From contig NC_042997.1 in NCBI RefSeq assembly GCF_006345805.1, positions 35,526,001-35,590,000 of the forward strand: a DNA stretch of 64,000 nt, in the 5' to 3' direction. The position numbers and the translations under genes are program-made. This DNA is from Octopus sinensis. Taxonomy: Eukaryota. The notes under the pieces were generated by a model. That model was not told the DNA's origin, made no database searches, and was given only the letters and a program-made list of their open reading frames with translations. Below are positions 1 to 64,000 of this stretch, piece by piece (position 1 is the stretch's first letter; each line of letters starts with the position of its first letter).

Positions 1-119
1 TTCATACAACGGCATTAGATGATTGAAGATTAATATGTCAGTATATATGTCTCTACTAGCCCACACGAATTCATTCTCTTTCATAATATCAATGATTTCC
101 CGAGAGATTTTTTCTTGAA

Positions 120-533
120 CTCTTTACCATGCTTCAGTCATTTGGCTGTGGCCTTGCTGGAGCAGTGCCTTAATGTGTTTTAATCGAAGAATTCAACCCC
201 AGGACCCAATCTTTGTAAGCCTAGTACATATTCTATCGGTCTCTTTGCAGAACCACTAAGTTACGAGGACATAAACACACCAATATCGGTTGCCAAGCGA
301 TGGAAGGTGGGGGACAAACACAGTGATAAACACACACACATAAATAAACACACATACATAAATACACGCATACATAATTACACGCACATTCATACACACA
401 CATACACGACGAGCATTCAGTTTCCTACCAAATCTATAAATCCACTAACAAGAGTGCTCAGTCTGTAGGTGTTTTAGAAGACACATACCCTAGGTGCCAC
501 GCAGTGGGACTGAACCTGGAACCGTGTGGTAGG
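120..533 (-). mobile_element. tRNA-derived SINE, family A (internal CA/TA microsatellite), diverged copy
   Basis: Reverse complement matches the SINE copies at 17503, 27918 and 53177 (e.g. gccacgcagtgggactgaacctggaacc; cctagtacatattctatcggtctctttgcagaacc). Confidence 0.85.
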
Positions 534-594
534 TGCACCAGTCACCGATCCAAACCCAGAATCTGTAATACTTTCAATATTTTGTGATATTTTT

Positions 595-1650
595 CAAGTT
601 TTGGCACAGGGCCAGCAATTTCAGGGGAGAAGGTATGTCGATTCCATCGACCCCAGTGCTCAGCTGGTACTTATTTCATCGAGATCAAGAACATGAACGG
701 ATAATTCGACCACAACATAATTAGAACTCAAAGAGTAAAATTCAGATGAAATGTCCCTAAGCGTTTTCTCCGGCATGCTAACGTTTCTGCCCTCCCCTTT
801 CTTTAATAAGTATTATACCATTATTGCTATTGTAAGACGGCGAGATGCGAGAATCGTTAGCTCGCCGGGAAAAATGCTTAGCGCTATTTACCTCGTCCTT
901 ACGTTCAGATTCCGATGCGCTCGATGTTGCATTTCATCTTTTGAAGTCCGAAAAATGACCACTGCGATTAATATTGCTGGATTTGTGCAGAATCGTTAAC
1001 ACATCGGGCGAAATACTTGGAGGCATTTCTTCTGTCTTTAGCTTCTGAGTTCAAATTCCACCAAGGCAACTTTCGCATTTCATTCTGTCGGTGTCGATAA
1101 AATAGTACCACTTCAGCACCGAGGTCGATGTAATCGAGTTACCACCTCCCCGAAATTGATGACCTTGGGCCAAAATTTGACACCAATATTATTATTATTA
1201 TTATTGTTATTATTATCATCAGTATTATTTAAAGCAATTAGCTGGCACAATCGTTAGCAATCCGAGAAAACTTACGTCCGTTCTACGTTCTGAGTTCAAT
1301 TTCTGCCGGGGTTGACTTCGCTTTTCCTCATTTGCAGTCGCTAAATAAGTTTTAGCTCAGTCCTGGAGTCAATATAATCGACTATGCACCCCGCACGATT
1401 TTCAGGCTCTATGTCTATAGTAGTAAGTATTATTATCAGTGTTGTAAAGTGACGAGCTGTCATAAATTTTGGCGTACCAGGCAGACTGCTAAGCGGCATT
1501 ATGTCCGTCTTTACGCTCTGTTCAAACTCCAAGGATGTCGTCCTGTTGGAGTCCACAAACTGAGTACCAGTTGAGCATTGGGGTCCATGTAATTGTCTGA
1601 CATCCTCCCACGAACTTGCCGTCCTTGAGCCAACATTTTAAACCAATTTT
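595..1650. mobile_element. Cluster of about 5 diverged copies of SINE family B (one minus, four plus)
   Basis: Variants of gaatcgttag...ttctgagttcaaattcc...ctttcatcc..gtcgataaa..agtaccag..ggggtcgatgtaatcga at about 595-800(-), 835-960, 985-1185, 1235-1420 and 1450-1650. The same family recurs at 14228, 20925, 33260 and 39285. Confidence 0.8.
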
Positions 1651-2452
1651 ATTGTTAGGATCATCCCTGCGGATATTATTATGTATCATTTACAATTGTT
1701 AATTAAAAATAAGCATGATGAATGTAATTTTAGCTATTGATAATTCTTAAGCTTCATTAAATTTATGCATTGCATCTATTTTATCTGTGCTTTATTTGTT
1801 CACTTTCTCTAATTGATGGACTAATGCATTCCCACCACAAAAACACGCAAAACCACAAGCACATATACATATTATCAAACACATTTAAGATATGTACAAA
1901 TACATTCACTACTATTTCCCTGGGTTTTCTTTGTATTTGGAGTGTGTATATGAACGCAATACGTTAAAATATATAGGTGCGTTTGCTTGTATGTGTATGT
2001 GTTTGCAGTGTATGTATGTGTGTATTTTTCTGAGAGAAACACGTCATTCTGATTAAAGAGGAAAAAACGGTGCATTGAAAACTTGAATGTATATCTGAAG
2101 TTTTATTGATTTCTGTGAGCTTGATAAATTAGTATTTTCAAGTTAGTTGGAGACTGGGAATGTCACATTCAGTGTTAGTAGATCTGAATATCTATCAGTA
2201 ATAATTCATCTTTGACAGATGGTATGCAAGTTCCAATATTTATTTATTAATGGGTAAGATGTGATTAGTTTTGTTTTAAATTCTTACGAACACTCATTTT
2301 CAACTTTTGTACGCCAAGACAAACACAAATATATACATATATACAGAGACACACACATGCATACACACACTCACACACACGATAACAAGTAAATATTTAG
2401 TTATTATATTTATATATATATACATGCTCAAGAAATATATATATATAGTATA

Positions 2453-2503
<51 letters not shown>

Positions 2504-2606
2504 GTATGTATAATATATATATGTATGTATAATATATATATATATATGTATAATATATATATATATGTATGTATAACGAATATATATATATATATATATA
2601 TATATG

Positions 2607-3298
2607 TCATAATGAAGGGTGAAATTAATTAATTTGGAATAATTATCAATTACACCAAGTAGTCTTCGGCATGTAAAAGCCTCATTCGAGGAAAATTTAA
2701 GTAATACTAAGCAATAAGGGTTTAGCAACGAATTGCCTTACCACAATACCGAATTTAGAAATGCAGTCAAAGAGTTATAGCTATTTCTTCTACTAAAAAG
2801 GGAGATCTCAGTAAAAACAGCCAAACGTGTAGATGACCACAGCATCTTGTTTGGCTACACGCGGGTGGGAAGGGGCTGGTGACACAATCTTTTCACTCAC
2901 ACTTGAATTTGTGATACTAGTTGCGGATTCTGGCTCGCTCTGATACTGAGTTGAGTTGGTGCCGCTTCTAGTATCTCAAAATTCAATATATAATCATTTA
3001 TGATTATAGTATTCTACGCTGAAGAGAAAAGAAGTTTGGTAAGGTAGAATTATTTAATATTTAATTCTTATGCTTTCTAAAAACTTGATTTCGAAACGTG
3101 CGTCCGTAGATAACTTAAAATTGTATGATAGATTGCCGTCAATTCATTCTCTCTTACCTGTTTGTGTCTGCCTTCCAATTGCTGTTTTTTACTGAGATCT
3201 CCCTTTTTAGTAGAAGAAATAGCTATAACTCTTTGACTGCTATTTCTAAATTCGGTATGTGGTAAGGCAATTCGTTGCTAACCCTTATTGCTTAGTAT
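2607..3298. mobile_element. Penelope-like pseudo-LTR / non-autonomous element with a ~118-bp inverted repeat and a hammerhead motif
   Basis: 2704-2821 is the near-perfect reverse complement of 3181-3298. Flanked on both sides by (TA)n and contains the hammerhead motif at 3013-3110. Inverted partial duplications with hammerheads are typical of Penelope-like elements. Confidence 0.65.
3013..3110 (+). ncRNA. Type I hammerhead ribozyme (canonical core)
   Basis: Stem I tctacg(3013-18)/cgtaga(3105-10) pairs perfectly; core CTGAAGA 3019-25; long stem II gaaa...tttc; GAAA 3093-96; short stem III cgtgcg; GUC cleavage triplet ending at 3104. Confidence 0.8.
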
Positions 3299-3824
3299 AT
3301 ATATATGTATAATAATATATATATACTATGTTATTAATATATATATATATATAATATATATACACGCGTTTTTATATATGTATATATCGTACATTTATGA
3401 CCTGGACGGTACAGGCCTTTTTCAATGGACGAGTGGCAATATGTGCAGGTCTAACCAATTGAAAGCACGCAATAAGTCAGGTCAACTGTACTACACACCA
3501 CGCAAGTCTGCGACGGCGTTGAATGTTCTTTTAATAGCACAGACGGAAAGCCAAAAGAACCATTCACCATAAGGAAGCACAAAGAGACCGCAGTCATCTG
3601 GCATAATGTAGCAATCACAGTATATAAACGCATGTATGTATGCGTGTATGTGTGTGTGTGTTTTGGTGTGCATGTGTGTGTGTGTGTATGTGTGTTTCTG
3701 TCGTCTGTCTGTTCCTTAATGTTACCTGGCAATCGGTAAAATAGGTACTGATTGATTTTTATTCCATTCAAACATTGAATGACTAAACCTACAATAACAA
3801 AAACAAGCAATGCAAAGACAAATT

Positions 3825-3861
<37 letters not shown>

Positions 3862-3870
3862 ATGTATATG

Positions 3871-3909
<39 letters not shown>

Positions 3910-4091
3910 TGTATATATGTATATAACGTCAAGTATACTAGTCATATCAATATGGCTAACCACTAGGGGTGGGTGTTATTGTAGCTTTTTAGCCCCAGGA
4001 GATCATCGTCTCAAGCTAGCTTTAGACGCAATTTCTGTGCCCTTATGATATTTGCAAAGGGTGGTCACCCCTCTCGTAGACATAAGTGATA

Positions 4092-4136
4092 CGCATGGAC
4101 TGCAGTTTCGAGATTATTGTCTCTTGTCAACACACG
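4092..4136 (-). ncRNA. Minimal type I hammerhead ribozyme, U3-A8 variant (minus-strand copy)
   Basis: Exact reverse complement of 4447-4491. Confidence 0.7.
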
Positions 4137-4446
4137 GTAATCACGGGTTTTCGATAAGAGAGACATGTTTGCGCATATCTATTTAATGTTTTTCCCAGTA
4201 ACTACTGTCACTGATTTCGAAAAACGGTCTGAAAGCAATAAAAAATCTCTGAGCGAGATGTAAACAGTAAGCGCTCGACAACGTAAAGTATACTAGCCAT
4301 CTCAACATGGCTAACCACTAGGGGTGGGTGTTACTTTAGCTTTTTAGCCCCGGGAGATCATCGTCTCCAGCTGGCTTTAGACACAATATCTGTGCCCTTA
4401 TGATATTTGCAAAGGGAGGTCTCTCTTATCGAAAACCCGTGATTAC

Positions 4447-4491
4447 CGTGTGTTGACAAGAGACAATAATCTCGAAACTGCAGTCCATGCG
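4447..4491 (+). ncRNA. Minimal type I hammerhead ribozyme, U3-A8 variant
   Basis: cgtgtg TTGACAA gaga-caataa-tctc GAAA ctgcag TC catgcg. Stem I has 6 bp (2 GU), stem II 4 bp, stem III is the palindrome ACTGCAGT, cleavage triplet GUC. The core C3-G8 pair is replaced by U3-A8. Confidence 0.7.
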
Positions 4492-4939
4492 TATCTCTTA
4501 GGTTTAAGAGAGGGTGACCTCCCTTTGCAAATATCATAAGGGCAAATAAATTGTGTCTATATATCACTGTAACACGTAAAGCAACCGTGTATTTCCAAAT
4601 TCGTTTGGCGATGGACTTCGATTTCGGATTTCGACTTCAAATCAACTGGAGTTTAATACCAATGACAGCAATTTTCGTTGGCAAAGTTTATTTGTATTTG
4701 CAGAGAACTGAAGAAATATTTTGCCCGAATATCTAACGCCTACCTACCTACCTACCTACCTACCTACCTACCTACCTACCTACCTACCTACCTACATACC
4801 TACCTAAATACCTACATACATACATACATACATACATACACACATAGACATATATGTGTGTCTATATGGGCTGGTGTATTTGTGTGTGAATATATATATA
4901 TATATTACACCGTTCATACGTATACATGTCATGTATATG

Positions 4940-4989
<50 letters not shown>

Positions 4990-5468
4990 ATACATATATA
5001 TATATATGTGGTGTGTGTATGTGTGTGTGTCACTTATATGTGCTTATCTAATTATGTATGTATACATCTGAATATCTATATTCGCAGTGATTTCACACAA
5101 AATAAATCTCATTTCTAAATATTGATTTCATTTGCATCGACACAAGTTCAAATTTTTGAAGTGTTAAGTGACTGTTTTATGTTCAATTCATTGATATATA
5201 ATCAGAGTACATATTCTATCAACCCTAACCTGATAAATTAAACGGTTGACCACGTTGGAGTAAATGCAGTTTAAAGAGAAATAAAGACATTTGCATACGA
5301 TTATCCTTTTGTTAAACCATCTGTGGTAGCAATTAGTCTGTTGCAAATATCTGAAACGTGCCTCTCAGAGTAATAGCATTATGTTCCCCTCTTGGACACA
5401 AGTTACAAACTACAGAGACTGATATCCGCGTTTTACCGTAGAGAGAATTCCCATTTCAGATGAATTTC

Positions 5469-5469
<1 letters not shown>

Positions 5470-5499
<30 letters not shown>

Positions 5500-5819
5500 G
5501 TTACATACACACACACATATATCTGCATATGTATCTGTATGTTTGTATACGAACACACACACACATGTATAGGTATATATATATATATATAATATATATA
5601 TATTGTATTATATATATATATGTATATATATTATATATAATATGTATATATATATATATGTATATATATATGTATATATATATATGTATATTATATATAT
5701 GTGTATATATATATGTATATATATATATATGTATATATATGTGTATATATATGTATGTATAGATATATATAATGTATATATATATATATATATGTTATTA
5801 TTATGGTATATATATATAG

Positions 5820-5854
<35 letters not shown>

Positions 5855-6732
5855 GTATATATATGTATATATAATATGTATATATATATATAGTGATATA
5901 TATATATGTATATATATAGGTATTATATATATATATGTATGTATATATATGTATATATATATATATATATGTATGTATATAATGTATATAATATATGTAT
6001 GTATATATGGAAATTATATATATGTATGTATATATGTATATATTATATATATGTATGTATGGTATAATGTATTATATCTATGTATGTATATATGTATATA
6101 TGTATATATGTATGTATATATGTATATATATATATATATGTGTATGTATATATGTATATAAATATATATATGTATGTATATATGTATATATATATATTAT
6201 ATGTATGTATATATGTATATATATATATATGTATGTATATATGTATATATACATATATATATAAATATATATGTATATATATGTGTGTATGTGAAATTGC
6301 GATGACATCTACATTATGTTAACATAGGATTCCAATAAGACAATGTAAACTTCTTATCATTAAAGTACTCTTGGGCTCAGGAGTGACTAGCTGAGTAACC
6401 CTCATTAAAAATGATTACATCTGACTATCTGCTGGCTAGCAATTTCATGTAGCCTGGATTTTACCTGTTTCACTAATTCAATTTTATCTGTATACACAGC
6501 AGCGTTAGCTTCTTACCGTGAGCTATAAAGACATTTTCATCTTCTCGAATTAGGTCGTAAATTTGCTACGAAAAATGTGTGCAGCCTTTATTGTTTCACA
6601 CGGTATACGGTCCGCTTTTTCTTTTCTATAATAGTTACGGACTGTTTGAAGTTTAGAAATTTCCAGCACGCGATTCCTTGGATGTTACACTTTAAATATA
6701 TATATATAAATATAAATATATATGTATATATA

Positions 6733-6782
<50 letters not shown>

Positions 6783-6947
6783 GTATATATGTATGTATGT
6801 ATATATGTATATATGTACGGATGGATGCATTGATTTATATACAAAATATACACACACATATATATATACAGACGTATATCTATATATACGCATCCATCCG
6901 TACATATATACATATATACATACATACATATATACATACATACATAT

Positions 6948-7010
<63 letters not shown>
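5470..7010. repeat. Large compound (TA)n/(TATG)n microsatellite blocks (5470-6290, 6700-7010)
   Basis: Directly visible. Similar tracts at 2400-2606, 3820-3924, 4740-5010 (TACC/TA), 7920-8110, 32580-32820, 45880-46090, 46950-47195, 52410-52580, 55250-55395 (TA/GATA), 58770-58880 and 63160-63700. Confidence 0.95.
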
Positions 7011-7011
<1 letters not shown>

Positions 7012-7399
7012 GGAATGATACACAGAAAAAAAACAAGGAGAGAAAGAAATGCGTGTTGGATCTAACGAAAGAAAGAGAGAGATAGAGATAGAGAGAGGGC
7101 AGAAAATATCCCAGTATCTTAACAATTTCTCAAGCTAATCACATGAAGAAAGTACGTGCAGATTCGCAGATTCGAAGGAAGTCGTGTATTACGCGTAGAT
7201 TCTCTGCGATTCACGCGAATAAAACAATGAATCAAGGAACGTTACCCTTGGGTTGTATCTTTTGGATATTTGTTTCCCTTGGATTTATCTTTTGGACAAA
7301 CTTTTTGTGATGAATTTGTTTGTATTATGTTTTTTTTGGGCATGGTGTACTTGGGTGCTGAGGTAGTTTGTCAATAGGATTTATTTCTTCTGTGTGTGG

Positions 7400-7830
7400 A
7401 GTTTTTGTGCTATGTGAGTTCAGATTCCATGTTTAGGAAAGGGGCTCCTCTGTTTGGATTACCATAGCAGATAGTAGCTCTTCTTTGAAATATTTGAGTG
7501 TAATATATTGCAAGATGATATCGGTTGATTGTATTGGGTGTAATATTCCAGTAACACAAGGTTCATATTTGGCATCTCGTCCTCTGTATATTTTGCCTTA
7601 AAAATTAACTTTCTATTCTATCAGGTGTTGCTTATACCACCTTCATTCAATGTCCATATAATATTTGATAGGGCTATTACATGATTTTTATTCTTGTCTC
7701 TGAATGACACCAGATGCTGTGTATACCTTTCTTTCAACGAGTTGCTCGTCATTCATATATACATCTTTGCTAATCCATGGGACGCACCCTAAGGAAGTAA
7801 CACCAGGATAGCCCCTTCCAGAATGAAGCC
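7400..7830 (-). mobile_element. Penelope-like element GIY-YIG endonuclease fragment
   Basis: Minus translation KMYI*MTSNSLKERYTQHLVSFRDKNKNHVIALSNIIWTL resembles the Penelope C-terminal YIGxT..FK.RY..H..SF...LS..IW motif. Confidence 0.65.
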
Positions 7831-7922
7831 GAACTCATTTCTCCATGTGATTGACTTTAAAAAATTGTAGAAAACACAAGAATATTTTCTTACTTAACAT
7901 GAACCCAATGATAGTCTCCATT

Positions 7923-8005
<83 letters not shown>

Positions 8006-8559
8006 CGCATATACATATTATATATACATATATATATATTTGGGTGTGTACACATATATACGAATATATATACACATGTGTGTGTATGTGTATGTGTGTG
8101 TGTGTTATGCGTACTAATTAAAGTGAGAGAGAGAAATAATAGAAGTGGTAACCACAGACCACTTTTCCATTTATAACTTCAGGATTTCTGTAGAACAACC
8201 TATAAATGAAAAAGAGAACTATATTTTCTGAGGGTGCAATTATTTCACTTTCAACGAAATCTCTTCTTCATGTTCCTAAAATTACAGAAGGTTTTCTCAC
8301 TAATGACCATCTTCTAACATCTTCAATTCTCTGTTCGTTAACAGAGTTTTCTTTTCTACTGGTCCCACTCCGTCTCATACGCAAAAGTCAAAGCAACACG
8401 GCTACTATTCTCTACCTCTCAAAAGACGTTGAAATGCTTAGATCATACAAGTAGTCATAAATTTTAATTGTTGATTTCATAAAATCATTTGTTGAAATTC
8501 AATACCACAATTGACATTTTGAAAGACATCATTACTCTATAGAAAAGTTCATGAAACAC

Positions 8560-11500
8560 CTAGCATATCTTATATGGTCTAAATATAGAATTTCCACGAG
8601 GACCAGAAACCCTAGAAGCCATTTAGCCTGTTTTCCTTTTAGGATTTCGATTCACAAAACCCCCAAGTAGCCAATCAATGAAGGCATCAGAACAAGCTGT
8701 ATCCCTCTGAGCGCGATACTTCTGATGCTTTTACTTTTACGTCTTTTCTAAATTGAGCGCGCAAGACATTTTGACTCAGTGTGTGTATGCTGTTGATCTT
8801 ACTCTGGGGGAGGATATAAACCATATGTTAGGTCCTAATTCTCGATTTTAACTGCAGTGGCAAATTTTGCATTCCCAGAATTTGGTCTTCACCACGTAAT
8901 CTAAAGTGAGACATAACTTTCACTTATTTTACGTATTCAGGAATCTGTTTAAAGTTGATAATTTAACCCCGATTATAGCTTCCCCCATATTTCAAGCGCA
9001 GTACTTCATTTATACATTATATGTGGGCCTGTACCACTTTCTCTTGACAATTTGTAATAAGACACGCATTTACATTGAAGAGTGGTTTACTTACAGGAGA
9101 AAGTCATCTGCAGTATTAGATCATTTGACTACCACACTTGTATCATAGACAAATATGCACCGTATTTAGTGTTTTTTAATCTATACCAGAGGATGCTCAA
9201 GGCGTACGTCTAAAAATAGCAATATTATTTACGATTGATTAGTAATTACGTGGAGGTATCTGGTGAAATATATAAGATTGCAAGAAATTGAAAAATAATC
9301 ACTTAAACCCATAGCGATTACTTAGAGACAAATAATTTTGAAAGCAATTTAAAAGCGCCCGTTTAGAACAGTGAAATACTTTTGCCACGAATTTTCCACA
9401 CGTGTCTCATAGGATAATATTTGTGGTTGAAACCGTTGCAACCTTGCTTTCCAAATATTTTCGTATGCATGATCAACCAACAGAGACCAAATAATTTTTC
9501 TTGGTAAGATACACCCCTCAAACACCTGAATGAAATTCGACCTTGACGTTAAAATTTATTATATCTTTCCAAACAACATTTTATATTTTTATCTTTGAAA
9601 ATGCACAACAAATTATCATTAAACTTTATTAAACTATGTTCCATTTGAGAAATATGATGTAGAATATGATTATCATTTTACTGATCATGCTTTTAATTAA
9701 ATTGTCCAAAATAAAGCATAGCATGATTGATAACCAAATTAATATGGATAAAATACTTTACAATATTAGTAGACGTAATAATTGCGAAGGCAATATCAAC
9801 ATCATAATAAATATCAACTATACAGGCTCTGCTGAATAACATTTTCGTAGTCGGGCCATTTTATTGGATGGATAGAAAAAATTGCCTACAGTTATCCACC
9901 GCTCCAACGGAAAATTTCTTACGCTGCTTCATTAAAATATTTTACAATATTAGATATCCCTTCTTTATAGCGACTATTTTTTGCAGTATGAATCATGAGT
10001 TTTAATACATGGAATCGAGAGATTTAGGAATTTACGTGAAACGTCATAAACTAGCAGATTATATATGTCTGTAGTACGTACCCCGAAATGCTTTAAAGAA
10101 ATCCATAAATACAATTCAAGTTTGGTCGGATAGTATTGGCTTCTCTCTGGTTCTCTTAAGTGCAAGAATTTATGTGCACTTCTCAGCAACGTCTGTCATT
10201 CTTTCAGAATGTTGAAGCTAAGATCATTCTGTTTTTCAATTCAACGTAAACTAAGTATGTGGCAATCACTGTCGATGATCCTCCTGCTTTTTTCCAATGA
10301 AAATAAACTCAGAGATCAATGATTTTTCGTACATTGGGTTCTGTATTACCGCTGGTAAGAAAGACTTACTGCCAAACTATCTGATCTTGTAACAAATATC
10401 TCAACGTCTGGCAAACAAGTATTTAAAAGTCACCAAAACAGGCGATATTCATTTCAGGCCCACTCTTGGCCTGCTGGATTAGGAGCGAAAGGAATTACTC
10501 ATGAACTTTTCCTGCATACGCTCTGGTGAGCTTCATATCATTAATTTTCACTCTGGAAGTTTATCCGTAAGAGATGAAGAACCGCATCTTCATTTGAATC
10601 AATTATAAACAGAACAAAAATGTAATTCCTCAAGCTAGAAGGAGGCAAAAGAGGGAATTTAAGCAGAAGATTCTATGACACATCAAACAGGTAGCTGTTT
10701 TCTAATATAACAAAGGAAAAAGCGAGCAGTTGTGAAACAATACAAGAAAGTAGACATATGTCTTCTTGTAAAATAAAGGAGTATAAAACATCTGTACAGG
10801 AAGAAGTTCTGTGAGAATAAGATTTAGAGACGGTATTTTCTGCCATTTATATAATTGCAAATGTTTGCAAATAGGTGTACATTAATCATCTTTCTAGCAC
10901 ATCGTTATCATATCATTCTCTGTGATACCCATATCGCCTGTAGGGACCACTAGATATCCTTGTTAAAAGAAAGCAGTGAGTTAGTCAGATCTGTTCCAGA
11001 TAAGATTAAAATATATCGCAATTCCAGCAGCACTTGAAGAATATGCATGCTGCACGGTTTAGTTACTATAGTCTGTATCAAGCAGTTCCTGTTACGAGTG
11101 AAATGAGATCGTCTATGAATCAAGAATAACTCGAAGCAATGAAAATAGGTAATGCTTTTCAGGAAATTCTGCATGACAAATCTGAAGACTACACTCGAAA
11201 TTCACTCACTGATAGATGAAAATAATACCAAGCTAGCGTTCCTTGTACCGTCAAATACTATATAATATACTATCGTTCTCAGTTCTTAGAGTAGAGTGAG
11301 TATTTAGCAAAGCCAAATGATTAACATCTTAGATGTTACATCCATGATGTAGCTTCTAAAAGCAACCAGTTGTTTGTAAGAAAGACGAGTCTCTCGCAAA
11401 TGATAGCGACATCTGCTTACGTCTGACCATGAACCGCTGGAAATGTTATGATTGCGCTGGGGCTATGAGCGAAATCAGTATTAGAGACTCATCAAATGGA

Positions 11501-11600
11501 TATGGACAGTAAATAGATACCGCGATGGCTGCAGAATCGCATAACAAAGTGAAAATCTTACGCGTTAGTATACCACCAGCACGTTCTCCTGCTTTCTCCT
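8560..11600 (+). mobile_element. Old, highly decayed I-group LINE ORF2 (APE endonuclease, RT, possible RNase H)
   Basis: Colinear remnants: LG(D)FDSQNP ~8640, YAVDLTL ~8790, AILLDG ~9855, NFLRCFIKIF ~9915, KSINTIQVWSDSIGFS ~10100, TKYVAITVD ~10250, DENNTKLA ~11215. Many stops and frameshifts. Confidence 0.6.
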
Positions 11601-12443
11601 AGATGAAAACTCATAGCTATGCTAAATTTTATGGGACATCATATTTTAAAGGTTTTAAATTATGACACTGCTGTACACACAATAAAGTACTTTGAAGAAC
11701 TCCGGTTATTAGGAACATTACAAGAATTACATAATTCCGATTCTCAACAAATAGGTATCGGGCTTCAAATACCATGCTTCTCCCCTTCTTTTCCTATATT
11801 TTTGCTATTCCATATAAATATATTGTATAAATATATAACTGTCGATATGCATATCCACGAGCTTCCATCTAATGAATATTTTTTCAGTTTTAGTCTCTCT
11901 CTATGTATCGCAATATATTTGCATATCTACATGTATGTATGTATGTATGTATGTATGTATGTATGTATGTATGTATGTATGTCTCTATGTGTGTGTGTGT
12001 GTGTATGTGTGTATATCAAACTCAAGTGCGTTTATCTGCAACACGCTCTCTATTAAATTTCTGTGTCCCTGTTTCACCTTCTTCCATCTCTACTTCCTCT
12101 TCCTCTTCCACTTCATTTCCTTCTCTAACTGTTGCCTCTGTGTTACGTCTATCCATTTGCCCAACACCTCTCGTTCTCTCTCCTCCAACTACCACGTGAC
12201 CCCGTGACTATACACATGTCTCCTCGATTTCATTTTCTCTCTCTACCTTTGATTCGATCGGCCTCAAGCTTTTTCTCTCACACCCACTTTTTTATATAAA
12301 GCTTGTTTTGTTCATCTTCCGTTCTGACTTTTCATCTGTATTTTTCTCTCTTCCAGTCCAACAGGACATTTTCCTATTTTCCTATGCGTTACTCAATAAC
12401 TTTCCAGCTTGCAGTCACCTGGCCTTTTTGCGTTTAATATATA

Positions 12444-12816
12444 TCTCTCTCTATATAAACGGCAGTTTGTCTGTGTGCGTGTCTGTGTGTCTGTCAGGTT
12501 GTACCCTCACCCTGACCACGGCTTTCAACCGATTCTGATGAAACTTGACACACACATAGCCCAATGTCATAATTCAAAACTAACGCAGCGAAAATTTTGA
12601 AAAGTTCCCCCAGTTCTGAAAAAGATCGATAAATTCGACATGGGGTCGACAATCAGAAACACAAACCACAGATGGTCTAGGGAACGCAACTCGACCTTTT
12701 TAACTCTCAAAAAAATTTACCATCATTTTTTCCCCATCTTTTGGGCTATAACTCTCTAAAAATGCTTTATAGTTATTTCCCTTACAAACCCGAGCAACGC
12801 CGGGCGATACTGCTAG
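12444..12816 (+). mobile_element. Non-autonomous Helitron
   Basis: 5' TC start after A; subterminal GC-rich hairpin cccgagcaacgccggg ~12789-12804; 3' CTAG followed by T; no target-site duplication. Confidence 0.75.
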
Positions 12817-13976
12817 TAATTATATATAGATATATTGATATATATATATATATATATCATCATCATCATCATCATCATTATTTTTTTTTTCCTCCGTATG
12901 TTCGCATTTTCTGGTATTTGATTTCGTCATTGTCCTGTATGTTCTCTACCTGATTCCAGTGGCTTCTTATCACAGCCATGGCTGCACCCATATGTATCCA
13001 TATACATATACATGCATAAATATATATATATGGTTCTATGCCCACATACTCATGCATAAATAACACAAATGAATGGCATACGTCATCAAGGCGCGGTTCC
13101 CAAATGAGTAAAATACAGATTAGTGTATCCTAATAGTAAATGAAAATATTAACTTGAATTCAGTTTTTACGCTTATGTGGATTAAGATACATGTAATATA
13201 CTAGTTCATCTGCAAACTGAAACACATTGTACTTACATATTATTTTATTTATTTATTTATATTATGGAATGTAATTTTAGTTCATTTCACTTACGGTCAA
13301 ATGAATATTTTTTAATGGATACTGTTTTCCTTAATAGAGACTGATTTACTTCTATATGTATAATTAATTAATTCAGTTATCTCTATCTATTAGTATTTAC
13401 TTAACATTATCACTGATTAAATTGCAATCCTATCTTGTCATAGAACATCCAGTTGGCATTACACTCAGAATATCTGATAAGCTTGTCATTATAACAAGGG
13501 AGAAGGTTACTGAATAGGAGTCAGTCAGCTGAAGTTTACAGCTATGACTGTTACCACTTTATAATAACGTATACTACATTTAACAGGAGTATACTCACGT
13601 TGAAAAGAACAGAAAAACACGCCTATAGTTCCTCACTTTCTATAGTATTTTAATCGCTCAAATGAATCGATGAATTATGTTTATTGCAATGAGAAAATTT
13701 TTGGTCTTGCCAGGCTATTTGAAACGCGTGTAAACTAAAATCGCAGATAATGTACTATCATTTTTTGTTTATGTTTTCTTTATATACACCGAGTTAAGAG
13801 GTTTTATTAATACATAAACCTCAGGCTTAGAAATCGAATATGTCACAAGAAATGAATGAAAATGTATACAGATTAGTGTGAAAATAGCTGAATAATTTCG
13901 GTTTCGTCAGCCGGATCCGAGTTTTACTGAGTTGGGAAACAAATATAGGCCTGGATGCATATAATTCACCAACAAA

Positions 13977-14030
<54 letters not shown>

Positions 14031-14629
14031 TATGATTGTCCGTTTGCGTGTGTGTGTGATTGTGTGAGTGTGATTGTGTATGTGTGTGCGTTTATCAGGA
14101 CGAACACTGATAGACAGATTTAAAATATCATTTTGATTAAGATGTTCTCCACTTCGATCGGTGTAATTATGTATCTGAGACCAAATATTTGCGCATTTAA
14201 AATGAATATTAATATTCTATACATGTTAAATTCAGCAGAATTGGACTTTTCCATTCATTATTCTGGAGTCAATAAAATAACTACCCGCTGAAAATTGGGG
14301 TCATTTAATCGACTTCAGCACTCCCCTGAGACTGTTGGCCTTGTGCCAAAGTTCGAAACCAATATTTTACGCAAGATTTTTCATTGCATTTTCAGTTGAT
14401 ATTTAGATGGTTTTGAGTAAAACTACTCTAAACGCATAACTATTCGTGCATACAGGAAGCGAATTAGCAGAAGTATCGAAACATCACCTTGCAAAATTTA
14501 TTCAAGCTTCATGCCGACGGATTTTACTACCCTAAGTCATCGAATAGTTATTACTAGAAATGTATAACCTCATGAAGTCTTTGCGATTTTATATGTCAGA
14601 TTATAATGGAAATACAAATAAAGCAACTG

Positions 14630-14955
14630 TTACTCCGTCGGTTACGCCGACGATGGCTCCAGTTGATTCGATGAACGGAACAACCTGATCCTGAAATTAA
14701 GGTGCATATGCTCGAGTACTCCACAGACACGTGTAATCTTAACGTAGTTCTCGGGGAGATTCAGCGTGATAGTGAGTGTGTGACAAGTCTGGCTTTTTGA
14801 AGTACATGTACTACTCACTTTTGCCAGGTGAGTGAACTGGAGAGTCATGAAATAAAGTATATTGCTCCAGGAAGTAACAACTCGCCGGGGATTGAACTGA
14901 TGACCTTGAGATCGCTTGCCAAATGCCCTAACAACTAAGCCTGGCTCCTTCACCA
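14630..14955 (-). mobile_element. tRNA-derived SINE, family C
   Basis: Reverse complement shares the 3' half with 54024-54408 (gagaactacgttaag..acacgtgtctgtggagt..gtcgtaaccgacggagt) and has a tRNA-like head. Confidence 0.8.
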
Positions 14956-15859
14956 CAGTTAAAGCAATTTAGATTAAATTCCAAAAACGATTTAACTGAA
15001 ATAGAACAGAATATGATTTGGAACATAGGAAAAGTAGGCATATGGTGTAACGTATGTTTCTCTATGTTCCCCTAAATTTACTAGACACTTGTAATGCTTG
15101 AAGTCGTGGGTTTTCAAATCTTGCGTAATCATTATCAATTTAACTTATGGTCATTTGAGGAACATTTGCTAATTATTTCTAACTGATCGAGCAGCATATG
15201 CTGAAGATTTCGCAATTAAGTCAATTAATAGTTTAGTCAACGTTGTTTGAATTTGCTATCATATCGTCACAGAGGGCAAAAGTACGAAGAGTATAGCAAA
15301 CCACACACACGCGAAGAGAAAAACAAACAATAGCTGTGAAAAGTGTAGTAACGAAAACATTCACAAGTTAATTAACATTAAAATAGATTGCAAAGTGAAA
15401 AAATGTAATATTCATTCAGATTTTTCCAAATTAATTATTCGTCACTCTATTGCATACCCCTAAATGCTGTCTGTTTGTATATGAGCTGTATTAATATGTT
15501 TAACTCCTTCGAGTCTAATTATATTCTGTTCACGTCGATAATTAAAACCTTCCCCCTTTTAATCAACGTAGTATGTTTCTCTTGGATCTTTTGTACGGAA
15601 CACTGACTTAGGTTATGAAGAACTCCTACTATCTTTCATTTCATCACCTAAAATTAATTAGAATATGGCTCTGTTAATATTTGTTTAAGAATGATTAATT
15701 TTCTATACATTTGGTTTTGTTTTATATATTTCTTAATACTGTTTTTGCTCTAATCACTTTATACAGTGTCAAAATCATTAACCTAAGGACTAATGATATC
15801 GCATTCAAAAGTTAAATGCTGAAATTACTTCACATAATATATTAATTTTCAACTAATAA

Positions 15860-16460
15860 CAAGTAGAATACTTAGTACATGGCTGACCATCATGATACAG
15901 CTATACATTAGATTTTTCAGTGTTAGTAATAAAATATTACCAATAGACGTCTACATGTGTATATCTTACTACATGGAACGTATCTACATTGCGTTCCAGG
16001 AAAACCATGGCTATGTCATTCATACGTTATATTATTATTGTTCAGCAATGAAACGTCATATGTCTCGCGCTTATATCGATATCGCAATAAATGTTTCATT
16101 TTAAAACAGGCTGTAGATTTATGGTGTATATTATTGCAGCTACAGCTTCGATAAGTGAATATATTATTGCTACTTTTATATGGTCAGAGCAACTTTAGTT
16201 CACCATGTCCATAGCCACGTGTCCAGTGCGTGCTGCATGCAGGAGCTTCAGGTCTTCACTTAAATATCGAAAGAAACAATTCAGCAAATATTTGGCCACT
16301 TCACCAAATGCCTTACAAAACAGTACAAAAAATGCCATGCAGCTTGCCAGATTACCTTTAAGATGCACGCCGCTTGTTGCTAACCAAATATTCAGTTGAG
16401 AAACGGTGATGCAGAAAGATATGTAGGCTGGTGCCAATCTTGTCCTCAATGGCTCAGAGG
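15860..16460 (+). pseudogene. Decayed rhodopsin-class (peptide-receptor-like) GPCR, TM1-TM3
   Basis: One frame gives SYTLDFSVLVIKYYQ*TSTCVYLTTWNVS (cf. TM1-TM2 GNxLxFxVL...STxVYLxxLAVSD) and, at 16109, GCRFMVYIIAATASISEYIIATF (TM3 with conserved Cys). Contains in-frame stops. Confidence 0.45.
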
Positions 16461-17502
16461 TAAAATAATATATTGCGGATAACTTATTCTTTAAATGACT
16501 GTGACTCTACAAACGGAAATTACTGTTTTATCTCGTTTTCTTAAATTAATTATCTGCTTCTTTGTTTTTATGCTTGCAATATGATTAACTGTAACATATA
16601 TTTACAATGTTCAAAACCTTAATCAACAGGTCCCTCCAAAAAAATGTTAACCCTTTTTCTTTCGCTTATTCGCAAAGATACTTAGCCAATATTCTTGTCA
16701 AAGCATATATCTAATGCAGAAATAATAACGTCAGTTTGATAAATAACTGGAAAACTATTTTAAGATATTTATTTCTGTAACTTTTCTGACATCATGAATT
16801 ATTGTTTTTCTACGTCTTTAATGCGTAAGAGATGAAGTGGTGTGTCCATATTTATCAATCAATATATTTAATAATACTAATTTCAATACATTCCGAGTTG
16901 TACCAATGAGAATATCCTCTGTAACGTATGTCTATTTTAGTTTTGAGATATACAAACAAATCATTGAGCTAATTCAAATCGAGTGTATGGTTAATATACC
17001 AATAAGAAAACTGAATGTAAATAAATAGTAAGACAAATAGAGGAAGACATTCTTAAATAAATTAAAATGAACTCTGACACGTGATAGCGCTGAAAGTAAA
17101 CTTTTGCAGTGAGGTTGTTAATAAGTGGCAGAAATTGATAGTAGCGATTTCAAGATTACTGTAAACTCACATTGTTCGTTTATGAAGATTAATGTATAAA
17201 ACTGCACTGTGTTCTTTATTTGTTAATTGAGATTTATTTGGTTCGTAAACATCATATAGTGTGTGACCCTATAGAATTATTTATTTAAGTGTTGTTAGAT
17301 TCCTGTTTTTGTGATCATCAAAATTCAAGCAGGCTGTACTCACATTGCCATCTGTTGCTTTAATTCCATACATATATGCAAGTATTAGGGCACAATGTTT
17401 AAATATGTAATCATAGGAGTAAGACTATGGCAGACAGAAAGGGAATTAACTGATTGAAATGTAGTGAAAAAAAAGAAGAAAATATAGATTATATATCTTA
17501 TA

Positions 17503-17925
17503 GGCGCAGGAGTGGCTGTGTGGTAAGTAGCTTGCTAACCAACCACATGGTTCCGGGTTCAGTCCCACTGCGTGGCATCTTGGGCAAATGTCTTCTGCTA
17601 TAGCCACGGGCCGACCAATGCCTTGTGAGTGGATTTGGTAAACGGAAACTGAAAGAAGCCTGTCGTATATATGTGTATATATATATATATATGTATGTGT
17701 GTGTTTCTATGTCTGTGTTTGTCCCCCTAGCATTGCTTGACAACCGATGCTGGTGTGTTTACATCCCCGTCACTTAGCGGTTCGGCAAAAGAGACCGATA
17801 GAATAAGTACTGGGCTTACAAAGAATAAGTACCGGGGTCGATTTGCTCGACTAAAAGGTGGTGCTCCAGCATGGCCGCAGTCAACTGACTGAAACAAGTA
17901 AAAGAGTAAAACAGAAAAAAGAGTA
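17503..17925 (+). mobile_element. tRNA-derived SINE, family A, full length
   Basis: A box-like tggctgtgtggt, B box-like ggttcagtcc, internal TA/TG microsatellite, gaaacaagtaaaagag tail. Highly similar to 27918 and 53177. Confidence 0.9.
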
Positions 17926-18366
17926 TCTCAATGCACTAAATTCCAGAATGGTTAATGTATATTCTTTGTGGCATACACGCGATGAAGTGAGTAACATCTT
18001 AAGCTGTTATTGTGTTACTGATCTAAAGTTGCATACACAATTTGATGATATTGTACATTTGAACAGATGTGTTTAAAACATTCTAGAATTGTGTGCGGAA
18101 TAATGTTTTTCATATTCCATATAATCAAGAATTGAAGCTAAGTCAAGAATTAAAAAAACATGACTGAATTTCATTATGAACATTTGGAAATAATACCTAA
18201 TGTCTGGTAAGTATACTCATGAAATACAATCACCGTAATCAATAACTATGGTTCAAGGATGTTCAGGAAATAAAGTTATTGAATCTTTATCTGAGCTGCT
18301 CTGTATGTTACCTCTTTATTTATATAGTGTCACTAACCCAGTTTCTCTAGGACCTCTGTTTTACAG

Positions 18367-20710
18367 GATTAAACGGAGGTCCGAAAAGAAAACAATTCTG
18401 TTAAAGATAGTTACTTTCTGTCATCGATTGCATTAGATACTTTGCTTGAAACGGCTCTGCTACAGAGGTGTTGTTTCAAAGCATTCTACAGATATCTGCA
18501 TTCGGTTCATAACTACAGGATTTACTAATTGTATTAAAGATATATTCAATAATTAATGTACTATTGCACGACCATATTTAGAAGGTGCGAATCATGAATT
18601 TATATTTAGTCTTTATACTTAGAATCATTTGCATCATACGCACAAAGTATAAATATATTTTTGTGATTTTTCAAGATTCTTATGAGGTGTGAACTACAAA
18701 ATATCATGGAGATGGGATATCACCAAACTACGAATATCATATAAGGAATTACGTTCAAATCACAAGGAATTACATTCAAATCGCTTAACCATCAATGCCG
18801 TAACATAACTTACGCTTAAGAATATCTAACTCTCTATTATGATAGCAACACACTTATAGAATTAGCAGAAGATGCTTGAAACACGAATAGCACAGAAGAC
18901 AAAACCTAAACATTCCCTTGAAAGTCGGGAACTCTATACATTTTAGACAACAAAGGAAATCTGACTTCTAATTTTTTTTCAATTACTTTTCGAAGCACTT
19001 CTGAATTCCTGTTTCGTTTACTATAACCTAAAGGTTCCTACCTAGTCATTATTTGGTTTTACATGCCTACATGAGCTGGGAGTGAGGTATAACATGAAGT
19101 GCATCGAAATCCTTAAATTATCAAGTCGGGGCACTAAAATATACCACATGCATCACAAGGAACAAATTAAGGTGCCCACGTTAAGACAAAATCTTTATGG
19201 AAAACAACAACATAAGAAACCCATTGCATCGAGGAAAGCAATACTGTTGCTTAGACATCAGAAAAGTATTAGAAGATGCTGATGAGGAAAGTGAAATCAG
19301 CTAATCTGCATTTAGATAATCTCCTTCACAAGCTTCGTGAATCTGATCTTGTAACTGAAGTCGATCACTAGTCCATTACAAAAATAAAATATTTGCACGT
19401 ACTCTGCTTCCTATTATAAACTCTAATCCGGTCCCAAGCAATTTATCTCTATCGATTTGAACATATTTGAAACTCTTCGAAAATAAAGTTAAAAGCATCT
19501 GTTCTGAATGTCACATAACAACCATACATATCAGAATTTAAGATTCACTAAAAAGCCATATATCAATTATTTTTTAATAGATTTTGGGCACGAAGACAGC
19601 ATCGTTTTGCAAAGACGTTGATTCATAATTAAATCAGTATATTCTAGACACTCTAATATTATAAAGATACCAAATTAAAAGAAAAACACAATGCTTGCAC
19701 AGCACAATTCTTATCACCTTATCTCATCAATATCGAAATGTTTTATCTTCCGTCTGAATTCATTTCCCACGGGGTGAAAACAATTAATTCATTATAGTGT
19801 AAATCACCAGAGTCGAAAAAATACACTTTTCAACTCGTTTTGGGTACTTTTCTCCGATTCAGTACCACACACATACACACACGCATACGCCCGCCCGTCC
19901 GCCCGCCCGCACACACACACATACACACAACACACACACATATTCATGCTCTCACAAAGAAACACTCACCAGTACAGATCGACTTACAGATATATCCTAC
20001 CTACAGTAAGATGCGATAAATTGTAATAAACTGTCCTATATGAAGTATAAGTAAGAACATTTTCATTATGATAAAATAAATGATATAGATAAAGAAAATA
20101 TGCTCTGCAGCTATATATGAAACCGAAATCATAATCATAAAACTATGCTTACTGCAACTGAAAGAACAAGATTAAGAGAAACGCTCTTGGCAAAATTAAA
20201 TGAGAAATTACATGAAAATTACATATCTCGATGGAAATTTCCACCCGAAAATTATAATTATAATTCGACAGCAAATAAGTCAAAATGTGTCAGAAGTAAT
20301 CAATAAATATACACTTGCGTGTCCTTGTAGACAAATTACACCTTTAAATTAGACAACAGGAAATAAGTTGGAACCAGGAGTTTTATGCGAATACAGTACA
20401 GTTGTTAGAGTAGAAATTTTTTTTTAATCTCTTCACTCATTTAGGAAGAGCATTTGTAGAAATATTATACGATGTGGTTTTGAGGCTGATAGCATGGTGA
20501 CTCAGTCAAGCATTGTAGTTGTTGTTAACGTTATGTACTTGTTACTAAATTAGAAAACACTAATATTATTATTATCATTGGTAAGGCGGTTAACTGCCGG
20601 TTAAGTATTAGAATGTGCTGATGAGGAAATGAAAATCAGCTAATCTGCCATTACATAATCTCATTCAGAAGCTTCGTAAATCTGATCTTGTAACTGAAGT
20701 CGATCACTAG
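18367..20710 (+). pseudogene. Two decayed, partly scrambled TRIM-like (RING / B-box / coiled-coil) copies
   Basis: After the acceptor-like ttttacag: (ACG)EVRKENNSVKDSYFLSSIALDTLLETALLQRCCFKAFYRYL (decayed RING), CTIAR, EYLTLYYDS (B-box-like), ANLHLDNLLHKLRESDLV. Second copy ENMLCSYI*NRNHNHKTMLTATERTRLRETLLAKLNEK at ~20095. 19264-19371 is duplicated at 20603-20710. Confidence 0.4.
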
Positions 20711-21329
20711 TAGAACATTTTCTGTTAGTTAGCAATACAGTACAGATGTTAGTGCAGAAGGTTTTGTTTTTAATCTCTTCACAATAACATTTAGGAAGAG
20801 CATTTTTAGAAACAATACATGATGTCGCTTCGAGGTGACTCAATTAAACATTGTAGTTGCTTTTAACGTTATGTACTTAATATGTAAACGTTATGTAAAC
20901 ATTAATATTATCATTATCATTGTTAAAGCGGTTGACTGGCAGAGTCGTTAGACGCCGTGGAAAAAATGTTTTACGGCCTTTCGCCCGTCACTATATTCTG
21001 AGTTCCAATTCCGCCGAGGTCGACTTTGCCCTTTATCCTTTCGGGATGTGGGGTTGTTATGATCGACTTACTCCTACCGCCAAATTACCGCCTTATTCCC
21101 ATAGAAGAATGCTTATTATTGTTGTTGTTGCTGAGTTTACAAAAGAAAAATATAGTTTTAATACACGTAAGATGTTATTGAGTTTCGTTGTGTCAAAAAA
21201 AGTAATTTGGATTTGTTGAACTATTTTGTAATAAAATTCAACCAGTATCCCCTTTTTGAGGGGAATTTAGGCGGCTCTTCTTAGCAGAGATGCATATTTA
21301 TTCGCAAATCGTTCGGCCAGTTAGCTGTT

Positions 21330-22138
21330 CCAACAGCCGATATGACACTTGTTCCCCACTACTACCTATTAGCAGAGAATATATGAACTACAAAATGCAT
21401 TATCCACAAAAGCAACATTGGTAAAAACTATACAAATTAAATGACTTGTGACAGCAACTCTGCAGCTACCATCATTTTCACCACCCGTGTCGACGGAAAC
21501 AACAACATCTAATAGTATGGAAAAGAAAGAAATAAAGGAAAATTGTCGATTTAACCCAACTGAAATTTTCGCATCTTCAACAACCTCAAATCTCAAGATT
21601 CTGTGTATGCAAATTATATGCAAAATTATGTAAGTAAAGTCTAAATTTTAGTTCAAAGGTTGAATTAAACAGTCTGGAACTTACCGAACATGAGACCAAG
21701 CTGGAAAATCCACCTTTTAAAACGATAAGCATAAAATGTAGAGAGTAGAACAAATGACACGGCAAGAAACGGAAACGTGTCTCGGGCTGATTCGTGGCAT
21801 GAAAACGATAAGGAGAAATACGGGGTATGTTCAGTTTAAGACACCCCTGCAACGTACGTGGACATAGAGCACTTCACGAAAAATCTAATGTCTAACGAGC
21901 CGGTTCTTCTACAAATCTATGCTGGCTATTGGGTACTGGCTATATAAAGATTATAGATATGCTCCAATAAGTAAATATCTGCTGAGTGGTGTTGGGAGTC
22001 CTCTTTGACATATCCACATATCTCTATACCATATCGACCAGAATAAAAAAAATAATAGTAATAAGTTGGGATAAATTACCAGAATCGAAAACACACTTTT
22101 CAGCTGGCTTTGCGTCTCTTTCTGCTGTTCCGTAGCAT

Positions 22139-22186
<48 letters not shown>

Positions 22187-23100
22187 ACACACACACAAAC
22201 ACGGAAATATATTCATTCATTCATACACAAAGAAGCACATACTGGTGCAGATATATCCTACATAGTGTAAAGTATGATAAATTGTAATAAACTGTAAGAT
22301 ATGATAATTATAATAAACATATGTTGATAACAAATCGGCATACGGTAGAAAACTAAAATTCCTCACGGGGAAAAGTAATGGCGGTTTTGACTCAAACGAA
22401 GGCGAAATTAAGAAATGTATTCTGGATCCGATAAATCTAGCAAGTGGCACAAAACTATATGTTGTCCCTAAAGGTAGAAACAACGATGCCATTTGTGTAG
22501 TGACACAAACCATCGCAACTGCAAAGCCTTTGTCCACGGTAACGGGGAAAAGGTGATTCGAACTTGGCCGATACTACCGTCACAACAACAAAAAAGCAAG
22601 TAAAGAAAAAAACAGTCCTGAAGAGCCAGATTCAACAACATCCGCAACTGAGAGTTCCCTAATTACGACAAAGCAAAAGTAAAGTGACCGCCCCCCCCCA
22701 AAAAAAAAAAAATTTGTCTGTCTCTACTTGAGAGTCGTCGTATGGGAAAGACGACAAATCAAATGGCAACAGGTAACAGACAATAAAAAAGAATAAAAAT
22801 TCACACCAACCAAAATGCAAAGACTTACAAGAAGCAGCTACAAAAACAACACACAAACACCACGAATATTACCAACACAACTATAGCTAACATTATCACC
22901 ACCATCACTGTCATCACAATCACTATCGCCACCACAGAAACAAACTTCTTAACAAACGCTGTCAAAATCTAATAAACATCCAAACCAACAACAGCTGTTA
23001 AGAATCTTTTAAAGATTAGACTGACGTAAATAAAAGGTAAAAGATTTAATGAAACACGTAAAGCAGAACAGACATTACTAAGGATGACGTAACGATGCTG
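21330..23100 (+). mobile_element. Decayed L1/Tx1-type LINE ORF1 (gag-like zinc knuckle)
   Basis: NTGYVQFKT ~21820; LDPINLASGTKLYVVPKGR plus a frameshift to QRCHLCSDTNHRNC (CCHC-like knuckle) ~22420-22525, followed by a low-complexity K/T/Q-rich tail. Confidence 0.5.
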
Positions 23101-26100
23101 ACAAATAATAAACTTAGTTTTAACAAGTATGTTTAAGCTGAAAATAATGCAAGAGAAAATGGTGTTGCTATGGTACTCTTTGTGCTCAAAATTACTCGGG
23201 ATCTATAGGCCTCCTTGATCGTAGCATGGTGGCGTTTCTCACTTATTGGGAAATATTGTAATGACCCTCTTGTTAACTTGTATTGTGTCCTATCTTTTAC
23301 AGATTTTTCTGTAATTACACGCTATTCTTCTTTTGTATCTATCATCTAAACATTGTTTGCAGTACACATAGTGTGCTGATTAATAATATGCTGCCCACGA
23401 ACTTAACTTGCTGGATTTGTGACTAAATAAGTAGCCATTATTTAAATTTCTATTTTAATCTTTCATATCCTGTCTCCGTGTTAGGTATTGTAAGATTCTG
23501 TGAATTCTAAGTAGGGCCTTCTTTTAACAATATTTTCTCGATATGTAAATACAATGTTTTTTTCTCATGCTAAACAATAGCTCGGATATATGAATGTTGA
23601 TATATTTCAATTGCAATTTGTAAATCATCAAAACCGATTGAGAAATGTAGGGCAAATGATTATACACCTTATATTATTTTCTTTTCCCTCTACACATCCA
23701 TGTTTGCAACGTCAACGAGGTAAAGAAAAGAAATAAATTTCTATACTTTGTTTTTTTATTTACTATAAATGCTTCCACGATATTTTCTTCTTTTTCTGGT
23801 TAGAAAATTAGGTCCAGAACCCGGCAAACCAAGCACCTCCAAACAATAGAATATTACGTGCATTTTAATTCCAAAATTAAATTAAAAAAGGGAAAAAATT
23901 TGAAGATCTAAAACAAGTAATATGGATATTGTTATTCTCAAGTATGCTCTTGAAACGGTAATTGTTAAATTCATATTAAACTCACACATTCGTCAGTATC
24001 GCTGTCAACAAGATAAACGCAATATTTTCAAACATGATGCCGTTCATTTTCTTGATACCTCGCCTCAAATCTAGATTGTCTACAGACATCGAAGTTCATA
24101 TAAAATTCGGGTATTATACTTTGCGTTTATTTCACATCTATTTAAAACCACGTAAAGTATTCGTCCGATCCTTGCCCTTACACGTATATTGTAACTGTGC
24201 TATCATCTTTATTAGTAACATTGATTGATTTATTGGTTGCTATTTCTATTACAAGACATTCCATTTGTATCGTAGCAACATCTGATAGCTTACAACAAGT
24301 CTCTTTTATCTTATATTCTCTGAATAGAATGTTCGTTGTTTATAATTCAAGTAATCTTTCTTGAATCAGATTTATATACTAATAAATGAAATATGAATTG
24401 GCTCTTATAGTTCTAACTTAGCTATTTCAATAAAGCTTGAGATGAAATAGACTTCTTTGGAGTTAAAATGGTAGCAGTTCTCATGTTTCTTCTCTAAATG
24501 TCATGACATTTTCTCCATGGCACCTGAGTGTATTTCATTATTAACTTTTAAAGATTGAAATTTTGTTTTCTCCGTAGCACTTCCAACAAACTGCTTTCTG
24601 ATATTTAGCTGTACAATTAATGTGATAAGTTCTAATGTTGTGACTATATATTTCTTTGTATTTAATCCGAATGTCTCTACCCTAAAACCTTTGGTTCTAC
24701 AGTTGTAATAAAAGTCCTAATTATCATTGTTTACTCACAATGATACACGTGTATAATTACTTGCATTCAGGCATTTGCCGTCCATTGTTTTCTCAGATTA
24801 CTTTATATGTATCTTGTTGTTAGAATCAATTTATATCTATGTTTGTTTGATTTTTTTTGTGAAATGAAGTTGTAGTATTTACGTTTCGGGAATTTTTCTT
24901 TTCAGTGACAGAAATGAAAGCATTTACATCTGTACCTTCATATTTTCCTGTAATTTCATGTCCAGTCAAAATCATCATGTCTTCGGTTATTCCAAATACA
25001 AATATGACATGCATGTCATTGAGACACTTAAATTAATATTCTTTTGACAAATTATGCAGCATGATCGGTATCATATTTCACAACAGCAATTTATAATTCG
25101 GTAAAGAGACGTATCAAATGAAAGACACTTAGTACGTCATTTGTGAATAAAAAATTAAGTGAACTTAAAGGAATAGAACTTTACAGTTACATTTACTATT
25201 TGTAATATATTTACAAAACTGAATTCATTTAACATTTATAAATGACTCATATTTTTTAAGAGACGTTTTCTTTGTCGTATTACATATTTCAGAATATTTG
25301 GAAGTTCACATATATATTTCACGTAAATAGGCAATCCTAGGAGAAATATAACGACCGCTCCTAAATATAATGCTCTTTTATACTTGAGATATAATCTAAA
25401 TAACCGTGTCATTTGAAATGTAAGCTTCTAATTTACACATTTAGGCACGCAGCTTGACAAAGCTTATATCTAGCTCATTTTATGTATATGTTAACTTTCA
25501 TATGGACTAAATATCTTAAATGCCAGTCAAATTGCAATGCTAATGGCATGGTAAAGCAATATTCCTGTATATACTGTAGAGTCTCTTCAAAATACACATT
25601 GTGGATAACTAGCTGTTACATCCTAAATATTAATTCAAAGTTGCCGTGCAAGAATGTAACTTGGCAATATAGCATGGTCACCATAACAGGGTAACATTGA
25701 AATGGTATGATTGCCGCAGTAGAAATCTAAGTCGTTTCAATTTACACAACGGCAGATTTCTTTTTTTTCATATTTTATTCTTCCTACTCTTGATTATGTC
25801 CATAGAACTCAAAAGATTGTAAACCCTACCCTAAAAACTATAATGTGATTTCTGTCGGATTTAGAAACATGGATTCGAACTGGAAACTATTATCCAGACG
25901 ATAAAAGGAAACTTCCATAGATCTTTGTTTTGTGCAATGCTGATTTCCCAAATGGCACTGCTTTCCAAATCACTTCTCATAATTTTTTTGGTTCTCATAT
26001 CTTAATTTTTTTATTTTTCAGGATCTAAAATATCAAAATTAAAATCCTTGTTTTCTACTCTATCTTATTTGAATGAAGAGATTTATTCAAAAATGTATCC

Positions 26101-27362
26101 ATAAAGATGAGCCACTATGCGCAAATACGAACTATTCAGTACATATAATCTGAATAATGCAGGTGTGATCATGTCAGCCTCTGTGTGTGTGTAAATGTGA
26201 GCACTTGCTCATACTATATATATAGACATACACGTGTGCATATTTTTAAATTCGAATGAATGCAAGTTAGATTATACATGGAAGTTGTTCCTTATCATGT
26301 GTATAATCATTTCTTTATTTCACAATCTCGTGTGATCTCATGTGATTTCGTTGTATTTTCATTGAAGATAGAGACAAGCGCCAACGTCCCCTGCGTGGCG
26401 TTTGTTGAGATTTCTCTTACATGAAACTAGTGGTAGCCTTGTTAACCCACAAATAAGGGATATATGTTTATGCATGTGTATATATATATATATTTGTTTG
26501 TTAGAATGTGCCTGTGGTTTGCGTTTGTGGGTATGTGTGTTTTGTTTGTATGTGTTTGTGTGTGTGTTCGTGTGTGTGTAAAACAATTCTGGACATATTC
26601 ACATTTTAATTCTCTAGGACATATTCGGAAAAAAATATATTTAAACTTATAGGTCTTTATAAACAAAGAAACGGGCAAATTCAGACATTACGATTGAATT
26701 CTTTTCAAATTCAATTCACATAACAATGCAGTGAAGAATGTAATTTTTGTGCACCATACAAATCTAAATACATCATTTAAGTACACAAATATAGAGAGCT
26801 GTACTTGTTTGTAATCACAAATGGCAAACTCCATGGAAAATGTATTATTCCAGAGAGACGTTTCGGTAAAATTAGAATATACAATTATGGCTAGTTCTAA
26901 TTATACTTTGCAAAAGTCTACTCCATAAATACTCAAAAAACATTCTGTCCTGCAAAAGTACCTCCCAGTCACGAAGTATACGCGTTTTATATTTCATTAT
27001 GTGCCACGGTATATAGAGAGGAAGAAGATAATCGTTTTATTATCGATTAAGATTTTTGCTTGAATCCACTTAAATTTTCTCTTCAAATGTCATAACATCA
27101 ATATAAGATCAAACACTCTATACAGATAAATGTTGAGTAATCACATTGGCTGCACCACTGATTTCCAACACTAATTTTTTTGGATATGTCTTTACAGCAA
27201 ATCTATTTGATTTTGCAACACGAAGAAAATTCAACAGAAACAGAAACATATTCAGAACGTGTACTCATAAACGAGAAATTTAATACTGAAGAGATATAAA
27301 TTGTTCTCGAATCATTAATGTGTATAGCATGTTTACATTAAGCATATACACACACACACACA

Positions 27363-27408
<46 letters not shown>

Positions 27409-27419
27409 AATTCTCTTAT

Positions 27420-27625
27420 TCATTTCATTCTTTTACGTGTTTCAATCATTTGACTGCGGCCATGCTGGAACACCGCATTTACTTGAACATATGGACTCCA
27501 GGACTTATTCTTTTTAAGCCTAGTACTTATTTTATCGGTCTTTTTACCGAACCGCTAACTTACGGGGACCTAATCACACCAACATCAGTCGTCAAGTAGC
27601 GGGGGACGAACACAGACACATAGAT
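27420..27625 (-). mobile_element. SINE family A, 3' half
   Basis: Reverse complement of the 3' half of the 17503/27918 copies. Confidence 0.85.
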
Positions 27626-27917
27626 ACATTTCTCTTTCACCAAACAAGCAAACGCACTATATATTCTTTCTTCGTTTGTTTATTGCTGTTCTTATTTTAA
27701 CTCGTGTTGATTGTTCGTAATTTTTTTCTCACACATCTGTGACCTCTTAGTTCATTCTCTGTGAATGAACATAGCGAAACAGGAACTGTCCACACACGAG
27801 GACAGAAAGTATCACTGATGTGGTAACAGATGTGTGACGAAAGATTTCCGTTCAATGGTCATGAGTTAAAGTATGAACAGTAATTAACGAGTAAAGAATG
27901 AATATATTGTGCGTATA

Positions 27918-28335
27918 GGCGCAGGAGTGGCTGTGTGGTAAGTAGCTTGCTTACCAACCACATGGTTCCGGGTTCAGTCCCACTGCGTCGCATCTTGGGC
28001 AAGTGTCTTCTGCTATAGCCCCGGGCCGACCAATGCCTTGTGAGTGGATTTGGTAGACGGAAACTGAATGAAGCCTGTCGTATATATGTCTATATATATA
28101 TATATATATGTGTGTGTGTTTGTGTGTCTGTGTTTGTCCCCCTAGCATTGCTTGACAACCGATGCTGGTGTGTTTGCGTCCCCGTCACTTAGCGGTTCGG
28201 CAAAAGAGACCGATAAAATAAGTACTGGGCTTACAAAGAATAAGACCCGGGGTCGATTTGCTCGACTAAAGGCGGTGCTCCAGCATGGCCGCAGTCAAAT
28301 GACAGAAACAAGTAAAAGAGAGTAAAGAGTAAGAG
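27918..28335 (+). mobile_element. tRNA-derived SINE, family A, full length
   Basis: Near-identical to 17503-17925. Confidence 0.9.
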
Positions 28336-31300
28336 ATATTTATTTGGCCAAAAAGAAGAAAAAGATGCAAATGCCCATACGGAACTACAACTATATCTGT
28401 TTCAACGGACGGCTTCACATCAGGAATCTTGTAATACATATTCATAATCGGAAATATTTCTTTTTTTTAAATGTAAAGTATAATGCTATACATGTGGTAT
28501 TGTTGCGTTACTAGCTTTTAATCAACGATATTAATAGTCTGAATCAAATATATTCATTTTTTTCTCTCGATTCTAATTTACTTCTCACGGTTGATGGAGC
28601 GCAACTCTACTACAAGTACGGATTGTGTGGAATTTCATGCATGCATCTGGTAAACAATCGCTGACATTTTTCCAGTTCTGGTAGTGAATCTGTACCACCG
28701 ATAAGACTATGATATAGATGAAATAAATATACATTGTGTGGAAGTATATTTATATGTGTTATCGCTCATTTCTGTATATGAATTTAAGGCATGAAATCCT
28801 GCATATATACATGCATTCATACATATAAATGTACATATATAATGCTCAGATATATATACGCTCGTATGTATTTAAGTATGCTTGTATGTATGCAGGAATA
28901 TATATATGTATGTGCATGTGTATGCGTCACGCCATTGTTTCCGCACACTATGCGATACCCAAGATGACTCATTGATCAACGTTGAACAGTGGATTAATAT
29001 ATTTATTCATTAGATCACTGCAAGTAATTATTTAGCGATCAAATTTGTGAACTAATACAATTTCACGGTTCATTAATGCATTAGCATATTGAAGGCTAAT
29101 CAAATTTAAACCGCAATAAAATAGAAAGTTTAAGAAGACCATCAAAAAATTAGAACAAATACCCCATTAACATATGTTATGCTAAAATCTTCTCGGAAAT
29201 GCTTCCTTGTCTTTATGCATACACACACACACTCGTTTTACATGTATGCTCTTGTTTTCATGTGTAACCCTTGTTTTCTGATGTCATAGTTTATACAAAA
29301 TTACTTATGTAAACGAATAAAATCAATTTCTGTTATGTTTATCATATTGTCTATTAAGTTATCTATCACTTTTAGAGAGAAATTCACATTTTGCAACACC
29401 CATGTATCTTGTGAACTAATTAAGGCTATATATACATTAGTTTATGCAGAATACATTGATTTGCATACGAGGTGGAATACATAGTCTGATTAGCAGAGTT
29501 TATGAATTTCTTATTTTATGTCTATTTCTCTCTCTTTGCCTCTATTGTTGTCTCTCACTGTTTGATTTATTACTTCGTATTCCGTGTCAGTCATGATTGA
29601 TGGATGGTAGTTACTGAAAATATATCTCACATAATATTCCCAAGAGTTGTCATCTAGACTGAAATAATTTTCATTCAGTTGCATTATAAATATCTTTTTT
29701 GAAAGTCATTGACCTAACAACAGCCAAAATTCATCTACTTTTGAAAGAAATACTGTTGCATTTTGTGTTGTTCGTGCCGTATAGCAAGTAACATTTCTCA
29801 ACTAAATATTTTCCGTTTTCCATCGGACCATCTTGTGGCAAAACGATATAGCTGTCACTCCATCACATTACATCTATGTTTGTAAAATTATACAATATAT
29901 GAATTACACAGGCAGCCTTAATCTGATATTCAAAGCGACGTGTCTTCATGACCCCACCGCCATAATTTCAAAGTTCTGTTGTGTCAGATTATATACCAAA
30001 TTTAATAAATTTGTCAGTTGCAACTTTCGATTTATATTGCAGCCAGAATACCTGTTATTTATTTGTTGATTATTTTAAAGATATATTTTATTTGGCATTT
30101 CACAATTTATTTATTTCTACAAAAATAATGAAATGAAAATACTAGCTGTTACTCTATTTTATTTGCTCTATCTCAAAAGTCAACATTTCGCTATCATTCG
30201 AAAGAGATTGCAGTCCAGTATCTATTGATATACTGCGAATACATTTTCGGTGCGAAACGTTTCACAGAGGGTAGTTTATAAAATTACAAAACGTCAAGAA
30301 GTAAATTTTTGTTTGTGTCTGGTTAGATCTTTGCTTTCACGCTCATCTTTCTTTGTTTCAGTTTATCTTGCCCTTCTTATTACGTTTGTTATATATCACA
30401 CATACAACTGGGAATATTTTATTACTCTATCTTGTATTTTGCTGTGAGAAAGTCAGAATTTAGTATTTATATTGTTTTTCATTTCTGCATTAAGTCTAGG
30501 CATTAGAATGCAATGCGTTCCATGACTATCTCAAATCTAAAAATGCGTATATCGGAGTGACCTTGGGGAAGATACTTCTGAGATTCTTTATCTAGAAAAG
30601 CAGAGCTTAATAATATCGATTTTTACTTACGTTGAAGTGCAAATATTAACACATACACAGAGGAGGAATATGCGTAATAATCACGACATTCTCAAGCATA
30701 CATGGCATATATGTGTGTGAGTGCTTGAGTGTGCATGCGTCTGTATCTTGTGTGCGTCTGAGTGTGCGTGCATCTGCGTATGTGTGTGTGTTTGTGTGTG
30801 TGTGAGGGGTTGGGATGGGGGTGATGTGATTAGGATAAAAGAAATTATTCAATTACAGACTGAGCTGGAACTTTCCAGTTATTGAAGAAATTACAATTGT
30901 GTCATTTTTATATTGACGATATATATTTCCAAAGCCATATTAAAATAGGAGCAAAATGGTATAGAAAAGATACCAGACAATTTTCAGTCTCGTTTGGTTC
31001 TGGTTCTAGGCTATGACATGTTAAAAAAATAGTGCGTGTGGATTTTACCGCTAATTTACTGTGCGTGGTGGAAACCACAGAGAATTGATTATGTGACATA
31101 TTTTTCTATTAAAATTCATAAAATGCTCATTTTTGTATGGACGTATTGAAGTGGTTGATATAGATTATATTTATACATCAATGTATATCAGTTCAATAAA
31201 CGTATGCATTATACGATTCCAAAAGTTGCAAAAGTATTACTGTGTGGTTATGATATTAACTTTGCAAATGTGTGTGATTTCGGAGTTTTACATATTATAC

Positions 31301-32632
31301 AATACCTCGGTTAATTGCATTCATAGCATTCTTTATGTTGATTCAATTTAAAAAATAAAATTTTGTACAGGCCGACAGATCTGTTTCTCTGTTTCTGACC
31401 AATAATATGGCCACTAGTGAATTTAGACACTCCAAGTTTCTCTAGCATATTATTAAACTAAATCTACTTCACTTCAACACTTGGGTCCTTAACCGAGACC
31501 AGGAGTGCTACGTTTTCTTCTAAAAAAAGAAACCGAAGTACAGAAAGTATCCCCGACTGTTTGCAACGATGAACAGACAGTTGCGCGATGAATTAAATCC
31601 CCACTCAAAATAATACGCAACAGAATATGAGAATTCTACTAATAAGTGCACACTTCATACAACTCCCATCTTTAGCCAGAGTTATGTAATGCGACTCGGC
31701 TCCATATTTGAATTATAAGTACGAAGCAGAGAAAATAGGACAAAGGGAGAAAAATCTATACTACACCTGGTATAGTATTTTATTAACGTTCATAAAATCA
31801 GGGGGAAAATTAGTACTACAGGAATATTTCACTTAGATTACACAGAGTTGTAATAAATAACATGTCATTATTAAATTCGATGAATATTAAAACATCAAGT
31901 TTATAAAAAAAATTCGAAAAGCAAAAGGTACCAAAACAAACTTTCCTGCAAATTCTCATTTAACATATTATACACATAAATTGATGACAAAGTGTTTACT
32001 TGTACCTACATATTCAGATAAACTTCAACTAAAGATGTTGAATATTATCTAAGTAGTAGTAGTAACTTGTTGAGTGTGTAAAATTTAAGGAACTGAAAAA
32101 CAAAACAAAAAACCAATCCATTTAAAGCTTGAAACGAAACTAATATATCTTCAAATTTCATTGCAATTAAATATTTATATACACCAGTTTTAGTGTTTCA
32201 AACACGTTAGTTATATATTTATTAGGTTTTATAATTTTAATTTCATGCATGGCGAGTCTTTCCAATAATCGTTTAAAGGCAGCAGAATGACTGACGTTTA
32301 TCTCACACATAAAATAATTTTAGAAACAAGACTTATCAATTCACAGCAAAATTACCATGATCGTCGTAAACATTTATTATAAGTACGCTTGTGATTCAAA
32401 ATTTTATCGCTACAAGCTGATAAAGTTGTAAAATAGAACCTTTTTCAATATAAATATAGAATGTATGTGTTTAATCAATTGCGGAACAAATAACAGAACA
32501 GCACTTTTAGCATCCATTTATGACAGCTTTTTATAAAACCTTAAAACCTGGATAAGTATTTGGGAGGTATTTTCGAAACTCATATGTATGTATTTATATA
32601 TATTATATATATGCATATACGTACACGTATGA

Positions 32633-32725
<93 letters not shown>

Positions 32726-32785
32726 TATGAATATATATATATGTGTGTGTGTATGTATATGTATGTATGTATATAAGTATATAAG

Positions 32786-32818
<33 letters not shown>

Positions 32819-33029
32819 ACAGATTGTTTGAAGTGGTACACATATTTTGTATATTAAGGAAAGGAGGTAGTCAGAATGGTGGATAATTTTATATTTGGCA
32901 CCTTCACCACGTTGTGGAGAATCATATGAACCGGTTTTACAGAACATTTATAACGTATATATATATTTTTGTTGGCAAACAGAAATATGGAGTCTAACGA
33001 AGAAAAGAATGTTCTTTTGTTCTCTATAT

Positions 33030-33455
33030 ATCTCGTCTGGAGGCACAAATAAGTGTAGCTTCGACCGACTCGCTTCTTCAACAAAAACAGTACTGAAAGG
33101 AGACACTAAGACACTTAGATGCGGTGCTGTAGCATAGCCGAAGCTTCTGGATGAAACCAGTAAAATAGCATAGAGATGGTTGTATTTTATTCTTACGGTC
33201 AGCTGATGTACAGCTTTTGAACGTAAAGAAAATACAAGATGTCAATATTATTTTCAAGCCGGGCAGAATTGTTAGCACGCACGACAAAATGTTTAAGAAT
33301 ATCATAAAAAAAGTAGAAACAATATTTCGAGAGGTAGACTTTGCCTTTCATCCTTTCGGGGTCGATAAATTAACTACTTGTGAAACATTGGGGTCGATGT
33401 AATCGCTTAGTCTCCTATGCCAAATTTCAGGTCTTGGGCCTTCAGTAGAAAAGAT
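33030..33455 (+). mobile_element. SINE family A 3' fragment (33030-33170) and SINE family B copy (33260-33455)
   Basis: gcggtgctgtagcatagccg..gaaaccagtaaaa; gactttgcctttcatcctttcggggtcgataaattaa. Confidence 0.7.
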
Positions 33456-33757
33456 TATTGTTTGGAAGGTATTTCTATTTCTATCTGCACATGGATGTGT
33501 GCGTAAGTATGTTTGAACTTTTGGAAGCTTGGTTAGAAGAAGCAAAATAAGAAAAATTACAACGAGAGAAAAACCGATGGAGAAAACTGAAACAGAAAAA
33601 AGAAAGAAAGAAAGAAAGAGAAAGACAAAAGAGTATTTTTTTGTATTCTTATAGTCCGTTGCTATGTAGTTTCGGAGTTACCGAAAATTCAAGATGTCGA
33701 GTTTGCTTTAGTCATTGTTTTAAATGCATCTTTTTCTCCGTTTCTTTCTTTTTCCTT

Positions 33758-33796
<39 letters not shown>

Positions 33797-35539
33797 CTCC
33801 CCCATTATACACACATTAACATTAATATAAATATACATTTACATGTGACACGCACATACATGCAATATATATATATATATAATCATTCAATAATATTCGC
33901 ATGCAGCATCTTTCAGAGCTTGTCGCTATTTCAGTTCCTAACCAAATGGAAATCATTTTTGAAGAGGACTAGTCCCTAGCCACATTTTGGCATTAAAAAA
34001 ACACCGAGAGTTTGCCCAGTAGAAAAAAAGAGAGTAAGTAACGTCACCAATCATGTTTAGATCTAACTAACTCTTTTCATTTTAAAAGCAAAATCTGTTT
34101 ATCCTAGATTCACGGACAGAATAAATCCTGAAGAATCTCATAGTTTTGGTCCCATGCAACACAAATTTGTATTTAAAATATTGTTAGATAAAATATGATG
34201 AAAAGATATAAGGCAAAAAATTGGATTTAAGTATAGTTGCCTTTTTTATTTTAAAAGCAAACTGTATTTTAATTAAGCTTAAGTGATAGAGCACAATATT
34301 TCTATACTTTTTTATAAATATATTTCTAGGGGACATTTAATATATGTCACGGAGTCCATTGAGGCCAGGAAAAAGTTATCAACAACACCTCTAATTGGTA
34401 CATTTGACACATTATTAATTAGCATAATACCATAGTCTGAAACAACATGGATTACATGGAAAATGCGAGCAAAAGAAAAAAATAGACTTCAGATTATAAA
34501 TCTGGAAAAGTACAGGACAAGCTATTACTCTTGGAAAAGTTCAGGTCAAGTAATTACATCTGTTAAATTACAGAAGAAAAACATTTTTACTTAAAATATT
34601 GCAGCTAAGGATAAAGTTTGAATATTAAAAATTATTTGGTTTTAATTTACAAAGTAATATTATAATTAAAAATTGTAAAATCATTTTGTTAAAGTATTGA
34701 CATACTAGAACACTTTAAAAAAATGAGAGCGAGAAGTACGAATATAGCTAACGTTTTATGCAAAGTAGAATACTATATATGGCAGAGACATTCATTATGT
34801 AAAAATAGGCATTGTTCAAGACTAAAAATGTGAAGATTTGGAAATAACTTAGGCAATAACTCAAGCAAGTTTTACAGTTAATTTGTTGATAGAGTTAGAT
34901 TTTCCTGTAATATATAACTAATTTTTGCATTATTCTATTTATTGTACTAACGAATTGTGTACAGCTGTTATTTTTTATAACCTATTTTCAAATTTCTAAT
35001 TATTAATTAATAATTAAAAAATGAATTTTTTTAAGTGCAAAAAATATTTTGAATTATTTCTTATTTTTAATAAATGTAACAAGTAAAAATAAATAGAAGT
35101 AATAACTTGTGATCATTTTTTTTAGTTTTAATAAAAGCTAATATTTTCTAAATCTAAATATTTTATTTGAAATTTTACTCTTAGCTGTAATATTGAAGTA
35201 TAAATTTTCTTGTTCTGTGATAATTTGCCTGAACTTTTTCCAGATTTATAATCTTAAGTATATTATTTCTTTTGCTCGAATTTTACCGTATAAAATATGT
35301 ATGGATATATATACATACAAACATATATATACATATATCTATATGCACATAGTTATATACATACCCACTTACGTAACTGCATTTACGTGTGTGCTAGCAT
35401 GTGTGTGTATGTGTGTATGTGTGTGTATGCGCACGCTCGTGTATGTTTATAGAATGTGATGAGAGGATGTGTGTAGTGGAATTATCAAATAACATCATTT
35501 TTATATCTCAGAGTAGGTATGATACGGATTAATGTTACG

Positions 35540-35820
35540 GCTCATGGCCCAGTAGTTAAGGGTGTTGTACTCGAGATCTTGGTTGCAATTCCTAGACCGG
35601 GCGGTGCGTTGTTTTCGTAAGCAAAACACATCATATCCCATAGCTTTGCGATCCCTTCGACACTTGATGAGCGATACACCGTGCACCTGTTCAAGTAACG
35701 TCGATTTAGAGACCGCGATCTAAGGTACAGCACATACATGCCATCTCTATGAAAGAAAGTATTTGACTAGGTCCTTCGGCAACAGGTGAACGACCATACC
35801 TCGTCTACGACGGGAGAATC
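35540..35820 (+). mobile_element. tRNA-derived SINE (family C-like head), diverged
   Basis: tggcccagtagttaagggtg..caattcctagaccgggcgg..gcaaaacac head similar to 54024 and 50680. Confidence 0.65.
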
Positions 35821-35837
35821 CATCATATATATCCACA

Positions 35838-35891
<54 letters not shown>

Positions 35892-36136
35892 ACACACACA
35901 CACACACACCCATATATATATAAATATAGATAGATAGATAGATAGATAGATATATAAAAAATATAGGCAACATTAACTGCAGTAAATTATTTGCTGCAGT
36001 TTTTGTTTCCAGAATTTAGCGCGCCAGAACTCAGACATTTGAAATTAACCCCGATGTAATCGGTGGAACTAAGCACGTGTCTGTTTTTATACGGAAAACT
36101 GGTGGTTAGTTTTACAAATCATATTGCTTTTGGAAC

Positions 36137-36212
36137 GATCGTACTGATGAGTCCTACGGACGAAGGATTATATAAGTGATTATTCGTTAATAGATGAAAC
36201 CGGTATGCGATT
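36137..36212 (+). ncRNA. Type I hammerhead ribozyme (canonical core, GUA site)
   Basis: gatcgta CTGATGA [long stem II incl. gacgaa/ttcgtt] GAAA ccgg TA tgcgatt. Stem I has 7 bp with 2 GU; stem III is the palindrome ACCGGT. Confidence 0.72.
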
Positions 36213-37653
36213 ATTTCTTGATTTTTATATAACTTTCATCTGTCTTGCCCACCTATTGTTCTGGTGTCCGCTGAATTTTCTCTAGAGAACATTCTTTCTT
36301 TGTACTTTGATCGTAGGTGATCTATTTCTAGCGTATGTCTGTCCACATAGTGGTTTTTAGCACTTAAAATACATACAAACAAATATATACGCGCAGGTGT
36401 TTCTGCGTGTGTAGTATGTGCATCGGTACATAAATGTGAGTCCTTGTAATTTGCAATTGACTTTAATATGTGTTTCAATAAAAGCCATTCTTCGGTGCAA
36501 TAAGCCTGATAATACCCAGCGTTTGATTGTGTCAGCACGGAACAGATATTTTAATTGCTACACAAAATCTGTTACGCACATTCATGCACAATCATTTACA
36601 TACGAACTGCGCACACGCTTAACAACGACTTACAATCAGAATGCTTCACAAATGTATAAATAGTAATATTACACCCATCATTACTTCTAATATCTGTGTG
36701 TTTGCGCAGGTATGCATTTTTTTCTGAATGCATGCACGTTTTCGTGTTTAGGAATTGGGAAGAGCACGTGTCATACGATCCGCTATCATATGTGTTTTCT
36801 GACTATAGTACATCTAGATTTACCTAACTTTTTCGTTCTTGATGCTTTTCGATGTAAGCGGCGTTTCCTTTCACTAGAACAAAAATAGAATTTAACAGGA
36901 CATACGACAAGTATGCTTGGGTATTTTGAACATGACGTTCCTAATCTTTTATTTTAAAACTTTTTTTCCGTCAAATGTTCTTCAATAATAATAATATTTA
37001 TTTTTTCTTAATTTCGTGTCCTATTTCATGTTAAATGCGTGATTTTTATAGCATGGATTTCTTTGTGTAATTTCCTTAATTTTATTGGCTTTAGGATTCG
37101 TCGCGTTATTAAAATGGAAGCCAATAAAATCTCCCAATATCTTACACTATCAATATATTTGAATTTCATCACGAATGTAAAATAAAAAATGTGACATGTA
37201 CCTCGATTATCGAGAAATATAATGAAAGTGAAACAAAGATAATTAGCAAATTTTGTTTACCATTTATTTCCATTCCTCGAAATTGAACATTCACTTACAG
37301 TTGATTCTAATAGCTCGATTTAAATAGTCCAAAATAAAATAATTTCCTATTACTATGAGCTTGATTAAATTAATTATAAACACGTCATGCTCTTAGTATG
37401 TCCAATTATGCATAATGACAGAGATTATTAGATATCATCATTTTGACAACGTACTATTCATTATGATATGAAATTTTTACCATATTATAATAAGTAATAT
37501 AATTAAGATCATATTACGTATCAGCACAACGAAGCGTATTCGTACTATTAAAAATTGTATCGATGGCATTTCTTTTCTTCTTTGTTAACAACAACAACAG
37601 CAGCAACAACATGAACAAGAACAAGAACAAGAACAGCAACAATAATAATAATG

Positions 37654-37689
<36 letters not shown>

Positions 37690-37749
37690 TAATAATAATA
37701 ATATAATAATAATAATAATAATAATTATTATTATTATTATTATAATAAT

Positions 37750-38460
37750 GACAATGGATAGAGCCTGCTATCCACGTGCAGCCACTGACCAGCTAGGCAC
37801 CAAGAAAGCGAATGGTGGAAGGAAAATGATGAGAGAGGAAAACTGCAGACTACGTGCATAGCCAACGTGGATACTTGCTGCGTTATCAATCCCAAATGTT
37901 GCTAGTGGCAGATAGAGATGAGATCATACTGAATGCAGCAAAGAAGAAATATAAAACATGAAGTAGAAGAAGGTCATGAAGACGCTCTACGAACAAGGGA
38001 CTACACAATCAGTTCCATGTAGCAGCAACTGAAGTTGCTGGGCAAGCTAGGTGGCACTAGTTGTAAAAAGTGAACTCTGAAAAAATGGAGTGAGAGTATC
38101 AGTGCAGAATACAAGCTATCACAATACAATGACATCACAAACCTAGCTTTCACCAAAAATTCGAGGATAAACCTATACAAATGAGCAAAGGTTTGCACTG
38201 TACTCAGATTATAAACGAATGCCCGCGACTTGCTGCGAAAATGCTACACTGGAAACAGCGGGAAATGTGGGGACAAGAAAAAGAGGCAAAACATGATATG
38301 AGCAAAAACCACAGAGAGTAATGAAGTCAGAGTCCAGCAAAATTCTATGGGATTTATCAATCAAAATGGGCCCGGTAATTAAGCAAAACATGCTGAGAAT
38401 CTGGTGGTGAACTATTGTCACATTGGACCACGAATATCAAGAAGAATGGCGACGAATTCA
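37750..38460 (+). mobile_element. R4/Dong-like (RLE-type) LINE 3' fragment
   Basis: T*YEQKPQRVMKSESSKILWDLSIK resembles WYEH.P..V.EN...KILWDF.I. Begins immediately after an (AAT)n tract. Confidence 0.65.
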
Positions 38461-38465
38461 CATAT

Positions 38466-39270
38466 GAGAGGTGGTAACAAGAGCTTCCCGGACTTATTTA
38501 CTTATGTTTGATATCCATCTCCTTCGAAATAGGAATCTTGCACAGCAATTCAACCGTCCGAGCATTCCTGCTACTTTTCGAATCTGACCTGGGAATTGTT
38601 TTCTCTGAGACATCCGAAGAACTTCTGCGATTCGCTCTGGATCCAACAGTGTTAAAACAGCGACCTTTGAGCTGCATTTTCATCTTGGAGATGAGATGTA
38701 AGTCCGCAGTGCAACATCTGGCGCAAAGTGCGATTGCGGAAACGATAGCATATTGTTTTTGGTGACAAAGTCAGGAGTGAGCAGAGCTCGGTGGCATGAT
38801 GCATTGTCGTCATGCCGTCATGAAGTATACAGATCTGGACGCTTTCGCCGAATGTCCGCTATGTAGCGCTTCAAAGCGTCGGAGTAGAACACTCGATTGA
38901 TGGTCTGGCTCAGGGTTGGGGGAATTTTCGATGCAGAATACAACATTTCCGGGGTGACGCTCGTGGATGGTCTTCCAAGTCGATCATTGTCTTCCCGGGT
39001 TGTTCTTTCATTCTGAAGGCGACCACGCCGCTCAAAAAACTTGTGTTCGGACCACTGACTCGTCACCGTAAGCTTGCCGAATCCTGCTCAATATTTCTGT
39101 CACAGACTTCGAAATTTAGCACAAAATTTCACGTTAGCTCTTTCTTCCTGTCCATGACATAATCGATGAATTGATGGAGGACTAAGTGAATCTCGGCGGA
39201 ATTCTGACTTAAAAAATAAATACGGACGAAATGGCGCTAAGTATTTTGTCCGGTGTGCTAATGATTCTAC
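38466..39270 (-). mobile_element. Internally deleted mariner transposon
   Basis: Minus translations ERANVKFCAK, EDNDRLGRPSTSVTPE, QTINRVFYSDALKRYIADIRRKRPDL and MKMQLKGRCF are mariner transposase motifs. Terminal inverted repeats are degenerate. Confidence 0.85.
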
Positions 39271-39284
39271 GAAGTCGCCGCCTT

Positions 39285-39530
39285 GCAAACAGTATCAACA
39301 ACAGCGACGCAACAACAGCAACAACAACAACAACAATGGTCTTTTCTGCTAAATGCACAAAGCCTGAAACCTTCAGGAACGACCCTAGTGTGTCACTGAT
39401 ACTTAATTTATCGACCCCGACATTTAGAAATGCTAAGTCCAACTCGACGGAATTTGATCTCAAAACGTAAAGACATACAAAATGCCGCTCATCATTTTCT
39501 CAGCTTGCTAATAAATTCTGCTTTGTCGCA
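39285..39530 (-). mobile_element. SINE family B copy
   Basis: acttaatttatcgacccc..aagtccaactcgacggaatttgatctcaaaacgtaa is the reverse complement of the family B core. Confidence 0.7.
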
Positions 39531-40089
39531 GCCTTACAATTTCAAAAGGAAGTTACTCTGCAAATTTAAACTCTACTAAACCCATTATTTATTTATTTTG
39601 TGCCATGTGTGTATGAGTACGTGTGCGTGTGTCTATGTGCATGTGAGTGTGTGCGTGTTAGTATGTGGTTGCTAATTGATTAATTGATTAATGTCACATC
39701 GAAGCATTCTCTGCATGGTGAACAGTTCCGTAGTTAAAAAACAAAAGATGAAACATGTTTCCAGGAAATAGGAAATTCATATACTTCTCAAAAGAATGAC
39801 TTGTGTATAAACACGTTTCAACCTTCTTAATCAAAGTTCTTTGTAACACGTGAGATGTTTATAAATAATCACGATGAAAGCAAGACCTCAAAGAAGACAT
39901 GAAAACAATGATGTAACATACGTTAACTTTTCTAAATTCTCGTGGTTCGTTGCGAGATACACTTTAGAAATCCGAAGATTTTCATTCTGGAAATTCACAT
40001 GAATTTGTTAAAAATAAACAACAACAACACCACCACCACCACCACCACCACCACCGCCACCAACAACAACATAAAAGAGAAAAGGAGAG

Positions 40090-42190
40090 GAAGTGGGCCA
40101 GGAAGAAAACAGGTTAGGGATGCAGTACTACTTCTATAGTGAACCCCAAAAAGAGGCTATAGAAAACGAATGTTAACACTACTTTAGGATGTGGAAGTTA
40201 TGTTTAAAGTGACCGAGTAGAAACAAGTAGATAAAGCTAATGCTATTAAGTATAAAAAGTGGATGACAGAATTGGAGGTGGAAGAGACCACAAGAGAACT
40301 AAGAAAGAACGACTAACAACAACGTAAGAGATGCAACTCAAATCAAAGAGGAAGCTAAAGGAAAAAATAATAGCACTGCCAATAAGCAGGGACAACTCGC
40401 ATCAGCGACTTAACCGATTTAAATGAGGAGGACCAGAAGATTTTAGATCAACTGCAGGAAATAATGAGTAAAGTAAGAAAAAGATAGCCAGAATTAAACA
40501 GTACCAACAGAAGGAAGCTGTTAGATAGCGCTAGGAAAATAGATTCTGTTATCAGTAAGAAAGATACTAAGAATATAGAAGACACTAAATTTATTGACAT
40601 ACACAGGTGTAGCAATAACGAGAAGATTACACATTCCAGAAGGAAAGATTTAAAAAGAGATGTGGTAAAGGATATTACAAAATAAAGTGAAGTCTTTAAG
40701 ACAAGATCTGAGTAGAATAGAAGCCCGGAAAATGAACAAGTGAGGAAACATATGATTTTTAATCTTCTCTTGAGATATGACAATTAGTCAAAGAGAAAGG
40801 ATTTGGGAAAGACATAGAAGAGTTGAAACAGCGCATCATAGCAGCAATAGTTAAATTTTACAGATATTAAAAACGGATAGATCAGTATTAACAGATGCAA
40901 TTTTATAACCAAATAAATAGCAGAAACGTATGTACTGAAGATGAGATACCTAATGCAGAAGAATCTAGAAAGTTCTGGACTAATATTTGGGATAAGTCAG
41001 TCAATCATAATGGAGATGCAGTATGGTTAAAGAAAGTGAAGAAAGAATTAATGAGCAATAAGCAGAGTAACTTCTTTTTGAAACTATTTTTAAGGCTGCG
41101 ACATTTATTTCAAGGCTATTGGCTAAAGAAATTTTCAGGATTACATGGGAGGTTGGGAGGAATAATGTCAGTATAGTTGACTAGAGGGCGACCAATACTC
41201 CTCATGAAAGATAAAAGCAAGGGTTATACAGCTAGCAATTATAACCCCAAAACTGCTTACCATTAGCGTGGAAGCTGTTAACAAAATACCTCCAGGAAGT
41301 ATTTACAAGCCGCTTGAAAACCAGAATTTACTGCCAGAAGAATAAAGGTGCCAAGACGAAGGCTAGAGGAACATATGATCTATACACATGGATTGATTAC
41401 AAAACAGCTTATGGCATGAACCCATCCTGATGGATAAGTGAATATCTGAGTATATTCCTTATAGTAGACAACATAAGAGTATTAACTGGATTTAGCATGG
41501 AGATATGGAAAGTAGATCTCCAGTCAGGTAACACAATATTAGGGAAAGTTATTATCAAACGAGGAATTTCCCCTTTAATATTTGTATTTTGTTAGAAACC
41601 CAAGTTTAGTATTAAGGACATTAAAGGCAGGGTTTCAGTTCAGAAATAAAGGAAAAGTTAGCTATTTGGATGATCTGAAGATTTTGGTAAGAATGTAAAA
41701 GAGAAAAAGGAACAAAAGTTATCTGACTGGAAGGAGAAGGCGTTGCATGGCAGGTTCCCAAAGACAGTTGCAGCAAATAGTAGTAGCGAGATATTGTTAT
41801 GGTTGCAGAAAACAAGGTTGAACTGGTTGAAAGAAAGATTGTTATTAGTAGCACAATCCTTTTTCCACAGAAAGAATACAAGAAAAGGCATGACGTCCTA
41901 GGGTGTGTAGTCCACTAAGAGTTATGTAGAAAGATAGGATTTGAACGTATTGATAAACGGTATGAACATGAACTTAGTAAAGTACTAGAAAATAAGAAAT
42001 ATAAGATGCTGTGTGATTTTAGCATTCAGACTGACAGAGTGATAGAAGCTAGAAGGCCTGATTTAGTAGTAGCAGACAAAGAGAATAGAACATGCCAGGC
42101 TTTACCTTTCCAAGTGATGAAAACATTAATATAAGAGATATATAAATAGCAAAATACCAGGAACTACACATTGAATTACAGATACTGTGG
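40090..42190 (+). mobile_element. Decayed R4/Dong-like LINE (RT plus RLE endonuclease)
   Basis: ESRKFWTNIWD, ASNY..CLPLAWKLLT, VIIKRGI, WKEKALHGRF, YEHELSKVLENKKYKMLCDFSIQTDRVIEARRPDLVV. Multiple stops and deletions. Confidence 0.8.
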
Positions 42191-42199
42191 AAAGTGCAG

Positions 42200-42900
42200 G
42201 TACTGCCTGTGTCACTAATAGATGTCATCCAGAACCCACAGCAAATGCCTGCTTGGCTGACCGAAGGAACAACATACCTTCTACCAAAATCTGAAGGCAG
42301 GAAAAACCGAAAGAACTGCCGACCAATAATAATGTCTTAACACCACTTAGAAGATGCAAACAGTACTAACTGAAAGAATATACATTTTGCTCGAACAGAA
42401 CTTTATCCTTCCACAGTCTCAAGAAAACAAATCCTTATGGAGGCAAAGATCTATTACTCATAAAGGAAATGATTGTAGAAAATTGCCGACCCAAAAAAAG
42501 AACCTGAGTATTGCATGAATACGCTACAAGAAAGCGTTTGATTGTGTCCCACATAACTGGTTACTCAAGGCCCTTGAGATATACAAACTGTCACCTGTCG
42601 TCTCCAAATTCTTACAAGGGAGCATGACTAAGTGTAATACACGCCTGCTTATACACCATTGTATTGATATCAGCCAATCCATCATCATCATCAAATAAGG
42701 TGTCTTTCAAGGTGACTCCCTGTCCCCAAGGCATAATGCTGCGCACGTTAGTGCAGCAAAAGCATATGATAAAAATAAGATACTGAAGAACAACAACAAC
42801 AACAATAACAATAACAATAACCATAATAATAATAATAGTAATAATAATAACAATAATAATGATAAAAATAATAATAATAATAATAATGATGATAATGATG
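42200..42900 (+). mobile_element. Second R4/Dong-like fragment (RT) ending in an (AAC/AAT)n tail
   Basis: PAWLTEGTTYLLPK, PKNCRPI, YKKAFDCVPHNWLLKALEIYK, FQGDSLSP. Confidence 0.75.
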
Positions 42901-43701
42901 ATGATAGTATTATTATTATTATTATTATCATTACTACTATTATTGTTTCTTTCCTTCTTTCGAAAACTTTTCTTCCATTTCTCACCGAGTGTTTTCCGTA
43001 CACCTAGGGCAGAGAAGCTCATTGTATGCATTCCCAGTTTACACACGCAAATTCACAGGTAAAATATGTATTTAAAAAAAAATAATAAATAAATAAATTC
43101 ATAAATGGATGTGGTATTCACAGCGATAATGCTCTTCTCAGTACATTAGTCGTTCCAGTTAACACGATTTTTTGCACTTCCAGTAGGAATGGTAAGCCTG
43201 GTATCACTTTAAGATAGGTTTCAGTACCTTTTTTTAAAAATCATTCCTAGAGATCCTATGATACTGTATTCGCCTTAAGATGCCACATTTTTTCAATTTC
43301 TATTAGCAAGACTTTATATTTACTGATCTTGCCAAATTCTTTCGCCGCTATATTGTGATCGCAAGGAATACTCATGTCAATTAATAAACACGTCCTTTTT
43401 GTCTGACCTTTTATAATAATATCCGGTTTATTAGCTTTTATAGTTTTGTCGGCATATACGGAGAAGTCCTACAGAATCGACACATTTTCACCCTCAGTCA
43501 CAACTTCAGGATGGTGTTTATACCATTTGTCAGCGGTTTTGATTTTATAATGCCGACATATTGTACATAATGTACTGGCCGACTCTGTCATATCTTGCTT
43601 TATATTCTACTGGCGCTACGACTCTACACCCTGAGATTAGATAGTCTATACGTTCAATATCAACGTTACAGAATATGCATTTTGGGTCAGCTCCATTATT
43701 A

Positions 43702-43756
<55 letters not shown>

Positions 43757-43760
43757 GTTA

Positions 43761-43818
<58 letters not shown>

Positions 43819-43820
43819 GA
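42900..43820 (-). mobile_element. Third R4/Dong-like 3' fragment flanked by (AAT)n on both sides
   Basis: Minus translation DKWYKHHPEVVTEGENVSIL*DFSVYADKTIKANKPDIIIK. (ATT)n tracts at 42905-42945 and 43697-43820. Confidence 0.75.
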
Positions 43821-44118
43821 TCTTTTTAAATTTTAGAACAAATACACCAAATTAAGGAAAAAAGTGGTAACTGATGACAGCCACACCAGTTCTTCACTAG
43901 AAGTTTATGCTACCAATTTCAAAGAATAAAAGGCACGTTTGATCTCGGTGATATTTGGACGAATGTTATATTATAAAGTATTCTAACAATTAAACTATAT
44001 GCAAGCGAAATCCCTTTTAAACCTCCCTACTTTTGAAGAAAACATGAAATATCGCAGTATTTAACGTTCTATTTTTCTTTGATATAATGTAACTCTTATT
44101 AATTTATTGATCTTTGTG

Positions 44119-44730
44119 ATGAGAATAATTTGTTATTTCTATATTTTTCTTGGTGATAGTGTTGCCTGGTAATTTATCTTCTGCAGATATAAGGGTTGCA
44201 AAATCAAAGCGAATAATGTTTGTTCTGCATTATGATGATATATTTTATATTCCTAATTTAGTAATTGGACGGATCACCGCTTGAATCTAATTTGTTTAAG
44301 GACTGGAACGTTTGGAGAAAGTGACCCGAATTAGGCATACCCGTACGGCGAATTCCATGAAAGATTTGAAAACTTGACCAATACCAATTATGCCACTGTA
44401 TGTTATCAGGCAGCAGTCAGAGAAGTAGAAACATGGCTTCGAGTGTGCACGATAATACATTTTATTCTGTATTTTTTGGTGACACGAAGCACCCTTTTTT
44501 AATATCTTCCATTGCTTGCTTCCCCCAGCATATAATTTTCACCTAATACATTATGTAAATCCTTTATTGTCTTATAAAAATATATTTATCCCATGTCTCA
44601 GAAAGTGGTCAAATAAATATAACATAGCTATTGTATTTTAGCACTTTTTATGCTCTTTCTTGGCTCTTTCGTGGCACTTTTGATACTGTAGTGGTATGGT
44701 TCGACCTAAATAGTACTGATTGTCACATTA
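44119..44730 (+). pseudogene. Decayed, apparently intronless Cys-loop (nAChR-like / chemotactile-receptor-like) subunit
   Basis: Colinear motifs across frameshifts: signal-like MRIICYFYIF..LVIVL, WTDHRL (44266), VWRK*PEL, ANS, ATVCYQ, CTI-NTFYSVFFGDTKH (44446; cf. Cys loop CxIDxxxFPFDTQxC), ESGQINIT*LLYFSTF (44601; cf. TM2 ESGEKI...ITxLL). Confidence 0.55.
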
Positions 44731-44820
44731 AAAATAAGCTAGAGGGAACACAAAATATTAACATCGGTGACCAGAAATCTAGCCGTATTGCTTGCATGGG
44801 ACAAACGTACAACACACACG

Positions 44821-44864
<44 letters not shown>

Positions 44865-44875
44865 ACACACACACA

Positions 44876-44906
<31 letters not shown>

Positions 44907-45651
44907 CGCATACATGTACATTATTTTTATATTTGGCGTGGTGATTTCATGTATTGAATCATATCATATTGCGTCAAGCGAGAGTAATTGTCTTTTAGTA
45001 CCTTATAACACATTCACCGATTTCCACTAATTTACTTATTTATTTTTTACTAAAATTTTCTTTGCGATTTGCAAACTGTTCAATAGTCGTTGACTCGGTC
45101 CGTTCCTGGAATCACGTTCTCTTTATGTTGTTGTACGCATGCGTGTGCGTCAGTGAGCGTGTGATTACACATATGTATGTATTTATGTATGGATATATGT
45201 ATGCATGTGTGTATTTATTCTGCATATTCATGATCTTGCGTGTTCATGTTTGCAAGTTTGTGTGTGTCTCTGTATTTGTGTGTGTAACTATGTCTTCTGT
45301 GTTCATGTCTGAGTGTGTCTGTGTATGTGTGACTATGTATGTGCGCCTGTTCTCTATGGATTTCTGTCTCTCTATGTGTCCTTGTGCCATGAGCAGGTGT
45401 CACCATGACACTTTTCTCTGACATGGTCAATGCAATGATGACAGGCTGCACACCTTCCTGCCAAGGTCTCATGTAAACAGCGGGATTTTACTTGAACGTT
45501 GAAACTAAGTGCGCAAACAACAAATATAAAAGTCAATCTTTGCCAAACGGCTTTACTCTGCGTGCTTTAGCTTGGTGACTATAGCAACAATCCGGATACT
45601 TATTGATCATACGTATCATTATATGTATATATATACATATATATCGGCTTC

Positions 45652-45746
45652 TTTACCGATGAGGTGTAGCCTTCGGTGGATTGACTTAATTTAATTTAAT
45701 TAATCTGGTTTGCCATTAAAAACACCGAAACAATGCATTGTCTAAA
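45652..45746 (+). ncRNA. Type I hammerhead ribozyme with a U4C core change
   Basis: ttta CCGATGA ggtgt...acacc GAAA caatgcattg TC taaa. Stem II closes with 5 bp; stem III is the palindrome ACAATGCATTGT. Lies in a ~230-bp island between (TA)n tracts. Confidence 0.62.
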
Positions 45747-45935
45747 AATGAATTAGGGTAAATGTTTTTAAATTTTCCTTTAATTTCTGAATTACTACTA
45801 CTTGGCGGTTTGAGTCCTGGCTGCTCTTTCTAGTGGGTCGAATGGCCTATTAAGGCCATTCCTCAATTGTTGTTGAATATGTATATATATATATATATAT
45901 ATATATGGATATAAATATATATCGATATATATATA

Positions 45936-45978
<43 letters not shown>

Positions 45979-47003
45979 TATACATATGTATATATATATA
46001 TACATATATATGTATATATATAAATATATATATTGTATATATATATATACATATATATATATATAAATATATATATATACATATATATGTATAAACACGC
46101 GCGCACACTCACTTATATAACTGCTCCACTCCACAGTTAACTTATTCTTCCATACGTCATTTTATTTCAGATCCTTGTTGCGGCACGTTCTTGTTTCAAA
46201 TATCATGAAGTATAAAAATTGTTTTAAAAAGTGTATGAAACCATCAGTGTGTGCGTATAGTTTTCTTGGCCTGTGAAATTCTGTAATGTCTTTGTGTATG
46301 AAAGTATGCGGCGTCCATGTTTTTTTTTTTTTTTACTGTGTATATGTGGGCATATATTTAGCATGTCTAATATGCGTGTGGTACATATTTTCTATGCCTA
46401 ACTATAATTAATGTATCTGACTATTTTCTTACCACATTGTTTTACACAACCTCTGTTCCTTCACTTCATCCGGACCTCACAAATCAAGACCCACTTTTAA
46501 TGTTCTTTCCGTGTGGAAACAGAGACATATAGAATCTGAGTTAACGGACACAAACTAACATTCATTTACACACACACATACACACACATTCAACTTCACG
46601 CACAATTGATCACACGCACCCACTTCTCTCCTATATTTAAGAAAACATGTACTGCAATATTATGCAGAAAGGAAAATGTTCATTTTATCATTGATTGCAA
46701 TGTTTTCAAGCGTTCAACAGCTGCTGCGTTGCAACGTGCTTACATACAGTGGTGTTATCAACGGTAGTGAATCATCGGAGCGTGTTATTCTGGGAGAAAA
46801 AAATATACATAAATCACTCACACACAAACGAATACAGAAGTATTCACACGTATTTTACACATTGAAACACATACAGAAACCTGAATTTGCAAACGCCCGC
46901 GCGCAGCACACACATATGTGTATACAATATATATGTAAATTTACAAAGAAATATACACACACACATATATGTATATATATATATATATATTATATATATA
47001 TAT

Positions 47004-47117
<114 letters not shown>

Positions 47118-47162
47118 GTATATATGTATTTATATACGTATGTGTATATATATATATTATAT

Positions 47163-47194
<32 letters not shown>

Positions 47195-49479
47195 CGGATA
47201 GGAGCATGTATGTAGTATGTATACATGTACATCACATTTGTGCTGCTATATCTATAATTCATAAGAATAAAAGAGGGAAGGCAGAAAATCATTAACATCT
47301 GCTTGCTGCATCTTACAAATGTCAAACTTTATAAATATTAACTATCAAATTCAGGTGCTGCAAAATACGTACATAATGAATAGCAACAATATTGAAAATT
47401 CTTCAAAGTAAATACATTCCTATCTCTATGCGGGGGTAGTTTCCTGCGGCAGATGAGCTCCTCGTTTCGCGTGAATGTGTCTGGGTTTTGTTATATAAAT
47501 GTACTTTGGTTAGCGTAGCTTAATCTTCTAAGCTGTATATTCCCTTGTTAGATTATAATATAGCATGAATTAAAGATTTCAGGTAAGCATAAATAATTTG
47601 CCGTATATTTATGCACAAAAATCCGCATTACGTTGAATCATTGTATAGCTTTCAACGCATGTATGTACATATTCTCACTATTTCCATATTCTTATATTGT
47701 CAGATGTAACAAACAGTAACTACACATACTCACATAAGCACTTATAGAATACAACCGAGCACACGTCTAAGTGAAATATTTCCACTAGTATTGTAAGTAA
47801 GTTTGTGTGTGCTTATACGTACATACATACACAAGTACATATACTCACATATATACATGTGTGTATGAATGTGTATTTTTTTGTGCGTGTGCATATATAA
47901 AGAACATATATGTGTGCAAAGTTTCCAATATCATGCAATGTACCCACAATTATACAACATAGTAGTCTTTAAAATAAACTTAATCTTGGGAAAGTATTTT
48001 GAAGTGGAGAGAAATTGTATCCGTAACTTTTGAGTTGAAGTTTCTAACTAAAATATATTAAGAAAACTTTGACAAAGCAGTGATAGCAGCCGTATTTCAT
48101 CGATAGAGAAATATTTATCTGCTATAACGACATGTGCATTTTTATGACATCAGGATTTGTCTCGTGTGTTTTATCAGTGAATGTATGTGCGCGTAATTCA
48201 TATTTGCTTTACGCCACAACGCTCACAGACGTCCTCTCCAACTCGAAAGTAGAGTATGTCTTTCACTGGACCAGCGACAGTATTTGCCGGAACCTCGTTC
48301 ATGTTACTGTTACGCGTCCTAAATGCCGTGGCTCTGAGTGAGCTCATCTCTCCATTGACCGGCCTTGTATATAGTCCTGCGGAATCCTCCTCACCTGGCG
48401 AGCCAGGTGGGAGAGATGGTGTCCTCGCCAACCACCTCATCACGAAACAGAGAGTAATAGTATCAGAAGCATGACTTTATTGACTTGACATTTACCTGTG
48501 AGAGGTGTGACTGTTATATTCATTAGTAGAAGATTGTTTCATATATATCTTGGGCACCCTTTGATACCATAATATTTGCATCGTGTTTCGTTTAAACTTA
48601 TATAGAATTTTACTGTGTAAGCTGGATTAGTAATTACATTCGTAGACTACATTTAATCGAACGGGATGGTAGAATTGAAGTACATTGGAAAATTGTCCTG
48701 GGGTATTTTTGTCACTTGTATTCTGAATTCCAATCCTACCATGTTCAAATTGGCATTTCGTCTGTAAGCAGCTTATAAAATAAACAGTCGTATACAGCGG
48801 CCAGCATCGACTAATCCCATTCACCGAACTACTAGCATCGTGTTTAAGCTAGAAGCATTTATTAGAGGATTGTCAAATTATAATTTTCCCACCTTGTTAC
48901 AATTTCGTTTGAATGTTTTCAAATAATTTGTCCGAAAAAATTGTCGACGTTCTCTTATAGTAATATACGATATTAAATATTAAGCGCTCATGCGGCTTAT
49001 CTGTAGCAAATTTGTATCACTACAGAATGTGAAAGCTTCGACACATCAAAAATGTATTATCAAAAGTCAATTGAGTATGAACATTTGGGAACCAGAGTAA
49101 ATATGTATATTTACCGTAGTCTGAGTCATTATCCAATGAAGTTGGGAAATATATCTGGTATTTCTTATTATCACAATCATGAATCTCAAAATGATTGTAT
49201 GAGGCATGATTATATAATCTAACGTAAGATGTTAGGAAACTTTCACGCTTAAGATATATTTAACTGTCACATATTTCGGACATTCGGATTTAAAGGAACC
49301 ATTGCGATTGAGAAATTCATTAATATATAAATTCCCTTGAAAGCTTTGTCGTTTCGAGAGAATCTACCGAGCTTCTTTTGGGCAGAAAATGCGACACCAA
49401 ATCAAATATTGTCTCATTAAATGTCTACATTGTTTTAGGTTTCTTTGTAACCCATTCTTCTTCGGGTGCCTTTTTACCT

Positions 49480-50110
49480 CACCCGTCTCACCGTTTCCCG
49501 TCTCCCGCTTCCCTTCACCTACCACCACACCACCCAGCATCTCCAACGCACAATTCTTCGAGCCTTCCGAAGACTCCAGTCCGACCGTTCCTCTACGCAT
49601 ATCTTCCCTAAACGACCCGTCCCCTCCTTCAAACGATCCCACAACCTACGAGGCCGCTTGGTTCACAGTTCCTTCCCTAACCCAACATAACAACACGGCT
49701 AGTTCCCCTTTTTCCTGTCCACGCTGCTGCACTTGCCCCCTACCATTCCAACACCGGCACCCATCTCTCCTCACCGACACCCATCATCGACCCTCTCACA
49801 TCAACGACTCCTTCACCAGCACTTCTAGCAATGTCATCTACCGCATCCCCTGGTCTCTGTCCTTCTCTATAAATCGGTCAAACAGGACGCCTCATGGGTG
49901 ACCGGTCAATGGAACACCTCTGAAACATCCGACTTGGCAATGACACCCCGATCTCGCGTCATTTCCGCTCTACCGGTCACTATTTGCAACATCTGCCTGT
50001 GTTCGGATTGTCCTTGCATAGGGGCCATCCAGACTGCCGTCTTCAAAGTGAACAAGGATTAATATTCTCTCTACGCTCCTTTGTGCCACATGGGATTAAC
50101 TCTCTCCTCT
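49480..50110 (+). mobile_element. Penelope-like element 3' fragment (GIY-YIG)
   Basis: CPRCCTC, DSFTSTSSNVIYRI, IGQTGR, EHL, SRHF, EQGLIFSLRSFVPHGIN. Confidence 0.8.
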
Positions 50111-50429
50111 TCATATAACTCTCCTCCCCTCCTCTCTTCTCACACCTACTTTCTCCCACCCATCTCTCATCTTTTGCTCAAAATTCTACATCTGTTCACT
50201 CATACGCTTCTCTCTTCTCTTCACTCCTACCCGCCTTCTACCTTCCCTCTCCCTTCATCGTCACACCTCTCTCGTTACCCCTTTAATTTTCCATTAATCC
50301 AAGTACAATCTCGAATATTTAGATATTCTATTGCAAGTGCGTTGCCATCATTATAGACGTAGAATGAATTTTAAATATCTATATATGATTTAGGATCTCT
50401 TTGTATTTCTTCATATTAAATAAATAATA

Positions 50430-50680
50430 AATGCGCCCTTTTTAAAGCCTAGCCATGCTCATGGGCCCAGTTTCCCGGTTTATATGGCGTATGAGTTCCC
50501 CAGCTGGACGGGACGCCAGCCATCGCAGTGTTATTCATTTTTGCCAGCTGAGCGGACTGGAACAACGTGAAATGAAGTGTTTTGGTCAAGAACACAACGC
50601 GTCGCCCGGCCCAGGAATCGAAACCACAATCTTACGATCATGACGCTGACACCCTAACCACTAAGCCACGCGCCTCCACA
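50430..50680 (-). mobile_element. tRNA-derived SINE (family C-like head, different body)
   Basis: Minus strand gtggaggcgcgtggcttagtggttagggtg..gtttcgattcctgggccggg..ctgcgatggctggcgtcccgtccag, with a (ATTT)n tail. Confidence 0.8.
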
Positions 50681-52412
50681 TGTCTTCGTATTGGATTACT
50701 ACAATTCATACTTTCAAACTTTAAGTATTAAAGCAATGAGTTTAATTGGTTGACGATTCTAGTGATTTTAGCGTCAGATAGCAAATAACTGTACGGGAAG
50801 TGAGATGAAGGCTTTTTTAAAAATTATAAAACAACAATGTCACAAAACTAATGAGAGCCTTCTGTACTGTATATTAGTATCTCTTTCGTACTACTTCAGC
50901 AAATGATAATTTGTAAAAGGAAAATCTCCGGCCTTCGTAGATTATAAAAGAAACATGGAGAGCTAGACACGGTGTATTTGAATACATGGTATAGTAAATG
51001 AAACGCCTTAAATCTGAGAAATCATATCTTATTTTAGTACAAGAAATTATCTCTTTCTATGTTATTGCTTTCTTTAATAACACTTTGCCGATTATCAGTG
51101 TTTAGTCTACTCTTAAAAAAAACCCAAAAATTCCCCCCAAACCAACATAATCAGGTGGGTCTCGAATGCATGTGTATGTGTGTTTGCGGTGTGTGTGTGT
51201 GCGAGCGCGTATGTGTGTGTGCTTTTGTGTGTATGTATTGACAATTGTAAGGAATCTGATTTCCATATTTAGTGTCTCTACTAAACATACTACATTCATA
51301 TTCTCCCGGGTCAAATTTGATTTTCATTCCTCCTCAATTTTTACAAGTCATGAAACACATTGGATGTAATCTACTATACGCACTTTTGTTCTACAGAGAA
51401 AAAATAAACATCAGTAGTTATTACTCATACCAGCACTCCAAATTGAGCGTCACTATTAATGACTTTATATTATATTATCGGATGAAAAATATATTTCTTC
51501 TGATACTAATGTACATATTTTTTTTTACTCTTCAAAATATTTATTGATTTTTTACCCGAACATCCGCAACATAATGGAAAATGAAGTGCGCTTTGTTTAG
51601 TGCTTATTAATATCTGGTTATTTTATCTTGTGTGCAAATTTGTTTTGTATTTCATTATTTCCACTGTTTCTTGTATCTTTTGTATTTTCTGTAATGATTG
51701 TTATTGCTTATTTTAAGTGAATGCCTACCATTTTTATGTTACATTTTTTTTTTGAAATTTACATTTCAAAATTTCCAATATTTTATTCTATTCTCACTTC
51801 AAGTTCGATCAATGTTAATTTGCCTCAATACTAATATATGCCGCTTCAAAACGCAAAACAGCACGCATGCATACGTACATATATACGTACTTAGATATAT
51901 GCGCATAAATGGTTATACATAGCCCTAATTTTTCATCTCTTTCCTTCATATAGACTAAATGTTCAAATGTATCTGGTTACATTGCCTAAGTGATTTTATA
52001 TGTACGTATTTACATACAAACTTACAATATCTACATGCAATACGTATGAACATGCTTGTGCATTTTCTTCTGCGCGCAACAGTGTGCGAATACATAAAGA
52101 TAATAGACAAAATAGAATTGAGAGTCTCAGTATGAAAAATGTGGGTGTGATATATGTATTAAGAAACTGCGAACGAGAGGTAGAGGAGGAGGGAAAGAGA
52201 GAGAGAGAGAAGGGAGAGAAATTGGAATTGGTGGACGGAAACTGAAAGAATCTCATCGTATATATATATAACTTATAAATAAGGGCAAACGAAAACATTT
52301 CTAATGCCAAATATGCCGAAAATTGGACATATTGTCCATTACCATATAATCCTTCCTATTAATATGCTGGCCACTGATAAAATTTTTTTTCCGAAAAAAT
52401 GTTATCCTACAT

Positions 52413-52504
<92 letters not shown>

Positions 52505-52515
52505 GTGTGTGTATT

Positions 52516-52559
<44 letters not shown>

Positions 52560-52654
52560 TATGTATATATATATATGTAGAATCAGTTGAATAATTTACT
52601 GAAGTTGAGTCACCAAGTCAGTTCGGTATAGTCCACGGCTCGACGTTAGGTGAA

Positions 52655-53105
52655 TAAAAGCAAATGAGTGCAGATGTCTTGGTATTAGTGGATTATGGTC
52701 GTTTCATGTGGCACCATTTAATCGATCAATGCAAACATTATACGAATTTGAAATAAAACGCTCTCTTCGGATGCGTAAGACCATAGCGTTTTCCAACATA
52801 TATTCACATTATTATTCTCTTGTGCCACTATGAATCGTAGTAGTCTTTAGGTATTTTTCCTAATTCATTCTGATACAATAATAGCAAAATGAAACAATGT
52901 CTTCTAGTCCCTAGTACTGATGAAAAATTTGCGAAAATATTACAATGGAGTATCTTGTATGTTGGAAATCTATATGGTCATAGGCATCCCAGGAGAATAG
53001 TTTATTTCAAATTGAGGTAATGGTTGCATTGATCGATTAATTGGAGTCGCTTAAAACGGCCGTAATGCAATAATGCCTGGATATCCTTGTTACTCATTTA
53101 CTTTA
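52655..53105. mobile_element. Old MITE-like element with ~145-bp imperfect inverted repeats
   Basis: 52655-52800 pairs with 52958-53105 (e.g. taatcgatcaatgcaa/ttgcattgatcgatta; aatttgaaataaa/tttatttcaaatt; ttccaacata/tatgttggaa). Confidence 0.65.
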
Positions 53106-53176
53106 TATAGTTTTAGTAAAAGACAGCCTATGGTTATTAGTAAGAGACAACTAAAATCTTACTTGAAAAAATTTAA

Positions 53177-53369
53177 GGCGTAGGAGTGGCTGTGTGGTAA
53201 ATAGCTTGCTTACCAGCCACATGGTTTCAGGTTCAGTCCCACCGCGTGGCACCTTAGGTAAGTGACTTCTAAAATAGCCTCGGGCCGACCAAATCCTTGT
53301 GAGTTGATTTGGTAGAGGGAAACTGAAAGAAGCCCGTCGTATATATATATATATATATATACGTATATA

Positions 53370-53408
<39 letters not shown>

Positions 53409-53670
53409 TATATACATATATATATGTATGTATGTATGTATATGTATGTGTGTATATGTTTGTGTGTCTGCCCCCCCCCGCGCGAACATCGCTTGACAAA
53501 CAATGCTGGTGTGTTTACATCCCCGTAACTTAGCGTTTCGGCAAAAAGACCGATAGAATAAGTACTAGGCTTACAAAATCCTGGTGTCATTTTGCTCGAC
53601 AAAAGGCGGTGCTCCAGCATGGCCACAGTCACATGATTGAAACAAGTAAATGAAAAAGAGTAAAAAGAAA
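53177..53670 (+). mobile_element. tRNA-derived SINE, family A, full length
   Basis: Similar to 17503 and 27918, with an expanded internal microsatellite. Confidence 0.9.
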
Positions 53671-53689
53671 AAAAGGCAGAGTTTGACAT

Positions 53690-54490
53690 AAGCCATAAAG
53701 ACCAATCATTCACCGTATCTAAATGATAAACGATAGCTGATGTGGCACATGCAAATTCATGCATACCGGCTAATATATGGACACAAAAACCGGAAAAAAA
53801 CATTCAGAAAAGCAAGTATGAACTGGAAAAGCAGAAATTTAACTTACTGCATCAAATGCCCGAATTGTGAAGTATTATATCTAGGTCAGACTGGAAATGC
53901 AATATCAGAGCATGCCTCGAGAGCAAATTAGAGACACACATGTCCTTCAGATACCGTAACCACCTAGCAACATGTGGTCGGAAAATATCTACAATATTTC
54001 CATTCTATAAACTACACAATCCTGTGGAGGTGCAATTGCCCAGTGGTTAGGGCAGCGGACTCGCGGTCGGAGGATCGCGGATTCGATTCCCAGACCGGGC
54101 ATTGTGAGTGTTTATTGAGCGAAAACACCTAAAGCTCCACGAGGCTCCGGCAGGGGGTGGTGGTGGACCCTGCTGTACTCTTTCACCACAACTTTCTCTC
54201 GCACTTTCTTCCTGTTTCTCTTCTACCTGTATTTCAAAGGGCCAGCTTTGTCACACTCTGTGTCACGCTGAATCTCCTCGAGAACTACGTTAAGGGTACA
54301 CGTGTCTGTGGAGTGCTCAGCCACTTGCACGTTAATACCACTAGCAAGCTGTTCCGTTGATCGTATCAGCTGGGACCCTCATCGTCGCAACCGACGGAGT
54401 GCTCCAACTACTACACTATCCAAGTGAAATTGGAAGAAAAACCAGAGAAAAGAACATTATTGATAAATTCCACCACAAGCTAAATAAACA
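53690..54490 (+). mobile_element. Penelope-like GIY-YIG fragment interrupted by a SINE
   Basis: SRNLTYCIKCPNCEVLYLGQTGN; resumes after the SINE with EIGRKTREKNIIDKFHHKLNK. Confidence 0.75.
54024..54408 (+). mobile_element. tRNA-derived SINE, family C, full length
   Basis: tRNA-like head gcccagtggttagggc..gattcgattccc. Approximate target-site duplication ctacacaatcc / ctacactatcc. Confidence 0.85.
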
Positions 54491-54668
54491 ATGATACTAA
54501 TACTTAGAGGTACTATTTCTACTGCCACGGCGACTACCACTAACAACAACCATATTAAAGGTACTCATGATGACGATAACAGGAAAATACTAGCTACATG
54601 AAGAGAAGAGTCAGTAAAAATAATCTTATTTTGGGGGTTAAAGCTTTATCAACACATCTACACCTACC

Positions 54669-54700
<32 letters not shown>

Positions 54701-55253
54701 CAACGACAGCAACACTAGCAACAACAACAAGAACGACGACGAGGACAACAATAATACAGGAGATGATAGTAACGGTGATGAAAATTGGGAAGCGTTATTC
54801 AAATCATTTCTAAAAATAGCCCAACATTTACTCATTTGGCCAAGGTCAAAAAACAGGTCTTTTGACATGTTTAACAAACCGTGACGCCTAAACCAGACAC
54901 CAATCCATTTAAGTAAGTTAGTAAACCACACACTGACTGAGCAGAATACAGTTTGCAAAAATTAACATTCTGGACCCTATACAAATGCATTTAAAGCACG
55001 CAGATGAGCCATCTCCTTACAGATATAAATTGTAAAACATAACGGCCGTCACTACTACATTAATCTGTATATTGGATAGTTTAATACATGCAAGTACTAG
55101 TTCAATCAGAATGGACATTTAATATTCTATCATTTCATTATAATTTAATATCTTATATTATAGTATTATAAGATTCTAAACAAAACGTGAAAATCAAAGT
55201 TAGAATCTCTTTGGATAATTTATTATTCTATACAAAATCATACACATACGTAT

Positions 55254-55309
<56 letters not shown>

Positions 55310-55332
55310 TAGATAGATAGATAGATAGATAT

Positions 55333-55370
<38 letters not shown>

Positions 55371-55727
55371 TGATAGATATGTGTGTGTGTGTGTATACTT
55401 AAAACTGTGGCTTCTAAGCTGAAGTGAAAACACCATGTTCTTTCTCTATCTCCTTAACTTTTTAGAGATTTTAGGGAAAATTATATTAAGGTGTCCGCCT
55501 GTATTAATTTAATTAAACTCTATATCTTTATGCAGCTGAGCATTGCTCCGCATTTAAATTAATGTAAATATTGCATTGTTCAATTAGATGGAGTTGCTTG
55601 AAACGATCCTACTGCATTACCTCTGGATATCCCTGTTCCTTATTTTGATTTTAATCACCTTATTTTCAAATTGTATGGCTAATACCCTAATAAATTCTGG
55701 TGCCTCAACTTAAGTATCATATTCATA

Positions 55728-55784
<57 letters not shown>

Positions 55785-56379
55785 ATATATATGTCTTATA
55801 TATATATATATCTTGTTACGTAGATAACGACGGTATCAAGGCATGTATAAGTCTTGAAAAAATTACAAAAATCGATTCCAGCTGAGAATGCGATCGATAA
55901 TGCCGTTTTTCCCATGCTTCTCTTCTATCACCCTGTACATAACTGCACCTTCCATTTTTGTTGTTTTTGGACTGCTTAAAGGCACGTTTCTTTCCAGCCA
56001 AGCTTACTGTTTAAACCATGTTTGTGTTCTCCCAGTCAACGGCCTTATCATTACTGGTACTTTAAACTCTTCGGTTCGCTATTTATGTGAATAAAATCGT
56101 TTTTCTTTGGAATAGAAAAAAAGGCTCTCCTTATTTCTTCTTTTGCTGGTGTCTCAAATTTAGGTTAAATTAGTGTTTCTGAAAGGGGAGGCCTATGGGA
56201 CGGTCGGACAAGTTGTTTTGAGAAAATCTGGTTTCAATATTCGACAACTCAGCACCGTCCATTGGATGGTGGGGGCCTTTTGATCGTATATATATATATC
56301 GTATATATATATATATATCGTATATATATATCGTATATATATATATATATATAATATATATATATATATATGTATATGC

Positions 56380-58770
56380 AAACTTAATTCCCGACGTATA
56401 AAAACCAAACCAGCCAATCCCACTCCATGGCACCCATTTGACAACATAAATTTCCACAAAGCGGACTGGGGAACAATCAGAAAGGATCTGTCTTCCAACG
56501 ACTGGTCTTTTACTCTCAATTCCCCTCATATTGAGACCGCGTGGCAGCACTTTGAAACCATTGTCACCGACACATGCTCTAAACACGCTCCCAGAAATCT
56601 ACTAACACAAACAGAAACCGGCTCCCTAAAAAGAAAAAAACACTCATCAGGCGCATCAAAAGACTCAACAAAAAAATCAACCAATTAAAATATTCCCACA
56701 CGCACATCCACATTCAACAACAATGAAAAGACTAGAGCTGGAAAAACTTCATCTGCAGACTAACATGAAAACCTCCATTGAAAATCAAAGAGCTGTGGAG
56801 GAACAATGGGTAATCAAAAACATCAAACAGAACCCAAAAGTGTTCTATTCTTATGCAAATAAGCATAGAACCACTGTCTCACCTATTGGGCCATTGATTG
56901 ATGAAAACGGCATTCCCCAACACGATGCTAAAGAAATGGCAGAAATACTGCAGAAACAATATTGCTCTGTCTTCAGTGTTCCCACTGATATTGATGTGAG
57001 GGAAACGAACGAAGCTGACTCCCAACACAAAATCGCAGACATAACCTTCACTGCCACCGACATCGTAGCAGCAATAAATGAGGTCAAACATTACTCCGCT
57101 GTAGGCCCTGATAGATTTCCCGCCAGTCTCCTGAAGGAATGTAGATATCAACTTGCAGTCCCTCTGACCAACCTCTGGAGAAACTCGTTAGACGCAGGTT
57201 ATATACCGCAAAAGTTTCTATCCCAGTCGGTCATCCCGGTTTTCAAACAGGGAAACAGATCCCTCGCAGTCAACTATCGCCCAATCTCACTCACCTCCCA
57301 CATCATTAAAGTGTTTGAAAGAGTGTTAAGATAAAGGATAGCTGACTTCCTGGAGACCCACAAACTCCTAAATTCAAATCAACATGGCTTTCGCTGTGGC
57401 AGGGACTGTCTAACACAGCTCTTACACCACATTGAAGATGTACTCAAAGCCTTGGGAACAGGTTCGAACTCTGACGTCATATACCTTGACTTCAGTAAAG
57501 CGTTCGACAGGGTAGACCATAACATCCTACTCTCAAAATTGGCAAATGTTGGAATCCGTGGAAAAGTTCTACACTGGATTCAGTATTTCCTAGCGAATAG
57601 AACACAACATGTTTAGTTGATGGAGTCCACTCAAACCCAGCAAAAGTCACCAGCGGTGTTCCAGGGAACTGTTTTGGGTCCGCTACTCTTCATAATTTAT
57701 GTAATCGACCTTTCCAGTGTCGTACATCACTGCAAAGTGAAAATATTCGCTGATGACACTAAGCTCCAGCAAATCGTCAATGAAGAAGCAGACCGAACTC
57801 AACTCCAGTCTGACCTATATGCTGTGAGTCAATGGGCAGACAGAAACAAAATGCAACTGAATGAGGGAAAATTTGAGCTGATGCATTTTGGAAGAAATTC
57901 CTCACTAAAACAACCATACTCTCTTCCTTCAGGGGAACCGCTCACAGCCTCAAACAATATCAGAAACCTGGGTGTAATTGTTGATGACGATCTCAGTTGG
58001 AGTGCACACATCAACAAGAAGGTCGATACAGCTCGTAGGATGAGTTCCTGGATCTTAAGAACTTTCCGGTCCAGAGAACAAGGTGTCATCATACCACTTT
58101 TTTCATCCTTTGTACGGCCACACCTTGAATACTGCTGCCCACTGTGGTCTCCTCACACAAGACAAAACATCTCCAGAATTGAGTCACCCCAGAGGGCTCT
58201 CACTAAACAAATTGAAGGCATGCCTGCTCTCGACTATTGGGATCGCCTTAAAGCCTTGAAACTTTACTACCTCCAGCGTCGCCGTGAGCGGTACATCATT
58301 TGTACGATGTGGAAAATATACCGCCAACTTTGCCCAAACGACCTAAACATTAGCTTCAAGGTTCATCCGAGACTTGGACCACGGGCTATACGTCCCCTGC
58401 CAAATTCAAGATCACAACATACATGTACACTGCAACATAATTTCTTTTCCTCAACAGGCCCTGCCCTATTTAACATTGTCCCGAGGGAGATCAAAGAGGA
58501 AAAGGATCCCATCAACTTCAAACAGAGTCTGGATAGATTCCTTCAAAGAATACCAGACAAGCCACCCATAATTGGATACAACTCACCCAACAAGAACTCA
58601 CTACTTGAACAAAACTGGATACAACTCACCCAACAAGAACTCACTACTTGAACAAAACTTGACTTAAACAGGATTCGAATAATCCTATCAGGTGGTGCTA
58701 TTAAGTTAGACATGGCCTGGACCAATCTCTGGTCGAAACATATCTAAGTTTTATCTAAGTTTTAAGTTTT
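56380..58770 (+). mobile_element. 5'-truncated CR1-clade LINE, relatively young; ORF2 RT with few lesions
   Basis: ORFs 56723-57334 and 57617-58651 plus the intervening frame: NYRPISLTS, QHGFR, IYLDFSKAFDRVDH, QGTVLGPLLF, IFADDTKL, RPHLEYC, YWDRLKALKL. Stop at 57332 and frameshifts near 57615/57660. 3' stem-loop and (TTTTATCTAAG)-like tail. Inserted in (TA)n. Confidence 0.92.
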
Positions 58771-58797
58771 ATATATATATATATGTATATATATATG

Positions 58798-58828
<31 letters not shown>

Positions 58829-58842
58829 GTATATATATAATG

Positions 58843-58874
<32 letters not shown>

Positions 58875-58928
58875 TAAGGCTAAAATAATTTTATCATGAA
58901 CATTTTAGTACAGGTTTCAATATATGCG

Positions 58929-59236
58929 TTAGTCTAAGGATCTAGTGGTAGTGGGATTTGTGGTGGATGCATTCAAAAGGGCTTTATATTTTGTGATGAA
59001 TGACATTTTACTAATGCGCTGACTACAGGTTGTATTGTCCTGATTTGATAGAGGGGAACATTCTGAAGCTGGGTTGTTTTTATTGGCGCAACTATCGATG
59101 TGTTCGGTGAATACTATTTTTCTGTATTCCCGAATTTTAATTTGGGATCTATGTTGAGCCATCCTTTGACGAAGACTGTTTTTGGTTTCGCCTATGTATT
59201 GCTCTCGACACGCAAAGCAGGTTAATACGTATATTA
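58929..59236 (-). mobile_element. Penelope-like GIY-YIG fragment
   Basis: Minus translation IIYVLTCFACREQYIGETKNSLRQRMAQHRSQIK...EHIDSCA. Confidence 0.85.
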
Positions 59237-59731
59237 TACAACATCTAGGTCATATATATATGATGGAGTGTTATGTGTGTGTCTGTATATATGTACATAT
59301 ACGTATAAATGTATACGTGTATATTGTGTACGCTTGTATCCCAGCGTCGCTTGAGACCCCGTGTTCGTGTTTTTACGTCTCTGTGTCTTTCGTTTCAATA
59401 AAGGTGACCGATAGATTCCTAAGAACCAGGCTCGATTGGTTCCACTAAAATATTTCATGGTACCTCCAACATGGCCGCAGTCTAAGGACTGAAACAAGTA
59501 CACGAGAAAAGAAAGAATATTGATGTACTCTTATGGAAAAGAGATTCATTCACCAATGATATTTACATACAGCAGTGATAATTGTTCATTTATTTATTAT
59601 GTGCAAAGTACTTATTCAGCAGGTTAGAATTTTCTGGTTTGACACTTTTTATTGCAGCGAAAGAAATAACTGAAACACCTTCATAATTAATATCGTTGTT
59701 GTTATTGTTGGTATCGTCGTCGTCGCCGTCG

Positions 59732-59766
<35 letters not shown>

Positions 59767-59969
59767 TATTGTTATTATTATTATTAATATTTTTATTATT
59801 GCTGTCGTCATAAATTTTGTTTTTGTTACTGTTGTTGTTGTTGTTTTGTATATCACGAAATGTTTGTAGCAGTTAAATATTTAAGACTGGTACATCGGCT
59901 ATTATTCCGAAGTGGTTTTGATAATTCTTTTAATCAAATACAAGAAAGTTAAGTTACGTGGACATACCA

Positions 59970-61150
59970 CAGGTATGCACATGCATCGGCCCTGTGAAAT
60001 ATAATTCAAGTTCCAATAAATGTCGACTCTTGAAAGAAAAGAATGACATGTAGTGTTATAAATGTTAAATCTGCAGAATGAATTCCCGGAAAATATATTC
60101 AGAACGTCACAACTACGAACTTTAGACAGTATTTATGAAGTATATACTGTTATGAACTTGACATTTTATCGCCATACACCATTACATCAATTGATATATG
60201 TCGCGAACACGCGGAAACTCATGTATATAAGTATATCTATTAATCTAGCAAGTCTATGCCTAACGGAATTCAGTGAGGTCTGCAGTACTATGTCAGAAAT
60301 TGAAAGATGATTAGTGAAATTAAAACTCTACTATTATATTAACATATAAGAAAATTATTTTGTTACATGTTGATATAGTGAGAATGTGAATCAGACTGCA
60401 ATACAATCTGATGAGTCCTCATTATGAATACAATTTCAATCAAAATGTATTATATGCCTCTGAATAAACATTCCATAATTTTATATATTTTTTATAGGAA
60501 TGCAAATATCTACATAAAAAAGTATTGACAAAGAAAACCAACAAGTTTTCATAGTAATTACAGTTGTTGAGACTAAGAACAAAACACTTGAAACATCACT
60601 GAATTCGAAGAAGACATTTTTGCAGAAGCAAAATTGGAAAATATGCTATGTTTTCAACTGAAAATTATATTTACAGGTAAACATATTCCGTGAGGGGTTT
60701 CAGAATTATTTTACAAATGGAGTAGGATTTTGATTTAGCATTTCATGAACGTTGCATGCAGAATGTTTAAACGAAGAATTCAAATTGCATTATAGTAGTG
60801 AGAACATGAATTATAGGCGCATTGGGAGAAATGTTACAAGTCGTAATGCGGAATTATTAATGTAATACAACTTGAAATATTATTTAAGCGCTGCAGAATG
60901 TTCCGCGAGGGAAATGACGAGGTATTTGCGAAGAACATGTGATATTCATAGAACATTAAAAATTAAATATATTTAGAAATACACTAACGTTTTGTAAGAT
61001 GATAGTATGAAAAACAACGACTTCTATGAAGAATATAGTATGTTAATGAATTTAGAAATATTGTGTTTGCTTTTGTATACGTGTAAAATCGTGTGTATGC
61101 TAGTATGCGTTTCTTTGCCATCGAATTAATATGTGCAGAATTGTCATAGA
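59970..61150 (+). pseudogene. Possible very decayed C2H2 zinc-finger array
   Basis: Recurrent CxxC-like remnants: PCEI* ~59990, YKC*ICRM ~60057, DICRE ~60193, SEVCS ~60272, HFCR ~60615, KRCRM ~60886, CDIHR ~60938, NMCR ~61128. Spacing is irregular. Confidence 0.3.
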
Positions 61151-63162
61151 TTAATGTTATACGACATAGTGGGCGTCAATTGTTTCAGATCTCGCCATGA
61201 TTTACTAATTGTGGACTCCTATATGAAAGCACTTCACAAAGAATCTATTAGAAATTTTAAAAAAATTACCCTATCAGCCGTTCCAATTAGATGGATATTT
61301 CTAATTGTCAATATATATTTGAATGTTGTACTTGCGTGGTCGAGCATGATTCTAAACAAAGTAAATTCACACATCCTTGCATATCTACAGCTATCAACTC
61401 TTCAAATCCAATTCCTTCCTCTACGTCAGTGCAATAGGCTTCTACGAGAAATAATTCTACTTCTTATGCCATGCAGTAATCTGAAGCACCCGCGGAAAAT
61501 TTCTATTAACACTAAAACAGTTTTGGACACGATACCCATTTCTTACACATACACAGCATACTTATATACATATATGTGGGTATATCGTACACACACCATC
61601 ATACATACATATATGAATGCAAACATGCACAGATACATATAGACATCCATACGTATTTATGCTGAGTATGTTATGTATCAATGTGATATGTGACATTGCA
61701 TATTATAATTGCTTATAGAAAATGTGTCTTAAGTTCACGCAATATTGAAATGTTTGTCTAATATATAATTATTCAACGTAATTGTTGAAAGGTGACATTA
61801 ATATTTTTTAGCATTGTTGATCATATAATTTTCCGAAAGCACTAAGTTCTATTGTATTTAGCGATCGAAGAAAATAGATTAATTTGCCCTTATATAGTTT
61901 CTTCAAATGTTATTGGAATACAAAAAATTTGTATTAGAAATCTCTTGTATCACTCATCATATTTTTCTGAGGAAAACATGATGAGTAAAATTATAGTAAA
62001 ATATATCTAGAAAAAATTATAATGCAATATATTAAGCAAACACGCATTATTGTAATATCTTAAAATTCCGAAAGAATTACAGTTTTCAAACAGAATTGAA
62101 ATAATGAAAATGTTGATGCAGATATGAAACGAAAGACAACAAAAATTTCTTTACAATGTTACTGTATAAAGACAAAGAGAAACAGAAACCACATGGCTGT
62201 TAAGATAGCAATTCCTTCGTGCATTGTGTTTGGGAGAAACGTAAATATTCCTTTAATTAAAGGCATGATCAACAATAAAGTCAGAAAACAGAAACACAAG
62301 CACATGATTTAATTAGGAATTGTTACACACGCACACACACACACACATATACATGTATACATATGTATATAGATACATGCATAATATATATAATATACAT
62401 ACATGCATGTCTAAGTTTTCCCATATTGTTATGAGTATGTTATGTTTGTGATTTTGCGTGCTTGTTTATATATATTTATTTATAAAAATCATGCACATTT
62501 ACGTTTTCAGTGCTATACATTATGAGAAACTTTATTTTATGCATATTTTTAAATAAACACAATAAAAATAAAACTGGCTATCATGAAAATATTACAATAA
62601 AACTAACAGAAAATTGGCATTTGGAATATTATATTTTCATGGTGAATATAGCTTATAAGAGAAAACACAGAACACAGAGCTGTTAGGAATCCCCTTAAGA
62701 ACATTAAAACAAAAGACGTATAAAGATTAAAGCATGAAAATAATCTATTTGCTAAGTAGATAAAACAATTATTTCAATCTTTTGTACCGTCCTTAATAAT
62801 ATTTTCTCCCACAAATCAAGGTTATATGAGAAACGAAACCTTCAAGTCTATATTACATACCCAATTTCCGTCTTGATCAATCTATCATTTTTTCTGTCTC
62901 TTTCTCTCCATATGCTCTCTCTCTCTCTCTCTCTCTCTGTGTCTTCGACCTGATCTCTCCGTCACTCTCACACACATATAAACACATATTGACATTCTGT
63001 AAGCAATTTTACTTGTCTCTCTTTCCAAGGTATTCACCTTACCTTCGTTCGATGTTCTGCCCCAATATTATATTTCAAATCTCACAATTATGCGCATTGG
63101 ATTAATAGGTTTTATAACAAATAAAAGGCCAAAGATAAAAAAGAAAAAGATAAGATTGCGTG

Positions 63163-63215
<53 letters not shown>

Positions 63216-63438
63216 ATATATATATATGTATATATATATACATATATATATGTGTGTATATATGTATATATATATATATACATAAATGTATATATATACA
63301 CATATATATATATATACACACATGTATATATATATATATAAATATATATGTATATATATATACACATACACACACACACACATATATATAAATATACTTA
63401 CATGCATATATATATATAATAAGTATTTATGCATTTAG

Positions 63439-63491
<53 letters not shown>

Positions 63492-63633
63492 ATATATATA
63501 TAAACGCACACACGTATACACCCACATGTTGTACAGTTCCCGTAGTACAGTTTTGTTGAAGTATTTGAATGCAAATGTATGTACATTCATCTATAAATAT
63601 ACACACAAACATAAATATATGTATTGGTGTATA

Positions 63634-63679
<46 letters not shown>

Positions 63680-64000
63680 ATGTATGTGTGTGTGTGAGTG
63701 TGTATAAGCAAGCATGCATTAGGCATAAGTATAAAAATACAAACATATAACAGCATATAGATGTGTGTATTTGCTTGTATTTGTGTGTAAGAATACGTAT
63801 TAGACATTGACTGAAGAGGAACTGGAAGAGGAATGAGTAGAATGAAACATCCGCAAGAGTAATGGGAAGAAGCAATGAATATATAAGTAGGAAAATGGGG
63901 GAATTGCGAAAAAGTATGAAAGAACATCAATAAAACATGAATAATATTATGAGTAATAGTTGATTCATTGGTAAATTATCATCATTATCGTAGATACATA

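What the first reader, a model, noticed from the sequence alone, without database searches (positions are those of the whole stretch)
3925..4559. Retrozyme-like 355-nt repeat carrying a hammerhead ribozyme with a compensated U3-A8 core, present on both strands
Seen: a 355-nt period (3925-4066 repeated at 4280-4421), then an inverted copy (4419-4559) joined through a GTC microhomology. Both orientations carry the identical 45-nt motif cgtgtg-TTGACAA-gaga/tctc-GAAA-ctgcag-TC-catgcg, while flanking parts of the copies have diverged. Known: the hammerhead core requires a 3-8 Watson-Crick pair (usually C3-G8); metazoan non-LTR retrozymes are short tandem repeats with type I hammerheads that yield circular RNAs and are thought to use Penelope machinery. 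Inference: the double change U3/A8 looks like covariation rather than decay, so this may be a small non-coding self-cleaving retroelement family that CUGANGA-based searches would miss. Four Penelope GIY-YIG relics in the window indicate candidate helper elements exist in this genome.
Basis: partly seen in the sequence, partly recalled or inferred. Interest (0 to 1): 0.75.

Follow-up and report, generated by a model that had tools for sequence, protein, structure and literature searches.

The report
Retrozyme with a shifting ribozyme core
This is one worn copy of a protein-free jumping element, present in well over a thousand ribozyme-bearing copies in this animal genome, that carries a predicted self-cutting RNA and is likely pasted in by Penelope-type enzymes; it belongs to a known kind, but its subfamilies have spread with four different versions of one key ribozyme base pair.

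Summary
Observation confirmed. The 355-nt period, the inverted arm and two identical type I hammerhead motifs (U3-A8) are there. The element is a non-LTR retrozyme: a dispersed, non-coding, self-paired unit of about 355 nt. Compensatory changes hold the hammerhead stems and a palindromic loop 3 (predicted dimer). Insertions carry a Penelope footprint: 51 of 65 head-to-head insertions pair one short and one long fixed 3' end about 48 nt apart, with 12-13-bp target duplications. No Penelope ORF is fused to the unit.

Natural U3-A8 is already in print. In this genome position 8 is not tied to U3: 413 U3-A8, 332 U3-G8 and 7 C3 copies among close subfamilies, while younger relatives spread with C3-A8 and canonical C3-G8. 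The pair walks through all four pyrimidine-purine states. I found no paper describing that walk or this footprint in retrozymes.

The window copy has one ribozyme per strand and cannot cut out a monomer by itself. Cleavage, circles and the helper element are untested. The scan noted similar elements before in other genomes and a 362-363-nt family in this one.

The parts
3925..4279 (-). One full 355-nt period of the element. 3925 is the family's 'short' 3' end and abuts a TA microsatellite.
4280..4421 (-). 5'-truncated upstream part of a second period (unit 214-355), forming a partial tandem
4419..4559 (+). Inverted arm (unit about 116-257), head-to-head with the other arm. It stops about 145 nt before the usual 'long' end, likely a later deletion or an atypical start.
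4419..4421 (.). GTC microhomology at the inversion junction. The two joined unit positions (about 116 and 214) lie on opposite arms of the predicted long stem I.
4447..4491 (+). Type I hammerhead motif: core U3-A8 at 4453/4458, stem II 4460-4473, GAAA 4474-4477, palindromic loop 3 CTGCAG 4478-4483, predicted cut after 4485
4092..4136 (-). Identical hammerhead motif in the full period; predicted cut between 4098 and 4097
4419..4520 (+). Extended stem I (rod) around the ribozyme, with compensatory changes across subfamilies; worn in this copy (z -1.3)
4231..4279 (-). 'Tail' segment (unit 1-49) between the two fixed 3' ends of the family. It is the best-conserved non-ribozyme part (82-89% to subfamilies that are about 65% alike overall) and the likely RT recognition and start region.
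3818..3924 (.). TA microsatellite, likely the target site; a TATAT remnant follows the other arm at 4560-4564

Best explanation
The stretch is a decayed head-to-head insertion of a non-coding 355-nt repeat of the non-LTR retrozyme type, whose RNA is predicted to cut itself through a dimeric hammerhead, likely closes into a circle, and is likely copied back into the genome by a Penelope-type reverse transcriptase/endonuclease. Shown: dispersed copies, partial tandems, two fixed 3' ends, 12-13-bp target duplications, conserved and covarying ribozyme stems, no fused ORF. Inferred cycle: a source locus with two or more tandem units is transcribed; two hammerheads pair through the palindromic loop 3 and release a monomer, which is ligated; the Penelope protein makes a staggered cut of about 12 nt in AT-rich or TA-repeat DNA and primes cDNA on both target strands, once from the short and once from the long start site; it reads across the ribozyme site for 0.2 to more than 3 units; the two cDNAs join through a few complementary bases. 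The 3-8 core pair is kept as pyrimidine-purine but changes in single steps (U-A, U-G, C-A, C-G), and each state was amplified. The window copy has one ribozyme per strand and cannot release a monomer on its own.
For: Copy number: 2,302 first-look candidates, 40 scored; 413+332+7 exact ribozyme matches for close subfamilies and 543 more under a wider pattern, a few from other families; all reversed-pattern controls 0. Structure: in 143 aligned copies the 14 stem I/II/III and loop-3 pairs are 94-99% paired, with double changes at four pairs (148-184, 145-187, 160-167, loop-3 177-178: CTGCAG to CTATAG). Across 42 distinct sequences 93.1% of cells pair and 15 of 29 pairs change on both sides; 0 of 500 shuffles reach this, and slid registers give 21-49%. 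Loop 3 is a perfect palindrome in 8 of 10 subfamily examples; in 3 of these (CCGG, CTAG types plus L275 make 4 with a 4-nt loop 3) it is too short to fold as a monomer. Circular monomers fold at z -2.9 to -7.2 in 10 of 12 copies, and the sense strand is more stable in 11 of 12. Footprint: 51 of 65 inverted insertions are long+short, 1 long+long, 0 short+short, 13 with an atypical end; among 42 non-TA targets 26 have 12-13-bp duplications. In young subfamilies 19 of 22 are long+short (counted from the table). The two arms agree in core and stem II type in 36 of 40 arm pairs. This geometry is described as unique to PLEs (PMC11167929, PMC8557442, PMC3846280). Intact 784-aa RT+GIY-YIG PLE ORFs exist in the genome.
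Against: No cleavage, circle or transcript of this locus is shown. The window copy folds no better than shuffles (z -1.5 circular; z -1.3 for the ribozyme region); L007 also fails (z -0.6). The helper is not identified: the young Neptune-like PLE shares the TA target, a U3-A8 hammerhead and a two-end tail, but has no sequence similarity to the unit, and its tail is 34 nt against about 48. Core invariance is not significant on its own (11 invariant columns against 21% variable columns elsewhere, about p 0.07 by my arithmetic), and many loci were picked with patterns that fix core letters. Two of the four double changes sit at CpG sites. U3-G8 and C3-A8 would be expected to weaken the core (recalled; the key paper, PMID 17666711, could not be read), yet those subfamilies spread, which also fits a dispensable ribozyme. 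Published in vitro work on a PLE found cleavage unnecessary for insertion (PMC11167929), and 8 of 9 Xenopus retrozyme dimers did not cleave (bioRxiv 2026.07.22.740005). The covariation shuffle ignores relatedness.
Confidence: 0.68

Rival explanations
1. Same element and same Penelope carrier, but the template is an uncleaved tandem transcript. The hammerhead acts slowly or mainly as a structural or dimerisation signal, which is why wobble and mismatch 3-8 pairs are tolerated.
For: 332 U3-G8 copies, many also with a G10.1-U11.1 wobble; a young C3-A8 subfamily, 97-99% alike between loci. Arms run through the cut site and 5' ends do not pile up there (1 of 150 starts in unit bin 180-199; sample biased to ribozyme-bearing copies). 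Uncleaved RNA was the main substrate for the anole PLE (PMC11167929).
Against: The other core letters show no subfamily-level change in 144-154 aligned copies; stems and the loop-3 palindrome covary; position 3 stays a pyrimidine and position 8 a purine in 99 of the first 100 matches of two patterns that left both free or in all 100; one young lineage carries canonical C3-G8. Many insertions come from loci too short to give long tandem transcripts (inference).
Confidence: 0.22
2. The unit is only the pseudo-LTR or 3' stub of an autonomous Penelope element.
For: Tail, inversion and target duplication are PLE traits; U3-A8 hammerheads occur in PLE pLTRs (PMC4209133, and the L158 element here). 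Only one PLE family was used as protein query.
Against: The unit closes on itself in tandems of up to 4 or more periods. tblastn finds no PLE ORF in 88 loci or the enlarged set; 1 of 27 and 3 of 55 further loci hold a PLE fragment nearby, and the one I read (L243) is a separate insertion across a TA tract. Tandem copies have no long open frame.
Confidence: 0.07
3. A neutral satellite or SINE relic in which U3 and A8 are chance decay of a dead ribozyme.
For: The window copy is worn (long branch; weak fold); 7-8 is a CpG in G8 copies, so G to A is a likely change.
Against: U3 is fixed in 745 of 752 matches of the close subfamilies. States map on lineages (14 changes against 55 for shuffled labels). 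Non-CpG compensations exist in stem II and loop 3.
Confidence: 0.03

Closest known systems
Metazoan non-LTR retrozymes (Cervera and de la Pena 2020, PMC7229834: read parts 2-3 of 6 and passages; Li, Clavereau, Pollet 2026, bioRxiv 10.64898/2026.07.22.740005: read parts 1-3 of 5, supplements closed)
   Same: Unit of about 350 nt (mussel 350-390), GC under 50%, type I hammerhead with weak palindromic helix III, self-paired monomer, no ORF, target duplications longer than 4 bp, PLEs in the same genome.
   Different: Core mostly U3-A8 or U3-G8 instead of C3-G8. Copies are mostly dispersed partial tandems and head-to-head inversions with a long/short end rule; a word search of PMC7229834 finds no 'inverted'. 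No homology to a PLE pLTR was found here, unlike 24 of 57 Xenopus families. Circles and cleavage are not shown here.
U3-A8 minimal hammerheads of Cercyon PLEs in Schistosoma mansoni (PMC4209133: read parts 1-2 of 4) and natural U3-A8 covariants (Perreault 2011, PMC3088659: passages)
   Same: The same U3-A8 core change; link to Penelope elements; palindromic loop 3.
   Different: Here the ribozyme has canonical proportions (6-bp stem I with bulge, 4-bp stem II, 6-nt loop 2) and sits in a non-coding unit; U3-G8, C3-A8 and C3-G8 subfamilies coexist.
EN+ Penelope-like elements and their non-autonomous derivatives (Frangieh 2024, PMC11167929: read parts 1-2 of 4; Craig 2021, PMC8557442 and Arkhipova 2013, PMC3846280: passages)
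   Same: Partial tandems, an inverted 5'-truncated arm, a tail on one end only, two internal RT start sites, AT-rich or TA targets, 8-13-bp duplications.
   Different: No ORF; tail about 48 nt against 30-40; the start sites lie about 172 and 220 nt downstream of the ribozyme cut in a non-coding unit.

Membership tests
Non-LTR retrozyme | Short (150-450 nt) non-coding unit in tandem or dispersed copies | tested here: met
   Periods of 340-360 nt; tandems up to 4 or more units; no long frame
Non-LTR retrozyme | Type I hammerhead in each unit | tested here: met
   Descriptor hits and covariation; Rfam models do not detect it
Non-LTR retrozyme | Highly self-paired monomer | tested here: met
   z -2.9 to -7.2 in 10 of 12 monomers; not met by the window copy or L007
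Non-LTR retrozyme | Target duplication longer than 4 bp, no LTR organisation | tested here: met
   12-13 bp in 26 of 42 non-TA inverted insertions; PBS and PPT were not searched for separately
Non-LTR retrozyme | Self-cleavage and circular RNA in vivo | not testable with these tools
   Only assembled contigs of runs whose RNA nature is a guess were available
Non-LTR retrozyme | This locus is an active copy (two hammerheads on one strand) | tested here: not met
   One motif per strand; other loci of the family meet it
Hammerhead ribozyme | Watson-Crick pair between positions 3 and 8 | tested here: inconclusive
   Met by the window copy (U-A); not met by 332 U3-G8 copies or the C3-A8 subfamily
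Autonomous Penelope-like element | RT plus GIY-YIG ORF between pLTRs | tested here: not met
   (one PLE family as query)
PLE-mobilised non-autonomous element | Inverted arm, tail on one end, two fixed 3' ends | tested here: met
   51 of 65 and 19 of 22; the window's own right end is atypical
PLE-mobilised non-autonomous element | Sequence homology to the pLTR of a helper PLE | tested here: inconclusive
   None to the one young family examined; other PLE families among 11,656 candidates were not examined

The most novel reading that the evidence does not exclude
One retrozyme lineage has walked the hammerhead's 3-8 catalytic pair through all four pyrimidine-purine states (U-A, U-G, U-A again, then C-A and C-G), and each state cleaves well enough, as a dimer or with the Penelope protein as chaperone, to drive a burst of transposition. 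Every mirror-image insertion records one Penelope enzyme complex copying a circular RNA from two fixed start sites onto both strands of a 12-nt staggered cut. This would be a natural allelic series for tuning ribozyme rate and a 355-nt minimal substrate for Penelope integration.
Probability: 0.3. Interest if true: 0.7.

Novelty: new variant of a known kind. Interest (0 to 1): 0.46.

Why it matters
How animal retrozymes move, and what the hammerhead does in Penelope elements, are open questions; the published case for a Penelope carrier rests on co-occurrence and pLTR homology. Here the insertion scars give direct genomic support and define two start sites and a stagger that can be tested with a 355-nt RNA. 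The four amplified core states give natural constructs to ask whether cleavage rate matters for mobility. Practically, C3-G8 descriptors and Rfam miss most copies of this superfamily. The element class and the U3-A8 core are already known, which caps the interest.

Tried and rejected
Rfam scans: only microsatellite-driven miRNA noise and one snoRNA at E 2.9.

Expression: no RNA holder listed. Contigs of four runs guessed to be RNA cover relatives of the unit, and one 375-nt contig goes back 360 nt, but tandem DNA gives the same join and no silent control stretch was laid, so I do not use this as evidence.

Helper search: a Pfam accession I recalled was not in the library; the protein search returned one young Neptune-like family with no similarity to the unit. 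L243 looked like a retrozyme-PLE chimera but the two parts are separated by a TA tract. A canonical-core pattern gave 27 matches, only 2 of them family members; it missed the C3-G8 subfamily because its loop 2 differs.

The idea that inversion junctions generally join base-paired positions of the rod fits the window copy but not the spread of junctions; it was not tested formally. Rooting the tree on the sister family was unreliable, so polarity rests on arm-to-arm identity and nearest-neighbour distance, both biased by how loci were picked. A8 as copy-by-copy CpG decay was rejected because the states follow lineages.

Rows dropped: duplicate or haplotig loci (12, 6); 3 of 46 picks lacked the pattern for alignment A1 (L014, L100, L181); 3 of 148 rows, among them the window's truncated arm; 4 of 15 loci gave no monomer.

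Papers not held and not read: Przybilski and Hammann 2007, Lunse 2017. Either may already cover wobble 3-8 pairs.

Full report
1. The observation. The window holds a partial tandem on the minus strand (4421-4280, then 4279-3925; 130 of 142 identical, spacing 355) and a head-to-head arm on the plus strand (4419-4559), sharing GTC at 4419-4421. Each strand has the same 45-nt type I hammerhead motif; these are the only descriptor hits in 64 kb, and a 26-mer of it occurs twice against none in 100 shuffles. The arms differ at 9 of 142 columns, none in the first 77, so their identity over the motif is weak evidence by itself. Rfam does not see the motif. I found two Penelope endonuclease relics in the window, not four. 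The organism is not given; a 2.7-Gb, TA-microsatellite-rich animal genome suggests an octopus (my guess, untested).

2. The family. The unit has 2,302 first-look candidates, of which 40 were scored. Exact ribozyme patterns give whole-genome counts with zero in reversed controls: 413 U3-A8, 332 U3-G8 and 7 with C3 for the close subfamilies. A wider pattern gives 543 more; the first 100 are 64 U-A, 21 U-G, 8 C-G and 7 C-A, counted by eye and including a few from other families. A pattern for the young lineage with positions 3 and 8 free gives 126; the first 100 are 76 C-G, 14 U-A, 9 C-A and 1 A-A (by eye; it overlaps). Subfamilies range from about 90% to 64% identity with the window unit. A sister family of about 363 nt shares the U3-A8 ribozyme and the architecture.

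3. The ribozyme is under selection at family level. In 143 copies the stem pairs are 94-99% paired, with double changes in stem I (twice, both at CpG sites), stem II and loop 3, where CTGCAG becomes CTATAG and stays palindromic. In 42 distinct sequences chosen across subfamilies, 93.1% of cells pair and 15 of 29 pairs change on both sides; no shuffle of 500 reaches this and slid registers fall to 21-49%. The rows are related and were picked with a core pattern, so this is not a probability and says nothing on core invariance. Loop 3 is a perfect palindrome in 8 of 10 examples and in 4 it is only four letters long, too short for a monomer helix III, which points to dimers as described for metazoan hammerheads (PMC4209133; PMC7229834). 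Circular monomers fold at z -2.9 to -7.2 in 10 of 12 cases; the window copy (-1.5) and L007 (-0.6) do not. The likeness of the stem I bulge and loop 2 to the Schistosoma hammerhead is recalled, not tested.

4. The 3-8 pair. What the genome shows is looser. On a tree of 150 nt downstream of the ribozyme (145 rows), the pair state changes 14 times against 55 for shuffled labels, along a ladder: U-A (window type and kin), U-G, U-A, then branches with U-G, U-A, C-A and C-G (many nodes weak, midpoint root). Arm-to-arm identity within inverted insertions is 95-96% for three window-type loci and mostly 98-100% at the C-A, C-G end, and nearest-locus distances are 0.032 (U-A), 0.020 (U-G), 0.020 (C-G) and 0.013 (C-A). 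So U3-A8 is likely the older state and the canonical core a recent return; this order is inferred and the sampling is biased. All four states are transitions apart, so mutation bias contributes, but the other core letters show no subfamily-level change (weak on its own). Natural U3-A8 is in print: about 1,300 hits tied to Cercyon PLEs (PMC4209133) and several covariants (PMC3088659). A U3-G8 core with an adjacent insertion is mentioned for a halophile ribozyme (PMC7151607, passage). Searches for U3-A8, C3U, U3-G8 and C3-A8 with hammerhead found no paper on amplified wobble cores; two relevant papers were not held.

5. The insertion footprint. Of 65 inverted insertions, 51 pair a short end (about 172 nt after the cut) with a long end (about 220), 1 has two long ends, none two short ends, and 13 have an atypical end, the window copy among them; 26 of 42 non-TA targets show 12-13-bp duplications, 7 none, and 23 insertions lie in TA repeats. 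Junctions mostly overlap by a few bases. In the young subfamilies 19 of 22 follow the rule and about 15 lie in TA tracts (read from the table). The two arms are of the same ribozyme type in 36 of 40 arm pairs. The segment between the two ends is the best-conserved non-ribozyme part. Inverted arms with a tail on one end are the PLE signature (PMC8557442; PMC3846280), and the tail was shown in vitro to lie between two internal RT start sites (PMC11167929). Arms run across the cut site and reach more than three units, so the template was a circle or an uncleaved multimer, not a cut linear monomer. A search for retrozyme with inverted, Penelope and target site duplication listed five papers; the two I checked by word search and PMC7229834 do not describe this footprint for retrozymes.

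6. Helper. No PLE ORF is fused to the unit: no tblastn hit in 88 loci or the enlarged set, and nearby fragments in 1 of 27 and 3 of 55 further loci, with one PLE family as query. The genome has a young PLE family with intact 784-aa RT plus GIY-YIG frames, a CX4CxxC linker (Neptune-like by the description in PMC8557442), an upstream 437-aa frame, TA targets in 5 of 5 insertions read, a 34-nt tail and its own U3-A8 minimal hammerhead with a CCGG loop. It has no sequence similarity to the unit. It is a candidate, not an identified helper.

7. Mechanism and rivals. Best reading (0.68): a retrozyme cycle of tandem transcript, dimer cleavage, circle, and two-strand priming by a Penelope protein. Main rival (0.22): same carrier, uncleaved template, ribozyme slow or structural. 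A pLTR stub (0.07) and neutral decay (0.03) are largely excluded. Cleavage, circles and helper are all untested; sequencing-run data gave nothing usable. The window locus itself has one ribozyme per strand, a truncated arm and a weak fold, and is likely dead.

8. Verdict. A new variant of a known kind. Class and U3-A8 core are published; the long/short footprint and the four-state core series are the additions, and both are directly testable. The scan's earlier notes report similar elements in other genomes and a 362-363-nt family in this one; a look-up by sequence found no note on this unit. One of those notes prompted the wider pattern. Supplements of the 2026 preprint were closed, and those of the other papers were not opened; they may list related families.

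Noticed in passing
L158:605-4206 and L158:527/4893 (G000:C3:57632000-57638500); also L159-L167: Young Neptune-like Penelope family with two overlapping frames (437 aa with no Pfam match, then 784 aa RT + GIY-YIG), TA-repeat targeting, 34-nt tail and a U3-A8 minimal hammerhead in its pLTR. A two-frame layout is unusual for EN+ PLEs (recalled).
   Followed up: partly
L199:1366-1766, L217-L219: Sister non-coding family of about 363 nt with U3-A8 hammerhead, CTAG loop 3, long rod and about 40-nt tail; possibly the 362-363-nt family of earlier scan notes.
   Followed up: partly
L234:1300-1760 (-), L230: A further tandem repeat with a U3-A8 core, stem II GAGC/GCTT type and a CATCGATG palindromic loop; no BLAST similarity to the window unit.
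   Followed up: no
window 2719-2817 and 3186-3284: 99-nt inverted repeat (88%) bounding about 570 nt, MITE-like.
   Followed up: no
window 56630-58651 (+): LINE-type reverse transcriptase relic in two long frames (234 and 344 aa; RVT_1 E 1.9e-8 on the second).
   Followed up: no
window 58929-59249 (-) and about 49830-49990 (+): Two Penelope GIY-YIG endonuclease relics; the first is 63% identical to the young family.
   Followed up: partly
L178-L183 (G000:C29:10820347-10821855), L248-L251, L264/L279: Tandem arrays of 3-4 or more units with intact ribozymes; the kind of locus that could give monomer RNA.
   Followed up: partly
L101-L127: About 25 unrelated canonical-core minimal hammerheads with a CAAUAA-type loop 2, probably from other PLE families.
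   Followed up: no
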